Shown here: positions 1 to 6,195 of the stretch, in pieces
How the letters are laid out: every line of letters begins with the position of its first letter
How positions within the stretch are numbered: the first letter of the stretch is position 1
IMG/VR virus record: IMGVR_UViG_2728369186_000004
From: a virus
Taxonomy: Duplodnaviria > Heunggongvirae > Uroviricota > Caudoviricetes
Strand: one strand, 5' to 3'
Length of the DNA: 6,195 nt
Translations under genes and position numbers: made by a program
The notes under the pieces: model-generated
Databases searched by the model: none
The model's input: the letters and a program-made list of their open reading frames with translations, nothing else
Told to the model about the DNA's origin: nothing

Positions 1-93
1 TGTTCTGAGGTGAGCATATCACCTCTGTTCAGGTGGCCAAATTCAGTAAACCACTTCAGAACCTTATTTCATGCAAATGAGATCTACAATTAG
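1..93 (+). CDS. 3' end of an upstream gene (partial, unknown product); frame 1 open from window edge to TAG at 91-93
   Basis: Frame 1 has no stop from position 1 until TAG 91-93 (...CSEVSISPLFRWPNSVNHFRTLFHANEIYN*), overlapping the tail-fibre start by 23 nt. Only 30 codons visible, no motif recognised. Confidence 0.3.
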   Translation, partial: CSEVSISPLFRWPNSVNHFRTLFHANEIYN

Positions 94-1480
94 CTGGGAC
101 GATCAGGACAAAGAAGCACTGGAAGACCTGATTGGTTTACAAGACCGCTTAGATGAAACTATCGCGGATGCTATTGCTCAAGCTGGCGCTAATGCCGATG
201 CTAAAATTGATGCAATGCATAAGCAAATCACTACCGAAACAGGGCAGACGGTCCAAGCCTCAGCCAATACCTTAAAGAGTCTGATTGCTACCAGCGAGCA
301 AGCTAGCTCCACTAAGATTGATCAGGTTAAAGCTGAACTGAAAGGCGATATCACCAAAGAAGTTAGTGCATCTGCTACTACCCTGAAACAAGCTATTGCT
401 ACCAGTGAAGCAGCAAGCGCAAGCAAGATTGACCAAGTTCGGGTAGAAATGGATGGCAAGATTGCTGGTGTGAATCAGGAAGCGGACGTTAAGATCGATG
501 CTTTGAAGGGAACCATTAACAGCAAATACAATCTAGCAGTTAATGCAGATGGTCGCGTGGCTGGCATTCACATGAGCGCAACCAACGATCCGGCGCAACC
601 GACGAGAATCATCTTTAATGCTGATAAAATCGCGGTAGCTCCACAGAACGGATCGGAAGTATGCCCGTTTGGTATCGAAGGTAACAAGGTTTATCTCGAT
701 AATGCGATGATTCGTAATGCTGCAATTGGTACAGCCCAGATTAATGATGCGGCGATTACCACGGCTAAAATCGGCAATGCTGCAATTAACAGCGCGAAGA
801 TTCAGGACGGGGCAATCACTAACGCGAAGATCGTAAACGGTGCAATTGATAACGCTAAAATCGGTAACTATATCCAGTCTTCCAACTGGAACGGATCGAC
901 CGGATGGCATATCAACAAGAACGGGTCCGCTACGTTCATGAATGCAACCGTTAAAGGTAATATCACTGCTGATTCTGGTACTCTGAACAACGTCACGATT
1001 AACTCTAGCTGTGTTATTAAGGGTATGCTTGAAGCTACTCAGGTTAAGGGTGATTTCGTTAAGGTGATTGGACGTAAGTTCCCGCATCGTGATGTTAACG
1101 TTGATAATGGTTATGCTGGTTATCCACAGGGAACGGTCACTGTTCGCGTTGAAGATGATCACAAGTTCGATCGTCAAATCGTTATTCCGGCTGTTAGTTT
1201 TGGTGGATTGCGAGCGCGTGAAGGGTCGAACAATAATACGTTTTACGACACCTGTCGCCTGATTGTTCGTAAGAATGGGTCAGAGTTGTATAATAGGGCG
1301 TATGGCGGTAATACTGGTCTTTACTCAGGTGTTATTGATATGCCAGCGGGTAAAGGTGCTGTGACCTTGACCTTTGAAGTGCAATCAAGCGCAATCAACA
1401 ACTGGACGCCTAGCACATGGATCAGTGATTTAACTGTAATGGTAACTAAAAAAGCAACTACCGGTATTACTGTTTCTTAA
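71..1480 (+). CDS. Phage tail fibre / receptor-binding protein (469 aa)
   Basis: Complete ORF ATG 71 to TAA 1478-1480. N-terminal Ala/Ser/Thr/Gln-rich segment with KID-containing repeats of ~37 aa (KIDAM, KIDQV, KIDQV, KIDAL). Central array of 10-residue repeats IRNAAIGTAQ / INDAAITTAK / IGNAAINSAK / IQDGAITNAK / IVNGAIDNAK, typical of tail-fibre shafts. Gly/Asn/Thr-rich C-terminal ~200 aa consistent with a receptor-binding tip. No obvious SD; start probably coupled to the overlapping upstream ORF. In-frame stop at 47-49 rules out 5' extension in this frame. Confidence 0.75.
   Translation: MQMRSTISWDDQDKEALEDLIGLQDRLDETIADAIAQAGANADAKIDAMHKQITTETGQTVQASANTLKSLIATSEQASSTKIDQVKAELKGDITKEVSASATTLKQAIATSEAASASKIDQVRVEMDGKIAGVNQEADVKIDALKGTINSKYNLAVNADGRVAGIHMSATNDPAQPTRIIFNADKIAVAPQNGSEVCPFGIEGNKVYLDNAMIRNAAIGTAQINDAAITTAKIGNAAINSAKIQDGAITNAKIVNGAIDNAKIGNYIQSSNWNGSTGWHINKNGSATFMNATVKGNITADSGTLNNVTINSSCVIKGMLEATQVKGDFVKVIGRKFPHRDVNVDNGYAGYPQGTVTVRVEDDHKFDRQIVIPAVSFGGLRAREGSNNNTFYDTCRLIVRKNGSELYNRAYGGNTGLYSGVIDMPAGKGAVTLTFEVQSSAINNWTPSTWISDLTVMVTKKATTGITVS
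707..871 (+). repeat. Tandem degenerate 30-bp (10-codon) coding repeats, 5-6 copies, inside tail fibre gene
   Basis: Protein residues ~213-267 form consecutive decapeptides with pattern I-x-[ND]-[AG]-A-I-x-x-A-[KQ]; the underlying DNA shows the matching 30-nt periodicity (e.g. atcggcaatgctgcaattaacagcgcgaag / attcaggacggggcaatcactaacgcgaag). Confidence 0.6.
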
Positions 1481-1498
1481 AAATTTAATTTTAATAAT

Positions 1499-1540
1499 TA
1501 ATCCCGCTTAATTCTTTAGAGTTAGGCGGGATTATTTTTA
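1499..1540 (+). terminator. Rho-independent terminator after tail fibre gene
   Basis: Inverted repeat taATCCCGCttaa (1499-1511) / ttagGCGGGATta (1522-1534) with one G-U position and a ~10-nt loop, followed by tttta T-run (1535-1540), 19 nt after the tail-fibre stop. Confidence 0.6.
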
Positions 1541-1586
1541 TCTAAATAATTTTGCCATTAAACTATATAAAAATATCGGGGGCGTA

Positions 1587-1865
1587 ATGACTGAAATTAT
1601 ATATGGCGGTATCGGTGTTATCGCCTTAATTTGTGGTGGTCTTTGGAGACTTCACCGAAATCAATTAGCAACTGAAAATAGATTGTCGAAATTGGAATCC
1701 AGCGACGCATTGTTAAACCAGAAGTTTGAGACGATGCAAAGTAACCATGACCAGATCGCCGAGAGAGTTTATCGCATGGAACAAACACTACACGGTATAG
1801 AGAAGAAAGTGGTTGCGATGGACGCCAAATTTGACCAAGTTCTCGACATACTCAAACAAAAATAA
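1587..1865 (+). CDS. Small membrane protein, N-terminal transmembrane helix plus coiled-coil (92 aa); possible holin/lysis-associated or exclusion protein
   Basis: Strong SD cGGGGGcg (1577-1583) 4-9 nt before ATG 1587. Residues 4-20 IIYGGIGVIALICGGLW hydrophobic, followed by RLHRNQ (positive-inside suggests N-out/C-in). Remainder has heptad-like charged/hydrophobic periodicity (coiled coil). No family recognised with confidence. Confidence 0.55.
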   Translation: MTEIIYGGIGVIALICGGLWRLHRNQLATENRLSKLESSDALLNQKFETMQSNHDQIAERVYRMEQTLHGIEKKVVAMDAKFDQVLDILKQK

Positions 1866-1886
1866 TAATAATAAAGGGGTGAATAT

Positions 1887-2057
1887 ATGAAGAATAAACT
1901 TAAGAAATATTTTGGTTATCTCTTGATTATCGCCCTCACTTATAACGTAGCAATTAGACCTCTGCTAACGTCCTTTGGGCTTGAACTCCCGGCTATGACC
2001 GTGGATGAACAATTGCTAAGGACACTGGCGGGGGTCTTTTCGTTATTAGGGGGATAA
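1887..2057 (+). CDS. Small membrane protein (56 aa), not in ORF track; holin-like candidate
   Basis: ATG 1887 preceded by SD aaaGGGG (1873-1879, 7-nt spacer). Translation MKNKLKKYFGYLLIIALTYNVAIRPLLTSFGLELPAMTVDEQLLRTLAGVFSLLGG: Lys-rich N-terminus, one clear hydrophobic helix, no Cys (so not a lipoprotein). TAA 2055-2057 lies 1 nt before the ATG of the next gene (coupled). Confidence 0.45.
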   Translation: MKNKLKKYFGYLLIIALTYNVAIRPLLTSFGLELPAMTVDEQLLRTLAGVFSLLGG

Positions 2058-2058
2058 T

Positions 2059-2742
2059 ATGTCAACCAGTGTCAATAAACGTAACGCTCTAAGGACTAAG
2101 AAAGCGTTGAGGCAATGGTCTGAAAAGGCAACCGATACATTCGAAAGGGCAATAGGGGAAGGGGCGATCTTTGCTTCCAGAGCACTCCAGAAGAAGATTA
2201 ACAAGAATGTTGATAGACCTACTCGATGGACTCAGCAAGCTGTAGGTAATACCAACTACAAGAACCGATCAGGGACGAAACACCAAATCTTCATCAAGGG
2301 CGCAAGGGATAAGGACAAGAAGATCGGCAGTCAGGATGACTATCTGAAACACTATTTCGATGGGGGCAAAATCAATAAGCTAGTTCCAATCGCCAACGGC
2401 AGGGTCTTAGACTCCCACGGGAACATTAAGGCCATTAAAGGCGGTAAGATGATGCGTAACATCGAAAACGGCAACTTCATCAAGGTAGAGAACAAGGAAG
2501 GGACTTTTATCATGAAGAAGTACAAGCCTAAGAAATCCCGAACCAAACGCGCTAGGAATGGATCGGCGGTGGCAAAACGTCGCTTAGAGAAACGCACACA
2601 GAAACAGAGTAAGCGAATCGTTGCCGTTAAGTCGGATAAAATTTCTACTCGTTATTCGACGCTAGGATCGTGGGAAAGCAACGAAGCAATGATGCTTGAA
2701 AACATCAATAAGCACATTAAATCGCGCATGAGATACGTTTAA
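2059..2742 (+). CDS. Lysine/arginine-rich basic protein of unknown function (227 aa); possible nucleic-acid-binding protein
   Basis: ATG 2059 with SD aGGGGGa (2048-2054). No hydrophobic segment. Very high K/R content including KKYKPKKSRTKRARNGSAVAKRRLEKRTQKQSKR. Tightly coupled to the preceding small membrane gene. No family recognised. Confidence 0.55.
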   Translation: MSTSVNKRNALRTKKALRQWSEKATDTFERAIGEGAIFASRALQKKINKNVDRPTRWTQQAVGNTNYKNRSGTKHQIFIKGARDKDKKIGSQDDYLKHYFDGGKINKLVPIANGRVLDSHGNIKAIKGGKMMRNIENGNFIKVENKEGTFIMKKYKPKKSRTKRARNGSAVAKRRLEKRTQKQSKRIVAVKSDKISTRYSTLGSWESNEAMMLENINKHIKSRMRYV

Positions 2743-2751
2743 TCCATAAAT

Positions 2752-2775
2752 ACCCTCATAGAATCTTATGGGGGT
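2752..2775 (+). promoter_or_regulatory. RNA hairpin sequestering the Shine-Dalgarno of the downstream 115-aa gene
   Basis: ACCCTCATA (2752-2760) pairs with TATGGGGGT (2767-2775): 9 bp with one G-U, 6-nt loop. The paired right arm contains the GGGGG SD (2770-2774) of the ATG at 2781. No T-tract follows, so not a typical terminator. Confidence 0.35.
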
Positions 2776-2780
2776 ATAAC

Positions 2781-3128
2781 ATGGCTAAAAATATTTTCAC
2801 TGAATTTCCTACTTATCCGGTCGACCAGCTTTCCGGTATTTTTATCAATGGCATTAGCCCAGAATCCATGACACATGATTTTGAGGCGAAGAGAGTTAAA
2901 CATAAACAATATAAAGAATGTATCCGCGATCATGAAAAAGGGACCGTGTTTTGTGTCGCTACATTGGCTAAACGTCCTAAATATCGTTTTCGTGTAGGGC
3001 AAGAAGTCGATGTAGTTAATCCTTATAGTTTTAACTGTCTGGGTGATGCACGCGCGGTGTGTGTAGGCACAACTAATTACTACATTAAAGGACTCAGATT
3101 TACCGGGTATATAATGGAATACATCTAA
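2781..3128 (+). CDS. Hypothetical protein (115 aa), unknown function
   Basis: ATG 2781 with GGGGG SD 6 nt upstream; ORF ends TAA 3126-3128 and is followed by a strong intrinsic terminator. Protein has 4 Cys and several His but no motif I can assign. Confidence 0.5.
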   Translation: MAKNIFTEFPTYPVDQLSGIFINGISPESMTHDFEAKRVKHKQYKECIRDHEKGTVFCVATLAKRPKYRFRVGQEVDVVNPYSFNCLGDARAVCVGTTNYYIKGLRFTGYIMEYI

Positions 3129-3142
3129 CTCTAATAAATACA

Positions 3143-3169
3143 AGCGACCAATTTCGGTCGCTTTTTTAT
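3143..3169 (+). terminator. Rho-independent terminator between the 115-aa gene and the Zn-ribbon gene
   Basis: AGCGACC (3143-3149) / GGTCGCT (3156-3162), perfect 7-bp GC-rich stem, loop aatttc, followed by TTTTTATT (3163-3169). Confidence 0.7.
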
Positions 3170-3180
3170 TTGGAGGAATC

Positions 3181-4218
3181 ATGGAGATTTTATTTGCTGA
3201 ATATATCAACTACACCGGATTTACAAGAAAAACGCCTCTTGACTATGAACCTATTGCCATTAAACGTTGTGATGAGTTGGGGTACATCTATAACGGTTTT
3301 GTTGTGCCGTGGAAAGGGCAACATACACCCGTTTCTATAACCTGCAAGAAACATAGCACAACGCGAACAATTGCTTTCAAAACTCTTAAAAAACAAGGTG
3401 CGTGTCTTGAATGCTATAAAGAATCATTAAAACTTCCTAAGAAAAAGAATAGAGATAAGGAAGCTGTACTAGATAAAGCAAGCAATGTGCTGGAACGCAA
3501 AGATATGGTTTTAGTTGGATTGTTAGAAGATTATAAAGGATTAGACACAAAAGTTTCTTATAAGTGCAATTGCTGTGATACTGCATACGAAACCATAATC
3601 ACTAGAATCATAAACGATGATGCTGGGTGTCGTCATTGTGGGTCAATTAAGAGAGGAATCAATAAGAGAAAACACACAGACGACGAATGGATGGATCTAA
3701 TTGAGCATGAATGCAGGAACAAACGACTTGAATTAATAGAACAACCTAAATCTCCTATATTGTCAACATCAAAAATACACATCAAATGTGAAAAAGGTCA
3801 TCTTTCTGATTCTTTGGTAGTTTATGGTTTAGTGTATGAAAACTTAGGCTGTCCATGTTGTTCTAAAAATGGTTATAACAGAAGTAAGTCGGGAGTTTTC
3901 TACGTTCAACAGGTCGGAGATTATATAAAATATGGAATAACAAACCATCTAAACCCACAAAAGCGAGTAACTCAACAAGCTAGGGAATCAGGGTTAAAAC
4001 ACAAGTTATTGTGGTATATAACGTTCGGTGACGGAAAAGTTGCCAATGACCTAGAGTATTCCGTAAAACATAACATAGGAAATCACGCTGCACCAAAAGA
4101 ACTAATCCCAGACGGATATACAGAAACATGTGACATAACCAAAGAAGCGCAGATTAGAAAAATGGCAATGGATTTTTGTAAAAACTCCAACAACTATAAA
4201 ATTACATATAGGGGGTAA
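3181..4218 (+). CDS. Protein with three tandem ~74-aa zinc-ribbon repeats and a C-terminal GIY-YIG/T5orf172-like domain (345 aa); candidate homing-endonuclease-like or DNA-binding nuclease-family protein
   Basis: SD GGAGG (3172-3176), ATG 3181. Metal-ligand sets at exactly 74-residue spacing: C55-x2-H58...C75-x2-C78; C129-x-C131C132...C150-x2-C153; C203-x3-H207...C224-x-C226C227, with flanking similarity (WKGQHTPVSITC / YKGLDTKVSYKC). C-terminus has GVFYVQQVGDYIKYGIT (GIY...YIG-like paired motifs), an Arg ~10 residues later (PQKRVTQQ) and downstream Glu (LEYSVKH, GYTETCD). Stop TAA 4216-4218 is 1 nt before the next ATG. Function inferred from motif spacing only. Confidence 0.55.
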   Translation: MEILFAEYINYTGFTRKTPLDYEPIAIKRCDELGYIYNGFVVPWKGQHTPVSITCKKHSTTRTIAFKTLKKQGACLECYKESLKLPKKKNRDKEAVLDKASNVLERKDMVLVGLLEDYKGLDTKVSYKCNCCDTAYETIITRIINDDAGCRHCGSIKRGINKRKHTDDEWMDLIEHECRNKRLELIEQPKSPILSTSKIHIKCEKGHLSDSLVVYGLVYENLGCPCCSKNGYNRSKSGVFYVQQVGDYIKYGITNHLNPQKRVTQQARESGLKHKLLWYITFGDGKVANDLEYSVKHNIGNHAAPKELIPDGYTETCDITKEAQIRKMAMDFCKNSNNYKITYRG

Positions 4219-4219
4219 T

Positions 4220-4573
4220 ATGTTAAGTAAGCATTTTTCTCGCAAGGAATTTAAATGTAAATGCGGAAAATGTGATTATGATACAATCGACGCTGAATTA
4301 CTGGTGATTCTTGAGGATGTACGCGAACACTTTGGGAAACCAGTGATTATTAACAGCGGGAACCGTTGTCCGAATCATAATAAGAATGTTGGCGGTGCAA
4401 CCAATAGCTATCATGTTCGAGGCCGTGCGGCTGACATATCAGTGAAAGGAATTTCTCCTGATATTGTTCATGCTTATCTTGATGGGAAGTATCCTACTCA
4501 ATACGGCTTAGGAAAATATAAAACCTTTACGCATATTGATTCCAGATCAAAAAAATCACGGTGGAATGGATAA
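4220..4573 (+). CDS. Peptidase M15-family (zinc D-Ala-D-Ala carboxypeptidase-like) cell-wall hydrolase; probable endolysin (117 aa)
   Basis: ATG 4220 with GGGGG SD (4211-4215) inside the 3' end of the upstream gene. Motifs FSRKEF...SGNRCPNHNKNVGG...SYH-x6-D (H-VRGRAA-D) and C-terminal FTHID match the metal-binding signature of Peptidase_M15-type phage lysins. No signal peptide or TM segment. Confidence 0.75.
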   Translation: MLSKHFSRKEFKCKCGKCDYDTIDAELLVILEDVREHFGKPVIINSGNRCPNHNKNVGGATNSYHVRGRAADISVKGISPDIVHAYLDGKYPTQYGLGKYKTFTHIDSRSKKSRWNG

Positions 4574-4763
4574 AACAAAAGCGCCTCTGGTGGGCGCTTT
4601 TTTGTTAGAATATGCTGGCGACGTTAGCTATATTTCTGACCATTTTTTCATTATAGACAAATATACCGCAGACGATAAAGTCGTTTTTGACGAAGTAGAT
4701 CCGTCTCTGGTTGAAGTAATGAAAGAACCGGAAGACCTAGAGCTTGATTTAAGCCAATTATAG
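4566..4763 (+). CDS. Questionable small acidic ORF (65 aa from ATG 4566)
   Basis: Track ORF 4536-4763 overlaps the peptidase gene and reads through the terminator hairpin at 4577-4604. The only ATG (4566) has a poorly spaced SD. C-terminus highly acidic (DEVDPSLVEVMKEPEDLELDLSQL). Listed for completeness; probably not a real gene. Confidence 0.2.
   Translation: MDKTKAPLVGAFLLEYAGDVSYISDHFFIIDKYTADDKVVFDEVDPSLVEVMKEPEDLELDLSQL
4577..4604 (+). terminator. Rho-independent terminator after the peptidase gene
   Basis: aaaaGCGCC (4577-4585) / GGCGCtttt (4593-4601), loop tctggtg, then T-run to 4603; begins 4 nt after the TAA at 4571-4573. Confidence 0.55.
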
Positions 4764-4787
4764 ACTCTCTAACGCAATTAAATTAAA

Positions 4788-4809
4788 AAGGGGTACGGAT
4801 GTACCCCTT
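4788..4809 (-). terminator. Rho-independent terminator for the minus-strand recombinase/small-ORF transcript
   Basis: AAGGGGTAC (4788-4796) / GTACCCCTT (4801-4809), 9-bp stem, 4-nt loop. On the minus strand the stem is followed by TTTTTAATTT (complement of 4778-4787); on the plus strand only an A-tract precedes it. Confidence 0.6.
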
Positions 4810-4845
4810 AAAGCGTTTGGTTCGTTATACGGCGATTTAGGCCGC

Positions 4846-5103
4846 CTATGATTTATTTTCTTGTTCTATGAAAATCTTTCTCACCTCATCAGAATAAATG
4901 TCTAGTGATTCCTCATAACATTTTCTGTATTCACCGTAATTACTGGTGGTCTTTTGACATAGCAATTTCAATGTCTTATGTGCTCCATCAATGAAAGCAT
5001 CTTCTCTATAGGTTAGCGGTCTACGCATTTCTTGGTCTACGGTTGCCAATGCCAGGCAAGAATTCATAGATAAAATCAAACCTAAAATCTTAATCATCTT
5101 CAT
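4846..5103 (-). CDS. Small secreted protein (about 85 aa with predicted Sec signal peptide), unknown function
   Basis: Track ORF begins at a TTG (5118-5116); first ATG is at 5103-5101 (MKMIKILGLILSMNSCLALA|TVDQ...): basic n-region, hydrophobic core, ALA cleavage motif. Not a canonical lipobox (MNSC). Mature part ~65 aa with 2 Cys. Starts 5 nt after the recombinase stop, so co-transcribed. Confidence 0.5.
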   Translation of the reverse strand: MKMIKILGLILSMNSCLALATVDQEMRRPLTYREDAFIDGAHKTLKLLCQKTTSNYGEYRKCYEESLDIYSDEVRKIFIEQENKS

Positions 5104-5107
5104 TAGC

Positions 5108-6064
5108 TTAAATTCCAAATTCTTGTAATGGACCTGGTATTTCTTCTTCTGGTTTCCAGTTCTTATCTGTCAGCATGTCTAAACATGGATGCAGAACAAG
5201 CCCGTTACTCTCCAGAATCTGCCTATCATTGATAGTCTTCAAATCAACGAAGATCCGGCCTTTCCTCGGTCCTCTTGAATTTTCTATTACAACTCTCTGG
5301 GTCTTGCCATCGATGTATTCCAGTACAAACAAGTTTTTGTACTTGTCAATCCTGCTACACCCGATCCGTTTTAGAGCTTGCTTAATCTTAAACCGGACCT
5401 TAATGCGATCCTCGTTGTAAACATCTTCTAAATCAAATTCTGCGAGCTTCTCCCAGCCTTGAGAGTCAACAGAATACATTTCCTCTTCTGCCATCTTAAT
5501 TTGATTGTAGAGTGTTTCACGCTCGCTATTGAGGGTAGTAATCTGATCGGCTAGCTCCTTCGTTGCTCCTGTCATAGCAGAAAGGGTAATCAGGTTATCA
5601 ATCTTGCGTGATATTTCATCAATCTGTACTTTCAAAGCCGGAACCGGATTAGCCTTATCTTCAGCAATCCAGATTTTATCAGCCAGCAATTGCAATACAG
5701 CTTTCTCTAATTGGTCGCCGCGAAAACTCCAGTTTGTATGCACACATTCAATACGACTAGAGCGCATTGCATCGCATGAATAACGATATTGGTTAGGCCG
5801 TCTGTTTGTTCCTTTCACCTTAACCATAGCGGAACCGCAATGTTCACATTTCAATAGACCAACACCACTAAGCAAGGGAATAGGTTTAACTTCTTCTTTG
5901 TCTCCAAAGTTACATGCTCTAACACCAATGCTTTTCTTAAGGTGATAAAACTCAGCGTCATCTAGCACACGAGGATAATAATCCTTTAACTCATACTTAA
6001 CGCCATCTACAGAGATTTCCTTGATACCAATCAAAGCGCGGGTATGGAACAACCTTTCAATCAT
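5108..6064 (-). CDS. Large serine recombinase, C-terminal portion only (end of recombinase domain, zinc ribbon, coiled-coil); N-terminal catalytic domain not encoded in frame, so possibly truncated or a pseudogene
   Basis: Zinc-ribbon motif LLSGVGLLKCEHCGSAMVKVKG...YRYSCDAMRSSRIECVHTNWSFRGDQLEKAVLQLL (C73, C76, C97, C107), followed by a long predicted coiled-coil, typical of large serine recombinases. No resolvase-type catalytic domain precedes it. The frame stays open upstream of ATG 6064 to an in-frame TAG at 6167-6169, and that stretch (LNATYTPPPAASHKRHSNWSRA-MIERLFHTRALIG) still resembles the recombinase domain (W-x4-[VI]-x-R-[IL]...Y/L-x-G). Confidence 0.7.
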   Translation of the reverse strand: MIERLFHTRALIGIKEISVDGVKYELKDYYPRVLDDAEFYHLKKSIGVRACNFGDKEEVKPIPLLSGVGLLKCEHCGSAMVKVKGTNRRPNQYRYSCDAMRSSRIECVHTNWSFRGDQLEKAVLQLLADKIWIAEDKANPVPALKVQIDEISRKIDNLITLSAMTGATKELADQITTLNSERETLYNQIKMAEEEMYSVDSQGWEKLAEFDLEDVYNEDRIKVRFKIKQALKRIGCSRIDKYKNLFVLEYIDGKTQRVVIENSRGPRKGRIFVDLKTINDRQILESNGLVLHPCLDMLTDKNWKPEEEIPGPLQEFGI

Positions 6065-6195
6065 TGCCCGTGACCAGTTTGAATGCCTCTTGTGACTTGC
6101 GGCTGGTGGTGGTGTGTATGTCGCGTTAAGGTGATCTGATCCTACCCACGTAATATGGACACAGGCCTAAGCGAGGTTCTTGTTTTCAAATTGTT

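What the first reader, a model, noticed from the sequence alone, without database searches (positions are those of the whole stretch)
191..871. Tail fibre carries two nested repeat systems
Residues ~41-150 contain three to four KID-containing ~37-aa repeats (nt ~191-520) and residues ~213-267 contain five or six decapeptide repeats encoded by 30-bp units (nt ~707-871). Such in-frame tandem repeats are substrates for slippage or recombination that change fibre length and host range, and they can confuse assembly of this region.
Basis: seen in the sequence. Interest (0 to 1): 0.35.

Follow-up and report, generated by a model that had tools for sequence, protein, structure and literature searches.

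The report
Structural repeats in truncated tail-tip gene
The two repeat patterns are real but old, protein-level building blocks (a coiled-coil shaft and a beta-helix spacer) of a lambda-J-type phage central tail fibre, and the gene that carries them is a dead remnant cut off by an insertion sequence, so this is ordinary.

Summary
Both periodicities exist. There are five clean decapeptides (xAAIxxAKIx, nt 719-868, plus one degenerate unit before). There are two full 37-residue units (nt 254-475), flanked by two weak KID-bearing fragments. They lie one after the other, not nested.

The ORF is not a complete tail fibre. It is codons 786-1258 of a lambda-J-like tip attachment gene whose 5' part has been replaced by an IS911-type element ending at nt 58.

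The 37-mers lie in the predicted alpha-helical shaft. Its hydrophobic period is 3.7 residues, so 37 residues make 10 helical turns. The decapeptides are pairs of A-x-I pentads placed between the beta-prism and the receptor-binding domain. Lambda J has none of them, HK97 and T1 have one, and this lineage has five.

DNA copies are only 50-73% (30-nt units) and 58% (111-nt units) identical. The longest shared exact word is 12 nt, and third codon positions are nearly random. Fifty E. coli prophage copies (87-97.5% identical) show no length change. Orthologues down to about 41% identity keep exactly five units. Slippage, host-range switching and assembly confusion are therefore not supported. Copy number changed only on deep evolutionary scales. 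This is a new member of a known kind, of low interest.

The parts
1..58 (-). Terminal 58 nt of an IS3-family element of the IS911/ISEc52 type. The terminus (...CACTTCA) is at nt 58 and the IS body lies left of the window.
   Evidence: 100% matches to IS ends in phage, plasmid and chromosome records. In L009 the same 58 nt abut an orfA that starts MKKRNFSAEFKRES on the opposite strand. An annotated ISEc52 sits next to an identical end.
59..1480 (+). 3' remnant (codons 786-1258) of a lambda-J-like tip attachment / central tail fibre gene. The ATG at 71 is an internal Met codon.
   Evidence: The frame is open from nt 59 (EPYFMQMR...). It aligns end to end with residues 786-1258 of the intact 1258-aa protein of L002 and with the 1248-aa protein of L001.
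101..529 (+). Predicted alpha-helical shaft (ORF residues about 11-153), the counterpart of the lambda gpJ AHS and the F-pyocin coiled coil.
   Evidence: AlphaFold2 gives one continuous helix with pLDDT 74-92. The hydrophobic period is 3.7 residues. The segment aligns with the coiled-coil parts of the T1 fibre 9l9p_S and the F2-pyocin fibre 25vf_A.
254..364 (+). 37-residue unit 1 (QASANTLKSLIATSEQASSTKIDQVKAELKGDITKEV).
365..475 (+). 37-residue unit 2 (SASATTLKQAIATSEAASASKIDQVRVEMDGKIAGVN).
   Evidence: 21/37 residues and 64/111 nt identical to unit 1. Lag-111 z is 6.9.
518..718 (+). Non-repeat beta domain (top of the beta-prism, core of Pfam Phage_Tail_Tip) that separates the two repeat systems. 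Its last 30 nt (689-718) are a degenerate decapeptide.
   Evidence: Pfam PF09327, E 1.2e-22, best stretch residues 142-239. It aligns to lambda gpJ 876-933.
719..868 (+). Five decapeptide units (ten A-x-I pentads). This is a probable intertwined trimeric beta-helix spacer and an insertion relative to lambda J.
   Evidence: The last unit aligns with FIKNALIQDGAIDNAKIGNVIQS of the F2-pyocin fibre.
869..1072 (+). Lower fibre / neck (residues 267-334) leading to the receptor-binding domain.
   Evidence: Aligns to lambda gpJ 946 onward and to A8 gpJ.
1073..1477 (+). Ig-like receptor-binding domain (Ig_GpJ_C).
   Evidence: Pfam PF12421, E 3.8e-34. PDB 9wca has E 9.6e-56. 9wcb_F is 50% identical with TM 0.63.
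1499..1544 (+). Terminator-like hairpin plus T run just after the fibre gene.
   Evidence: 16-pair stem with 6 G-C pairs, followed by TTTTTATCTA.
6137..6195 (.). End of an IS3 copy (TGATCCTACCCACG...) that bounds the remnant on the right and truncates the recombinase gene.
   Evidence: Exact match to the end of an annotated IS3 in L009, 1502-1560.

Best explanation
Nt 191-871 encode two different architectural repeats of the distal, trimeric central fibre of a lambda-J-type tip attachment protein.

(1) The 37-residue units lie in the alpha-helical shaft. Hydrophobic residues recur every 3.7 residues, so one unit is exactly 10 helical turns, and the 33-residue version seen in T1 and in P0001 is 9 turns. 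A unit can therefore be added or lost without breaking the coiled-coil register. Each unit should change shaft length by about 5.5 nm (inferred). In homologues this shaft refolds into beta-prism strands on receptor binding: partly in lambda, completely in F7 pyocin. That refolding opens the tail tip. The same role is inferred here.

(2) The decapeptides are pairs of A-x-I pentads placed between the beta-prism and the receptor-binding domain. They most likely form an intertwined three-chain beta-helix in which each pentad is one face. Five units would then give roughly 5 nm of rigid spacer (inferred).

Both arrays are ancient, fixed in number within this lineage, and maintained by selection on the protein. 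They are not active DNA-level tandem repeats.

In this window the gene is non-functional. An IS911-type element replaces the first 785 codons, and the prophage fragment is also cut by IS3 at its other end.
For: Shown:
- Domain content and best solved relatives.
- Truncation by the IS and in-frame continuity with intact orthologues.
- Periodicity statistics.
- Unit divergence, a 12-nt maximum exact repeat and randomised third codon positions.
- A long confident helix over residues 11-153 with a 3.7-residue hydrophobic period.
- The decapeptide array is an insertion relative to lambda-type J.
- Unit counts are 0 (lambda type), 1 (HK97, T1-like ISF001, PSA28, Smarc4), 2 (PMBT28) and 5 (window, DCP80, P0149, P0239).
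- The spacer is exactly 50 residues in 13 of 13 proteins that matched both anchors.
- 50 of 50 E. coli copies have an unchanged span.
- Orthologous units are more alike than paralogous units, for example 8.4 versus 5.5 of 10.
- P0121 lacks exactly one 37-mer, and T1 has 33-residue units.

From the literature:
- The domain order of lambda gpJ is FNIII, AHS, CSF, RBD, and the AHS partly turns into beta-sheet (PMC11101478).
- The F2 pyocin fibre has a long AHS (PMC13455828).

The SxSxxMxxLxS signature occurs 7 times in residues 11-153, against 2.4 +/- 1.5 in shuffles (21/2000 shuffles reach 7).
Against: - The AlphaFold model is a monomer, and its confidence over the decapeptide zone is low (pLDDT about 50-60). 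The trimeric beta-helix reading therefore rests on homology to one unit of the pyocin fibre and on the pentad pattern.
- The fold-switch motif test used my own loose residue classes and is only modestly significant.
- Length figures in nm are geometric estimates, not measurements.
- Whether the 5' part of the gene survives on the far side of the IS is unknown, because the window ends inside the IS.
Confidence: 0.78

Rival explanations
1. One reading: the in-frame repeats are active substrates for slippage or unequal recombination that vary fibre length and host range, and they can confuse assembly.
For: Copy number differs among distant J proteins. One 37-mer is missing in the 70%-identical orthologue P0121. 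The T1 fibre has two nearly identical 33-residue copies, which indicates a recent duplication in that lineage. The same pentad repeat forms arrays of tens of units in other tail proteins.
Against: In this gene the units are 50-73% (30 nt) and 58% (111 nt) identical. The longest exact direct repeat is 12 nt and third codon positions are about random. Tandem Repeats Finder finds nothing. 50 of 50 E. coli copies have an unchanged span. 13 of 13 proteins that matched both anchors have exactly five units. There is no concerted evolution.
Confidence: 0.07
2. The decapeptide array is a classical pentapeptide-repeat domain: a single-chain right-handed quadrilateral beta-helix with four pentads per coil, rather than a three-chain beta-helix.
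For: The A-x-I pentad equals the A(D/N)LXX pattern. There is weak sequence similarity to Np275/Np276 and designed pentapeptide proteins (E 0.01-0.1). Larger arrays of the same repeat hit Pfam Pentapeptide_4.
Against: No pentapeptide family reaches E <= 1 on this protein. The array sits on the three-fold axis between two trimeric prisms of a J-type fibre. Ten pentads would give an uneven 2.5 coils. The low-confidence monomer model shows a 15-residue (three-sided) strand period, not a 20-residue one.
Confidence: 0.1
3. ORF 71-1480 is a genuine stand-alone fibre or receptor-binding gene, split from the hub as in phages that encode fibre and tip separately, and it is still functional.
For: It starts with ATG and has a terminator-like hairpin after it. 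Split arrangements are mentioned for F-pyocin.
Against: Homology to intact single genes of 1248-1258 aa runs in frame through the ATG up to the IS terminus at nt 58/59. No Shine-Dalgarno-like sequence is visible upstream. The neighbouring recombinase is also IS-truncated. All 55 E. coli copies lie in genes annotated as phage tail tip proteins, and the two examined in full are intact single genes.
Confidence: 0.04
4. The apparent repeats are only compositional bias (Ala/Ile/Lys/Asn-rich sequence).
For: The region is low in complexity, and Tandem Repeats Finder is silent.
Against: Sharp in-register peaks appear only at lags 30/60/90 and 111, with z of 6-7 against codon shuffles that keep composition. 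Neighbouring lags (108, 114) sit at or below background. Unit positions are conserved across orthologues.
Confidence: 0.01

Closest known systems
Bacteriophage lambda gpJ (tip attachment protein J; PDB 8IYK, 8XCK, 8XCJ) and the 'A8 gpJ' variant (9WCA, 9WCB)
   Same: It has the same C-terminal order: helical shaft, beta-prism (Phage_Tail_Tip), neck, Ig-like RBD (Ig_GpJ_C). Residues 278-469 align at E 1e-36 to 1e-55. These are the top Foldseek hits.
   Different: Lambda has no decapeptide unit: it reads FLKRLTAPTITSGG and then goes straight on. Its shaft is much shorter, about 53 residues (809-861), against about 143 here. The window copy lacks the hub and FNIII part because of the IS.
Central fibre protein of F-type pyocins (F7: PMC12874032; F2 PyoF10: PDB 25VF, PMC13455828)
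   Same: It has a long three-stranded coiled-coil shaft followed by a beta-prism seed and a short intertwined beta-helix. Window residues 57-219 align to 25vf_A 994-1156. The last decapeptide aligns to DGAIDNAKIGNVIQS.
   Different: The pyocin has one decapeptide unit, not five, and has no Ig_GpJ_C RBD. Fold switching is shown for F7 but only inferred here.
Phage T1 tail fibre (PDB 9L9P chain S) and HK97 gpJ
   Same: The same shaft repeat motif is present (xASxxxLRExIATExEAxSxxIDQLKAxI), and there is one decapeptide before IGNxIQSNNW.
   Different: The T1 unit is 33 residues (9 turns) with two almost identical copies. The window unit is 37 residues (10 turns) with two diverged copies and five decapeptides.
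Pentapeptide-repeat proteins (Pfam Pentapeptide families; e.g. Np275/Np276, PDB 2J8K)
   Same: Tandem pentads have a small residue at i-2 and Leu/Ile at i.
   Different: No family threshold is reached. The context is a three-fold fibre, so a quadrilateral single-chain helix is unlikely.

Membership tests
Lambda-J-like tip attachment / central tail fibre protein | Phage_Tail_Tip (PF09327) domain | tested here: met
   E 1.2e-22 and 80.6 bits, against a cut-off of 22.
Lambda-J-like tip attachment / central tail fibre protein | C-terminal Ig-like receptor-binding domain (Ig_GpJ_C, PF12421) | tested here: met
   E 3.8e-34. PDB 9wca and 8xcj alignments. Foldseek hits.
Lambda-J-like tip attachment / central tail fibre protein | N-terminal hub domains and FNIII domains in the same polypeptide | tested here: not met
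   They are absent from the window: the IS terminus is at nt 58 and the ORF corresponds to residues 786-1258 only. They are present in the intact orthologues of L001 and L002 (1248 and 1258 aa). The window therefore holds a gene fragment of this family, not a complete member.
Lambda-J-like tip attachment / central tail fibre protein | Position downstream of the tape measure and small tip genes in a siphovirus tail module | tested here: met
   This holds in the orthologous prophages: tail tube, tape measure, three small genes, then the J-like gene. It is not visible in the window itself.
Fold-switching coiled-coil central fibre (F7 pyocin type) | Long trimeric coiled coil immediately N-terminal to a beta-prism seed | tested here: met
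   The monomer model gives a 143-residue helix with pLDDT 74-92. The hydrophobic period is 3.7. It is followed by the Phage_Tail_Tip domain. Trimer state was not tested.
Fold-switching coiled-coil central fibre (F7 pyocin type) | Recurrent SxSxxMxxLxS strand signature | tested here: inconclusive
   7 matches against 2.4 +/- 1.5 in shuffles (21/2000 reach 7), using residue classes I chose from the paper's description.
Fold-switching coiled-coil central fibre (F7 pyocin type) | Actual coil-to-prism transition on receptor binding | not testable with these tools
   This needs cryo-EM of both states or multi-state trimer prediction.
Pentapeptide-repeat family | Match to a Pfam pentapeptide model above threshold | tested here: not met
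   No pentapeptide family reaches E <= 1 for the window protein. There are only weak PDB sequence hits at E 0.01-0.1.
Slippage-prone (contingency-type) coding tandem repeat | Near-identical DNA units | tested here: not met
   Units share 15-22 of 30 nt and 64 of 111 nt. The longest exact repeat is 12 nt. Tandem Repeats Finder finds nothing.
Slippage-prone (contingency-type) coding tandem repeat | Copy-number polymorphism among close relatives | tested here: not met
   50 of 50 E. coli copies at 87-97.5% identity have a span equal to the query span. 13 of 13 proteins that matched both anchors have a 50-residue array.

The most novel reading that the evidence does not exclude
The 37- and 33-residue units may be modular 'fold-switch cassettes'. 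Each would be a whole number of coiled-coil turns (10 or 9) that refolds into a fixed set of beta-prism strands. Under this reading, phages tune the stroke and stored energy of tail-tip opening by adding or losing cassettes, and they set the reach of the receptor-binding domain independently with the number of decapeptide beta-helix units (0, 1, 2 or 5).
Probability: 0.15. Interest if true: 0.5.

Novelty: new member of a known kind. Interest (0 to 1): 0.15.

Why it matters
This matters mainly as a correction. The 'tail fibre' is an IS-truncated pseudogene fragment in a decayed prophage. Its repeats are conserved structural modules, not a variation mechanism. Annotators should not call ORF 71-1480 an intact gene, and the real assembly hazard is the flanking IS copies.

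There is also a modest positive point. The comparison gives a clean series of J-type fibres with 0, 1, 2 or 5 decapeptide units and with 33- or 37-residue shaft units that preserve coiled-coil register. This series could guide engineering of fibre length, or tests of the recently described coil-to-prism fold switch.

Tried and rejected
- Tandem Repeats Finder at the lowest score threshold found no array in 191-871.
- Megablast of the window against phage records matched only the IS ends.
- A scan of genome contigs for the exact IS/J junction found nothing, so the source genome and the fate of the 5' gene part remain unknown.
- A literature search for a T1 tail-tip structure paper found nothing in the held library. 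A search for pentapeptide repeats in tail fibres gave nothing specific.
- The SU10 short fibre (7Z4B) was the best solved sequence hit to the decapeptide zone. Its relevant part was itself modelled with AlphaFold, not resolved, so it was not used as structural evidence.
- The 10-residue length difference between the L001 and L002 proteins looked at first like one decapeptide. It lies in the receptor-binding domain, not in the repeats.
- A 70-nt hit that seemed to share the IS/J junction (H91) is an ISEc52 next to ssb, which is unrelated.
- I did not use the second structure job. Only monomers can be predicted here, and a monomer cannot settle a three-chain fold.

Full report
**What is in the window**

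The only long ORF over the finding is 71-1480 (+), 469 aa. Pfam places two domains on it:
- Phage_Tail_Tip (PF09327, E 1.2e-22, best stretch residues 142-239).
- Ig_GpJ_C (PF12421, E 3.8e-34, residues 335-469).

PHROGs profiles for tail fibre / central tail fibre J match only with their C-terminal parts, for example positions 579-901 of a 901-position profile. The best solved relatives are the central fibre of lambda gpJ and an 'A8 gpJ' variant (E 1e-36 to 1e-55 over residues 278-469). These are also the top Foldseek hits for the AlphaFold model.

**The gene is a fragment**

Nt 1-58 match insertion-sequence ends at 94-100% identity in many records. In plasmid locus L009 the same 58 nt are followed, on the other strand, by an orfA beginning MKKRNFSAEFKRES. 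That is an IS911-type element of the IS3 family. An identical end elsewhere is annotated ISEc52. The IS terminus (...CACTTCA) is at nt 58.

From nt 59 the fibre reading frame is already open (EPYF-MQMR...). It aligns without a break to residues 786-1258 of an intact 1258-aa 'phage tail tip domain-containing protein' in E. coli prophages. There the gene follows the tape measure and small tip genes. The ATG at 71 is therefore an internal methionine codon.

At the other end, nt 6137-6195 are an IS3 end. The large serine recombinase at 5108-6064 (-) keeps only its zinc-ribbon part, whereas an intact relative has 559 aa. The window is thus a 6.08-kb prophage remnant boxed in by two IS elements.

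**Checking the observation**

*Decapeptides.* Five in-register units fill residues 217-266 (nt 719-868). One degenerate unit comes before them, and the periodicity is lost after them. DNA identity at lag 30 is 0.62, against 0.33 +/- 0.04 for codon shuffles (z 6.9). Lags 60 and 90 are also high. Lag 15 is weaker (z 3.6), which reflects two A-x-I pentads per unit.

*37-mers.* KID occurs four times, at residues 45, 82, 119 and 140. Only two full units exist, at residues 62-98 and 99-135. They share 21/37 residues and 64/111 nt, and the lag-111 z is 6.9. A profile of the units detects just these two.

The two systems are separated by about 80 residues of non-repeat beta domain, so they are not nested. 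Tandem Repeats Finder sees neither.

**Are they DNA-level repeats that could slip?**

No.
- The 30-nt units are 15-22/30 identical.
- The longest exact direct repeat anywhere in the ORF is 12 nt.
- Identity between units is 0.77 and 0.70 at codon positions 1 and 2, but 0.38 at position 3, close to background.
- In 50 E. coli genomes carrying copies 87-97.5% identical, nt 150-913/960 match as a single piece whose span equals the query span. There are no 30-nt or 111-nt differences.
- The 13 J-like proteins that matched both flanking anchors all have exactly 50 residues between them. These are the window's own protein, its close relatives and orthologues down to about 41% identity.
- Orthologous units are more alike than paralogous ones in every comparison, for example 8.4 versus 5.5 identities per 10. 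The five units therefore predate these divergences and have not been homogenised.

**Copy number on deep time scales**

Copy number did change on deep evolutionary scales.
- Decapeptides: lambda-type J proteins have none. HK97 J, T1-like ISF001, PSA28 and Smarc4 have one. PMBT28 has two. The window, DCP80, P0149 and P0239 have five.
- 37-mers: the 70%-identical orthologue P0121 lacks exactly one unit (a 38-residue gap). P0001 has a 4-residue deletion that makes one unit about 33 residues. The T1 fibre has 33-residue units, two of them nearly identical.
- The same pentad repeat is very widespread. 9134 representative proteins match at E <= 0.001, many with 10-39 stretches. Several of these are phage tail proteins.

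**What the repeats are**

[quoted passage not shown] Part of the AHS becomes beta-sheet after LamB binding (PMC11101478).

In F7 pyocin a 163-residue coiled coil converts completely into a beta-prism. It is followed by a beta-prism base, a short intertwined beta-helix and a narrower prism. Each strand carries an SxSxxMxxLxS signature (PMC12874032). F2 pyocin has a similarly long AHS (PMC13455828).

Window residues 53-219 align to the coiled-coil and prism-seed parts of the T1 and F2-pyocin fibres. AlphaFold2 (monomer) predicts one helix over ORF residues 11-153 at pLDDT 74-92. The hydrophobic period there is 3.7 residues, so 37 residues make 10 turns and 33 residues make 9 turns. This explains why units of these two lengths are tolerated. 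The strand signature occurs 7 times against 2.4 expected (21/2000 shuffles reach 7), which is only suggestive.

The last decapeptide aligns with DGAIDNAKIGNVIQS near the C-terminus of the F2-pyocin fibre. That region corresponds approximately to the intertwined beta-helix zone described for F7. The array is predicted as short beta strands with a 15-residue period, but at low confidence (pLDDT about 50-60).

My reading is that the 37-mers are shaft modules, about 5.5 nm each as coiled coil, and probably part of a fold-switching segment. The decapeptides are layers of a three-chain beta-helix spacer, about 1 nm per unit. The fold assignments and the lengths are inferences.

**Rivals**

- An active slippage or host-range mechanism is contradicted.
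- A single-chain pentapeptide-repeat (quadrilateral) helix is suggested only by weak similarity and fits the three-fold context poorly.
- An intact stand-alone gene is contradicted by the in-frame continuity with full-length orthologues up to the IS end.
- Pure compositional bias is excluded by the sharp lag peaks.

**Verdict**

The 37-mer count is overstated and the systems are not nested. The structural expectation is right. The proposed dynamics and the assembly concern are not supported, and the gene is a dead fragment. This is a new member of a well-known kind (J-type central tail fibres), of low interest.

Noticed in passing
window 1-58 and 6137-6195: The window is a 6078-bp prophage remnant bounded by the ends of two different IS3-family elements: an IS911/ISEc52 type on the left and IS3 on the right. 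Both IS bodies lie outside the window.
   Followed up: yes
window 5108-6136 (-): The large serine recombinase gene is truncated by the IS3 copy. Only the zinc-ribbon / C-terminal part (318 aa) remains. The N-terminal catalytic domain present in the 559-aa relative (L001 13017-14696) is missing.
   Followed up: partly
window 1073-1477: The closest solved relative of the receptor-binding domain is 'A8 gpJ', solved in complex with OmpC of E. coli EDL933 (9WCB, 50% identity). This suggests a porin receptor. The RBD differs by indels between the relatives L001 and L002, while both repeat zones stay unchanged.
   Followed up: partly
window 2059-4218, compared with hits H11-H35: The cargo between the fibre gene and the lysis genes is variable among related prophages. 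It includes a 227-aa basic protein, a 115-aa ORF and a 345-aa Cys-rich protein with a weak CapR-domain hit. Related prophages carry IS2, IS1, GIY-YIG nuclease and DEAD-box helicase insertions.
   Followed up: no
window 1587-2057 and 4220-4763: Lysis-type genes are present: a 92-aa protein with an N-terminal hydrophobic segment plus coiled coil, a 56-aa hydrophobic protein, a Peptidase_M15_3 endolysin (E 3.5e-28), and an overlapping 75-aa ORF.
   Followed up: partly
proteins P0122-P0270 (representative search with window 479-1075): The A-x-I pentad/decapeptide repeat is very widespread: 9134 representative proteins match at E <= 0.001. Some proteins of 2000-4700 aa carry dozens to more than 100 units, for example P0122 with 20 consecutive DAVTTAKIAD-like units. 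Pfam covers these only marginally, through Pentapeptide_4 and the tail of Phage_Tail_Tip.
   Followed up: partly
L003 (Escherichia phage DCP80, PQ671644.1) 244-4002: A record classified as Straboviridae (T4-like, 141 kb) carries a 1252-aa J-like siphovirus-type tip protein with the same five decapeptides. This could be a gene transfer or an assembly or classification oddity.
   Followed up: no
PDB 9l9p_S (phage T1 tail fibre) about residues 908-1005: T1 has three to four 33-residue shaft units, two of them identical over 25 consecutive residues. Recent duplication of this unit therefore does occur in another lineage.
   Followed up: partly

What the first reader, a model, noticed from the sequence alone, without database searches (positions are those of the whole stretch)
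1587..2742. Three-gene operon of two small membrane proteins and a very basic protein immediately after the tail fibre
Three genes with strong SDs are packed within 1-21 nt of each other after the tail-fibre terminator: a 92-aa protein with an N-terminal TM helix (apparent N-out/C-in) and coiled-coil, a 56-aa single-TM protein missed by the ORF track, and a 227-aa Lys/Arg-rich protein with no hydrophobic segment. The position, downstream of the receptor-binding gene and 2.3 kb upstream of the only recognisable lysin, is where phages keep holin/antiholin genes, superinfection-exclusion or receptor-masking proteins, or accessory cargo. None of the three matches a family I can name, and a membrane pair plus a polybasic partner is not a standard holin-endolysin-spanin cassette.
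Basis: partly seen in the sequence, partly recalled or inferred. Interest (0 to 1): 0.55.

Follow-up and report, generated by a model that had tools for sequence, protein, structure and literature searches.

The report
Prophage holin pair plus tail-completion gene
The three genes are real, but they look like ordinary late phage genes: two small membrane proteins that probably open the inner membrane for the lysis enzyme, and a very basic protein that is most likely a distant relative of lambda gpZ, the protein that plugs the top of the tail.

Summary
All three ORFs are intact, tightly packed (gaps of 21 nt and 1 nt) and under purifying selection (dN/dS 0.07-0.19). This includes the 56-aa ORF that gene callers often miss.

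It is a five-gene block: about 92-aa membrane/coiled-coil protein, 56-aa membrane protein, 181-239-aa polybasic protein, about 110-aa protein, then endolysin. This block follows the J tail-tip gene in every relative examined, even where the endolysin type differs (M15_3, M15_4 or GH24). In this window a homing-endonuclease-like gene has split the block, which creates the apparent distance to the lysin.

The 92-aa family matches a PHROG 'holin' family and the first of two 'holins' of Streptococcus thermophilus phages (94%). Its architecture resembles the Mu releasin. All the endolysins are cytoplasmic, so a holin is needed, and these are the only membrane proteins in the block.

Verdict: an ordinary lysis and structural block with an unusual gene order and no recognisable spanin. 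Interest is low.

The parts
71..1480 (+). C-terminal part of the lambda-J-like central tail tip / receptor-binding protein (context gene). It appears to be truncated at its N-terminus at the IS-derived left end of the window.
   Evidence: Pfam Ig_GpJ_C 3.8e-34 and Phage_Tail_Tip 1.2e-22. The full-length gene is 3.7 kb in relatives. Window 1-58 matches IS-associated sequence.
1499..1534 (+). Intrinsic terminator after the tail tip gene.
   Evidence: 16-bp stem with 6 GC pairs, followed by a T run.
1587..1865 (+). p92: bitopic inner-membrane protein. It has 3 N-terminal residues outside, a TM segment at 4-20, RLHR at the junction and a cytoplasmic coiled-coil of about 70 aa. Candidate holin, holin partner or releasin-like factor.
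   Evidence: Hydropathy. 49 homologues in E. coli, Salmonella and Providencia. dN/dS 0.07-0.18. 4 of 7 family members hit phrog_1296 'holin', best E 2e-7. hhalign 94.3% against the S. thermophilus-phage 91-aa 'holin'. hhalign 41% against Mu gp25 DUF2730.
1887..2057 (+). p56: small membrane protein with a basic N-terminus, one TM carrying an invariant Tyr-Asn, and a Gly-rich hydrophobic C-terminal tail. Candidate holin.
   Evidence: Conserved in all six lineages, with invariant Y19 N20 P25 G31 V50 G55. dN/dS 0.11-0.19. 3 of 6 members hit phrog_2024 (unknown function), best E 1e-6. Its stop is always within -8 to +1 nt of the p227 start.
2059..2742 (+). p227: polybasic protein. Candidate tail completion protein of the gpZ / HK97 gp10 superfamily, reached through PHROG 1924.
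2781..3128 (+). p115: fourth conserved gene of the block, function unknown. It is soluble and shows no family match.
   Evidence: Conserved in all relatives. dN/dS 0.09-0.12. No hit in Pfam, PHROG, NCBIfam, PADLOC or PDB. No similarity to tail terminators.
3142..3163 (+). Intrinsic terminator at the start of the inserted DNA.
   Evidence: It lies inside the stretch that relatives lack.
3181..4218 (+). 345-aa homing-endonuclease-like gene inserted between p115 and the endolysin. It is not part of the ancestral block.
   Evidence: phrog_681 endonuclease 8.8e-43 and CapR domain. Absent at this position in L002, L003, L029 and L031.
4220..4573 (+). Endolysin (Peptidase_M15_3), cytoplasmic, with no signal or SAR segment. 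Last gene of the block.
   Evidence: Pfam 3.5e-28 and phrog_894 6e-46. N-terminus inspected.
4577..4601 (.). Hairpin terminator closing the block.
   Evidence: the scan listed it on the minus strand; the plus strand reads GCGCCTCTGGTGGGCGC followed by a T run.

Best explanation
The three ORFs are the first three genes of a conserved five-gene late block: p92, p56, p227, p115, endolysin. The block closes the morphogenesis operon of a lambda/T5-mosaic siphoviral prophage. In an intact E. coli relative, this prophage sits in hicB and carries a serine recombinase gene. Here it is an IS-bounded remnant, and a homing-endonuclease-like gene has been inserted before the endolysin.

Proposed mechanism:
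1. p92 and p56 form a two-component holin module. p92 has an N-out/C-in topology with a cytoplasmic coiled coil. p56 is a small hairpin-like membrane protein. They accumulate in the inner membrane late in infection and permeabilise it. This releases the cytoplasmic M15 peptidase to cut peptidoglycan.
2. p227 is not a lysis protein. It is a divergent tail completion protein. In phage 80alpha this protein is a single copy inside the neck lumen, where it caps the end of the packaged DNA and binds the tape-measure N-termini. Its strong positive charge serves DNA contact, as in lambda gpZ.

What is shown: gene reality, synteny, purifying selection, the cytoplasmic nature of the endolysins, homology of p227 to PHROG 1924, and profile similarity of p92 to an annotated holin family.

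What is inferred: the link from PHROG 1924 to gpZ-type tail completion proteins, membrane topologies, which of p92 and p56 forms the hole, and all activities.
For: Synteny:
- The order J, about 92-111 aa TM/coiled-coil protein, 56-57 aa TM protein, 181-239 aa basic protein, 101-117 aa protein, endolysin is kept in E. coli, Salmonella, Providencia and three more distant lineages.
- The endolysin itself changes between Peptidase_M15_3, Peptidase_M15_4 and GH24 lysozyme.
- All four upstream genes have dN/dS of 0.07-0.19.

Need for a holin:
- All the endolysins lack N-terminal hydrophobic segments, so a true holin is required.
- p92 and p56 are the only membrane proteins in the block, and no holin is annotated elsewhere in the intact prophage.

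p92:
- 4 of 7 family members hit phrog_1296 'holin' (best E 2e-7).
- The orthologue in L032 finds Streptococcus phage 91-aa proteins at E 3e-4 against 2.3 Gb of phage DNA.
- The family profile matches those proteins at 94.3%, E 1e-7, with a shared TExRLxxLE motif.
- In those phages the 91-aa single-TM protein is followed by a 75-aa two-TM holin and the endolysin, directly after the tail genes.
- Dual-holin modules from different families are common in Streptococcus phages (PMC12294143).

p227:
- 9 of 15 family members hit phrog_1924 'minor tail protein'.
- An alignment without any PHROG 1924 member matches the PHROG 1924 subfamily (including RcCronus gp44) at 98.8%, E 5e-17.
- Lambda gpZ hits phrog_27 (3e-69) and also phrog_1924 (1.9e-4). 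P0066 hits phrog_27 at 0.0055.
- The PHROG 1924 alignment matches a gpZ alignment at 64%, E 6e-5.
- gpZ has pI 12.0 and net charge +37, the same net charge as p227.
- Experimentally studied tail completion proteins span 112-255 aa (PMC11099176).
- The 80alpha protein presents a positive surface to the DNA end (PMC11661146).
- In the intact prophage, the slot after the FII-like gene holds one gene where lambda has two, Z and U.
Against: - p227 itself has no significant direct match to any tail completion protein profile. Pfam gives none. Its own phrog_1924 E-value is only 0.0023. hhalign of its subfamily against gpZ, HK97 gp10 or T5 p143 finds nothing. The link is therefore transitive plus one fold hit at a moderate Z. 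Foldseek against the PDB found nothing.
- The gene is not in the canonical neck position. It is always translationally coupled to a membrane-protein gene, which is odd for a tail completion protein.
- The 'minor tail protein' label of PHROG 1924 is an annotation, not a tested function.
- The p92 similarities lie largely in coiled-coil sequence, which inflates profile scores. The window protein's own hit to phrog_1296 is E 0.043. The same family also hits an Rz-like spanin PHROG (5 of 7 members, best E 1.3e-4) and two unknown-function PHROGs.
- The Streptococcus 'holin' label is itself unverified here.
- p56 has no annotated relative.
- Two genes (three in this window) separate the putative holins from the endolysin.
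- No spanin could be found, so the lysis system as reconstructed is incomplete.
Confidence: 0.6

Rival explanations
1. p92 is not a holin. It is a releasin-like or holin-regulating factor: a membrane-tethered cytoplasmic coiled-coil protein like Mu gp25 (DUF2730). p56 alone is the hole-former. p227 is still a tail completion protein.
For: - Mu gp25 is 99 aa, N-out/C-in, with about 4 periplasmic residues, a cytoplasmic domain of about 73 aa and basic residues at the TM/cytoplasm junction (PMC9239132). p92 has the same layout: MTE, then TM 4-20, then RLHR, then about 70 residues.
- BLASTP of p92 against gp25 gives E 0.001 pairwise.
- hhalign gives 41%, E 2.8e-4, over 71 collinear columns.
- The motif after the TM is shared: TERVERLE in gp25 and TENRLSKLE in p92.
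- The Mu paper notes DUF2730 subfamilies that are paired with non-SAR endolysins and have unknown function.
Against: - No Pfam DUF2730 hit at E<=0.1 for p92 or its distant orthologues. The precomputed hit on the L032 orthologue is only 'faint'.
- The conserved LP...G motif of DUF2730 is missing.
- The endolysins here have no SAR domain to release.
- The phage is not Mu-like.
Confidence: 0.18
2. p227 (perhaps together with p115) acts in lysis rather than in the virion. One possibility is a polycationic protein that, once the holin opens the membrane, destabilises the outer membrane in place of the missing spanin. This would be a function like the cationic disruptin of phage phiKT, as I recall it.
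For: - No i-, o- or u-spanin candidate exists in the block or in the whole prophage.
- p227 lies between the holin-like genes and the endolysin in all lineages, and is translationally coupled to p56.
- High net charge (+14 to +44) is a trait of the whole family.
Against: - Homology to PHROG 1924, cross-hits with gpZ, and the fold hit to a tail completion protein.
- gpZ is equally basic without any lysis role.
- PHROG 1924 genes in RcCronus and in L036 lie just upstream of the packaging genes (terminase, HNH), not within a lysis cassette.
- The lipobox scan used here is crude, so spanins may simply have been missed.
Confidence: 0.08
3. The membrane pair is a lysogenic-conversion or superinfection-exclusion module (a moron) expressed from the prophage. 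It would mask the receptor or block DNA entry, as genes downstream of J do in several phages.
For: - The position is immediately downstream of the receptor-binding gene and behind a strong terminator.
- Small inner-membrane proteins with this role are known from my own knowledge (HK97 gp15, T4 Imm and Sp).
Against: - The genes are present in invariant order in every relative, down to about 25-35% identity. This is not the patchy distribution of morons.
- No promoter-like site lies in front of p92.
- Their GC content (40-42%) is not atypical for the block.
- The downstream genes are tightly coupled.
- No PADLOC hit.
- Without these two proteins, the phage family has no holin candidate for its cytoplasmic endolysins.
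Confidence: 0.06
4. p227 is a DNA-binding non-structural protein, for example a packaging accessory or small-terminase-like factor, or a late regulator. On this view its resemblance to tail completion proteins is fortuitous.
For: - Extreme basicity.
- PHROG 1924 genes in RcCronus and L036 lie directly upstream of HNH or small terminase genes.
- One member has a weak small-terminase PHROG hit (E 0.026).
Against: - That hit is not significant.
- No helix-turn-helix or other DNA-binding domain was detected.
- The best fold match is a tail completion protein.
- In this prophage the gene is far from the terminase.
Confidence: 0.06

Closest known systems
Tail completion proteins: lambda gpZ, HK97 gp10 (Pfam PF04883), SPP1 gp16.1 and 80alpha gp51 (PDB 9mu2 chain P)
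   Same: - Size lies within the 112-255 aa range of studied tail completion proteins.
- Extreme positive charge: gpZ has net +37 and pI 12.0; p227 has net +37 and pI 10.8.
- Sequence links run through PHROG 1924: 98.8% to p227, and 64% plus reciprocal HMM hits to gpZ.
   Different: - No direct significant sequence match of p227 to gpZ, gp10 or T5 p143.
- The gene lies after the tail tip gene and inside the lysis block, not between the head-closure and tail-terminator genes.
- It carries extra beta elements and a long polybasic loop (residues about 154-186).
- Its presence in the virion is untested.
PHROG 1924 'minor tail protein' (for example Rhodobacter phage RcCronus gp44)
   Same: - Clear homology over the N-terminal 110 residues.
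- Shared motifs: DRPTxFT, QxxYL and YGN(I/L/M).
- Similar length and basicity.
- The host phages share the same type of structural module (gpA-like terminase, fused protease-capsid gene, J-like tip).
   Different: - In RcCronus the gene is the last one before cos and the small terminase, not next to J.
- The C-terminal halves diverge.
- The PHROG label is an annotation without experimental support that I could find.
Dual 'holin' modules of Streptococcus thermophilus phages (for example CHPC873 gp23 + gp24 + endolysin; phrog_1296)
   Same: - A protein of about 91 aa, with one N-terminal TM and a coiled-coil tail, is followed by a smaller membrane protein. Both sit right after the tail genes and upstream of the endolysin.
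- The p92 family profile matches the 91-aa protein at 94%, with a shared TExRLxxLE motif.
   Different: - The host is Gram-positive.
- The second protein (75 aa, two clear TMs) is unrelated to p56.
- No intervening structural gene is present there.
- Holin activity of the 91-aa protein was not verified in anything I read.
Mu gp25 releasin (DUF2730)
   Same: - Same length class.
- N-out/C-in topology with almost no periplasmic residues.
- Basic residues at the TM/cytoplasm junction.
- Cytoplasmic helical domain.
- Located in a lysis region.
- Weak collinear similarity.
   Different: - Below the Pfam threshold, and hhalign gives only 41%.
- Lacks the conserved LP...G motif.
- The partner endolysins here are soluble, not SAR.
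- The phage is not a transposable phage.

Membership tests
Tail completion protein (gpZ / HK97 gp10 / SPP1 gp16.1 / 80alpha gp51) | Significant sequence match to a family profile (Pfam PF04883 or gpZ family; phrog_27 or phrog_5) | tested here: inconclusive
   Direct tests are negative:
- No Pfam hit.
- hhalign of the p227 subfamily against gpZ, gp10, T5 p143 or a 7-sequence gpZ alignment finds nothing.

The transitive route is positive:
- p227 subfamily against PHROG 1924: 98.8%, E 5e-17.
- gpZ hits phrog_1924 at 1.9e-4.
- P0066 hits phrog_27 at 0.0055.
- PHROG 1924 alignment against the gpZ alignment: 64%, E 6e-5.
Tail completion protein (gpZ / HK97 gp10 / SPP1 gp16.1 / 80alpha gp51) | Fold: long bent N-terminal helix, extended loop with a beta-hairpin, C-terminal helix | tested here: met
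   - AF2 model: pLDDT 78.6; helices 2-23, 27-50 and 205-225; hairpin 62-79.
- BFVD hits are labelled HK97 gp10 or type I neck protein, at E 0.02-2.
- The strength is moderate. Foldseek against the PDB found nothing.
Tail completion protein (gpZ / HK97 gp10 / SPP1 gp16.1 / 80alpha gp51) | Gene lies between the head-closure gene and the tail-terminator gene | tested here: not met
   The gene lies downstream of J. In the intact prophage, however, the canonical slot after the FII-like gene (PF05354, 3.8e-5) holds only one gene (140 aa) where lambda has both Z and U.
Tail completion protein (gpZ / HK97 gp10 / SPP1 gp16.1 / 80alpha gp51) | Present in the tail or neck and required for infectious particles | not testable with these tools
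   This needs virion mass spectrometry and a knockout in an inducible intact relative.
Holin | Small protein with at least one transmembrane segment and a charged cytoplasmic end | tested here: met
   - p92: TM at 4-20 (Kyte-Doolittle 2.0) with a charged C-terminal domain.
- p56: TM at about 11-28 with a basic N-terminus.
Holin | Encoded with the endolysin in one lysis cassette | tested here: met
   The genes share one conserved block with the endolysin in all lineages, despite endolysin swaps. They are separated from it by two genes (three in this window).
Holin | Homology to a described holin family | tested here: inconclusive
   - p92 family: 4 of 7 members hit phrog_1296 'holin', best E 2e-7, but the window protein itself only reaches E 0.043.
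- hhalign gives 94.3% against the Streptococcus phage 91-aa 'holin'. The similarity lies in the coiled-coil region.
- p56 family: only phrog_2024, of unknown function.
Holin | Forms lethal inner-membrane lesions that release the endolysin at a defined time | not testable with these tools
   This needs inducible expression, with and without the M15 endolysin.
Releasin (Mu gp25, DUF2730) | Match to Pfam DUF2730 over the full length | tested here: not met
   - No hit at E<=0.1 for p92, or for the L031, L032 and L034 orthologues.
- hhalign against a 7-sequence DUF2730 alignment gives 41%, E 2.8e-4.
Releasin (Mu gp25, DUF2730) | N-out/C-in bitopic topology with a cytoplasmic C-terminal domain | tested here: met
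   This is inferred from sequence by the positive-inside rule. The N-terminus MTE carries no positive charge, and RLHR follows the TM directly. No dedicated topology predictor was available.
Releasin (Mu gp25, DUF2730) | Partner is a SAR (signal-anchor-release) endolysin | tested here: not met
   None of the six endolysins inspected has an N-terminal hydrophobic segment.
Spanin (i-spanin / o-spanin or u-spanin) | i-spanin with N-in/C-out topology, paired with a lipobox-bearing o-spanin (often embedded) | tested here: not met
   - The charge distribution of p92 predicts the opposite topology.
- No + strand alternative-frame ORF of 30 aa or more lies within p92 or p227.
- The lipobox scan of the window and of the loci covering the intact prophage (L001/L006) found no credible candidate in the block.
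- 5 of 7 p92 relatives do hit an Rz-like PHROG weakly, best E 1.3e-4.
Moron / superinfection-exclusion cargo | Own promoter and terminator, patchy distribution among related phages, atypical composition | tested here: not met
   - No promoter-like site lies upstream.
- The genes are present in every relative.
- GC is 40-45%, against 39-45% in neighbouring genes.
- No PADLOC hit.

The most novel reading that the evidence does not exclude
This prophage family has no recognisable spanin. Its polybasic p227 gene is always translationally coupled to the p56 membrane-protein gene, inside the holin-to-endolysin block. The most novel reading still open is that a tail-completion-like protein has been recruited, or serves a second role, in lysis. 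For example, it could act as a polycationic outer-membrane disruptor or as a holin-associated factor. On this reading p92 would be a releasin-type protein that works with soluble endolysins.
Probability: 0.08. Interest if true: 0.7.

Novelty: new member of a known kind. Interest (0 to 1): 0.25.

Why it matters
The practical value is mostly for annotation.

- About 1,100 database sequences of the 227-aa protein and several hundred of the 92-aa protein are labelled 'hypothetical' in E. coli and Salmonella prophages. They can now be read as a probable tail completion protein and a probable holin-module component.
- The 56-aa gene is often not called at all.
- The case shows that a gpZ-type gene can be displaced from the neck cluster to the end of the late operon. 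This explains why neck-gene classifiers see an incomplete neck in this phage group and in RcCronus-like phages.

Two points deserve a modest follow-up. First, the block has no detectable spanin. Second, p92 sits in a sequence continuum between the single-TM 'holins' of Streptococcus phages and the Mu releasin family, so it could help define what such membrane-tethered coiled-coil proteins do alongside soluble endolysins.

Tried and rejected
- tblastn of p92, p227 and p56 against 50,697 phage records: no match for p92 and p227, and nothing significant for p56 (best E 3-5).
- First AF2 run with 7 close sequences: unusable, pLDDT 42.
- Foldseek against the PDB: nothing. The afdb50 library was unavailable.
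- PDB sequence search with the p227 and p115 profiles: nothing.
- The search for related loci: the first attempt failed because no stretch of the alignment was conserved enough. The viral-contig scan returned only near-identical prophages. The genome-contig scan returned nothing.
- I tested p115 as a displaced tail terminator (gpU-like), because the Z-U order would match lambda. It shows no similarity to gpU or to the HK97 terminator, so I rejected this.
- Direct hhalign of the p227 family against gpZ, HK97 gp10 and T5 p143: negative.
- PADLOC for a defence role: no hits.
- The L032 p56 orthologue has weak matches (E 3e-3 to 0.2) to a 66-aa ORF next to the primase gene in T4-like Klebsiella phages. 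That context was uninformative.
- i-spanin reading of p92: rejected on predicted topology and the absence of an o-spanin partner.
- Sigma-70 promoter in front of p92: none above background.
Full report
**What the window is**

The 6,195-bp window is a fragment of an enterobacterial siphoviral prophage. Both of its ends (1-58 and 6137-6195) match IS-associated sequences that occur in thousands of E. coli genomes. The first gene (71-1480) is the C-terminal 469 aa of a lambda-J-like tail tip protein (Phage_Tail_Tip + Ig_GpJ_C). The last gene (5108-6064, minus strand) is the C-terminal part of a large serine recombinase.

Intact relatives are about 35-38 kb. In E. coli E275a the prophage splits the hicB gene.

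Its gene order is lambda-like:
- a gpA-type terminase
- a head-tail joining gene
- the portal gene
- a fused protease-capsid gene
- an FII-like gene
- one 140-aa gene
- tail tube, chaperones and tape measure
- a T5 pb9-like distal tail protein
- J

After J comes the block under study, followed by the recombinase.

**Checking the observation**

The gaps are 21 nt and 1 nt, and each start has a G-run Shine-Dalgarno sequence. They follow a strong intrinsic terminator at 1499-1534.

- p92 has a single hydrophobic segment (residues 4-20), flanked by MTE on the N side and RLHR on the C side. A tail of about 70 residues follows, and it matches generic coiled-coil families.
- p56 has a KNKLKK N-terminus, one transmembrane segment and a Gly-rich hydrophobic C-terminal tail.
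- p227 has pI 10.8, 56 K+R, and no hydrophobic stretch.

All three are real genes. Homologues exist in E. coli, Salmonella and Providencia. Pairwise dN/dS is 0.07-0.19. The 56-aa ORF is intact in six lineages, down to about 31-38% identity, with invariant Y19, N20, P25, G31, V50 and G55.

**The real unit is five genes**

Every relative I could reach has the same order after J:
- a TM/coiled-coil protein of 92-111 aa
- a TM protein of 56-57 aa
- a basic protein of 181-239 aa
- a protein of 101-117 aa
- an endolysin

This includes members only 25-35% identical to the window proteins. The endolysin is Peptidase_M15_3 in the window family, Peptidase_M15_4 in L034/L035 and a GH24 lysozyme in L032/L033. 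So the four upstream genes stay while the enzyme is exchanged.

In the relatives with the M15_3 endolysin (L002, L003, L029), the fourth gene and the endolysin are about 10 nt apart. In this window a 345-aa homing-endonuclease-like gene has been inserted between them (phrog_681 8.8e-43), together with its own upstream terminator (3142-3163).

The invariant presence, the lack of a promoter-like site, the ordinary GC content and the absence of PADLOC hits all argue against a moron, cargo or exclusion module.

**The 227-aa basic protein**

The family is small. An exhaustive HMMER search found only 12 representatives among 1.84 billion proteins. It has no Pfam, NCBIfam or PDB sequence match.

The path to a known family has several steps:
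- Nine of 15 members hit PHROG 1924 'minor tail protein'. P0066 hits it at 2.4e-33.
- An alignment of the enterobacterial subfamily with all PHROG 1924 members removed still matches an alignment of those members (including Rhodobacter phage RcCronus gp44) at 98.8%, E 5e-17. The shared motifs are DRPTxFT, QxxYL and YGN(I/L/M).
- Lambda gpZ, the archetypal tail completion protein, belongs to phrog_27 (3e-69) and also hits phrog_1924 at 1.9e-4.
- P0066 hits phrog_27 at 0.0055.
- The PHROG 1924 alignment matches a seven-sequence gpZ alignment at 64%, E 6e-5, over the N-terminal 72 columns.

According to the 80alpha neck structure paper (PMC11661146), this protein has the following properties:
- It is a monomer inside the neck lumen.
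- It caps the DNA end.
- It pairs with the tape-measure N-termini.
- It shows a positive surface to the DNA.
- It corresponds to lambda gpZ, SPP1 gp16.1 and HK97 gp10.

Lambda gpZ has pI 12.0 and net charge +37, the same net charge as p227. Studied tail completion proteins range from 112 to 255 aa (PMC11099176). In the intact prophage, the neck cluster has only one gene after the FII-like gene, where lambda has Z and U. This fits a displaced Z.

Some evidence points the other way. The p227 subfamily shows no direct similarity to gpZ, HK97 gp10 or T5 p143. Foldseek against the PDB found nothing. The PHROG label is only an annotation.

I put the tail completion reading at roughly two in three.

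**The two membrane proteins**

None of the six endolysins inspected has a signal or SAR segment, so a true holin is required. p92 and p56 are the only membrane proteins in the block, and no holin is annotated elsewhere in the intact prophage.

Of seven p92-family members:
- four hit phrog_1296 'holin' (best E 2e-7)
- five hit an Rz-like spanin PHROG (best E 1.3e-4)
- six hit each of two unknown-function PHROGs

The L032 orthologue finds 91-aa proteins of Streptococcus phages at E 3e-4 in a 2.3-Gb search. The p92 family profile matches those proteins at 94.3%, E 1e-7, with the shared motif TExRLxxLE and a conserved NH.

In those phages, the 91-aa single-TM protein is followed by a 75-aa two-TM 'holin' and the endolysin, directly after the tail genes. 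Two-holin modules from different families are common in Streptococcus phages (PMC12294143). The pair p92 + p56 has the same look.

p92 also has the architecture of the Mu releasin gp25 (99 aa, N-out/C-in, basic junction, cytoplasmic domain; PMC9239132). But it fails the Pfam DUF2730 test. It reaches only 41% in a profile-profile comparison, and it lacks a SAR partner.

An i-spanin reading is unlikely. The charge distribution predicts the opposite topology, and no lipobox partner exists.

p56 has no annotated relative. phrog_2024, the only family it hits, is of unknown function.

Which of the two forms the hole, and whether p92 is a holin, an antiholin or a releasin-like helper, cannot be decided by computation.

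**Loose ends**

- No spanin candidate was found in the window or in any of the related loci scanned, including those covering the intact prophage.
- p115 is conserved and constrained, but matches nothing. It is not similar to tail terminators.
- p56 and p227 are always translationally coupled (-8 to +1 nt), which is unexpected for a holin and a neck protein.

These points keep open a low-probability reading in which p227 or p115 has a role in lysis.

**Verdict**

The region is best read as the tail end of a late operon: a two-protein holin-type module, a displaced and highly divergent gpZ-type tail completion protein, one unknown gene, and the endolysin. In this remnant a homing endonuclease gene interrupts the block.

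This makes the genes new members of known kinds. Interest is low (0.25), and the main value is for annotation.

Noticed in passing
window 3129-4219 (gene 3181-4218, + strand): A 345-aa homing-endonuclease-like gene (phrog_681 8.8e-43, CapR domain), with its own upstream terminator (3142-3163), is inserted between the 115-aa gene and the endolysin. The insertion is absent at this spot in L002, L003, L029 and L031. Genes of similar size (337 and 394 aa; the L029 one with a faint CapR match) sit elsewhere in those relatives (L003 14175-15188, L029 11922-13106). This suggests a mobile endonuclease gene moving within this prophage family.
   Followed up: partly
window 1-58 and 6137-6195: Both window ends match IS-associated sequence found in thousands of E. 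coli genomes and in unrelated phages (IS911 region of Sf6; phi467). They coincide with the truncated ends of the J gene and the serine recombinase gene. The window is therefore an IS-bounded prophage remnant, not an intact prophage.
   Followed up: partly
window 4846-5118 (- strand): A 90-aa ORF of low GC (34%) has a signal-peptide-like N-terminus (MKMIKILGLILSMNSCLALA/TV). It overlaps the recombinase stop codon by 11 nt. No family match was found. It is a possible secreted moron product.
   Followed up: no
window 4536-4763 (+ strand): A 75-aa acidic ORF (pI 4.2) overlaps the 3' end of the endolysin gene and contains the terminator hairpin at 4577-4601. RefSeq annotates a 65-aa version in E275a. 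It is not conserved at this position in L002, L003 or L031, so it is doubtful as a gene.
   Followed up: no
whole block, and loci L001/L006 covering the intact prophage: A lipobox scan of all six frames found no i-/o-spanin pair and no u-spanin candidate. These Gram-negative prophages have cytoplasmic endolysins, so how the outer membrane is breached is unexplained.
   Followed up: partly
L001 about 28232-28351 and L006 11648-11956 (E. coli E275a): The intact relative lies inside the hicB antitoxin gene of the hicAB toxin-antitoxin locus and carries a large serine recombinase gene. hicB is left split into two partial pseudogenes while hicA stays intact.
   Followed up: no
L032 7835-8005; L055 2474-2674 (Klebsiella phage Marfa gp028): The p56 orthologue of L032 has weak but full-length tblastn matches (E 3e-3 to 0.2, 227 records) to a 66-aa hypothetical ORF. 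That ORF is encoded on the opposite strand next to the primase gene of T4-like Klebsiella phages. The meaning is unknown.
   Followed up: partly
L005 35320-35919 (Rhodobacter phage RcCronus gp44); L036 8001-8699: In the GC-rich relatives, the PHROG 1924 gene sits at the very end of the genome map, just before HNH, small terminase or cos. It is not in the neck cluster or next to J. The gpZ-like gene therefore seems to have been displaced to different places in different branches of this phage group.
   Followed up: partly

What the first reader, a model, noticed from the sequence alone, without database searches (positions are those of the whole stretch)
2743..2780. Hairpin that base-pairs the entire Shine-Dalgarno of the 115-aa gene
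A 9-bp stem (2752-2760 with 2767-2775) includes the GGGGG SD at 2770-2774, with the ATG at 2781. No T-tract follows, so this looks like translational control (RBS occlusion, RNA thermometer-like, or coupling that needs ribosomes finishing the upstream gene at 2742 to open it) rather than termination.
Basis: seen in the sequence. Interest (0 to 1): 0.4.

Follow-up and report, generated by a model that had tools for sequence, protein, structure and literature searches.

The report
Phage T4-style ribosome-site-hiding hairpin
A conserved RNA hairpin in a decayed E. coli-type prophage hides the ribosome-binding site of a small gene next to the lysis enzyme gene, and it is built like the classic phage T4 lysozyme switch, with a T4-late-promoter-like box in its left arm, so probably only transcripts that start inside the hairpin get translated.

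Summary
RNAfold gives a 12-bp stem (2750-2761 with 2766-2777, loop AAUC) that buries the GGGGG Shine-Dalgarno. A 4-bp outer helix (2744-2747 with 2781-2784) covers the AUG. The energy is -17.8 kcal/mol, z = -4.8.

The 31-nt non-coding cassette is 94% conserved across 17 distinct E. coli and Salmonella prophage relatives. The adjacent coding DNA is 81% and 48% conserved. Orthologs show no two-sided compensatory changes, only wobble changes.

TAAATA is the most enriched hexamer upstream of genes in an intact related prophage: 14 of 40 genes in sense, 1 in antisense, and 0 of 37 host genes. The four strongest SD-occluding hairpins there all carry it in the left arm or loop. The layout aligns with the T4 lysozyme (gene e) leader.

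Best reading: read-through transcripts are translationally silent, and transcripts starting near A2758 lack the anti-SD and are translated. No gp55 homolog was found, so the promoter step is inferred. This is a new member of a known kind, of moderate interest.

The parts
2740..2742 (+). Stop codon (TAA) of the upstream 227-aa ORF (2059-2742). It lies 7 nt before the main stem.
   Evidence: The distance from the stop to the stem is 6-12 nt in all E. coli and Salmonella relatives.
2745..2752 (+). CATAAATA, a T4-late-promoter-like box (7 of 8 matches to TATAAATA). The core TAAATA is at 2747-2752. It overlaps the first 3 nt of the left arm and lies immediately 5' of the anti-SD.
   Evidence: - TAAATA is invariant in 17 distinct orthologs.
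- In the related prophage L048 it is the top-ranked hexamer in -60..-15 windows: 14 of 40 genes in sense against 1 in antisense.
- 21 of 22 intergenic copies point at the next gene.
- 0 of 37 neighbouring host genes have it.
- No sigma-70-type promoter was found at this site.
2744..2747 (+). 5' strand of the outer 4-bp helix (CCAU), which pairs with AUGG at 2781-2784. This is the weaker, less conserved part.
   Evidence: 83.8% of cells are paired, and C2745 is A in 8 of 17 relatives.
2750..2761 (+). Left arm AUACCCUCAUAG. The anti-SD CCCUC is at 2753-2757.
   Evidence: The arm is nearly invariant across relatives.
2758..2758 (+). Predicted start (+1, A) of a transcript made from the CATAAATA box, if the T4 spacing applies (box at -13..-6). 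Such an RNA would lack the anti-SD.
   Evidence: This is an inference. The T4 box position comes from PMC2988020. An RNA starting at 2758 folds at only -2.7 to -5 kcal/mol, against -17.8 to -19.2 for the long form.
2762..2765 (+). Loop AAUC. Both its sequence and its length vary in relatives.
   Evidence: In relatives, the interval between the 11-nt arms is 5, 6 or 7 nt, and its bases change.
2766..2777 (+). Right arm UUAUGGGGGUAU, which contains the Shine-Dalgarno GGGGG (2770-2774).
   Evidence: G2771 is A in 6 of 17 relatives, changing U.G to U-A.
2781..3128 (+). The regulated gene: a 115-aa protein of unknown function. It has no Pfam or PHROG hit and belongs to a narrow family (E. coli, Salmonella, Providencia).
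   Evidence: - Family and annotation.
- In most relatives, its stop lies 10 nt before, or overlaps, the start of the M15 endolysin gene.
- The AlphaFold model is poor (pLDDT 55).
1499..1548 (+). Terminator hairpin (1499-1534) after the tail-tip gene, followed by TAAATA (1543-1548), 39-44 nt before the 92-aa gene. This is the likely source of read-through transcripts that reach the hairpin.
   Evidence: No convincing + strand terminator lies between 1626 and 2743.
3135..3163 (+). A sister arrangement: TAAATA (3135-3140) directly followed by the terminator hairpin 3142-3163 and a T-run, upstream of the inserted 345-aa endonuclease gene.
   Evidence: The same element occurs in Salmonella locus L038 without the endonuclease.
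4220..4573 (+). Peptidase_M15_3 endolysin. In most relatives, this is the gene immediately after the 115-aa gene.
   Evidence: plus the gene order.

Best explanation
The hairpin is the RNA half of a T4 gene-e-type device.

**On long transcripts.** These enter from upstream, either from the TAAATA site at 1543 through the 92-, 56- and 227-aa genes or from any read-through in the lysogen. On them, AUACCCUCAUAG (2750-2761) pairs with UUAUGGGGGUAU (2766-2777). The SD and, less firmly, the AUG are buried. The 115-aa gene is therefore poorly translated. So is the endolysin gene that directly follows it in intact relatives.

**On short transcripts.** The DNA that encodes the left arm also carries a T4-late-promoter-like box, CATAAATA (2745-2752). 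With T4 spacing, transcripts made from it would begin near A2758. They would lack the anti-SD CCCUC and could not form the hairpin. They would then be translated.

**Shown versus inferred.**
- Shown here: the structure and its stability; conservation above that of the flanking genes; recurrence of the same design at three other genes of the phage; the oriented, gene-proximal enrichment of TAAATA.
- Inferred: that TAAATA is a promoter, the position of the start site, and which polymerase factor reads it. No gp55 homolog was found.
For: 1. **Stable hairpin over the SD and AUG.** -17.8 kcal/mol, z = -4.8. The SD unpaired probability is 0.00-0.04.

2. **The cassette is more conserved than the flanking coding DNA.** Among 17 distinct loci, mean pairwise identity is 93.7% for the cassette. 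It is 81.4% for the first 120 nt of the gene and 47.7% for the end of the upstream gene. In two E. coli prophages, similarity to the window begins at about 2734, just before the cassette.

3. **The changes seen fit an RNA helix on this strand.** They are U.G to U-A (6 of 17), C-G to U.G, and G.U to G-C. Loop length varies over 5, 6 and 7 nt and loop sequence varies.

4. **TAAATA behaves like an oriented, gene-proximal signal in the intact relative L048.**
- 22 of its 33 copies lie in the 13% of the prophage that is intergenic.
- 21 of those 22 point at the next gene, mostly 26-44 nt before the ATG and often just after terminators.
- It is the top hexamer of all 4096 in upstream windows, 14 in sense against 1 in antisense.
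- It is absent from 37 neighbouring host genes.
- There is no conserved -35 element.
- The same positioning is seen in Salmonella and Providencia relatives.

5. **The four strongest SD-occluding hairpins among 39 L048 genes all carry TAAATA in the left arm or loop.** They precede the 115-aa gene, the terminase gene, a 74-aa HTH gene and a 186-aa tail gene. A start 6 nt downstream would drop the anti-SD in each case, and the predicted +1 is a purine in all four. Leaders truncated at that point fold at -2.7 to -4.4 kcal/mol, against -10.5 to -21.6 for the full leaders.

6. **The terminase copy is a sequence paralog.** It reads AATAAATACCTTCAT-N8-ATGAGGGTAATTACATG and is conserved even where the TerL N-terminus is only 52% identical. 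The 74-aa-gene hairpin has two variants with one two-sided compensatory change.

7. **The T4 gene e leader has the same order of elements.** UUUUAUAAAUACCUUCUAUAAAUACUUAGGAGGUAUUAUG folds at -14.9 kcal/mol and aligns box-for-box with the cassette. Published work shows the T4 hairpin blocks early translation about 100-fold and that late transcripts start inside it (PMC3014915). The same holds for I-TevI, segB and mobE (PMC2988022).

8. **An IMG/VR scan shows selection for the helix in this architecture.** Among 91 distinct strings from outside this prophage family that match TAAATACNNNCAT-N6-10-ATGNNNGTA, the free central triplets are fully complementary in 23. Shuffling gives 6.1 (p <= 2e-4), and many pair types occur. 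Some of the contigs encode gp55.
Against: - **No gp55 homolog.** PHROGs and Pfam on candidate ORFs, phmmer, and a gp55 profile HMM plus hhalign all found nothing. Gp33 and gp45 were not searched for, and nothing in the annotation of the 37-kb prophage suggests them. The factor that would read TAAATA is therefore unknown.
- **No transcript 5' ends are available.** Both promoter activity and the +1 position are inferred.
- **The margin is tight.** The anti-SD lies in the 5 nt between the box and the predicted +1. A start 3-4 nt further upstream would retain part of it.
- **The temporal logic is unclear.** The upstream genes appear to be driven by the same motif (1543), so this is not the early-versus-late contrast seen in T4.
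- **No two-sided compensatory change among orthologs**.
- **The complementary strand folds almost as well** (-16.3 kcal/mol), so energy alone does not choose the strand.
- **The Providencia relative has no hairpin**.
- **The window's own copy sits in a decayed, IS-flanked prophage remnant** and may no longer be in use.
Confidence: 0.55

Rival explanations
1. The hairpin works by translational coupling only. It keeps the 115-aa gene closed unless a ribosome finishing the 227-aa ORF at 2740-2742 melts the outer helix and the 5' part of the left arm. Expression of the two genes is thereby tied together. TAAATA has no role.
For: - The stop codon is 7 nt before the stem here, and 6-12 nt before it in every E. 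coli and Salmonella relative.
- Two of the three sister hairpins also begin within a few nt of an upstream stop codon.
Against: - The paralogous terminase cassette lies in a divergent intergenic region, with no ORF of 40 aa or more ending upstream of it.
- T4 gene e has the same geometry, with the nudE stop 1-2 nt before the hairpin, yet is strongly repressed on long transcripts (PMC3014915).
- Coupling does not explain the invariance of TAAATA or its oriented enrichment across the genome.
Confidence: 0.15
2. The inverted repeat acts in DNA, not RNA. It is a dyad-symmetric operator (TACCYTCAT-N-ATGRGGGTA) bound by a dimeric phage regulator that controls the 115-aa/endolysin genes and the terminase gene.
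For: - Both arms are conserved in sequence while the centre differs completely between the two paralogs.
- There are no two-sided compensatory changes among orthologs.
- The complementary strand folds nearly as well.
- The phage encodes several small HTH proteins of unknown role.
Against: - The interval between the 11-nt arms varies (5, 6 or 7 nt) among orthologs. A hairpin loop tolerates that, but a dimer site usually does not.
- In the four reference hairpins, every non-Watson-Crick position is G.U on the sense strand, which would be A.C on the other strand.
- The right arm is the SD at canonical spacing from the ATG.
- The other two SD-occluding hairpins have unrelated arm sequences.
Confidence: 0.07
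3. The hairpin is an RNA processing, stability or attenuation element. It could be an RNase III site, a 3' stabiliser for the upstream message, or a weak terminator. Occlusion of the SD would then be incidental.
For: - It is a strong stem directly after a stop codon.
- The phage is rich in intergenic stem-loops.
- One sister hairpin, before the 186-aa tail gene, is followed by CUUUUCU and could terminate.
Against: - No U-tract follows the stem, and the terminator scan does not call the site.
- The stem ends 3 nt before the AUG and contains the only SD, so any processing or termination here would also decide translation.
- The terminase copy has no upstream message to stabilise.
Confidence: 0.08
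4. The hairpin is mainly a conserved mobile regulatory cassette at a mosaic junction. It would be kept because recombination between copies shuffles modules, and in this IS-flanked remnant it would be a relic with no current role. This can coexist with the best explanation.
For: - Homology breakpoints fall at the cassette.
- The cassette is far more conserved than its flanks.
- The window's prophage is truncated at both ends by IS sequences.
- PeSL cassettes in T4-type phages behave this way (PMC2839356, PMC4122927).
Against: Recombination alone does not explain why the right arm is always the SD at the right distance from the ATG. It also does not explain why the unconstrained stem positions covary in the wider class.
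Confidence: 0.1

Closest known systems
Phage T4 gene e (lysozyme) translation-initiation-region hairpin with embedded late promoters (reviewed in PMC3014915)
   Same: - The order of parts is the same: late-promoter box, then anti-SD (CCUUC in T4, CCCUC here), then a loop, then the SD, then AUG.
- An upstream ORF stops just before the stem.
- The stabilities are similar: -14.9 kcal/mol for T4 and -17.8 here.
- The setting is a lysis module.
- The 12-mer ATAAATACCTTC is shared by T4 e and the prophage's terminase copy.
   Different: - The host element is a temperate prophage with a serine recombinase and a lambda-J-like tail tip, not a T4-like phage.
- No gp55 homolog is detectable.
- There is a single box (CATAAATA, 7 of 8 matches), where T4 has two perfect boxes.
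- The gene controlled is a 115-aa unknown protein lying before an M15 peptidase endolysin, not the lysozyme gene itself.
- There are no transcript or translation data.
T4-family homing-endonuclease hairpins (I-TevI, I-TevII/III, segB, Aeh1 mobE; PMC2988022)
   Same: - An RBS-sequestering hairpin contains a late promoter, so only late transcripts are translated.
- The window also holds a free-standing endonuclease-like gene (3181-4218) preceded by TAAATA plus a hairpin.
- An IMG/VR contig (L112) has nearly the same arms (TACCCTCATAG ... TATGAGGGTAT) before a GIY-YIG seg-like gene.
   Different: - The finding's hairpin precedes a non-nuclease gene.
- The hairpin before the window's endonuclease gene (3142-3163) is a terminator-type stem that does not cover that gene's SD.
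PeSL promoter-stem-loop cassettes of RB49/phi1-type phages (PMC2839356, PMC4122927)
   Same: - Both are repeated intergenic promoter-plus-stem-loop cassettes.
- Both sit at module junctions and are more conserved than their flanks.
   Different: - PeSLs carry early, sigma-70-type promoters, and their stem-loops act as terminators.
- Here the box is late-type and the stem holds the SD.
Translational coupling through RBS hairpins (e.g. RNA phage MS2 coat-replicase; from general knowledge)
   Same: The SD is buried in a helix that an upstream translating ribosome could open, and the stop codon is only 7 nt from the stem.
   Different: The paralogous cassette has no upstream ORF. The same geometry in T4 e represses translation; it does not couple the two genes.
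RNA thermometers (ROSE, fourU; from general knowledge)
   Same: The SD is sequestered in a hairpin in the 5' leader.
   Different: Thermometers use short or mismatch-rich stems that melt at 37-42 C. This stem is 12 continuous pairs at -17.8 kcal/mol, and Rfam gives no hit.

Membership tests
T4 gene-e-type 'late promoter inside an RBS hairpin' control | A stable hairpin sequesters the SD and/or the AUG of the regulated gene. | tested here: met
   12 + 4 bp, -17.8 kcal/mol, z = -4.8. The SD unpaired probability is <= 0.04.
T4 gene-e-type 'late promoter inside an RBS hairpin' control | A T4-late-type box (TATAAATA) lies in the DNA of the 5' arm or loop, so that the anti-SD is left out of the transcript. 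| tested here: met
   - CATAAATA at 2745-2752 matches 7 of 8 positions.
- The anti-SD occupies the 5 nt between the box and the predicted +1.
- The motif is oriented and enriched upstream of genes.
- The margin is narrow: it depends on the T4 spacing of 6 nt.
T4 gene-e-type 'late promoter inside an RBS hairpin' control | Primary transcripts start inside the hairpin, and longer transcripts run through it. | not testable with these tools
   No RNA data are available. The only indirect point is that no + strand terminator was called between 1626 and 2743.
T4 gene-e-type 'late promoter inside an RBS hairpin' control | The phage encodes the late-promoter recognition machinery (gp55, with gp33 and gp45). 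| tested here: not met
   - There is no gp55-like ORF in two complete related prophages.
- PHROGs and Pfam gave nothing.
- phmmer gave a best E-value of 4.5.
- A gp55 profile HMM gave a best E-value of 0.72, and hhalign gave probabilities <= 0.3%.
- Gp33 and gp45 were not searched for directly.
T4 gene-e-type 'late promoter inside an RBS hairpin' control | Stem pairing is maintained in relatives. | tested here: met
   - 96.6% of cells are paired in 17 distinct orthologs, with only wobble-type changes and no two-sided changes.
- Covariation appears only in a sister hairpin and in the wider IMG/VR class.
RNA thermometer | A marginally stable, mismatch-containing stem over the SD that melts near 37-42 C, or membership of a curated family. 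| tested here: not met
   The stem is 12 continuous pairs at -17.8 kcal/mol. No Rfam family matches at E <= 1.
Intrinsic (Rho-independent) terminator | A G+C-rich stem followed by a U-tract. | tested here: not met
   The stem is followed by AACAUGG, and the terminator scan does not list the site.
Translational coupling hairpin | An upstream ORF ends within ribosome reach of the stem wherever the element occurs. | tested here: inconclusive
   This holds for the finding (7 nt) and for all its orthologs (6-12 nt). It does not hold for the paralogous terminase copy.
PeSL mobile regulatory cassettes | A repeated intergenic cassette made of an early sigma-70 promoter plus a terminator stem-loop, located at mosaic junctions. 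| tested here: not met
   The cassette is repeated and lies at junctions. It has no sigma-70-type promoter, and its stem is not a terminator.

The most novel reading that the evidence does not exclude
A family of temperate E. coli, Salmonella and Providencia prophages (serine recombinase; inserted in hicB or ycdX) appears to run many of its genes from T4-late-type TAAATA boxes while encoding no detectable gp55. These genes include packaging, tail, lysis-region and endonuclease genes.

If the boxes are real promoters, one of two things follows:
- The phage carries an unrecognised late-promoter recognition factor.
- Its late genes are read by the gp55 of a superinfecting T4-type phage. Its endonuclease genes are most similar to those of RB49/phi1-type phages.

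In either case the e-like hairpins would keep terminase and lysis-region genes untranslated on stray read-through transcripts in the lysogen.
Probability: 0.2. Interest if true: 0.7.

Novelty: new member of a known kind. Interest (0 to 1): 0.45.

Why it matters
If correct, the T4 lysozyme-type switch is not confined to T4-like lytic phages. In that switch, the same DNA encodes a promoter and the inhibitory arm of an RBS hairpin. Here it would be used repeatedly by a temperate prophage lineage common in E. coli and Salmonella, at packaging, tail and lysis-region genes.

This has two practical consequences:
- It gives a concrete, testable handle on how such prophages keep dangerous late genes silent on read-through transcripts.
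- It raises the question of what reads a T4-late-type box in a genome without gp55.

For annotation, TAAATA about 25-45 nt before start codons is a usable promoter-like signal for this phage group.

Tried and rejected
- **Rfam.** An E-value scan of the whole window found nothing at the site. The only hit was a sub-threshold PK-repZ match at 4447-4578.
- **Sigma-70 promoter.** The scan found none near 2700-2780.
- **Function of the 115-aa protein.** Pfam and PHROGs were empty. The AlphaFold2 model built on a 16-sequence alignment was too poor (pLDDT 54.7) to justify a fold search.
- **Close cultured phage relative.** None exists in the 'phages' collection by DNA search. The best terminase match is 44.5% identical, to Escherichia phage DCP80.
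- **gp55 search.** PHROGs and Pfam, a PDB sequence search on two candidate ORFs, phmmer and a gp55 HMM plus hhalign were all negative.
- **Genome-contig scan with the 115-aa family.** It returned a single partial locus.
- **Ortholog covariation test.** It found no two-sided changes.
- **Strand choice from folding energy.** The difference is not decisive: -17.8 against -16.3 kcal/mol.
- **Interpretations rejected.** RNA thermometer, terminator and chance palindrome. Reasons are given in the report.
Full report
**Observation**

The window reads TAA-TCCATAAATACCCTCATAGAATCTTATGGGGGTATAAC-ATGG at 2740-2784. RNAfold gives a longer structure:
- A 12-bp stem, 2750-2761 with 2766-2777, with loop AAUC.
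- An outer 4-bp helix, CCAU (2744-2747) with AUGG (2781-2784).

The MFE is -17.8 kcal/mol, against -7.3 +/- 2.2 for dinucleotide shuffles (z = -4.79, 0 of 200 shuffles as good). The hairpin persists in a 141-nt context. GGGGG (2770-2774) is the only SD and lies 6 nt before the ATG at 2781. The upstream ORF stops at 2740-2742. No T-run follows the stem, and the terminator scan does not list the site. Rfam has nothing there.

**Context**

The window is the right end of a prophage. Its parts, in order:

| Coordinates | Strand | Feature |
|---|---|---|
| 71-1480 | + | C-terminal part of a lambda-J-like tail-tip protein |
| 1587-1865 | + | 92-aa protein with a transmembrane segment and a coiled coil |
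| 1887-2057 | + | 56-aa membrane protein |
| 2059-2742 | + | 227-aa ORF |
| 2781-3128 | + | 115-aa ORF |
| 3181-4218 | + | 345-aa CapR/GIY-YIG-type endonuclease-like ORF |
| 4220-4573 | + | Peptidase_M15_3 endolysin |
| 5108-6064 | - | Fragment of a serine recombinase |

Both ends of the window (1 to about 60 and 6137-6195) match IS3-family elements found in thousands of enterobacterial records. The tail-tip and recombinase genes are truncated, so this copy is a decayed remnant.

Intact relatives occur in 55 of 5,426 complete E. coli genomes, inserted in hicB or ycdX. They also occur in Salmonella and Providencia. In most relatives the endolysin gene follows the 115-aa gene after about 10 nt or overlaps it. 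The 345-aa endonuclease gene is an insertion found in a minority.

**Conservation of the hairpin**

I compared 17 distinct upstream sequences, in which the 115-aa protein falls to 63% identity. The main findings are as follows:
- The left arm and TAAATA are essentially invariant.
- The 12-bp helix is paired in 96.6% of cells.
- The changes are U.G to U-A (6 of 17), C-G to U.G (1), G.U to G-C (1), a few mismatches at single loci, and losses of the outermost pair.
- No pair shows a change on both sides.
- The outer 4-bp helix is weaker: 83.8% of cells are paired, and C2745 is A in 8 of 17.
- Loop sequence and length vary.

The 31-nt non-coding cassette is 93.7% identical on average. The first 120 nt of the gene is 81.4% identical, and 120 nt of the upstream gene is 47.7% identical. 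In two E. coli prophages, similarity to the window starts at about 2734, just before the cassette. The Providencia relative lacks the hairpin. It has a 14-nt gap with a free GAGGA, and it keeps a TAAATA 40 nt before the ATG.

In short, the stem is under purifying selection. Orthologs alone cannot show whether the selection acts on structure or on sequence.

CATAAATA (2745-2752) lies directly 5' of the anti-SD CCCUC (2753-2757). In the intact relative L048, the hexamer TAAATA behaves like an oriented gene-start signal:
- It occurs 33 times, and 22 of those are in the 13% of the prophage that is intergenic.
- 21 of the 22 intergenic copies point at the next gene, usually 26-44 nt before the ATG and often right after a terminator.
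- It is the top-ranked of all hexamers in -60..-15 windows: 14 of 40 genes in sense, 1 in antisense.
- None of 37 neighbouring host genes has it.
- No -35-like element accompanies it.
- The same placement is seen in Salmonella and Providencia loci.

In the window, all four TAAATA copies are on the + strand. Three are intergenic and lie before genes, at 1543, 2747 and 3135.

The consensus, (T/A/C)(A/C)TAAATA with no -35, resembles the T4 late promoter TATAAATA. In T4, that box occupies -13 to -6, and A at -13 is its commonest variant (PMC2988020).

**A family of such hairpins**

I folded -50..+12 of all 39 L048 genes. The four leaders that combine a strong stem with the best-buried SD are these:

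| Gene | Leader MFE (kcal/mol) |
|---|---|
| 186-aa tail gene | -21.1 |
| 74-aa HTH gene | -18.6 |
| 115-aa gene | -17.8 |
| Terminase large subunit | -10.5 |

All four carry TAAATA in the left arm or the loop. In each case the anti-SD lies upstream of, or within 5 nt after, the box. With T4 spacing, the predicted +1 is a purine in all four. The truncated leaders fold at only -2.7 to -4.4 kcal/mol. For the window, an RNA starting at A2758 folds at about -2.7 to -5 kcal/mol, with z = +0.4.

The terminase copy, AATAAATACCTTCAT-ATTTCGTA-ATGAGGGTAATTACATG, is a sequence paralog of the finding with a different loop. Three further points about it:
- It lies in a divergent intergenic region with no upstream ORF.
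- It is conserved in 32 of 34 IMG/VR loci, even where the TerL N-terminus is 52% identical.
- One variant changes two left-arm bases and keeps both pairs.

The 74-aa-gene hairpin exists in two versions that both fold (-17.4 and -19.3 kcal/mol). They differ by one two-sided compensatory change, U-A to A-U.

**Comparison with T4**

I fetched the T4 gene e leader. UUUUAUAAAUACCUUCUAUAAAUACUUAGGAGGUAUUAUG folds at -14.9 kcal/mol and aligns with the cassettes element for element: box, anti-SD (CCUUC or CCCUC), loop, SD, AUG. The upstream nudE stop codon lies just before the stem.

The literature states that long early transcripts form this structure and that lysozyme synthesis from them is reduced about 100-fold. 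It also states that transcripts from the late promoters in the 5' strand of the structure lack it and are translated. The genes soc, 49 and I-TevI are regulated in the same way (PMC3014915), as are I-TevII/III, segB and mobE (PMC2988022).

A scan of IMG/VR for the skeleton TAAATACNNNCAT-N6-10-ATGNNNGTA found at least 120 stretches. Among 91 distinct strings outside this prophage family:
- The three unconstrained central positions are fully complementary in 23, against 6.1 expected (p <= 2e-4).
- For strings with an ATG within 14 nt, the figure is 15 of 41, against 3.9 expected.
- CG, TA, GC, TG and AT pairs occur at each position.

Some of these contigs encode gp55. One has nearly the same arms as the finding, in front of a GIY-YIG seg-like gene. 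This is class-level covariation for the architecture. It does not prove the case for this locus, and the sequences are not independent of one another.

**Best explanation (confidence about 0.55)**

The finding is a T4 gene-e-type device. Long transcripts are translationally silent for the 115-aa gene and, in intact phages, for the closely following endolysin gene. Transcripts begun from the CATAAATA box near A2758 lack the anti-SD and are translated.
- Shown: the structure, its selection, its recurrence, and the behaviour of the motif.
- Inferred: promoter activity, the start site, and the polymerase factor.

**Main weakness**

No gp55 homolog is detectable in two complete related prophages. 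The element therefore fails that membership feature of the T4 system, even though it looks built to work like it. [quoted passage not shown]

The upstream genes appear to use the same motif, so the early-versus-late logic of T4 is not evident here. A plausible purpose is to silence stray read-through in lysogens or to set expression ratios, but that is speculation.

**Rivals**

- **Coupling only (0.15).** It fits the 6-12 nt distance from stop to stem. It does not fit the terminase paralog or the T4 precedent.
- **DNA operator (0.07).** It fits the conserved arms. It does not fit the variable interval between the arms, the sense-strand G.U positions, or the SD identity of the right arm.
- **Processing, stability or termination element (0.08).** There is no U-tract, and the terminase copy has no upstream message.
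- **Mosaic-junction cassette or relic (0.10).** This is compatible with the best explanation and resembles PeSLs (PMC2839356, PMC4122927).
- **Thermometer.** Rejected on stability.

**Verdict**

The closest known system is the T4 lysozyme leader. This is a new member of that kind, in an unexpected host element. It is of moderate interest (0.45). An open question follows: what reads TAAATA in this prophage?

Noticed in passing
window 3135-3163 (and L038 4358-4395): TAAATA is immediately followed by a strong terminator hairpin (AAGCGACC-AATT-TCGGTCGCTT plus a T-run), upstream of the 345-aa endonuclease-like gene. With T4 spacing, a transcript from this box would start inside the left arm and so escape the terminator. 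The same element occurs in a Salmonella relative that lacks the endonuclease gene.
   Followed up: partly
window 3181-4218: A 345-aa CapR / T5orf172 / GIY-YIG-like (phrog_681) endonuclease gene is inserted between the 115-aa gene and the endolysin gene, unlike in most relatives. Related prophages carry up to three or four paralogs. The nearest cultured homologs (28-30% identity) are in RB49/phi1-type T4-like phages.
   Followed up: partly
window 1-60 and 6137-6195: Both window ends match IS3-family insertion sequences (IS911-, IS3- or IS2-like), which occur at more than 20,000 places in E. coli genomes. The tail-tip gene (469 of about 1,218 aa) and the serine recombinase gene (318 of about 557 aa) are truncated, so this prophage copy is a remnant.
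   Followed up: partly
L048 (NZ_CP069522.1 2920000-2969000), whole prophage about 80-37480: The related intact prophage has TAAATA 26-44 nt upstream of about a third of its genes. It carries T4-type recombination genes (UvsW-like helicase, UvsY). It has no recognisable repressor, replication or gp55-like genes, and it has a 1.3-kb unannotated stretch (32995-34271) dense in TATAAATA boxes on both strands.
   Followed up: partly
L048 30140-30742, 30778-31002, 34271-34450: Three small paralogous proteins share a C-terminal HTH-like motif (e.g. SRGTYYSRLKKYGIK, ISIAQFYKSLHKVDLKF, IDRSGFYKLMKKYEIQV). None has a family hit. They are candidates for the unknown transcription factor(s) of this phage.
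   Followed up: no
window 1587-2057: The 92-aa protein (N-terminal transmembrane segment plus coiled coil) and the 56-aa hydrophobic protein lie between the tail-tip gene and the 227-aa gene. They look like holin- or spanin-type lysis proteins, which would make 1587-4573 a lysis region. No family hit confirms this.
   Followed up: no
window 4571-4607 and 4788-4809: Two symmetrical, terminator-like hairpins lie between the converging endolysin-side genes and recombinase-side genes. The first is flanked by A/T runs on both sides. The scan calls terminators there on the - strand only. A 75-aa ORF (4536-4763) overlaps the end of the endolysin gene.
   Followed up: no
L066/L067 (IMG/VR), upstream of terminase: In one sub-lineage the terminase cassette is replaced by CTAAATA plus a short hairpin (CAACATATTGTTG) that does not cover the SD (GAGGA), and the gene starts with GTG. 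This is a natural variant in which the box is kept and the occlusion is lost.
   Followed up: no

What the first reader, a model, noticed from the sequence alone, without database searches (positions are those of the whole stretch)
3100..3180. Strong terminator abutting the RBS of the Zn-ribbon gene, with a consensus TATAAT just upstream
The terminator U-tract ends at 3169 and the GGAGG SD begins at 3172, leaving no room for a promoter between them. A perfect TATAAT lies at 3110-3115 inside the 3' end of the 115-aa gene but has only a weak -35 (ttaaag, 3085-3090). Transcripts entering the nuclease-like/peptidase pair must therefore read through this hairpin, implying antitermination-dependent (late) expression or a conditional attenuator, a likely way to keep a lysin or a toxic nuclease silent until late.
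Basis: seen in the sequence. Interest (0 to 1): 0.45.

Follow-up and report, generated by a model that had tools for sequence, protein, structure and literature searches.

The report
Terminator guarding a mobile nuclease gene
The hairpin is a real terminator, but it arrived as the front end of a selfish homing-endonuclease gene inserted just ahead of a prophage's lysis enzyme, and a phage promoter-like motif next to it probably lets the cassette's own transcripts skip it.

Summary
An 8-bp G+C-rich stem (3142-3163, -12.3 kcal/mol) is followed by a U-tract (3164-3171) that runs straight into GGAGG (3172-3176) and ATG 3181. TATAAT is at 3110-3115.

Of 55 complete E. coli genomes with this prophage locus, 51 have the 115-aa gene's stop 6-7 nt from the endolysin ATG (TAAGGGGGTAATATG), with no hairpin and no 345-aa gene. 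So hairpin and ORF are one 1,082-bp insertion (3129-4210).

The ORF encodes a CapR-zinc-finger/GIY-YIG (T5orf172-type) homing-endonuclease-like protein under purifying selection.

The TATAAT exists in only one of three cassette alleles and is simply Tyr-Ile-Met codons.

One base before the stem lies TAATAAATA. This octamer class ([T/A/C]ATAAATA) is almost exclusively intergenic in these prophages. It sits 34-86 nt before start codons and is followed by a pyrimidine-purine step at +5/+6. It also lies in the 5' arm of hairpins that occlude the ribosome-binding site of paralogous endonuclease genes, the terminase gene and the 115-aa gene.

Best model: the terminator stops and translationally silences read-through transcripts. 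Transcripts starting near G3146 lack its 5' arm and express the nuclease and the endolysin. This resembles T4 I-TevI/mobE control. No antiterminator was found.

The parts
3129..4210 (+). Inserted cassette (1,082 bp, boundary +/-1 nt): 5' control region plus the homing-endonuclease-like ORF
   Evidence: Empty sites in L002, L003, L046, L047 and L048 read TAA(A/G)GGGGGTAATATG. Of 55 complete E. coli genomes with the locus, 51 have it uninterrupted and 3 carry the window-type cassette junction.
3132..3140 (+). TAATAAATA: phage promoter-like octamer class [T/A/C]ATAAATA, with predicted start near G3146
   Evidence: AATAAATA is invariant in the 3 cassette alleles. The same 9-mer sits 40-41 nt before paralogous HEG genes and 37-38 nt before the terminase gene. 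The octamer class is intergenic in 9/9 sites (L050) and 10/11 sites (L172). Position +5 is a pyrimidine in 26/31 contexts and +6 a purine in 27/31.
3129..3138 (+). 5' strand of the lower helix. It includes the anti-SD CUCU (3129-3132) and pairs with 3165-3175.
   Evidence: Folds of all three alleles keep this helix, in three different registers, at -19.6, -23.8 and -22.1 kcal/mol.
3142..3163 (+). Core terminator hairpin: 8-bp stem with 5 G-C pairs and a 6-nt loop
   Evidence: -12.3 kcal/mol. The stem is invariant in three alleles whose ORFs differ at dS 0.27-1.2. Changes fall only in the loop and in the spacer base 3141.
3164..3171 (+). U-tract UUUUAUUU, directly contiguous with the SD
3172..3176 (+). 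Shine-Dalgarno GGAGG of the 345-aa ORF. G3172-G3175 pair with the anti-SD in read-through RNA.
   Evidence: SD pairing probability is 0.77-0.85 in full-length RNA and 0.40-0.49 in RNA starting at 3147.
3181..4218 (+). 345-aa CapR zinc-finger repeat + GIY-YIG (MUG113/T5orf172-type) homing-endonuclease-like gene. Its last codons AGG GGG TAA reuse the endolysin SD.
3110..3115 (+). It is an allele-specific coding sequence, not part of the element.
   Evidence: a single C-to-A difference from TATCTAAT. It is not called by the promoter scan.
2781..3128 (+). Upstream 115-aa gene, whose transcripts run into the terminator. Its 3' end (about 3068-3125) is mosaic among alleles.
2745..2777 (+). Sister element: CATAAATA (2745-2752) embedded in the 5' arm of a 12-bp hairpin (2750-2761 / 2766-2777) that buries the 115-aa gene's SD GGGGG
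   Evidence: -15.3 kcal/mol, z = -4.8. SD pairing is 0.99 in full-length RNA against 0.44 in truncated RNA. It is fully conserved across diverged alleles except one loop base.
4211..4573 (+). Endolysin SD (GGGGG, 4211-4215) and M15 peptidase gene (4220-4573), downstream of and dependent on transcripts that cross the cassette
   Evidence: Peptidase_M15_3, E = 3.5e-28. phrog_894 'endolysin'. No octamer lies between 3141 and 4220.

Best explanation
The hairpin is the 5' control module of a mobile, freestanding homing-endonuclease gene (HEG) cassette of the T5orf172/CapR type. The cassette inserted seamlessly between the 115-aa gene and the endolysin gene of a temperate E. coli prophage.

On RNA that enters from the upstream 115-aa gene, the module does two things. 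The G+C stem plus U-tract acts as an intrinsic terminator. In molecules that read through, the extended lower helix pairs the nuclease's SD with the anti-SD CUCU that directly follows the upstream stop codon.

The cassette also carries a copy of the prophage's own promoter-like octamer (TAATAAATA, 3132-3140) in the 5' strand of that helix. Transcripts initiated about 6 nt downstream, near G3146, lack the 5' arm. They can neither terminate nor hide the SD, so they express the nuclease and the endolysin behind it.

Shown: the anatomy, the insertion polymorphism, the nuclease fold, the conservation pattern and the statistics of the octamer. Inferred: termination in vivo, promoter activity and start site, and translational occlusion.
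For: Insertion. Related prophages lack both hairpin and ORF and have TAAGGGGGTAATATG at the site. Of 55 complete genomes with the locus, 51 have it uninterrupted and 3 carry the window-type cassette junction.

HEG identity. The architecture matches the T5orf172 HEGs with CapR/DUF723 zinc-finger repeats described in PMC10448857. dN/dS is 0.09-0.14.

Terminator anatomy and stability.

Constraint. The stem and octamer are invariant in three alleles whose synonymous divergence is 0.27-1.2. Substitutions fall only in the loop, the spacer base 3141 and the SD edge, and the block 3133-3173 is identical between alleles with dS 0.90.

The lower helix is kept in three registers.

Octamer.
- It is intergenic in 9/9 sites in L050 and 10/11 in L172, where 13-14% of bases are intergenic. 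Composition-matched 8-mers are only 45% intergenic.
- Most sites are in sense orientation, 34-86 nt before start codons.
- It is present before the terminase gene, the 115-aa gene and the paralogous CapR-type HEG-like genes (331, 337 and 391 aa).
- Position +5 is a pyrimidine in 26/31 contexts and +6 a purine in 27/31.

Hairpins that begin inside the octamer and cover the SD or start codon are very stable. z is at or below -3.4 in 6/12 motif UTRs against 0/12 control UTRs.

Removing the 5' arm lowers SD pairing from 0.77-0.99 to 0.29-0.49.

The same logic is established for T-even HEGs (PMC2988022).
Against: - No transcript data exist, so terminator efficiency, promoter activity and start site are all inferred.
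- The octamer is not a good sigma-70 -10 element (A instead of T at -7) and has no -35.
- No gp55-like sigma or other dedicated factor was recognisable among the prophage's early genes.
- An A-rich tract 5' of a terminator is also a generic feature of bidirectional terminators, so the octamer here could be partly coincidental.
- Only 4 of the 5 SD bases lie in a weak A/U-rich lower helix.
- Across the whole prophage, SD pairing is not significantly higher in motif-bearing UTRs (Mann-Whitney p = 0.17).
- No compensatory changes are available, because the core stem never varies.
- Part of the identity between alleles may reflect recombination, as in the 99%-identical patch 4010-4210.
- Distant homologues rarely have an upstream terminator (3 of 22).
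Confidence: 0.55

Rival explanations
1. The hairpin is only a leaky attenuator. It partially terminates transcripts from the 115-aa gene's promoter, and the fraction that reads through is the sole source of nuclease and endolysin mRNA. The adjacent octamer is just the A-tract of the terminator.
For: The same late gene array contains other sense-strand terminators with no octamer behind them: after the capsid, tail-tube and tail-tip genes (window 1499-1534). Partial read-through must therefore be normal in this phage. An A-tract/U-tract pairing is generic for terminators, and the same stem design occurs in many unrelated genomes.
Against: The exact 9-mer TAATAAATA recurs 40-41 nt upstream of the paralogous CapR-type HEG-like genes (three ORF types), which have no terminator, and upstream of the terminase gene. 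The octamer class is almost exclusively intergenic and is followed by a fixed pyrimidine-purine step. Putting a -12 kcal/mol terminator with 7 U in the 8 nt after the stem in front of the essential endolysin, with nothing to compensate, should be costly. Yet the module is conserved across alleles with dS up to 1.2.
Confidence: 0.22
2. Late transcription complexes are made terminator-resistant by a phage antiterminator (lambda Q/N or put-like), so the nuclease and lysin are expressed only after antitermination.
For: Four to five sense-strand terminators lie inside one roughly 25-kb co-directional late array. That arrangement is compatible with processive antitermination.
Against: No Q-, N- or other antiterminator family was found among the early-region proteins (Pfam and PHROGs; PDB sequence searches). 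There was no put/nut-type or any other Rfam match. The terminator is absent from about 93% of related prophages (51 of 55 complete genomes with the locus), so it is not part of the phage's ancestral regulatory plan.
Confidence: 0.12
3. The hairpin is mainly an RNA-stability element. It would be a 3' stabiliser of the 115-aa mRNA, or a 5'-terminal stem-loop protecting cassette transcripts if they start at or before 3142.
For: The position 13 nt after a stop codon is typical of 3' stabilising terminators. If the start site were 1-3 nt after the octamer, the transcript would begin with the stem-loop (geometry).
Against: The pyrimidine-purine step lies at +5/+6 after the octamer, inside the stem arm. 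A 5' hairpin followed by a U-tract and pairing to the SD would permanently block translation. The 115-aa gene does without any such element in 51 of 55 genomes.
Confidence: 0.07
4. The hairpin is a non-functional passenger: a terminator that was next to the nuclease gene in a donor genome and was co-transferred.
For: In the same prophage family, a gp38-like adhesin gene sits immediately after the phage's own tail-tube terminator, with an almost identical junction (GCTTTTTTATTGGAGTAATCA). So terminator-SD abutment can arise simply from where cassettes land.
Against: Stem, U-tract and octamer are invariant in alleles with nearly saturated synonymous divergence, and changes are confined to unpaired positions.
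Confidence: 0.04

Closest known systems
Regulatory hairpins of T-even phage homing endonuclease genes (I-TevI, I-TevII, I-TevIII, segB, Aeh1 mobE), reviewed in PMC2988022
   Same: A nuclease gene inserted among essential phage genes. A stable hairpin just upstream involves the RBS. A short A/T-rich late-type promoter (T4: TATAAATA; here TAATAAATA) lies in the 5' part of the hairpin, so that only read-through transcripts can fold it (one search compared).
   Different: Here the upper part of the hairpin is a complete intrinsic terminator with a U-tract. The RBS is only partly covered. The host is a 35-kb temperate siphovirus-like prophage with no recognisable gp55. The endonuclease belongs to the T5orf172/CapR class, which T4 lacks. 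No experimental data exist.
Intrinsic terminators associated with T4 mobE and segF, and the hairpin of seg43(25) of Aeromonas phage 25 (PMC2988022)
   Same: Terminators placed at the start of freestanding HEGs are thought to limit read-through into the nuclease. For mobE, a promoter downstream restores expression of the essential neighbour. The seg43(25) hairpin sits immediately upstream of, and abuts, the RBS without covering it.
   Different: The mobE and segF terminators lie inside the 5' coding region, not upstream of the RBS. For mobE the rescuing promoter lies after the HEG, whereas here the candidate promoter lies before it and overlaps the terminator.
T5orf172 homing endonucleases with CapR/DUF723 zinc-finger repeats (ICP1, T5-like and other phages; PMC10448857, PMC8096241)
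   Same: The domain architecture (zinc-finger repeats followed by a C-terminal GIY-YIG-type T5orf172/MUG113 domain), presence/absence polymorphism between syntenic phages, clustering with other HEGs, and location next to essential genes.
   Different: Word searches found no occurrence of 'promoter' or 'terminator' in the main text of PMC10448857. This example is in a temperate E. coli prophage, next to the endolysin.
Morons of lambdoid prophages (extra gene flanked by its own promoter and terminator; own knowledge, Hendrix and colleagues)
   Same: An extra, polymorphic gene unit inserted between two conserved phage genes, bringing its own transcription signals.
   Different: Here the terminator is at the 5' end, not the 3' end. 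The unit has no terminator of its own behind it and feeds into the endolysin gene. The cargo is a selfish nuclease rather than a host-fitness gene.

Membership tests
Rho-independent (intrinsic) terminator | G+C-rich stem of 5-14 bp with a short loop | tested here: met
   8-bp stem with 5 G-C pairs, 6-nt loop, -12.3 kcal/mol.
Rho-independent (intrinsic) terminator | U-rich tract immediately 3' of the stem | tested here: met
   UUUUAUUU at 3164-3171, 7 of 8 U.
Rho-independent (intrinsic) terminator | Located downstream of a coding region, on the sense strand | tested here: met
   The stem starts 13 nt after TAA 3126-3128 of the 115-aa gene.
Rho-independent (intrinsic) terminator | RNA 3' ends form at the U-tract (termination activity) | not testable with these tools
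   Needs Term-seq or in vitro transcription.
T-even-type HEG translational-control hairpin with embedded late promoter | The regulated gene is a homing endonuclease gene | tested here: met
   Insertion polymorphism; GIY-YIG fold and CapR repeats. Cleavage activity was not tested.
T-even-type HEG translational-control hairpin with embedded late promoter | The hairpin sequesters the RBS | tested here: inconclusive
   G3172-G3175 pair with CUCU in a weak lower helix. SD pairing probability is 0.77-0.85 in the three alleles. There is no covariation. The prophage-wide comparison is not significant.
T-even-type HEG translational-control hairpin with embedded late promoter | A promoter inside the 5' arm, so that its transcripts cannot form the hairpin | tested here: inconclusive
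   The octamer 3133-3140 is conserved. It is intergenic in 19/20 sites over two prophages, with a pyrimidine-purine step at +5/+6 that predicts +1 at G3146 inside the arm. No transcript mapping is available.
T-even-type HEG translational-control hairpin with embedded late promoter | A T4-type late transcription apparatus (gp55/gp33) in the same genome | tested here: not met
   No sigma-like or gp55/gp33 family was detected among the early-region proteins. Very divergent factors cannot be excluded.
Processive antitermination system (lambda Q/N, put RNA) | An antiterminator protein gene or a put/nut-type RNA element | tested here: not met
   Pfam and PHROGs scans of early genes found none. Rfam found no match in the window.
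Processive antitermination system (lambda Q/N, put RNA) | Several terminators inside one long co-directional late operon | tested here: met
   Sense-strand terminators lie after the capsid, tail-tube and tail-tip genes, plus this one.
T5orf172-type homing endonuclease (PMC10448857) | T5orf172/MUG113 (GIY-YIG superfamily) nuclease domain at one terminus | tested here: met
T5orf172-type homing endonuclease (PMC10448857) | Repeated CapR/DUF723/DUF4397-type zinc-finger DNA-binding modules | tested here: met
   CapR scores 29.9 bits against a cut-off of 24.2 on residues 1-220. Three CxxC-type repeat units appear in the model and alignment.
T5orf172-type homing endonuclease (PMC10448857) | Site-specific cleavage of the HEG-less allele, and homing | not testable with these tools
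   Needs nuclease assays on the empty-site DNA and mixed-lysogen crosses.

The most novel reading that the evidence does not exclude
This 35-kb temperate E. coli prophage family may run a T4-late-style expression logic. The proposed promoter is an 8-bp element [T/A/C]ATAAATA without a -35 box, with initiation 6 nt downstream. It is built into the 5' arm of hairpins that occlude the RBS or start codon of the terminase gene, the lysis-module gene and several endonuclease genes. That would imply an unrecognised gp55-like factor, or a new way of using host polymerase, in a small temperate element. It would also imply that mobile HEG cassettes copy the host phage's promoter and fuse it to a terminator, so that they are insulated from upstream transcription yet still feed the downstream endolysin.
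Probability: 0.3. Interest if true: 0.7.

Novelty: new variant of a known kind. Interest (0 to 1): 0.5.

Why it matters
If the model holds, three things follow.

- A selfish nuclease gene can insert directly in front of an essential lysis gene without killing its phage. It brings a terminator that shields it from foreign transcription, plus a copy of the phage's own promoter that restores expression of the downstream gene.
- The hairpin-with-embedded-promoter control, known so far only from T-even phage endonucleases, would extend to the recently defined T5orf172/CapR endonucleases and to temperate prophages.
- It would flag a compact, testable promoter motif in a common but uncharacterised E. 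coli prophage family. About 1% of complete genomes carry this prophage.

If the model fails, the feature is an ordinary leaky terminator at a cassette boundary.

Tried and rejected
- **Rfam.** Searches of the region (E up to 1) and of the whole window (gathering scores) found nothing.
- **Covariation.** The test on the three cassette alleles is uninformative because the core stem never varies.
- **Family-wide terminator.** I asked whether the terminator is a trait of the protein family. Only 3 of 22 distant homologues in viral contigs have a terminator within 130 nt upstream, so it is not.
- **Pattern scan of genome contigs.** The stem pattern returned at least 120 unrelated terminators in unrelated taxa. 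This shows only that the stem is generic.
- **More cassette alleles.** The metagenome and viral scans found none. The alignment-based scan of genome contigs failed for lack of a conserved stretch.
- **Sigma factor or antiterminator.** None was recognised among the early genes.
- **SD pairing across the prophage.** Motif-bearing UTRs bury the SD no more than other UTRs do (not significant, p = 0.17). The claim is therefore restricted to the subset with very stable hairpins.
- **TATAAT at 3110-3115.** Rejected as a promoter because it is not conserved among alleles and has a 19-nt spacer to a poor -35.
- **Integron attC site, IS end or REP-type repeat.** Considered and rejected. There is no attC core and no repeats at the cassette ends. 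Apart from three short matches to the 3' end of the 115-aa gene, the 241-nt junction matches only the three cassette-bearing complete E. coli genomes.
- **Minus-strand terminator role.** Considered unlikely. The minus-strand tail is weak (GUAUUUAUUA), and the minus-strand genes end more than 1.6 kb away behind their own terminators.
Full report
**1. Observation**

The sequence is as described. The 115-aa ORF ends with TAA at 3126-3128. It is followed by CTCTAATAAATAC, then the stem AAGCGACC (3142-3149), the loop AATTTC, the stem GGTCGCTT (3156-3163), the U-tract TTTTATTT (3164-3171), GGAGG (3172-3176), AATC and ATG (3181).

The pattern scan reports this as a terminator on both strands. It finds 12 terminator-like sites in the window against 4.7 +/- 2.2 in shuffles. 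The core hairpin folds at -12.3 kcal/mol and the extended helix 3129-3176 at -19.3. The local fold has z = -4.8 to -5.8.

TATAAT is at 3110-3115 and TTAAAG at 3085-3090. The spacer between them is 19 nt, and the pair is not listed by the promoter scan.

The only correction is that the U-tract ends at 3171, so it touches the SD.

**2. What surrounds it**

The window is a 6.1-kb fragment of an E. coli-type prophage. It is bracketed by IS3-family ends at 1-58 and 6137-6195. The gene content is:

| Coordinates | Feature | Evidence |
|---|---|---|
| 71-1480 | 3' part of a tail-tip (J-like) gene | |
| 1499-1534 | strong terminator | |
| 1587-2742 | two small membrane-type ORFs and a 227-aa ORF | |
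| 2781-3128 | the 115-aa ORF | |
| 3181-4218 | the 345-aa ORF | |
| 4220-4573 | M15 peptidase endolysin | |
| 5108-6064 (minus strand) | truncated serine recombinase | |

Intact relatives are prophages of about 35-38 kb, inserted in hicB or near ycdX/ycdY.

**3. The decisive comparison**

In strain H2 (L002) and many others, the 115-aa gene's stop is 6-7 nt from the endolysin ATG, with the sequence TAAGGGGGTAATATG. These genomes have no hairpin and no 345-aa gene.

Of 5,426 complete E. coli genomes, 55 carry the locus and 51 have it uninterrupted; the window-type cassette junction is found in 3 complete genomes.

The inserted segment is 3129-4210 (1,082 bp, +/-1 nt). It leaves the upstream stop codon and the endolysin SD intact. 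The ORF's last codons, AGG GGG TAA, are the endolysin's own SD region. The hairpin therefore came in with the ORF.

Three alleles of the cassette exist, always at this site:
- the window type;
- a type 92% identical at the protein level (L036/L037);
- a type 83% identical at the protein level (L004-L011).

**4. The ORF**

The evidence that the ORF is a homing-endonuclease-like gene is as follows.
- It matches PHROG 681 'endonuclease' at E = 8.8e-43.
- Its N-terminal half passes the Pfam CapR threshold (29.9 bits).
- It has 1,447 relatives at E <= 0.001.
- Of 32 aligned family members (the query included), 30 match CapR, 13 MUG113, 6 T5orf172 and 1 GIY-YIG.
- Y241, R262 and E292 are invariant in the family alignment.
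- dN/dS between alleles is 0.09-0.14.

This is the architecture described for T5orf172 homing endonucleases with CapR/DUF723 zinc-finger repeats (PMC10448857).

The prophage family is rich in such genes. There are paralogous CapR-type HEG-like genes between the endolysin and the recombinase, next to a UvsW-like helicase. One member also has a NUMOD3 gene among the tail genes.

**5. The TATAAT**

TATAAT occurs only in the window-type allele. The other alleles and the empty sites read TATCTAAT, TATCTTCT or TATCTTAT at that place. It is the codons Tyr-Ile-Met. I treat it as fortuitous.

**6. Constraint on the hairpin**

The three alleles differ at synonymous sites by dS = 0.27, 0.90 and 1.23. Despite this, the 16 stem nucleotides, the U-tract and AATAAATA are invariant.

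The window and L004 alleles (dS 0.90) are identical over 3133-3173. The L036 allele differs only at the spacer base 3141, at two loop bases, and at the U-tract/SD edge.

The lower helix (3129-3138 with 3165-3175) is kept in three different registers, at -19.6, -23.8 and -22.1 kcal/mol. Because the stem never varies, there is no covariation evidence. Part of the identity could also be recombination, as in the 99%-identical patch 4010-4210.

**7. A promoter-like octamer next to the stem**

TAATAAATA (3132-3140) ends one base before the stem. Several observations suggest it is a promoter-like element.

- **It recurs in front of other genes.** The same 9-mer lies 40-41 nt before the ATG of the paralogous CapR-type HEG-like genes (331, 337 and 391 aa), whose flanks are otherwise different. 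It also lies 37-38 nt before the terminase large-subunit gene.
- **It is intergenic.** The class [T/A/C]ATAAATA is intergenic in 9 of 9 occurrences in the cassette-free prophage L050, where 14% of bases are intergenic; composition-matched 8-mers are 45% intergenic. It is intergenic in all 9 hits in L049. In the diverged prophage L172 it is intergenic in 10 of 11, and the eleventh lies in the last codons of a gene, 38 nt before the next start.
- **It is oriented towards genes.** Most sites are in sense orientation, 34-86 nt before a start codon, and orthologous sites are retained between diverged prophages.
- **It is followed by a fixed start-site signature.** In 31 distinct contexts, the fifth base after the octamer is a pyrimidine in 26 and the sixth a purine in 27, never C. 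By my count these contexts fall into about 15 independent UTR families, of which 13 have the purine. As far as I recall, a T4 late promoter (TATAAATA) lies at about -13 to -6, so initiation at this purine would match that geometry.
- **It predicts a start inside the stem.** For the cassette this places +1 at G3146, inside the 5' arm of the terminator stem (3142-3149).

**8. The octamer is built into hairpins**

For the 115-aa gene (window 2745-2777), a 12-bp helix starts at the sixth base of CATAAATA and buries the SD GGGGG (-15.3 kcal/mol, z = -4.8). It is conserved across diverged alleles except for one loop base.

The terminase UTR and the four paralogous CapR-type HEG UTRs folded show the same plan. 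In the HEG UTRs the helix runs from the last bases of the octamer to the UAU of UAUG (z from -2.1 to -6.2).

Six of 12 motif UTRs have z <= -3.4, against 0 of 12 control UTRs. Removing the bases up to +6 lowers SD pairing from 0.77-0.99 to 0.29-0.49.

Not every motif UTR is structured. A prophage-wide comparison of SD pairing is not significant (p = 0.17).

**9. Model**

Transcripts coming from the 115-aa gene meet a canonical terminator. Those that read through carry the extended helix, in which the nuclease's SD pairs with the CUCU that follows the upstream stop codon.

Transcripts that start at the cassette's own octamer lack the 5' arm. They are translatable and continue into the endolysin gene, which has no octamer of its own. 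The cassette thus replaces the transcription it blocks.

The closest established precedent is the control of T-even endonuclease genes. There, RBS-sequestering hairpins carry a late promoter placed so that late transcripts cannot form them (I-TevI, I-TevII, I-TevIII, segB, Aeh1 mobE). Terminators occur at the start of mobE and segF. A very stable hairpin abuts the RBS of seg43(25) (PMC2988022).

Three things differ here: the hairpin is a complete terminator, the endonuclease is of the T5orf172/CapR class, and the host is a small temperate prophage in which no gp55-like factor could be recognised.

**10.

The late array does contain other sense-strand terminators, after the capsid, tail-tube and tail-tip genes. 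Read-through of terminators therefore happens in this phage. However, no antiterminator protein or RNA was found, and this particular terminator is absent from most relatives. A purely leaky-attenuator reading remains the main rival.

**11. Status in this window**

Here the prophage is a remnant cut by IS3 copies, with both the tail-tip gene and the recombinase truncated. The module is probably not exercised in this genome, even though all its parts are intact and identical to those in full prophages.

**12. Verdict**

The feature is a cassette-borne terminator and RBS-occluding hairpin of a mobile endonuclease gene, probably paired with an embedded phage promoter. It is a new variant of a known regulatory kind. 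I rate its interest as moderate. The interest rises if the octamer proves to be a T4-late-like promoter system in a temperate phage.

Noticed in passing
window 1-58 and 6137-6195: Both window ends are ends of IS3-family elements. The prophage segment between them is a remnant: the tail-tip gene lacks its 5' two-thirds and the serine recombinase gene is truncated (318 of about 559 codons).
   Followed up: partly
window 2745-2777: CATAAATA is embedded in a 12-bp hairpin that buries the SD of the 115-aa gene (-15.3 kcal/mol, z = -4.8). It is conserved over diverged alleles except one loop base, and follows the same design as the cassette's control region.
   Followed up: yes
window 1499-1534: A very strong terminator (16-bp stem, T-run) lies after the tail-tip gene, 52 nt before the first lysis-module ORF. 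No octamer lies between it and the next gene.
   Followed up: partly
L050 15116-15700 (minus strand) compared with L049 16120-16350: A gp38-like adhesin gene (Pfam Gp38_N) is inserted immediately after the phage's own tail-tube terminator. The junction, GCTTTTTTATTGGAGTAATCAAAATG, is nearly identical to the cassette's GCTTTTTTATTTGGAGGAATCATG. This is a second case of a terminator abutting an RBS at an insertion polymorphism.
   Followed up: partly
L045 1225-1295: A NUMOD3-type endonuclease gene is inserted among the tail genes. It has a -23.5 kcal/mol hairpin (z = -4.9) whose 3' arm contains its SD and whose loop contains AATAAATA.
   Followed up: partly
window 4010-4210, compared with L004: The last 200 nt of the endonuclease ORF are about 99% identical between alleles that are otherwise about 78-80% identical. 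The adjacent endolysin gene is again about 78% identical. This looks like a recombination or gene-conversion patch at the cassette's 3' edge.
   Followed up: no
window 3068-3125: The 3' end of the 115-aa gene is mosaic. Some empty-site alleles (L046-L048) resemble the cassette-bearing alleles, while others (L002, L003) differ at about one base in three. This may be the endonuclease's target or co-conversion tract.
   Followed up: partly
L003, L007, L036 and L004, between the endolysin and the recombinase: A variable 'HEG island' holds one to three further CapR/MUG113 genes and a UvsW-like DEAD-box helicase (plus a UvsY-like fragment in L037). It is absent from the window.
   Followed up: partly
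L050 intergenic regions (about 30400-31650): The 8-mer TAGTGTAG(G) occurs 6 times in intergenic DNA and never in coding DNA. It may be an operator-like repeat in the early region.
   Followed up: no
window 4577-4601: A G+C-rich hairpin (AGCGCC...GGCGCT) flanked by A- and T-runs lies inside the small ORF that overlaps the end of the endolysin gene. The scan calls it as a terminator on the minus strand.
   Followed up: no
L049, L050 and L172 (whole prophages): The 35-38-kb element encodes head, tail, lysis, TerS/TerL, Rha and a serine recombinase. It has no recognisable repressor, replication, sigma or antiterminator genes. Its nearest terminase in the phage collection is that of the 141-kb Escherichia phage DCP80 (43% identity).
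   Followed up: partly

What the first reader, a model, noticed from the sequence alone, without database searches (positions are those of the whole stretch)
3181..4573. Triple zinc-ribbon plus GIY-YIG/T5orf172-like protein translationally coupled to an M15 peptidase
The 345-aa gene has an exact 74-residue periodicity of Cys/His ligand pairs (three tandem zinc-ribbon-like modules, nt ~3253-3918) ahead of a C-terminal domain with GIY...YIG-like spacing. Its stop lies 1 nt before the ATG of a Peptidase-M15 cell-wall hydrolase, whose SD sits inside the nuclease-like gene. The pair is bracketed by intrinsic terminators (3143-3169 and 4577-4604) and the first gene looks more AT-rich than its neighbours. 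Two readings: (a) a free-standing homing-endonuclease-like selfish gene inserted just upstream of the endolysin; (b) a genuine two-gene module pairing a DNA-targeting protein with a peptidoglycan hydrolase (an abortive-infection or lysis-timing device). I cannot assign this repeat architecture to a named family from memory.
Basis: partly seen in the sequence, partly recalled or inferred. Interest (0 to 1): 0.7.

Follow-up and report, generated by a model that had tools for sequence, protein, structure and literature searches.

The report
Homing endonuclease inserted before prophage endolysin
The 345-aa gene is a selfish, mobile "homing endonuclease" of an already described phage family (zinc-finger DNA-binding repeats plus a T5orf172/GIY-YIG nuclease) that has inserted itself just upstream of a prophage's cell-wall hydrolase gene; the pairing with the hydrolase reflects where it landed, not a shared function.

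Summary
ORF 3181-4218 encodes 345 aa with three Cys/His modules about 74 residues apart and a C-terminal alpha/beta domain. Its stop lies 1 nt before the ATG of a Peptidase_M15_3 gene.

The gene, with its own upstream terminator hairpin and SD, is a 1,082-bp insertion (3129-4210). It sits exactly between the stop codon of a 115-aa gene and the SD of the M15 gene.

- Among 5,426 complete E. coli genomes, 51 carry the uninterrupted junction and 3 carry the insert.
- The 60 nt upstream of the insert are recoded only in insert-bearing loci.
- Alleles 83-100% identical always occupy this same site.
- Distant homologues in T5, T4-like, Vibrio and Pantoea phages sit between unrelated genes.

Family evidence:
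- Homologues hit Pfam CapR (34/39), DUF4379 (30/39) and T5orf172/MUG113 (13/39 and 8/39).
- GIY-YIG Tyr, Tyr, Arg and Glu positions are invariant in the family.

This architecture was described for phage homing endonucleases by Netter 2021 and Barth 2023. The gene is a new member of a known kind. Cleavage and homing are inferred, not shown.

The parts
3068..3128 (+). Recoded 3' end (last ~20 codons) of the resident 115-aa gene. Probable co-conversion tract and/or altered, cleavage-immune target sequence.
   Evidence: This tract is 64-65% identical to insert-free loci, while the first 285 nt of the same gene are 95-99% identical. It is 94% identical to insert-bearing L009. In 5,426 E. coli genomes it is found only in the 3 that carry the insert.
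3129..4210 (+). Inserted cassette (1,082 bp): terminator hairpin, SD and almost the whole endonuclease ORF. The boundary is ambiguous by 1 nt.
   Evidence: Alignment of insert-bearing loci (window, L001) with insert-free loci (L002, L003). The cassette is present in 3/5,426 genomes and the empty site in 51.
3142..3169 (+). Intrinsic-terminator-like hairpin (GCGACC / GGTCGC core plus T-run) carried by the cassette. An extended lower stem can pair with the endonuclease SD.
   Evidence: Scan. RNA fold -21.3 kcal/mol, z -3.8. The stem is conserved in all insert-bearing alleles, with a loop change in L009. It is absent from insert-free loci.
3171..3175 (+). SD (GGAGG) of the endonuclease gene, 5 nt upstream of ATG 3181.
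   Evidence: Read from the sequence. GGGGG is found at this position in L004 and L009.
3181..4218 (+). Endonuclease ORF, 345 aa: CapR-repeat plus T5orf172-like GIY-YIG homing endonuclease.
   Evidence: (phrog_681 'endonuclease', E 9e-43).
3241..3456 (+). Zn module 1 (residues 21-92; ligands C55, H58, C75, C78).
   Evidence: Pfam CapR 22.5 bits against a cutoff of 24.2; DUF723 14.5 bits. Model pLDDT 80-90.
3457..3678 (+). Zn module 2 (residues 93-166; ligands C129, C132, C150, C153).
   Evidence: CapR 18 bits and DUF4379 16 bits, both sub-threshold. C129 is invariant among the 8 sequences of A2. C150 and C153 are nearly invariant among the 39 homologues of A3. pLDDT 88-94.
3679..3885 (+). Zn module 3 (residues 167-235; ligands C203, H207, C224, C227).
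   Evidence: No Pfam hit when scanned alone. It aligns with the second CapR module of T5p137. C224 and C227 are nearly invariant.
3886..4215 (+). C-terminal nuclease domain (residues 236-345). Motifs: GVFY241V, IK250-Y251-G252-IT, R262, E292, D311-G-Y-T-E315-T.
4210..4215 (+). Resident SD (AGGGGG) of the M15 gene, reused as the last two sense codons of the endonuclease ORF.
   Evidence: Identical GGGGGTAATATG in insert-free loci, where it directly follows the stop of the 115-aa gene.
4220..4573 (+). Resident Peptidase_M15_3 gene, the probable endolysin. It is the downstream flank of the insertion site and not part of the mobile element.
   Evidence: It is the only annotated wall hydrolase in the intact ~35-kb prophage of strain H2.
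4577..4604 (.). Resident bidirectional terminator after the M15 gene.
   Evidence: 100% identical in insert-free L002.

Best explanation
The 345-aa gene is a free-standing homing endonuclease gene (HEG) of the T5orf172 branch of the GIY-YIG superfamily.

Proposed mechanism:
1. Three tandem CapR/DUF4379-type zinc modules read an extended DNA sequence.
2. The C-terminal nuclease cuts nearby.
3. When a prophage or phage carrying the gene meets a related genome lacking it, the enzyme cuts the empty allele near the junction between the 115-aa gene and the M15 peptidase gene.
4. Recombinational repair from the HEG-bearing allele copies in the 1.08-kb cassette together with some flanking sequence.
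5. The HEG-bearing allele is spared because the sequence next to the insertion point is different.

The cassette brings its own terminator hairpin and SD. It ends so that the resident SD of the peptidase gene is kept intact, which minimises cost to the host phage.

Shown here: the architecture, the fold, the precise presence/absence polymorphism, the linked recombinant flank, site fidelity and purifying selection.

Inferred: DNA cleavage, the target sequence, the immunity of the occupied allele, and current mobility. The window's copy sits in an IS-bounded prophage remnant and cannot spread as a phage.
For: Insertion polymorphism:
- The insert is 3129-4210, exactly between the TAA of the 115-aa gene and GGGGGTAATATG of the M15 gene.
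- It is present in 3/5,426 complete E. coli genomes, against 51 with the contiguous empty site.

Linked flank:
- The last 63 nt of the 115-aa gene are 64-65% identical to empty-site loci. Those loci are otherwise 95-99% identical in that gene. The same 63 nt are 94% identical to HEG-bearing L009, which is only 85% identical upstream.
- The recoded tail occurs only in HEG-bearing genomes.

Site fidelity:
- Alleles 83-100% identical (L001, L004-L009) all lie at this site with the same hairpin.

Family:
- phrog_681 'endonuclease', E 9e-43.
- Of 39 homologues, 34 hit Pfam CapR, 30 DUF4379, 13 T5orf172, 8 MUG113 and 4 GIY-YIG.
- Pantoea phage AAM22 gp74 (tblastn E 1e-15) has CapR x3 plus T5orf172 at 39.6 bits.
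- T5p137 gives BLASTP E 3e-28.
- 213 BFVD models match at E<=1e-3. They are named 'CapR homology', 'T5 Orf172', 'GIY-YIG' or 'homing endonuclease'.

Fold and residues:
- Mean pLDDT of the model is 81.6.
- Y241, K250, G252, R262, E292 and E315 are invariant.

Selection:
- dN/dS is 0.09-0.14, like the neighbouring genes.

Context of distant homologues:
- They lie between gp2 and gp3 (ECD7), a TetR gene and primase (AAM22), a tail chaperone and tape measure (VnaP), and tail genes (T5).

Literature:
- The same architecture is described for T5orf172 HEGs, 87% of which carry CapR/DUF723/DUF4379 fingers, often repeated (PMC10448857).
- The CapR cysteines are required for DNA binding (PMC8096241).
Against: - The window protein itself passes no curated Pfam threshold: CapR 22.5 against 24.2 bits, MUG113 14.8 against 22.3, and no T5orf172 hit. 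Family assignment therefore rests on homologues and on the fold.
- No nuclease activity, cut site or super-Mendelian inheritance was measured.
- All close alleles are at one site, so movement to new sites is not seen.
- The recombinant flank could arise from ordinary recombination between diverged prophages without any cleavage.
- The right flank (M15 gene) is moderately diverged (83-97% per 60 nt) but does not clearly resemble any sampled HEG-bearing donor.
- Foldseek against the PDB gave nothing significant.
Confidence: 0.85

Rival explanations
1. Domesticated or dual-function DNA-binding protein. The gene persists because its zinc modules bind the lysis-gene junction (or another site) and regulate transcription, as PLE CapR represses ICP1 capsid genes or I-TevI autorepresses. 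Cleavage would be lost or secondary.
For: - Purifying selection is as strong as in the neighbouring genes (dN/dS 0.09-0.14).
- CapR-type domains act as a repressor in PLE (PMC8096241).
- A CapR-only 189-aa protein exists in the same prophage family.
- The gene is retained in an IS-bounded remnant.
Against: - The nuclease domain is full length and keeps every family-invariant GIY-YIG position.
- The nuclease domain's dN/dS (0.06-0.13) is as low as that of the DNA-binding part.
- 51 of 54 prophages of this family do without the gene.
Confidence: 0.08
2. Functional two-gene module: the nuclease-like protein and the M15 peptidase act together as an abortive-infection or lysis-timing device.
For: - The stop and ATG are 1 nt apart, and the SD lies inside the upstream ORF.
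- All close alleles are adjacent to the M15 gene.
Against: - The M15 gene occurs without the nuclease gene in 51 of 54 genomes, with the same SD and the same spacing to the preceding stop.
- Distant homologues have unrelated neighbours.
- No PADLOC model matches either protein.
- The M15 gene is the only annotated wall hydrolase of the intact prophage, so it is an ordinary endolysin candidate.
Confidence: 0.03
3. Ancestral gene that was lost: the 345-aa gene is original to the prophage, and the 51 'empty' loci descend from a precise deletion.
For: The gene is found in diverged backgrounds (the flanking genes of L004 are 78-85% identical to the window's), which suggests some age.
Against: - A deletion would have to remove exactly the hairpin, SD and ORF while recreating a stop-SD-ATG junction.
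- The window's background is 99% identical to empty-site L003 up to about 60 nt from the insert, then switches to an L009-like sequence. That is a recombination breakpoint, not a deletion scar.
- The recoded tail is never seen without the gene.
Confidence: 0.04

Closest known systems
T5orf172-family homing endonucleases with CapR/DUF723/DUF4379 zinc-finger repeats (Vibrio phage ICP1 gp165, gp174, gp130 and others; Barth, Dunham & Seed 2023, PMC10448857; Netter et al. 2021, PMC8096241)
   Same: - N-terminal repeated Cys-pair zinc modules and a C-terminal T5orf172-type GIY-YIG domain.
- Free-standing gene between conserved or essential phage genes.
- Mosaic alleles and domain-level recombination.
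- Flanks mark boundaries of genetic exchange.
   Different: - Here the gene is in a temperate, serine-recombinase prophage of E. coli, next to the endolysin gene.
- The nuclease domain belongs to a 'PDGYTET' sub-branch that the Pfam T5orf172 model does not reach directly.
- Ligand spacing is C-x2-C/H, then 16-17 residues, then C-x2-C, rather than CapR's CxxC-(24-26)-CxC.
- Two of the three first knuckles use His.
Phage T5 T5p137 (AAU05276.1, 270 aa, annotated 'hypothetical protein', located between tail genes)
   Same: - BLASTP E 3e-28 over modules 2-3 and the nuclease domain, including the IKFGIT, R, LE and PDGYTETC motifs.
- Pfam CapR 85.7 bits with 2 stretches.
   Different: - Two zinc modules instead of three.
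- Lytic phage, with tail-gene neighbours.
- 27% identity.
T4 Seg (SegA-G) and I-TevI GIY-YIG homing endonucleases
   Same: - Free-standing or intron-borne selfish genes spread by double-strand-break repair with co-conversion of flanks.
- 'Beads on a string' modular design.
   Different: - In those enzymes the nuclease is N-terminal and the DNA-binding domain (HTH or other) is C-terminal. Here the order is reversed and DNA binding is by repeated zinc modules.
- No detectable sequence similarity.
PLE CapR (Vibrio cholerae phage satellite repressor)
   Same: The same type of Cys-pair DNA-binding module. The Pfam family CapR (PF21817) is named after it.
   Different: CapR has lost the nuclease domain and acts as a transcriptional repressor. 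The window protein keeps a complete nuclease domain.
SLX1 / HIGLE structure-specific GIY-YIG nucleases
   Different: Eukaryotic repair nucleases with a RING/PHD partner domain. Only 12-15% identity, with no functional or evolutionary closeness implied beyond the superfamily.

Membership tests
T5orf172-type GIY-YIG homing endonucleases with CapR-like zinc-finger repeats | Nuclease domain matches the T5orf172 (PF10544) or MUG113 (PF13455) profile | tested here: inconclusive
   The window protein gives no T5orf172 hit; MUG113 scores 14.8 bits against a cutoff of 22.3. Its homologues do match: 13/39 hit T5orf172 and 8/39 hit MUG113. AAM22 gp74 scores 39.6 bits, and P0033 and P0035 score 27-29 bits. 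These members share the aligned motifs Y..IK[YI]G[IV]T..R..E..DGYTE[TW].
T5orf172-type GIY-YIG homing endonucleases with CapR-like zinc-finger repeats | GIY-YIG alpha/beta fold of the nuclease domain | tested here: met
   [not shown]
T5orf172-type GIY-YIG homing endonucleases with CapR-like zinc-finger repeats | Catalytic-core residues present (Tyr of GIY, Tyr of YIG, Arg, Glu) | tested here: met
   Y241, G252, R262 and E292 are invariant in 39 homologues, with a Tyr/Ile/Phe at position 251. A weak profile alignment to the GIY-YIG protein 1ywl places Y241, the Y251-G252 'YIG' position, R262 and E292 on its corresponding residues (E 0.23, not significant on its own). The catalytic role is inferred, not measured.
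T5orf172-type GIY-YIG homing endonucleases with CapR-like zinc-finger repeats | One or more CapR/DUF723/DUF4379 zinc-finger DNA-binding modules with two conserved Cys pairs | tested here: inconclusive
   Module 1 scores CapR 22.5 bits and module 2 scores 18 bits (cutoff 24.2). Module 2 scores DUF4379 16 bits (cutoff 24.5). Module 3 has no hit. Among homologues, 34/39 hit CapR (best 8.6e-57) and 30/39 hit DUF4379. Each module has two ligand pairs, but their spacing (16-17 residues) and the His substitutions differ from CapR's CxxC-(24-26)-CxC (PMC8096241). Zinc binding was not tested.
Free-standing homing endonuclease genes (operational definition) | Presence/absence polymorphism at one precise site between otherwise collinear genomes | tested here: met
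   3 genomes carry the insert and 51 carry the contiguous empty site, among 5,426 E. coli genomes. The boundaries are defined to within 1 nt.
Free-standing homing endonuclease genes (operational definition) | Flanking sequence co-inherited with the gene (co-conversion tract or altered target) | tested here: met
   Left flank 3068-3128: identity switches from L003-like (99%) to L009-like (94%) within about 63 nt of the insert. This tail is seen only with the gene. The right flank is ambiguous.
Free-standing homing endonuclease genes (operational definition) | Site-specific cleavage of the empty allele and super-Mendelian inheritance | not testable with these tools
   This needs purified protein and cleavage mapping, and phage or prophage crosses.
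Toxin/abortive-infection or lysis module pairing a nuclease with an M15 peptidase | Conserved co-occurrence of the two genes across homologues | tested here: not met
   The M15 gene occurs without the nuclease gene in 51/54 genomes. Four distant homologues have other neighbours. There is no PADLOC hit.
CapR-like domesticated repressors (PLE CapR) | DNA-binding module only, with the nuclease domain absent | tested here: not met
   A full-length nuclease domain with its invariant residues is retained.

The most novel reading that the evidence does not exclude
The prophage-borne endonuclease is more than a passenger. From the lysogen, or during induction, it cuts superinfecting or co-resident relatives that carry the empty junction in their lysis cassette. 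That would give its host prophage a competitive exclusion advantage. Its cassette-borne terminator and SD-sequestering hairpin would then also retune expression of the downstream endolysin. This would make a temperate-phage T5orf172 HEG a weapon in inter-prophage conflict, analogous to ICP1 Odn acting against PLE.
Probability: 0.1. Interest if true: 0.5.

Novelty: new member of a known kind. Interest (0 to 1): 0.2.

Why it matters
Mostly as a clean annotation. A gene labelled 'hypothetical protein' in RefSeq can be named a CapR-repeat/T5orf172-like homing endonuclease. Its apparent operon partnership with the endolysin can be dismissed as an insertion-site effect.

The locus is also a tidy natural example of the family outside lytic phages:
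- the insertion boundary is defined to within 1 nt;
- an empty site is available in 51 genomes;
- a recombination breakpoint of about 60 nt lies next to the insert;
- three diverged alleles occupy the same site.

That makes it a convenient system for mapping the target and cleavage site of a T5orf172 enzyme, and for asking how three tandem zinc modules specify a long DNA target. It does not open a new category.

Tried and rejected
- Direct sequence search of the 345-aa protein against PDB sequences: only chance hits (lamin, Fab).
- Profile of the C-terminal domain against the PDB: the best hit is the GIY-YIG protein 1ywl at E 0.23, not significant alone.
- Foldseek of the whole model against the PDB: nothing at E<=0.001, and only SLX1 7cq2 has a notable local probability (0.84). 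No solved structure matches the zinc modules.
- NCBIfam: no meaningful hit.
- PADLOC: no hit for the nuclease, the peptidase or the neighbouring small genes.
- megablast of the whole window against the phage collection: only the IS ends matched, so no sequenced phage carries this locus at high identity.
- Promoter scan: 12 sites against 10.8 expected, and none upstream of the gene, so no evidence for a cassette promoter.
- AT-richness as a sign of foreign origin: rejected as too small (3 GC points).
- Right-flank co-conversion: considered, but left open because the window's M15 gene is closer to empty-site loci (91.5-92.4%) than to the sampled HEG-bearing loci (76-87%).
- A second structure prediction for a single zinc module was not run, because no fold-search jobs remained.
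Full report
**1. What is in the sequence**

ORF 3181-4218 (+) encodes 345 aa. Its TAA (4216-4218) is followed by one base and then ATG 4220 of a 117-aa protein. That protein matches Pfam Peptidase_M15_3 (E 3.5e-28) and phrog_894 'endolysin'. The purine run AGGGGG (4210-4215) is at once the last two sense codons of the long ORF and the SD of the peptidase gene.

Cys/His pairs lie at 55/58 and 75/78, 129/132 and 150/153, and 203/207 and 224/227. The period is therefore 74 residues, with one interval of 75. The three units are only weakly alike in sequence (z about 5 for neighbouring units). The AlphaFold model (39-sequence alignment, mean pLDDT 81.6) repeats the same helix, three strands, helix pattern three times. 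The first ligand pair sits at a hairpin and the second at a helix N-terminus, which is a treble-clef-like layout. An alpha/beta domain follows at residues 238-343.

Terminator-like hairpins at 3142-3169 and 4577-4604 are real. The gene's GC content (35.9%) is only 3 points below that of its immediate neighbours.

**2. It is an insertion**

The window, apart from IS ends at 1-58 and 6137-6195, matches a prophage found in many E. coli genomes. The gene order is tail-tip J, three small genes, a 115-aa gene, the M15 peptidase, a variable segment, and a serine recombinase.

In strain H2 and most others, the 115-aa gene's stop is followed directly by GGGGGTAAT and the peptidase ATG. In the window and in strain E275a, 1,082 bp (3129-4210) lie between that stop and GGGGG.

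- The inserted DNA is found in 3 of 5,426 complete genomes, and in one of these it is split by IS2.
- The contiguous empty junction is found in 51 genomes.
- The last ~60 nt of the 115-aa gene (3068-3128) are recoded in insert-bearing loci: 6 of 20 codons change the amino acid and many more carry silent differences.
- This recoded version occurs in no genome that lacks the insert.

The phylogenetic signal flips at that point. Upstream, the window is 99% identical to empty-site L003 and 85% identical to insert-bearing L009. Within the last 63 nt it is 65% identical to L003 and 94% identical to L009. This is a recombination breakpoint next to the insert, as expected if the gene came in by break repair with co-conversion.

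The right flank (the peptidase gene) is more diverged than the sequence beyond it, but it does not resemble a sampled donor. I leave that side open.

**3. Site fidelity against family-wide context**

Alleles 83% and 92% identical in protein (P0002, P0001) lie at exactly the same site in their contigs. They carry the same upstream hairpin and the same recoded tail.

Distant homologues (25-30% identity) are abundant in lytic phages: 290 phage records by tblastn. They sit between unrelated genes:
- gp2 and gp3 in the T4-like phage ECD7;
- a TetR gene and the primase gene in Pantoea phage AAM22;
- a tail chaperone and the tape measure in Vibrio phage VnaP;
- tail genes in T5.

The link to an M15 peptidase is therefore a property of this one target site, not of the protein family. 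In the intact ~35-kb prophage of strain H2, the M15 protein is the only annotated wall hydrolase. It is thus an ordinary endolysin candidate, and a conserved gene of the kind such elements tend to sit beside (PMC10448857).

**4. What the protein is**

- phrog_681 'endonuclease' matches residues 25-340 at E 9e-43.
- The window protein itself stays just under Pfam's thresholds. CapR scores 22.5 and 18 bits for modules 1 and 2 (cutoff 24.2). MUG113 scores 14.8 bits for the C-terminal domain (cutoff 22.3).
- Among 39 aligned homologues, 34 match CapR, 30 DUF4379 ('probable treble clef zinc finger'), 13 T5orf172, 8 MUG113 and 4 GIY-YIG.
- AAM22 gp74 has three CapR stretches plus T5orf172 at 39.6 bits.
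- Phage T5 T5p137 aligns over two modules and the whole C-terminal domain at E 3e-28.
- A profile search of 1.84 billion representatives found 34,671 relatives at E<=1e-3.
- 213 viral models match at E<=1e-3. Many are named 'CapR homology', 'T5 Orf172', 'GIY-YIG' or 'homing endonuclease'.
- The invariant columns are Y241, K250, G252, R262, E292 and T314-E315, with Y313 nearly invariant in A3 and invariant in A4. They reproduce the GIY / YIG / Arg / Glu pattern. Two members reading DGYTEW bridge to the Pfam-recognised T5orf172 proteins.

**5. State of the gene**

dN/dS between alleles is 0.09-0.14 overall, and 0.06-0.13 in the nuclease domain. This is similar to the neighbouring genes, so the protein is under selection.

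The alleles are mosaics. Against L009, dS is 0.10 in the zinc region and 0.60 in the nuclease region. Against L004 it is 1.42 and 0.42. This fits the domain shuffling reported for the family (PMC10448857).

**6. Expression features**

The cassette carries a hairpin plus T-run and then GGAGG 5 nt before the ATG. In the predicted RNA fold (-21.3 kcal/mol, z -3.8) the lower stem pairs CUCU (3129-3132) with GGAG of that SD. The stem is kept in all alleles.

Whether it terminates transcription, masks the SD or does both is not known. From my own knowledge, hairpins that sequester the ribosome-binding site are known for T4 endonuclease genes. I treat that as a lead only. No promoter signal above chance was found.

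**7. Comparison with what is known**

Netter et al. 2021 (PMC8096241) showed that the CapR cysteine pairs are needed for DNA binding, and that the ICP1 proteins with this domain carry a C-terminal T5orf172 domain. Barth, Dunham and Seed 2023 (PMC10448857) found that 87% of 229 T5orf172 HEGs carry CapR, DUF723 or DUF4379 fingers, often repeated. They also found that such genes lie next to essential genes and at boundaries of genetic exchange. T5orf172 endonucleases in temperate phages have also been noted (PMC4047441).

The window gene fits this description in architecture, fold, distribution and flank signature. It differs in four respects:
- its host is a serine-recombinase E. coli prophage;
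- its site is upstream of the endolysin gene;
- its ligand spacing differs and His is used in two of the three first knuckles;
- it belongs to a 'PDGYTET' sub-branch that the Pfam nuclease models do not reach.

**8. Verdict**

The gene is a new member of a known kind. Nuclease activity, target sequence and homing remain inferences. Interest is low (0.2), although the locus would be a convenient model for mapping a T5orf172 target.

Noticed in passing
window 1-58 and 6137-6195; ORFs 71-1480 and 5108-6136: Both window ends match IS3-family insertion-sequence ends; the left end lies under an IS911 annotation in phage Sf6. The tail-tip J gene is cut to its C-terminal 469 aa. The serine recombinase is cut to about 342 of 560 aa. 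The window is therefore a ~6.1-kb prophage remnant between two IS copies.
   Followed up: partly
L003:4961-8349, L008:5425-8815, L009:3375-6589 (the position corresponds to window 4574-5107): Related prophages carry three extra genes between the M15 gene and the recombinase. These are a UvsW-like DEAD-box helicase, a 184-189-aa protein that in L008 has only a CapR domain (24.6 bits), and a second 391-aa CapR + MUG113/T5orf172 'GIY-YIG nuclease'. In L008 the M15 gene is bracketed by two T5orf172-like genes, a 'HEG island' layout. The window has only 534 nt in this position.
   Followed up: partly
window 3181-4218 compared with L004:4001-5038 and L009:1552-2589: The endonuclease alleles are mosaics. 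Against L009, dS is 0.10 in the zinc-module region and 0.60 in the nuclease region. Against L004 it is 1.42 and 0.42. This indicates recombination within the gene.
   Followed up: partly
window 3129-3175: The lower stem of the cassette's terminator hairpin can pair CUCU (3129-3132) with GGAG of the endonuclease SD (RNA fold -21.3 kcal/mol, z -3.8). This could mask translation on read-through transcripts.
   Followed up: partly
E. coli HCP5S3_I4, NZ_CM149869.1 around 2488482-2491012: One of the three E. coli copies of the endonuclease gene is interrupted by IS2 after nt 566 of the cassette. This is an example of decay of the element.
   Followed up: no
protein P0006 (508 aa, metagenomic): A CapR module and the PDGYTET nuclease domain are fused in frame to an ATP-dependent DNA ligase (PF01068, PF14743). 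This is either a read-through of an endonuclease inserted just upstream of a ligase gene or a genuine fusion.
   Followed up: no
L013 (E. coli H2, NZ_CP028733.1 2523565-2559160): The intact ~35-kb prophage is integrated inside the antitoxin gene hicB, which is annotated as two partial pieces on either side. hicA is left next to a truncated hicB.
   Followed up: no
window 1587-2057: Two small ORFs lie upstream in the same operon: a 92-aa protein with a hydrophobic N-terminus and a coiled coil, and a 56-aa hydrophobic protein. They could be holin-like partners of the M15 endolysin. No family hit supports this.
   Followed up: no
window 4846-5118 (-): A 90-aa ORF has a signal-peptide or lipoprotein-like N-terminus (MKMIKILGLILSMNSCLALA) and no Pfam or PHROG hit. 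It lies in the variable segment next to the recombinase.
   Followed up: no

What the first reader, a model, noticed from the sequence alone, without database searches (positions are those of the whole stretch)
4574..4845. Convergent intergenic region between the accessory block and the recombinase operon
About 270 bp lie between a plus-strand terminator (4577-4604) and a minus-strand terminator (4788-4809), with no convincingly expressed gene (the acidic ORF reads through a terminator). In temperate phages, the region beside the integrase gene is where the attachment site and recombinase-binding repeats usually sit. I could not identify an att-type imperfect inverted repeat by eye.
Basis: inference. 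Interest (0 to 1): 0.35.

Follow-up and report, generated by a model that had tools for sequence, protein, structure and literature searches.

The report
Gene-remnant spacer between two prophage terminators
The 270-bp gap between the prophage's lysis gene and its integrase gene is not the phage attachment site; it holds two conserved transcription terminators around a patchwork of leftover gene fragments, one from a T4-like phage gene, so it is largely ordinary.

Summary
4574-4845 is a convergent, gene-free spacer with a hairpin terminator at each end: T1 at 4577-4607 and T2 at 4788-4809. Both fold far better than shuffles and are kept in about 33-36 of 37 related loci.

The att idea fails. 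In an intact relative (E. coli 266917_2) the prophage splits hicB at a 7-bp core, TTGGCAA. That core lies about 1.5 kb beyond the START of the recombinase gene, about 3.2 kb from this spacer. A rebuilt attP has no match in the window.

The spacer is the collapsed state of a variable cargo bay. In relatives the distance between the endolysin and recombinase stop codons ranges from 152 bp to 4.35 kb. The cargo there is CapR/T5orf172 homing-endonuclease-like genes, a UvsW-type helicase, and fragments of T4-like inh and hoc.

The window's 65-codon "acidic ORF" is a chimera of scars:
- the terminator;
- the antisense tail of one endonuclease gene (4605-4661);
- 23 codons of Krischvirus inh (4663-4733);
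- the last codons of a second endonuclease gene (4727-4763).

The ORF is an orphan, lacks a usable ribosome-binding site, is broken in sibling prophages, and shows neutral-looking change.

Verdict: an ordinary decayed intergenic region. The mildly interesting side-note is traffic between a T4-like phage and a temperate prophage.

The parts
4220..4573 (+). M15 (D-Ala-D-Ala carboxypeptidase type) endolysin gene, the last gene of the plus-strand late/lysis block (context).
   Evidence: Pfam Peptidase_M15_3, 3.5e-28. PHROG endolysin, 6e-46. Present in all relatives.
4577..4607 (.). T1, an intrinsic terminator hairpin (stem GCGCC/GGCGC extended by A/T pairs, 7-nt loop, T-run). It ends the late operon. 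In relatives it also sits directly behind convergent minus-strand cargo genes, so it is probably bidirectional.
   Evidence: Folds at -14.7 kcal/mol on + and -13.3 on -, z -3.1 and -4.3. The stem GCGCC-N7-GGCGC is present in 36 of 37 loci, with changes in the loop and just outside the stem (TCTGGTG, TCTAGTG, TCCAGTG, TCACATG, TCACAAG). The 3' half is deleted only in L009.
4566..4763 (+). The 65-codon 'acidic ORF'. It is a chimeric reading frame that runs through T1 and three gene remnants, and is most likely a non-functional pseudo-ORF.
   Evidence: Only 9 database hits, all E. coli fragments of 46-113 aa. No Pfam, PHROG or PADLOC match. Broken by a 5-bp deletion in L007 and L014, and frameshifted in L008 and L031. 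Within the window-type loci there are 3 nonsynonymous changes to 1 synonymous. The ATG is embedded in the endolysin's last codons, and the nearest SD-like GGTGGA ends right at the ATG.
4605..4661 (-). Remnant of the stop codon plus the last 18 codons of a 193-aa CapR/T5orf172 homing-endonuclease-like gene that is intact in relatives L005, L010, L021 and L022.
   Evidence: Window 4514-4661 is 97-99% identical in DNA to L005 and L010, where this stretch is the 3' end of the minus-strand gene. tblastn gives 18 of 18 residues (176-193). That gene matches Pfam CapR + T5orf172 and phrog_681 endonuclease.
4663..4733 (+). A 23-codon internal fragment (codons ~84-106) of the T4-like phage (Krischvirus) gene inh, the inhibitor of the prohead protease. 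It supplies the acidic middle of the ORF.
   Evidence: About 90% nt identity to inh in 59 Krischvirus records, E 4e-18. 88% nt and 22 of 23 aa to ECD7 inh. Across relatives the variable sites fall 11 at codon position 3, 2 at position 2 and 0 at position 1, so the fragment comes from a gene that was under purifying selection in this frame.
4727..4763 (+). Remnant of the last ~10 codons of a 332-aa endonuclease-like gene ('Y', phrog_681) that is intact in relatives. It is fused in frame to the inh fragment at the microhomology GAACCGGAAGA (4725-4735).
   Evidence: Window 4727-4845 aligns to the 3' end of Y plus its downstream flank in L005, L006, L008 and L010 at 85-88%. Y ends ...PEDLELDLSPLEAL* and the window ORF ends ...PEDLELDLSQL*. 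Junction sequences are shown.
4582..4591 (+). Direct repeat CGCCTCTGGT. Together with 4702-4711 (CGTCTCTGGT) it marks the endpoints of a further 120-bp in-frame deletion seen in relative L009.
   Evidence: Repeat family D17. The L009 spacer joins exactly at this repeat and loses the 3' half of T1.
4764..4845 (-). 3' flank of the recombinase transcription unit. In every relative without the ORF90 insertion it abuts the recombinase stop codon directly.
   Evidence: window 4761/4727-4845 is followed immediately by the equivalent of window 5106 in L004-L006, L008-L010 and L040.
4788..4809 (-). T2, the intrinsic terminator of the recombinase (+ORF90) unit. Stem GGGGTAC/GTACCCC (4790-4796 / 4801-4807), 4-nt loop, T-run on the minus strand.
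   Evidence: -14.5 kcal/mol, z -3.9. A perfect 7-bp stem is found in 33 of 37 loci, and the other 4 carry a single indel. There are five loop variants (GGAT, GAAT, AGAT, AAAT, ATCT), and the flanks vary at 21 of 30 and 14 of 38 columns.
4846..5105 (-). A 260-bp insertion carrying an orphan 85-aa ORF with a signal-peptide-like N-terminus (ATG 5103, stop 4846-4848). It is wedged between the recombinase stop and its 3' flank, is found only in window-type prophages, and bounds the finding on the right.
   Evidence: Absent from all other spacer types. In 1.84 billion representatives there is one cluster (its own) plus 5 weak multi-stretch hits to long proteins that I read as spurious. No Pfam, PHROG or PADLOC hit. 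PGAP does not annotate it.
5108..6136 (-). Large serine recombinase gene, residues 218-559 only. The catalytic N-terminus is cut off by an IS3 end at 6137.
   Evidence: 100% identical to residues 218-559 of the 559-aa recombinase of L002. The full-length protein has Resolvase + Recombinase + Zn_ribbon_recom domains and matches phrog_95 integrase. IS3 end.

Best explanation
Window 4574-4845 is the collapsed remains of a variable cargo bay between the last late gene (endolysin) and the serine-integrase gene of an uncharacterised E. coli prophage family.

Two elements in it are maintained and most likely functional. T1 stops plus-strand late transcription after the endolysin gene. T2 stops minus-strand transcription of the recombinase unit. 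Together they keep the two convergent units from running into each other. This role is inferred from structure and conservation; it has not been measured.

Everything between the hairpins is debris from gene gain and loss. Relatives carry, between the same two hairpins, CapR/T5orf172 homing-endonuclease-like genes together with pieces of a T4-like phage genome (uvsW, inh, hoc). In the window's lineage two microhomology-mediated deletions removed almost all of this. What is left is the 3' tail of one endonuclease gene (antisense), 23 codons of inh, and the last ~10 codons of a second endonuclease gene. These pieces happen to lie in one frame with an ATG buried in the endolysin stop region, and that frame is the 65-codon acidic ORF.

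The spacer is not the attachment site. attP lies about 1.5 kb upstream of the recombinase start, a part of the prophage that an IS3 insertion has removed from this window.
For: Shown directly:
1. att mapping. The prophage in E. coli 266917_2 splits hicB. attB, attL and attR share only TTGGCAA, and the junctions are at record positions ~237197 and ~271949, while the recombinase occupies 268728-270407 and the spacer ~268190-268720. Other relatives sit in ycdX with the same spacer flanks.
2. Variable bay. Across 37 loci the distance from endolysin stop to recombinase stop takes values of 152, 528-534, ~1470-1545, 1799, 2069-2214, ~3493-3532, 3824 and 4353 bp. Homology breakpoints with the window fall at 4591, 4607, 4661, 4733 and 4727/4761.
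3. Piece-by-piece identification of the remnants.
4. Direction of change. The shared tails are the in-frame ends of long intact ORFs in relatives, including the diverged ycdX-type prophage L040, which has the full cassette. Deletion is therefore more parsimonious than insertion.
5. The ORF from the overlapped ATG exists in every locus but ends after 15-147 codons, depending only on what lies downstream. That includes 27-46 codons read antisense into helicase or endonuclease genes.
6. Orphan status and decay of the acidic ORF.
7. Hairpin stability and conservation, with variable loops and flanks.

Inferred: that the hairpins actually terminate transcription, and that the ORF is not expressed.
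Against: No expression data exist, so read-through of T1 and termination-reinitiation translation of the acidic ORF cannot be excluded. The ATGGATAA overlap would suit translational coupling.

The ORF is intact in 9 of 11 window-type loci, and both deletions, plus the third one in L009, preserved the reading frame. That is somewhat more than expected if the frame were irrelevant.

No compensatory base changes were seen in either stem (they are invariant). Conservation of the hairpins is therefore consistent with selection on structure but does not prove it. The 33 of 37 figure for T2 counts perfect stems only.

The order of the deletion events is inferred by parsimony, not from a rooted phylogeny.
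Confidence: 0.8

Rival explanations
1. One reading: the spacer next to the recombinase gene holds attP or recombinase-binding arm sites.
For: Only the general rule that att often lies beside int. In lambda, attP lies just downstream of int (my own knowledge). Nothing from the tools supports it here.
Against: Prophage/host junctions map inside hicB (core TTGGCAA) or ycdX, on the other side of the recombinase gene and about 1.5 kb from its start. The reconstructed attP has no match above chance in the window. The spacer varies from 152 bp to 4.35 kb among prophages that share the same integration site. Large serine integrases use short simple att sites without arm-type repeats (established knowledge).
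Confidence: 0.02
2. The 65-aa acidic ORF is a real small protein, translationally coupled to the endolysin. Candidates would be an Inh-derived protease inhibitor fragment or an acidic anti-defence or DNA-mimic protein.
For: The ATG overlaps the endolysin stop (ATGGATAA). PGAP annotates the ORF in E275a and 266917_2. It is intact in 9 of 11 window-type loci, and three independent deletions kept the frame. The middle third derives from a genuine coding sequence.
Against: It reads through a strong terminator. There is no correctly spaced SD. It has only 9 near-identical or fragmentary hits among 5.8 billion clusters. It is frameshifted or truncated in L007, L014, L008, L031 and in database variants P0004-P0006. 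Changes among window-type copies run 3 nonsynonymous to 1 synonymous. Its N-terminal third is the antisense of another gene's tail. It keeps only 23 of the 241 Inh codons.
Confidence: 0.07
3. The spacer encodes a small regulatory RNA, or acts through antisense or convergent transcription. For example, late read-through transcripts could silence the integrase, or T2 could act as a lambda sib-like retroregulator.
For: Stable hairpins and a conserved ~80-nt 3' flank of the recombinase gene. One promoter-like match at 4654-4681.
Against: No Rfam family is matched; the only hit is PK-repZ at 20.7 bits against a gathering score of 44, E 0.34, and it lies mostly inside the endolysin gene. Promoter-like sites occur at chance frequency, 14 found against 15.1 +/- 4.1 expected. 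Outside the T2 stem the flank is the more variable part. No plus-strand terminator follows the candidate promoter.
Confidence: 0.05
4. The interval between the hairpins is an active landing pad. Prophage-borne CapR/T5orf172 nucleases and homology to T4-like phages drive repeated cassette exchange here, and the window shows the 'empty' allele. This overlaps with the best explanation rather than excluding it.
For: There are at least eight spacer architectures with breakpoints hugging T1 and T2. The inh fragment is 99% identical in DNA to Krischvirus in L010 but about 82-90% in other alleles. HEG-like genes flank the fragments. Published work shows T5orf172/CapR HEGs sitting at boundaries of genetic exchange between phages (PMC10448857).
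Against: No nuclease activity or target site has been shown. The HEG-like genes have only 24-35% identical relatives in sequenced phages. The pattern could equally come from one old capture followed by ordinary decay and homologous recombination between prophages.
Confidence: 0.15

Closest known systems
Rho-independent (intrinsic) terminators at convergent gene ends, including bidirectional ones
   Same: A GC-rich stem-loop followed by a U-run. T1 has an A-run and a T-run on either side and sits between convergent genes in relatives. T2 follows the recombinase unit.
   Different: Nothing unusual. Termination has not been measured here.
Lambda int-tI/sib-attP region (my own knowledge)
   Same: A hairpin terminator directly downstream of the integrase gene.
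   Different: In lambda, attP lies immediately beyond it, so the prophage state separates sib from int. Here attP is on the opposite, upstream side of the recombinase gene, and the enzyme is a large serine recombinase, not a tyrosine integrase.
Free-standing T5orf172/CapR-domain homing endonuclease genes at mosaic boundaries of phage genomes (Barth, Dunham & Seed 2023, PMC10448857; CapR: Netter et al. 2021, PMC8096241)
   Same: The cargo genes of the bay, and the window's own ORF345 at 3181-4218, match Pfam CapR and T5orf172/MUG113 and phrog_681 endonuclease. They sit exactly at homology breakpoints.
   Different: That paper does not use the words 'prophage' or 'temperate', whereas this case is a temperate prophage. 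In the finding's interval only two short 3' tails of such genes survive. No activity was tested.
T4-like (Krischvirus) uvsW-inh-hoc region
   Same: Window 4663-4733 is ~90% identical to inh. Relatives carry a 415-nt inh fragment (99%), a full-length UvsW homologue (80.6% aa) and a hoc-like fragment, in the same order and orientation as in phage ECD7.
   Different: The window keeps only 23 of the 241 inh codons, fused to unrelated sequence. It cannot be a functional Inh.
Prophage 'moron' or accessory-gene hotspots next to lysis and integration modules
   Same: Variable cargo bracketed by conserved terminators at the end of the late operon.
   Different: The cargo here is selfish nuclease genes and virulent-phage gene fragments rather than lysogenic-conversion genes. 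The window shows the emptied state.

Membership tests
Phage attachment site (attP, or attL/attR) of a serine integrase | Lies at the prophage/host junction in lysogens | tested here: not met
   Junctions lie in hicB (266917_2, E275a, BS74R-D, ETEC1717) or ycdX (ETEC1703, ETEC4090, STEC1575), 1.3-1.6 kb beyond the recombinase start. None lies in the endolysin/recombinase spacer.
Phage attachment site (attP, or attL/attR) of a serine integrase | Shares a short identical core with attB | tested here: not met
   The core TTGGCAA was defined from K-12 attB against attL and attR. A 120-bp reconstructed attP gives only exact matches of 10 bp or less in the window, E >= 0.5, none meaningful in 4574-4845.
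Phage attachment site (attP, or attL/attR) of a serine integrase | Imperfect inverted repeat around a central crossover dinucleotide | tested here: not met
   The inverted repeats in 4574-4845 are the two terminator hairpins and one 71%-complementary 28-nt pair separated by 63 nt.
Intrinsic (Rho-independent) terminator | Stable GC-rich hairpin immediately followed by a U-run on the transcribed strand | tested here: met
   T1 on +: -14.7 kcal/mol, followed by UUUUUUGUU. T2 on -: -14.5 kcal/mol, followed by UUUUUAAUUU. z-scores -3.1 to -4.3.
Intrinsic (Rho-independent) terminator | Structure conserved among relatives while the sequence around it drifts | tested here: met
   T1 stem in 36 of 37 loci. 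T2 perfect stem in 33 of 37 loci, with 5 loop variants and variable flanks. No compensatory pairs were seen, so the support is conservation, not covariation.
Intrinsic (Rho-independent) terminator | Transcripts end there in vivo | not testable with these tools
   Needs term-seq or 3' RACE on a lysogen.
Functional protein-coding gene (the acidic ORF) | Homologues conserved beyond near-identical copies, with the reading frame kept intact | tested here: not met
   9 hits, all E. coli, of 46-113 aa with different ends. Frame broken in L007, L014, L008 and L031.
Functional protein-coding gene (the acidic ORF) | Substitution pattern of purifying selection over the whole ORF | tested here: inconclusive
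   Only the 23-codon inh-derived piece shows third-position bias (11:2:0), and that is inherited from inh. Within window-type copies the count is 3 nonsynonymous to 1 synonymous, too few to be decisive.
Functional protein-coding gene (the acidic ORF) | Translation signals (an SD 5-9 nt upstream of the start, no terminator inside the 5' end) | tested here: not met
   GGTGGA ends at the ATG, and T1 occupies codons 4-14.
Inh (T4-type inhibitor of prohead protease; phrog_1051, PF26097/PF26098) | Full-length ~241-aa protein with both family domains | tested here: not met
   The window retains codons ~84-106 only. The acidic ORF itself hits no PHROG or Pfam model.
Known RNA family (Rfam) | Covariance-model score at or above the family's gathering threshold | tested here: not met
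   The only hit is PK-repZ at 20.7 bits against 44, E 0.34, at 4447-4578.
T5orf172/CapR homing endonuclease gene | Intact nuclease domain plus Zn-finger DNA-binding domain | tested here: not met
   Inside 4574-4845 only 18 and ~10 terminal codons of two such genes remain. Intact members lie elsewhere: window 3181-4218, and in relatives.

The most novel reading that the evidence does not exclude
The bay between T1 and T2 may be an exchange interface between this temperate prophage family and virulent T4-like (Krischvirus) phages. Prophage-borne CapR/T5orf172 nucleases, flanked by uvsW/inh/hoc homology, would either cut infecting T4-like genomes (a prophage-encoded, homology-armed defence) or use the prophage as a reservoir from which the nuclease genes home into those phages. 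On this reading the window's spacer is the burnt-out allele of that locus, keeping only a 71-bp inh scar.
Probability: 0.15. Interest if true: 0.6.

Novelty: new member of a known kind. Interest (0 to 1): 0.2.

Why it matters
For annotating this window, three points follow. The spacer should not be called att. The 65-aa "hypothetical protein" that PGAP annotates in relatives is best treated as a pseudo-ORF. The two hairpins are the only elements there worth keeping as features.

More broadly, the comparison uncovers an uncharacterised family of prophages of about 35 kb in E. coli. They integrate into hicB or ycdX through a large serine recombinase. Their lysis/integrase junction is a hotspot where homing-endonuclease-like genes and near-identical pieces of virulent T4-like phage genes come and go. 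That is a small but concrete example of DNA flow from virulent into temperate phages. It could be tested experimentally for nuclease-mediated phage-phage competition. The finding's own 272 bp, however, contributes only scars to that story.

Tried and rejected
- Whole-window megablast against GenBank phages matched only the IS ends. Plasmids gave no match.
- An exact-match scan of GTDB representative genomes for the IS911/phage junction found nothing. The recombinase had no relative in those genomes. The source organism of the window stays unidentified; the best E. coli matches are 96-97% identical overall.
- Rfam at a permissive E-value gave only a sub-threshold PK-repZ hit.
- Pfam, PHROGs and PADLOC gave nothing for the acidic ORF or ORF90.
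- An all-representatives HMMER search with ORF90 found only its own cluster plus 5 weak multi-stretch hits to long proteins that I read as spurious.
- The promoter scan was at chance level, so no sRNA promoter is claimed.
- A tblastn extension of the endonuclease tail to 4694 (33 aa, 67%) was judged a chance extension beyond the true 18-codon remnant, because DNA homology stops at 4661.
- PADLOC on the relatives' helicase gave weak generic helicase hits (PbeA, HamB). These are explained by its being a UvsW homologue, so it is not called a defence system.
- A literature search for a hicB-integrating serine-recombinase prophage found nothing relevant.
- The isolated phages closest to the recombinase are only ~30% identical.
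Full report
**Setting**

The window is a 6.1-kb piece of a prophage, truncated at both ends by insertion sequences. Bases 1-58 are an IS911-like end and 6137-6195 are an IS3 end.

Between the two IS ends lie, on the plus strand:
- the C-terminal 469 codons of a lambda-J-type tail-tip gene;
- several small ORFs;
- a 345-aa CapR/T5orf172-type endonuclease-like gene (3181-4218);
- an M15 endolysin gene (4220-4573).

On the minus strand lie an 85-aa orphan ORF (4846-5103) and residues 218-559 of a large serine recombinase (5108-6136).

Related prophages occur in 54 of 5426 complete E. coli genomes and in 28 IMG/VR contigs. No isolated phage is close: the best recombinase match is 30% identical.

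**Check of the observation**

Both hairpins exist at the stated coordinates.
- T1 (4577-4607) folds at -14.7 kcal/mol on the + strand and -13.3 on the - strand.
- T2 (4809-4788, minus strand) folds at -14.5 kcal/mol.
- All three folds have z-scores of -3.1 to -4.3 against dinucleotide shuffles.

The consensus scanner reports T2 and, for T1, only the minus orientation. On the plus strand the T-run of T1 is counted into the stem. Read directly, the sequence is GCGCC-N7-GGCGC followed by TTTTTTGTT.

The 272 bp is the gene-free interval; the hairpins are 183 bp apart. The only ORF in it is the acidic one, and it does run through T1.

**Where the attachment site really is**

In E. coli 266917_2 the prophage is intact, about 34.7 kb long, and interrupts hicB. 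The 5' part of hicB lies at the left end and the 3' part at the right end.

Aligning both junctions with the uninterrupted K-12 hicB shows that attB, attL and attR share only TTGGCAA. The right junction lies about 1.5 kb beyond the start codon of the recombinase gene, with three small genes in between. That is about 3.2 kb from the spacer under study.

Other relatives sit in hicB in the same way, or in ycdX. They all carry the same T1 and T2 flanks. A 120-bp reconstructed attP has no match above chance in the window.

In this window the att-proximal DNA is missing altogether, because IS3 cuts the recombinase gene at 6136.

**What the spacer is**

I compared 37 loci (the window, ten E. coli loci and 26 IMG/VR loci). 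The distance between the endolysin stop and the recombinase stop takes at least eight values:

| Spacer length | Example loci | Content |
|---|---|---|
| 152 bp | ETEC4090 (L009) | minimal, doubly deleted |
| 528-534 bp | window type | remnants plus ORF90 |
| ~1.47-1.55 kb | PE15 (L006) type | acidic gene X, then a 332-aa endonuclease-like gene Y |
| 1.8 kb | L020, L029, L037 | helicase plus a truncated 185-aa gene |
| 2.07-2.21 kb | L005, L010 | minus-strand 193-aa endonuclease-like gene, X', Y |
| ~3.5 kb | ETEC1703 (L004) type | minus-strand helicase plus 185-aa gene, plus-strand 391-aa endonuclease-like gene |
| 3.8 and 4.35 kb | L019, L033 | larger helicase-containing variants |

Homology with the window breaks at 4591, 4607, 4661, 4733 and 4727/4761. 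These breakpoints hug the two hairpins or fall inside the acidic ORF.

The endonuclease-like genes match Pfam CapR and T5orf172/MUG113 and phrog_681. This is the architecture described for free-standing homing endonuclease genes that sit at boundaries of exchange between phages (PMC10448857).

**Dissection of 4574-4845**

1. *T1 (4577-4607).*
2. *Endonuclease tail (4605-4661).* On the minus strand this is the stop codon and last 18 codons of the 193-aa endonuclease-like gene. It is 97-99% identical in DNA to L005 and L010, where the gene is intact.
3. *inh fragment (4663-4733).* This is ~90% identical to the inh gene (inhibitor of prohead protease) of 59 Krischvirus (T4-like) phages, and it is the only part of the interval that matches any sequenced phage. 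It corresponds to codons ~84-106 of ECD7 inh. Among relatives its variable sites fall 11:2:0 at codon positions 3:2:1, the footprint of the real gene it came from.
4. *Tail of Y (4727-4763).* These are the last ~10 codons of gene Y...PEDLELDLSPLEAL* in Y...PEDLELDLSQL* here. The join to the inh piece is at the microhomology GAACCGGAAGA.
5. *Recombinase 3' flank with T2 (4764-4845).* In every relative that lacks ORF90 this flank abuts the recombinase stop codon.

ORF90 (4846-5105) is a 260-bp insertion peculiar to the window type.

A further 120-bp deletion between the 10-bp direct repeats at 4582 and 4702 produced the 152-bp spacer of ETEC4090 and removed half of T1.

The shared tails are in-frame ends of long intact ORFs in relatives. 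The full cassette is also present in the diverged ycdX-type prophage of STEC1575. The short window-type spacer is therefore best read as a deletion derivative.

**The acidic ORF**

An ORF starting at the ATG inside the endolysin's last codons (AATGGATAA) exists in every locus. It ends after 15-147 codons according to whatever lies downstream. In helicase- or endonuclease-bearing loci it simply runs antisense into those genes for 27-46 codons.

The window version has these properties:
- It finds only nine near-identical or fragmentary E. coli proteins of 46-113 aa among 5.8 billion clusters.
- It hits no Pfam, PHROG or PADLOC model.
- It is truncated by a 5-bp deletion in two of eleven window-type loci, and frameshifted at the T-run in others.
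- It shows 3 nonsynonymous and 1 synonymous singleton changes among window-type copies.
- It has no properly spaced Shine-Dalgarno sequence, and a terminator occupies its codons 4-14.

I therefore treat it as a pseudo-ORF. A caveat: the frame has survived three deletions and translational coupling is conceivable, so I give the small-protein rival 7%.

**The hairpins**

- The T1 stem is present in 36 of 37 loci, with changes confined to the loop and the bases just outside the stem.
- T2 has a perfect 7-bp stem in 33 of 37 loci; the other four have a single indel.
- T2 has five different loops, while the surrounding columns vary at 21 of 30 (5' side) and 14 of 38 (3' side).
- Even the prophage whose endolysin is only ~77% identical in protein keeps a hairpin of the same stem.
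- No compensatory changes exist, so this is conservation, not covariation.
- T1 directly follows convergent minus-strand cargo genes in relatives, and it has an A-run on one side and a T-run on the other, so it probably works in both directions.

The most likely working role is plain. T1 ends the late operon and T2 ends the recombinase unit, and together they insulate two convergent units. This is inferred; no transcript data are available.

**Side finding that raises the interest slightly**

The cargo of the bay in relatives is partly T4-like phage DNA:
- a 415-nt inh fragment 99% identical to Krischvirus ECD7;
- a full-length UvsW homologue, with the Pfam UvsW_N domain and 80.6% aa identity to ECD7 UvsW;
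- a hoc-like fragment.

These lie in the same order and orientation as uvsW, inh and hoc in ECD7. They are interleaved with CapR/T5orf172 genes whose closest relatives in sequenced phages are only 24-35% identical.

This points to recent and probably repeated exchange between virulent T4-like phages and this temperate prophage at a nuclease-gene hotspot. Whether the nucleases drive the exchange, or defend the lysogen, is untested. I give that reading about 15%.

**Comparison with known things and verdict**

The interval fails every tested defining feature of an att site. It meets the sequence-level features of two intrinsic terminators. It fails the tests for a conserved protein gene and for any Rfam family.

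It resembles the terminator-bounded accessory hotspots common in prophages, and the HEG-marked mosaic junctions described for virulent phages.

It is a new instance of known kinds of feature, in a decayed state. Interest is low (0.2). Confidence in the explanation is about 0.8.

Noticed in passing
relatives L010:5714-6128, L004:7086-8576, L040:2588-2992 (window equivalent 4663-4733): The cargo bay of this temperate prophage family carries T4-like (Krischvirus) DNA: a 415-nt inh fragment 99% identical to phage ECD7, a full-length UvsW homologue (80.6% aa) and a hoc-like fragment. They lie in the ECD7 order uvsW<- ->inh ->hoc and are interleaved with CapR/T5orf172 endonuclease-like genes.
   Followed up: partly
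window 3129-4219 (ORF 3181-4218, +): A 345-aa CapR/T5orf172-type (phrog_681, 8.8e-43) homing-endonuclease-like gene is inserted between the 115-aa ORF and the endolysin gene. It is absent at this position in most relatives (L002, L004-L008, L010) and present in L001 and L009.
   Followed up: partly
window 4846-5105 (-): A 260-bp insertion carries an orphan 85-aa ORF with a signal-peptide-like N-terminus. It starts 4 nt after the recombinase stop and ends exactly at the insertion boundary. It is seen only in window-type prophages, PGAP does not annotate it, and it has no family match.
   Followed up: partly
window 4797-4800 and the equivalent loop in 33 related loci: The 4-nt loop of T2 occurs as GGAT, GAAT, AGAT, AAAT and ATCT. 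ATCT is the reverse complement of AGAT, as expected from inversion of a perfect-palindrome hairpin by template switching.
   Followed up: no
window 1-58 and 6137-6195: The phage DNA is bounded by an IS911-like end (93.7% to IS911 in Sf6; 100% to copies elsewhere) and an IS3 end. The tail-tip gene and the recombinase gene are both truncated, so this is a dead prophage remnant, possibly an IS-bounded composite segment.
   Followed up: partly
L002:20589-22268 versus L004, L009 and L040 recombinases (window 5108-6136 is the hicB type): Recombinases of hicB-integrated and ycdX-integrated relatives are ~92% identical. They differ at 31 diagnostic residues, 26 of them within residues 176-351 (recombinase and zinc-ribbon DNA-binding domains). 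This is a compact natural att-specificity switch.
   Followed up: partly
L003:22190-22210 / L002:23800-23815 / L011 (K-12 hicB) ~2807-2813: This ~35-kb prophage family integrates inside the antitoxin gene hicB at the core TTGGCAA, leaving hicA intact and hicB split. No close isolated phage is known; the best recombinase identity is 30%.
   Followed up: partly
window 4644-4649 (T-run) and database variants P0004, P0006; L008, L031: Single-base length changes in the T-run shift the frame of the acidic ORF in several relatives. Gene callers then pick alternative starts (MLATLAIFL..., MKEPE...), which produces a scatter of inconsistent 'hypothetical protein' annotations.
   Followed up: yes

Follow-up and report, generated by a model that had tools for sequence, protein, structure and literature searches.

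A recently gained small open reading frame with a predicted export signal behind the serine integrase gene of an E. coli/Shigella prophage remnant

The question raised by this locus is whether a small open reading frame (ORF), lodged between a prophage recombinase gene and the terminator of that gene, encodes an exported accessory protein or is a passenger of the recombinase module. The DNA analysed (6195 bp, GC 40.8%; "the window" refers to this whole stretch) is a decayed, IS-bracketed remnant, namely the right end of an E. coli/Shigella prophage with ends of IS3-family elements at both sides, and the lineage to which it belongs is siphovirus-like and carries a large serine integrase. The small ORF of interest is located on the minus strand, together with the 3' part of the recombinase gene, and the features of the window are as follows.

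1..58, plus strand: end of an IS911-like element (another member of the IS3 family), which cuts off the tail-tip J gene
Plus strand: lambda-J-like tail-tip protein, C-terminal 469 aa
Plus strand: two small membrane-type ORFs
Plus strand: ORFs of 227, 115 and 345 aa, the 345-aa ORF being endonuclease-like
Plus strand: M15 peptidase endolysin
Plus strand: 65-aa ORF (orf65)
4779..4809, minus strand: intrinsic terminator with a 9-bp GC-rich stem, a loop of 4 and a T-run
4844..5105, no strand assigned: lineage-specific insertion of 262 bp with only the ORF inside, from the alignment of the region
4846..5103, minus strand: orphan ORF, ATG 5103, 85 codons plus a TAG stop (4848-4846); alternative ATG 5097
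4849..5043, minus strand: predicted mature domain, 65 aa, all-helical (2-3 helices), two Cys, from single-sequence AF2 models
5044..5103, minus strand: predicted Sec (SPase I) signal peptide, residues 1-20, MKMIKILGLILSMNSCLALA, with cleavage between ALA and TV, rule-based
5108..6136, minus strand: large serine recombinase, 3' remnant, residues 218-559 of 559; stop TAA 5110-5108
6137..6195, plus strand: IS3 end, which truncates the recombinase gene

The converging genes of the plus and minus strands meet at one terminator, and 3.4 kb separate the small ORF from the J gene. The terminator hairpin (4809-4788, minus strand) is followed by the T-run, lies 37 nt beyond the stop codon of the ORF, and is common to relatives with and without the ORF. 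The recombinase remnant keeps the Zn-ribbon and coiled-coil part and has lost the catalytic domain; IS3 cuts the gene at 6136/6137, and its 5' half and promoter are gone from the window. This IS3-truncated state had been missed in the original prediction.

The ORF itself is genuine, accessory and recently acquired. As originally described, it encodes 85 aa, runs in the same orientation as the recombinase gene, directly 3' of it and 5' of its terminator, and is richer in AT than its neighbour (GC 34.5% vs 41.2% in the recombinase remnant). The adjacency of both genes also held, although the gap between the recombinase TAA and ATG 5103 measures 4 nt (GCTA) rather than 5 nt. The program-listed ORF extends over 4846..5118 on the minus strand and starts at a TTG, giving 90 aa. 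This TTG 5118 is a mechanical extension into the pre-existing recombinase coding sequence, outside the 262-bp insertion, and an independent gene caller, applied to Logan assemblies, begins the protein (cluster P0001) at MKMIK; the true start is therefore ATG 5103, the first codon that the insert can supply, and the earlier doubt about the TTG was justified. From this ATG the protein reads MKMIKILGLILSMNSCLALATVDQEMRR...EQENKS. An open frame of at least 85 codons was obtained in 1.9% of shuffles of the insert (262-263 bp), and the codon-position structure of the ORF is weak, with GC1/GC2/GC3 of 0.37/0.31/0.35.

The comparison of about 45 related prophage ends revealed the origin of the ORF. In 21 relatives, including an outgroup whose recombinase is 72% identical (locus L045), the terminator region comes immediately after the recombinase stop (...GGAATTTAAGC abutting GGCCTAAATCG...), with an ORF-less junction that reads TAAGC and then GGCCTAAATCG. 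The recombinase C-terminal halves of these 21 empty loci are 72%, 90-91% or 96-99% identical to that of the window, and the insert is absent from every other recombinase lineage compared. Since all other lineages, the 72% outgroup included, have the empty junction, the ORF represents a single recent gain, and deletion in the relatives is ruled out by outgroup parsimony. The inserted segment exceeds the ORF by just 2 nt at each side, ahead of the ATG and beyond the stop, with a 2-nt GC ambiguity at the junction. Inspection by eye for the marks of a transposon-like insertion found no terminal inverted repeats, just the 2-nt GC microhomology and an imperfect TAAGC/TAGGC repeat.

Carriers are rare, and their copies of the ORF are nearly identical. 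The ORF was found in 18 of 5426 complete E. coli genomes (~0.3%), in 7 IMG/VR contigs and in 5 Logan contigs; among relatives, it is present in 18 of the 56 E. coli prophage ends and in 7 of the 28 IMG/VR elements. Several continents and hosts are represented among the carriers. In E. coli, the 18 copies share 98.4-100% DNA identity with the copy of the window, those from IMG/VR and Logan are 99-100% identical as protein, and none of the 18 E. coli genomes has a RefSeq/PGAP annotation at the position of the ORF. Thus, where the original prediction had named conservation in related elements as one point on which it could fail, the ORF turned out not to be conserved but to be a recent single gain with copies at least 98.4% identical. 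A higher conservation of the ORF than of its neighbours was also considered and rejected, as the adjoining recombinase half is equally conserved (99.3-100% identity among carriers). Taken together, the integrase-ORF module is at least 99.3% identical, whereas elsewhere the aligned sequence of some carrier prophages shares just 92-97% identity with the window; the uniformity of the module in diverged prophages indicates that it has moved among them.

Within this narrow range of variation, the ORF is intact in all but one of the 17 carrier loci compared, and the differences detected comprise four synonymous, three nonsynonymous and one nonsense change plus one in-frame insertion (an extra Ser). 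The nonsense allele, R33 to TGA, occurs in one carrier lineage (L019/L047). Half of the eight point substitutions are synonymous, against an expectation of ~24% (one-sided p ~0.1, a hand estimate and not significant), so that the pattern in the sequences leans to constraint without reaching significance; because all copies are at least 98.4% identical, dN/dS has no power here and purifying selection cannot be demonstrated. The frame is open in three different downstream contexts, ending in ..ENKS in the window type, in ..ENKLY in L004, which is a 5.5-kb hicB island, and in ..ENKSS in L005.

The signals expected for an independently expressed gene were not detected. Upstream of ATG 5103 or 5097 there is no Shine-Dalgarno (SD) sequence, the best anti-SD pairing being -3.3 kcal/mol, which is the background level, as ~35% of random positions reach -3.0 kcal/mol. 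By the same measure, seven plus-strand gene starts of the window were scored, of which six reached -7.9 to -10.6 kcal/mol and one, orf65, reached -5.1 kcal/mol. No sigma-70-like promoter was found on the minus strand between 4500 and 6195. Lacking a promoter of its own, the ORF would have to receive its transcription from the integrase operon and, as it has no SD, its translation would come from ribosomes terminating 4 nt upstream. In the window, where the recombinase gene is 5'-truncated, the co-transcription that had been proposed is therefore doubtful, and the ORF is probably silent, since the 5' half of the integrase gene and its promoter are lost and IS3 is oriented away.

The N-terminus of the protein follows the layout rules for Sec/SPase I substrates, i.e., a positive n-region, an apolar h-region of 7-15 residues, small residues at -3 and -1, and no Pro at +1. 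Its n-region is MKMIK, with K2 and K5, its apolar core comprises eight residues (ILGLILSM, I6-M13), and its c-region is NSCLALA, in which A-L-A occupies positions -3 to -1 before T21. Only 0.3% of the N-termini of random ORFs with matching base composition passed this rule-based layout test, as did 0.08% of residue shuffles. The layout matches the Sec-type signal peptide with an ALA-TV cleavage motif that had been predicted, and suggests that the product, if translated, would probably be exported. Lipoprotein signals follow the lipobox consensus [LVI][ASTVI][GAS]C (PROSITE rule PS51257); the residues before C16 are M-N-S, with misfits at -2 (N) and -3 (M). C16 is the third Cys of the precursor and lies inside the predicted signal peptide, an addition to the earlier description of a ~65-aa mature domain with two Cys (C49 and C62), which otherwise stands.

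AF2 models computed without an alignment gave a mean pLDDT of 75.5 for the full-length protein and 81.1 for the mature part, with values of 87-95 across residues 31-80, although the full-length and mature models are at odds over whether there are two or three helices. The helical hydrophobic moment was not above that of shuffles (p ~0.11). Fold searches were uninformative and pointed to no relative of any functional class. An exhaustive phmmer search of 1.84 billion representative proteins returned the own cluster P0001 and five long proteins, each matched over several stretches. Three of these (P0003-P0005) are TPR_10/TPR_12 proteins with E-values that are inflated, being summed over repeats; aligned to their single repeat units, the ORF protein showed 42-46% identity over 35-50 residues, and BLASTP against TPR_10/12 repeat units gave 43-46% identity over 35-40 aa. 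P0006 (1533 aa, E 3.1e-04) was matched over four stretches by query residues 12-49, and P0002 was dismissed as a relative, its sequence being a eukaryote-like repeat translation.

The resemblance is concentrated in residues 31-52, which resemble helix B of TPR_10/12 repeats, with the strongest match over KTTSNYGEYRKCYEESLDIYSD; hhalign assigned it a probability of 96% over 22 columns, using a profile built from the same hits, so that this test is circular. As judged from these alignments, the likeness to TPR_10/TPR_12 (PF13374, PF13424) is a resemblance and not family membership. On the one hand, mature residues 13-52 align at 42-46% identity to single units of three unrelated proteins, the helix-B signature N-Y-x-E-x-x-x-x-Y-x-E-[AS]-L-x-I-Y is present, and the predicted structure is a helix-turn-helix. 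On the other hand, the helix-A signature NNL[AG] is missing, the protein amounts to about one unit (at most ~1.5) whereas TPR domains normally need at least three, and its 65 aa with 2-3 helices hold no tandem array of three or more helix-turn-helix repeats. In addition, no Pfam family, TPR models included, matched the full or the mature protein at E<=10.

Searches for relatives that could point to a function gave a uniform outcome. A k-mer/HMMER search of 5.8 billion clusters recovered only the own 99%-identical cluster P0001, which was likewise the only homologue among the 1.84 billion representative proteins; tblastn against 50,697 phage records yielded no homologue, nor did GTDB species representatives and plasmids; and no match to the ORF protein was found in PHROGs, NCBIfam, PADLOC or PDB sequences. 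The lysogenic-conversion role originally proposed (exclusion, lysozyme inhibition or virulence) received no support: no likeness in sequence or fold was found to exclusion factors, lysozyme inhibitors or virulence modulators, including the Spackle, Ivy, PliC/MliC and LprI families. A role as recombination directionality factor of the serine integrase is improbable. Such a factor is a small cytoplasmic protein that binds the integrase, which is at odds with the predicted export signal, and relatives whose integrases are 98-99% identical lack the ORF although they must still excise.

Comparison with known systems places the ORF near, but not within, the classical cargo genes. Like morons and lysogenic-conversion genes such as lambda bor and lom, it shows a presence/absence distribution (the 18/56 and 7/28 given above) and an atypical composition (GC 34.5% vs 41%), is located in a variable region between tail/lysis genes and the integrase, and encodes a small protein predicted to be directed to the envelope. 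Its surroundings are a hotspot of accessory-gene swaps, in which endonuclease, helicase and GIY-YIG genes have been exchanged among relatives. Morons, by contrast, bring a promoter and a terminator with them, which allows their expression from the repressed prophage, whereas the ORF would use the integrase transcript and the pre-existing integrase terminator; its protein is related to neither Bor nor Lom in sequence or fold. Hence, the proposal of accessory cargo in a variable region is borne out by location, variability and composition, while the autonomous moron model does not apply, as promoter and SD are lacking. T4 Spackle (gp61.3) and P1 Sim are small periplasmic superinfection-exclusion proteins with cleaved signal peptides, and the architecture predicted for the ORF protein would be the same by analogy, in that a small, helical periplasmic part with Cys follows a Sec signal peptide. 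A similar likeness may exist with the Cor/Llp lipoproteins of T1-, phi80-, N15- and T5-like phages, receptor-blocking proteins that guard lysogens or infected cells against superinfection and that are small (60-80 aa when mature), Cys-containing and exported, as the ORF product is predicted to be. However, Cor/Llp proteins have a lipobox and their genes lie beside the receptor-binding protein gene, whereas the ORF has no lipobox and is located behind the integrase, far from J; no PHROG match was found.

The reading that we tentatively favour, while holding it at somewhat less than an even chance, is that of a functional, recently gained accessory ORF with an exported product. The comparison shows that an AT-rich 262-bp segment consisting of the bare ORF was inserted between the integrase stop and the integrase terminator, which placed the ORF on the integrase transcript. 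According to the proposal, ribosomes ending at the integrase TAA would re-initiate 4 nt further on, at ATG 5103, with expression that would be low and tied to that of the integrase. The predicted precursor would be cut after ALA20, releasing a 65-aa, all-helical mini-protein with two Cys into the periplasm, where the helix-B-like TPR_10 motif might form a small protein-binding hairpin. The most likely role would be that of an envelope-acting accessory factor of the lysogen, e.g., in superinfection exclusion or in modulating periplasmic host or phage proteins, although its absolute probability is low. Several observations favour a functional ORF: it fills the indel exactly; ORFs of its length appear in few shuffles (1.9%) and its signal-peptide layout in fewer controls (0.3% and 0.08%); AF2 predicts its helices confidently from a single sequence; its best matches among 1.84 billion proteins are TPR_10/12 units, allowing for the circularity of the profile test; the junction is empty in all other recombinase lineages (72-99%); the frame is open in three contexts and the module has spread over diverged prophages; and the region exchanges accessory genes. 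It is weakened by the lack of SD, promoter and RefSeq annotation (0/18), by the nonsense change at R33, by the near-identity of the copies, by the absence of any homologue or fold relative, by the disagreement of the AF2 models on helix number and by the unremarkable hydrophobic moment (p ~0.11). A variant of the functional reading, in which the protein belongs to a relative-less or very young family of periplasmic, single-TPR-like mini-proteins with synthesis coupled to that of the integrase by termination-reinitiation, appears improbable.

The main rival to a functional gene, and a serious possibility, is a non-functional passenger, that is, the captured 5' fragment of a foreign gene (the signal peptide and first TPR-like unit of a secreted repeat protein) brought by illegitimate recombination into the 3' UTR of the integrase gene, given a stop codon by local sequence, translated little or not at all, and persisting because it is young and harmless. 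This would account for the missing SD and promoter, for the mere 2 nt of insert upstream of the ATG, and for a stop codon located within TAGGC, which mirrors the flanking TAAGC (TAGGC in L005). It would also fit the TPR_10/12 likeness, which continues right up to the C-terminal end, as would be seen if a repeat array had been cut, the nonsense allele of L019/L047, the variable C-terminus (ENKS, ENKSS, ENKLY), the lack of any PGAP annotation and the rarity of carriers (18/5426). Nevertheless, the 1.84 billion representative proteins include no donor gene, it would take coincidence for the fragment to stop at a compact helical unit that is predicted with confidence, and the ORF has stayed intact through at least three rearranged contexts while the module spread across diverged prophages.

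Two other explanations carry less weight. In one, which we consider doubtful, the product is a membrane-anchored small protein with an uncleaved signal-anchor or a lipoprotein signal, toxin-like or acting in abortive infection or injection blocking like Hok, Imm and SieA. Many phage exclusion proteins are indeed small and located in the membrane, residues 3-22 (MIKILGLILSMNSCLALATV) could just span a membrane, and C16 follows a weakly lipobox-like L-S-M-N-S-C; but the strongly apolar core has just eight residues and is broken by S12, N14 and S15, the A-X-A site that follows is perfect and at the right distance, and N at -2 and M at -3 go against the lipobox consensus. In the other, which is very improbable, the frame is open by chance in an AT-rich insert that acts at the RNA level, either as a 3'-UTR extension of the integrase mRNA or as an sRNA. 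A probability of 1.9% for such an ORF cannot be neglected, and the weak codon-position structure and the missing SD would agree with this idea. Against it, an ORF that fills the whole insert, an ATG at the first possible position and a signal-peptide-like N-terminus (0.3%) are jointly far below chance, no Rfam match was found in the region, and the helices predicted by AF2 are confident.

If the improbable variant with coupled synthesis were correct, export of a small binder by the lysogen would coincide exactly with integrase production, during establishment or excision, and such a binder might, e.g., block superinfection or alter an envelope protein during these transitions. If the ORF is instead a passenger, the locus would be a case of ordinary prophage-end mosaicism, with a small ORF skipped by annotation pipelines. 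In either case the practical consequence is small, the ORF being present in ~0.3% of complete E. coli genomes. Even so, integrase modules that are near-isogenic and either have or lack the 262-bp, single-ORF insert constitute a clean natural experiment, and such a pair could show how bare ORFs join existing transcripts and whether a lysogen phenotype follows.

A functional product would further be an unannotated orphan secreted protein in a prophage family of which no phage has been sequenced. The C-terminal part of the recombinase has no relative at E<1e-10 encoded in any deposited phage genome, and a literature search for the hicB-integrating prophage gave nothing relevant. The intact relatives are prophages of ~35 kb integrated at hicB in E. 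coli chromosomes, and the clade whose integrase is 91% identical to that of the window is integrated in ycdX instead.

The prophage remnant in the window spans 6.08 kb and is bounded on both sides by IS3-family ends:

1-58, left end: IS911-like end of the IS3 family
6137-6195, right end: IS3 end (IS3 family)

Both the tail-tip J gene, of which only the last 469 aa are left (71-1480), and the recombinase gene are truncated at their 5' ends. The same prophage was found in dozens of E. coli genomes and IMG/VR contigs, yet a tblastn search of 50,697 deposited phage genomes with the C-terminal part of the recombinase (5108-6064, minus strand) gave no match at E<1e-10. Apparently, no member of this prophage family has ever been isolated as a phage.

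The 262-bp insert that holds the small ORF behind the recombinase gene ends on the right in TAGGC (4844-4848), similar to the TAAGC of its left flank (5106-5110); in the related locus L005, the left flank also reads TAGGC. This likeness may reflect an imperfect target duplication of 5 bp, in which case the small ORF would owe its stop codon to duplication of the sequence around the recombinase stop, but it could equally be due to chance. In L019/L047 (IMGVR_UViG_2711768048_000005), representing one carrier lineage, an AGA to TGA nonsense change at codon 33 of the small ORF leaves 32 codons. The tail of the ORF is altered in L004 (NZ_OY856299.1, 2513982-2521261), where it ends in ENKLY; this locus carries a 5.5-kb mini-island (locus positions 1461-6979) at the hicB site also used by the prophage, comprising genes for an LprI-family "lysozyme inhibitor" and a hypothetical protein, the small ORF, a frameshifted recombinase gene, and three small attR-adjacent genes. 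The island is either a prophage deletion derivative or a satellite-like element.

Candidates for a role in lysis or exclusion at least as good as the small ORF are provided by a pair of ORFs directly 3' of the J gene, since they adjoin the gene for the receptor-binding protein:

1587-1865, plus strand: 92-aa ORF with an N-terminal transmembrane segment and a coiled coil
1887-2057, plus strand: 56-aa hydrophobic ORF

Both are preceded by strong Shine-Dalgarno sequences (-8.6 and -7.9 kcal/mol, respectively), and their PHROG matches, all weak, are to holin, Rz-like spanin, and bacteriocin immunity families.

An accessory gene, present in some of the compared loci and absent from others, lies further downstream:

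3181-4218, plus strand: 345-aa ORF matching PHROG 681 "endonuclease" (E 9e-43), with a weak CapR homology domain match

The L001 copy of this ORF is uninterrupted and the L002 copy is split by IS2; in L006-L011, which lack the ORF, the 115-aa ORF leads directly to the M15 peptidase gene. In L003, genes for a DEAD-box helicase, a hypothetical protein, and a GIY-YIG nuclease are found instead, downstream of the M15 gene.

The recombinases of the L001 and L003 clades share about 91% identity across the C-terminal 318 aa, and their chromosomal sites differ (hicB, adjoining ydcR, versus ycdX), a natural pair of possible use for mapping the target specificity of a large serine integrase. A further relative, encoded on a 512-bp contig labelled Actinacidiphila cocklensis (JANCAF010000145.1), comprises 96 residues with 84% identity to the enterobacterial prophage recombinase and most likely reflects contamination of the actinomycete assembly.

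What the first reader, a model, noticed from the sequence alone, without database searches (positions are those of the whole stretch)
5108..6195. Large serine recombinase missing its catalytic domain, with recombinase-like sequence continuing upstream of the ATG to an in-frame TAG
The minus-strand ORF has a clear recombinase zinc ribbon and coiled-coil but begins inside the recombinase domain. The 33 codons upstream of the ATG (6065-6166) are stop-free, contain no ATG/GTG/TTG and still look recombinase-like, then hit TAG at 6167-6169. So the gene is either (a) a decayed integrase, (b) interrupted by a frameshift or an insertion (intron or mobile element) with the catalytic exon beyond the window, (c) the displaced 3' fragment of a recombinase gene used as an integration target, or (d) a domesticated catalytic-domain-less DNA-binding derivative expressed from ATG 6064. 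Each option says something different about whether this element can still excise.
Basis: partly seen in the sequence, partly recalled or inferred. Interest (0 to 1): 0.65.

Follow-up and report, generated by a model that had tools for sequence, protein, structure and literature searches.

The report
Prophage integrase gene split by IS3
The "recombinase without a catalytic domain" is the back two-thirds of an ordinary E. coli prophage integrase gene that an IS3 insertion sequence has cut in two, and the rest is out of view only because the draft-assembly contig stops inside that repeated IS.

Summary
The explanation is ordinary. The window is a whole 6195-bp draft contig (LRXS01000064.1, GCA_001571665.1). 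Both ends run 58-59 bp into multi-copy insertion sequences: an IS911-like element on the left and IS3 on the right.

Window 5108-6136 (minus strand) is 100% identical to nt 652-1680 (codons 218-559 plus stop) of an intact 559-aa large serine recombinase found in other E. coli prophages. From 6137 the sequence is the right terminus of IS3, in the same orientation as the recombinase.

The "in-frame TAG" at 6167-6169 is the stop codon of the IS3 transposase. Only 24 of the 34 stop-free upstream codons are recombinase; the other 10 are IS3 terminal sequence.

A simple IS3 insertion with a 3-bp GAT duplication predicts an N-terminal product of exactly 218 aa, ending at the TGA that begins IS3. That exact protein exists as a singleton RefSeq entry (WP_244495929.1, on a 69.5-kb contig). 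Its accession lies 16 numbers from the window ORF's (WP_244495945.1), so the catalytic half very probably survives across the IS in the same genome.

The integrase is inactivated, and the tail-tip gene is also IS-disrupted. I found no sign of domestication. Interest is low.

The parts
5108..6136 (-). 3' fragment of a prophage large serine recombinase (integrase) gene: codons 218-559 plus the stop codon of the 559-aa intact gene
   Evidence: 1029/1029 nt identical to nt 652-1680 of L002:8309-9988(-), WP_000850652.1
5108..6064 (-). Mechanical 318-aa ORF from the first internal ATG (Met242 of the intact protein). RefSeq annotates it as WP_244495945.1, 'zinc ribbon domain-containing protein'
5933..6136 (-). 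Remaining C-terminal two-thirds of the Recombinase domain (PF07508), residues 218-285 of the intact protein
5684..5860 (-). Recombinase zinc beta-ribbon domain (PF13408)
   Evidence: E=4.2e-10, residues 103-161 of the extended ORF
5477..5644 (-). Two long antiparallel helices (ORF residues 141-165 and 169-196), the coiled-coil motif of large serine recombinases
   Evidence: AlphaFold2 single-sequence model; pLDDT 81-92 in this stretch only
6134..6136 (.). ATC (GAT, Asp218 on the gene strand): the inferred 3-bp target-site duplication of the IS3 insertion
   Evidence: Junction sequence. The predicted 218-aa N-terminal product ending in this Asp exists exactly. IS3 elements make 3-5 bp duplications (PMC10379815)
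6137..6195 (-). Right (orfB-proximal) terminus of IS3: the terminal inverted repeat beginning TGATCC, plus the last 8 codons and stop codon of the transposase. The contig ends here
   Evidence: 59/59 identity to 12,668 places in 3,583 E. coli genomes annotated 'IS3-like element IS3 family transposase'
6167..6169 (-). TAG stop codon of the IS3 transposase (orfB/orfAB). By coincidence it is in frame with the recombinase fragment
   Evidence: The CDS end at L004 1631 corresponds to window 6167. The translation QFENKNLA* is identical in L008 and the window
1..58 (-). Left (orfA-proximal) terminus of an IS911-like IS3-family element; the contig starts inside it
   Evidence: 100% identical to thousands of E. 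coli copies lying next to an 'IS3 family transposase'; 93.7% identical to the annotated IS911 of phage Sf6
59..1480 (+). 3' fragment of the lambda-J-like tail tip gene, truncated by the left IS
   Evidence: PF09327 and PF12421 hits. Homology to intact 'phage tail tip' genes starts at window 59. The frame is open back to the junction
4788..4809 (-). Terminator-like hairpin followed by a T-run, downstream of the recombinase gene and the 90-aa ORF

Best explanation
A copy of IS3 (1258 bp) transposed into the large serine integrase gene of a lambdoid-type E. coli prophage, at Asp218 inside the Recombinase domain, in the same orientation as the gene. The insertion splits the gene in two. The first piece is a 218-aa N-terminal part: the resolvase-type catalytic domain with Ser12 and the first 22 residues of the Recombinase domain. 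It terminates at the TGA that forms the first three bases of IS3. The second piece is a 342-codon C-terminal part: the rest of the Recombinase domain, the zinc ribbon, the coiled coil and the C-terminal tail.

The window shows only the second piece because it is an entire short-read contig. The assembler stopped 59 bp into the multi-copy IS3 on the right and 58 bp into an IS911-like element on the left.

The integrase is therefore a recent pseudogene, still 100% identical to intact alleles. The tail-tip gene is IS-disrupted as well, so the prophage should be unable to excise by its own integrase or to make infective particles. The 318-aa ORF from ATG 6064 is an annotation by-product, not a functional truncated protein.

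Shown: the identity of both flanks, the exact breakpoint, the IS3 orientation, the identity of the TAG, and the contig boundaries. Inferred: that the N-terminal half lies directly across the IS in the same genome, and that the fragment is not expressed.
For: -: the window is contig LRXS01000064.1 (6195 bp) of GCA_001571665.1.
- window 4800-6136 matches intact 'recombinase family protein' genes at 99.7-100%, and the homology stops exactly at 6136, which is codon 218 of 559.
- window 6137-6195 is the IS3 right end (59/59), with the transposase on the same strand. Its stop codon maps to 6167-6169.
- the intact orthologue has Resolvase (5-152), Recombinase (197-285) and zinc-ribbon (309-367) domains.
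- the Ser12 motif aligns with the catalytic Ser of PDB entry 3guv.
- the model of a 3-bp GAT duplication followed by the IS3 left end TGATCTT predicts a 218-aa product. That exact sequence is in the collection as the singleton WP_244495929.1 on a 69,493-bp contig. Its accession is 16 away from the singleton WP_244495945.1 encoded in this window.
- neither junction occurs in 5,426 complete E. coli genomes, so this is a private, recent event.
- the left contig end is the mirror case, an IS911-like end abutting a truncated tail-tip gene.
- no sigma-70-like promoter lies on the minus strand upstream of the ATG. The only AAGAGG sits about 19 nt upstream of it.
Against: That the two halves share one genome therefore rests on the exact-sequence prediction and on accession adjacency, not on sequence.

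The full IS3 copy is not in the window, so a partial IS3 or an IS-mediated rearrangement beyond the 59 bp cannot be excluded.

Both other IS3 copies inspected (L004, L008) lack matching flanking repeats. IS3 copies in E. coli are evidently often involved in rearrangements.

Read-through transcription from the IS3 transposase gene into the fragment is possible. No terminator-like site was found between 6167 and 6064.
Confidence: 0.9

Rival explanations
1. IS3-mediated deletion or rearrangement. After insertion, or through recombination between two IS3 copies, the 5' half of the integrase gene and adjacent DNA were lost or moved. The window's fragment would then be an orphan with no catalytic half across the IS.
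For: The two other IS3 copies inspected have non-matching flanks and sit between unrelated pseudogene fragments. The far side of the IS was not seen.
Against: The exact 218-aa product expected from a simple insertion, including the duplicated Asp218 and the immediate TGA, exists as a singleton RefSeq protein. Its accession is 16 away from the window ORF's. A rearrangement would not be expected to preserve the 3-bp duplication.
Confidence: 0.07
2. A domesticated DNA-binding derivative lacking the catalytic domain, expressed from ATG 6064. It might be transcribed by read-through from the IS3 transposase gene, and it might bind att sites or interfere with related integrases.
For: The ORF is intact. 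It retains part of the Recombinase domain, the zinc ribbon and the coiled coil. IS3 is co-oriented with it, and no terminator lies in between.
Against: It is a singleton: one contig in about 15 billion proteins, and zero of 5,426 complete genomes carry the junction. It is 100% identical to the intact gene, so no post-truncation evolution has occurred. No promoter-like site was found and I see no properly spaced ribosome-binding site. The start at Met242 would cut through the Recombinase domain.
Confidence: 0.02
3. A sequencing or assembly artefact: the TAG is an error, or the contig end is chimeric, and the gene is actually intact in the genome.
For: The sequence comes from a draft short-read assembly, and the contig ends in a repeat.
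Against: The 59 bases beyond the breakpoint are a perfect IS3 terminus starting at its first base, not random divergence. The TAG is the genuine transposase stop codon. The complementary N-terminal product exists.
Confidence: 0.01

Closest known systems
IS-disrupted integrase genes of defective or cryptic prophages in E. coli and Shigella (for example the IS629-riddled Sp prophages of O157:H7; this example is recalled from memory and was not checked here)
   Same: An IS3-family element sits inside a prophage integration gene. A second IS sits in a structural (tail) gene. The prophage is otherwise nearly identical to intact relatives. In this same gene family, other strains carry an IS1203/IS629-like insertion after codon 215, an IS1 near the 5' end and frameshifts.
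   Different: Nothing essential differs. This particular junction is private to one assembly.
Large serine recombinases / phage serine integrases (phiC31, Bxb1, A118/LI integrase type)
   Same: The intact orthologue has the canonical architecture: Resolvase catalytic domain, Recombinase domain, zinc ribbon and coiled coil. It is a prophage-end gene next to a disrupted host gene, hicB.
   Different: The window copy lacks residues 1-217, including the catalytic Ser12. By sequence it is distant from solved structures: only the catalytic domain of 3guv matches, at E=0.001.
IS3 of E. coli (IS3 family, copy-out-paste-in, orfA/orfB with programmed -1 frameshift)
   Same: Identity to the right terminus and the transposase C-terminus is 59/59. 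The inferred 3-bp duplication fits the 3-5 bp range reported for IS3 elements.
   Different: Only the terminal 59 bp are visible, because the contig ends there.

Membership tests
Large serine recombinase (phage serine integrase) | N-terminal resolvase-type catalytic domain (PF00239) with the serine nucleophile | tested here: not met
   Absent from the window: the fragment starts at codon 218. No PF00239 hit on the extended ORF, and stops occur in the other two frames of 6000-6195. Present in the intact orthologue at residues 5-152, E=2.1e-14, with Ser12 aligned to the catalytic Ser of 3guv.
Large serine recombinase (phage serine integrase) | Recombinase domain (PF07508) | tested here: inconclusive
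   Only profile positions 35-98 of 102 are present, at 17.3 bits against a 21.1 cut-off. The full domain scores 32.1 bits in the intact orthologue, to which the fragment is 100% identical.
Large serine recombinase (phage serine integrase) | Zinc beta-ribbon domain (PF13408) | tested here: met
   40.3 bits, E=4.2e-10, above the 25.3 cut-off.
Large serine recombinase (phage serine integrase) | Coiled-coil motif embedded after the zinc ribbon | tested here: met
   Helices 141-165 and 169-196 with pLDDT 81-92. The rest of the model is poor, and there is only a weak coiled-coil Pfam hit. No dedicated coiled-coil predictor was run.
Large serine recombinase (phage serine integrase) | Catalyses attP x attB integration and excision | not testable with these tools
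   This needs an experiment. Without the catalytic domain on the same polypeptide, activity is not expected (inference).
IS3 (IS3 family insertion sequence) | Terminal inverted repeat beginning TG..., identical to known IS3 ends | tested here: met
   Window 6137-6195 is 59/59 identical to the IS3 right end in L004 and L008 and to about 12,700 other places.
IS3 (IS3 family insertion sequence) | orfA/orfB transposase with programmed frameshift | not testable with these tools
   Only the last 8 codons and the stop codon lie in the window. The remainder is beyond the contig end.
IS3 (IS3 family insertion sequence) | Short (3 bp) target-site duplication flanking the element | tested here: inconclusive
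   The far junction was not seen. Indirect support: the exact 218-aa product predicted from a GAT duplication exists.
IS911-like IS3-family element (left contig end) | Terminus identical to known copies next to an orfA/orfB transposase | tested here: met
   58/58 identity to E. coli copies lying next to an 'IS3 family transposase'. 93.7% identity to the annotated IS911 left end in phage Sf6.

The most novel reading that the evidence does not exclude
Read-through transcription from the co-oriented IS3 transposase gene could produce the fragment that retains most of the Recombinase domain, the zinc ribbon and the coiled coil. This could happen by weak initiation at ATG 6064 or, more exotically, by read-through of the in-frame transposase TAG. 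The fragment might then bind the prophage att sites or the coiled coil of related integrases. That would act as a dominant-negative lock on excision, or as a barrier to superinfection by phages using the same integrase.
Probability: 0.02. Interest if true: 0.4.

Novelty: already known. Interest (0 to 1): 0.07.

Why it matters
It matters little beyond annotation hygiene. The result shows that WP_244495945.1 ("zinc ribbon domain-containing protein") and WP_244495929.1 ("recombinase family protein") are very probably the two halves of one IS3-split integrase pseudogene. It also shows that the prophage in this strain is most likely locked in place and defective.

For genome scans there is a practical lesson: a truncated gene at a contig end should first be tested for an IS terminus. 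The side observation that this integrase is hit repeatedly by IS elements and frameshifts in different E. coli lineages fits the familiar picture of prophage grounding and decay.

Tried and rejected
- Exact-pattern scans for both IS3 junctions in viral contigs, and for the complementary junction in genome contigs, found nothing.
- A literature search for the assembly accession LRXS00000000 found nothing.
- I tried to verify the 3-bp duplication on two other IS3 copies (L004, L008). Neither has matching flanks, so the duplication length rests on the literature and on general knowledge of IS3.
- Searching the phage collection with the window gave only the two IS ends.
- PDB sequence search of the intact protein hit only one catalytic-domain structure, weakly.
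- The single-sequence AlphaFold model was poor overall (mean pLDDT 44.7). I used it only for the high-confidence helical hairpin and did not take it to fold search.
- Rejected readings: intron or intein, an att-site target of another phage, a sequencing error at the TAG, and a frameshift. The other two frames upstream contain stops and no resolvase-like sequence, and the 59 bases are IS3.

Full report
**Observation.** The minus-strand ORF 5108-6064 (318 aa) exists. Translating the same frame upstream gives QFENKNLA* ACVHITWVGSDHLNATYTPPPAASHKRHSNWSRA M..., with the TAG at 6167-6169. The stop-free stretch 6065-6166 is 34 codons, not 33, and it has no ATG, GTG or TTG. Pfam on the extended ORF gives:
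- Zn_ribbon_recom at E=4.2e-10.
- A sub-threshold partial Recombinase-domain hit: profile positions 35-98 of 102, 17.3 bits against a cut-off of 21.1.

A single-sequence AlphaFold model is poor overall. It does predict two long helices (ORF residues 141-165 and 169-196) with pLDDT 81-92, which fits the coiled-coil motif.

**What the window is.** An exact-protein look-up shows that the window is the complete contig LRXS01000064.1 (6195 bp) of draft assembly GCA_001571665.1. The source names for the window's protein give Escherichia coli. The window's odd length and its ends are properties of an assembly, not of the biology.

**The right end.**
- Against 5,426 complete E. coli genomes, window 4800-6136 matches "recombinase family protein" genes at 99.7-100%. 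In every case the homology stops at 6136.
- The remaining 59 bases (6137-6195) match 12,668 places in 3,583 genomes at up to 100%, annotated "IS3-like element IS3 family transposase".
- In two reference copies the element is 1258 bp. The matched end is the one next to the 3' end of the transposase gene, which runs on the strand corresponding to the window's minus strand.
- The annotated transposase CDS ends at the position equivalent to window 6167. The TAG is therefore the IS3 transposase stop codon, and QFENKNLA is its C-terminus, identical in L008 and the window. That it is in frame with the recombinase fragment is a one-in-three coincidence.
- The 10 codons ACVHITWVGS are the IS3 terminal repeat read in that frame. 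Recombinase sequence starts at DHLNATY.

**The intact gene.** In E. coli 266917_2 the orthologue is 559 aa (WP_000850652.1; L002:8309-9988, minus strand). Its domains are Resolvase (residues 5-152), Recombinase (197-285) and zinc ribbon (309-367). Its YIRFSSMRQ motif aligns with the catalytic-serine motif of PDB entry 3guv, placing the nucleophile at Ser12. Window 5108-6136 is 1029/1029 identical to nt 652-1680 of this gene, so the fragment starts at codon 218, GAT. The gene lies at the end of a prophage, next to three small genes and a truncated hicB, beside ydcR. Window 59-6136 is colinear with that prophage arm in strain HCP5S3_I4. The arm comprises the C-terminal part of a lambda-J-like tail tip protein, small ORFs, an endonuclease-like gene, an M15 endolysin and the integrase.

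**Where the catalytic half is.** IS3 elements duplicate 3-5 bp of target (PMC10379815); 3 bp for IS3 itself is my own knowledge. With a GAT duplication, the upstream half would read ...GAG ATA CTG GAT followed by the IS3 left end TGATCTTACCC. That gives a product of residues 1-218 ending at the TGA formed by the first three IS3 bases. I made this prediction before looking it up.
- That exact 218-aa sequence is in the 15-billion-protein collection as WP_244495929.1. It is seen on a single contig of 69,493 bp.
- The window ORF is WP_244495945.1, also a singleton.
- The two accession numbers are 16 apart. This indicates they were created in the same re-annotation, and I infer it was of the same assembly.
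Junction scans of other collections were empty.
- The duplicated Asp218 on both sides is the signature of a simple transposition rather than an IS-mediated rearrangement. I give about 0.85-0.9 that the catalytic half lies directly across one IS3.

**The left end.** It mirrors the right. Window 1-58 is the orfA-proximal terminus of an IS911-like IS3-family element: 100% identical to E. coli copies and 93.7% to the annotated IS911 in phage Sf6. Homology to intact tail-tip genes begins at 59. Neither junction is present in any of the 5,426 complete genomes.

**Function.** The integrase is a fresh pseudogene, and with a split tail-tip gene the prophage is defective (inference). I find no support for a domesticated truncated protein:
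- The form is private to one contig.
- It has not diverged from the intact allele.
- No sigma-70-like promoter lies on the minus strand in the 131 nt available upstream.
- The only AAGAGG lies about 19 nt from the ATG.
- Low-level read-through from the co-oriented IS3 transposase gene cannot be excluded, since no terminator-like site lies in between.

**Context in other strains.** The same gene is disrupted independently elsewhere:
- An IS1203/IS629-like element follows codon 215 in a Logan contig.
- IS1 lies near the 5' end of the gene in HCP5S3_I4.
- Frameshifted products occur (P0016, P0021).

This is the usual decay of prophage mobility genes.

**Verdict.** The feature is real and ordinary: an IS3-split integrase gene seen through a contig that breaks in the IS. 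Options (c) and (d) are not supported. Novelty: already known. Interest: low.

Noticed in passing
window 1-58 and 59-1480: The left contig end is the same kind of artefact plus a real event. An IS911-like left terminus abuts a lambda-J-like tail tip gene cut in its middle. The 469-aa ORF from ATG 71 is only the C-terminal part of a protein of more than 1200 aa.
   Followed up: yes
window 6132-6142; L005:10634-10673: Two different IS3-family elements hit this gene 6-9 bp apart in different strains: IS3 at codon 218 here, and an IS1203/IS629-like element after codon 215 in Logan SRR17276658. Each inserted right beside a target sequence that mimics its own terminus: TGATC|TGATCC here, and AACCGCCgag|TGAACCGCC there. 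This may reflect IR-like target preference.
   Followed up: partly
L001:8309-10711; proteins P0016, P0021: This integrase decays recurrently. IS1 lies near the 5' end of the gene in strain HCP5S3_I4, where the annotated CDS is shortened to 532 aa. Frameshifted N-terminal products occur in other assemblies. Many 193-215-aa 'partial' fragments sit at contig ends.
   Followed up: partly
window 3181-4218 (+): A 345-aa ORF rich in CxxC motifs matches phage endonuclease families (phrog_681, E=8.8e-43; phrog_559, HNH endonuclease). The segment 3071-4209 is absent from the otherwise colinear prophage in L002. The same gene is split by IS2 in L001, where the two blast pieces overlap at window 3690-3694, consistent with a 5-bp duplication. 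It looks like a mobile homing-endonuclease-type cassette.
   Followed up: partly
L002:11529-11645; L001:13499-13618: In relatives, the prophage end beyond the integrase abuts a hicB antitoxin gene annotated as missing its N-terminus, next to ydcR. The serine integrase's attB probably lies inside hicB.
   Followed up: no
window 4846-5118 (-), 4788-4809 (-): A 90-aa ORF with a hydrophobic, signal-peptide-like N-terminus overlaps the recombinase stop by 11 nt and is followed by a terminator-like hairpin. Prodigal calls it, but it is not annotated in the RefSeq relatives, and it has no Pfam or PHROG hit.
   Followed up: no
window 6167-6195 (-): The IS3 transposase reading frame is the same as that of the recombinase fragment. 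Suppression of the single TAG would fuse the transposase to the recombinase DNA-binding domains. This is almost certainly a one-in-three coincidence.
   Followed up: no
L004:1601-2858; L008:1401-2658: Both reference IS3 copies examined lack matching 3-bp flanks and sit between fragments of unrelated pseudogenes. This suggests IS3-mediated rearrangements at those loci.
   Followed up: no
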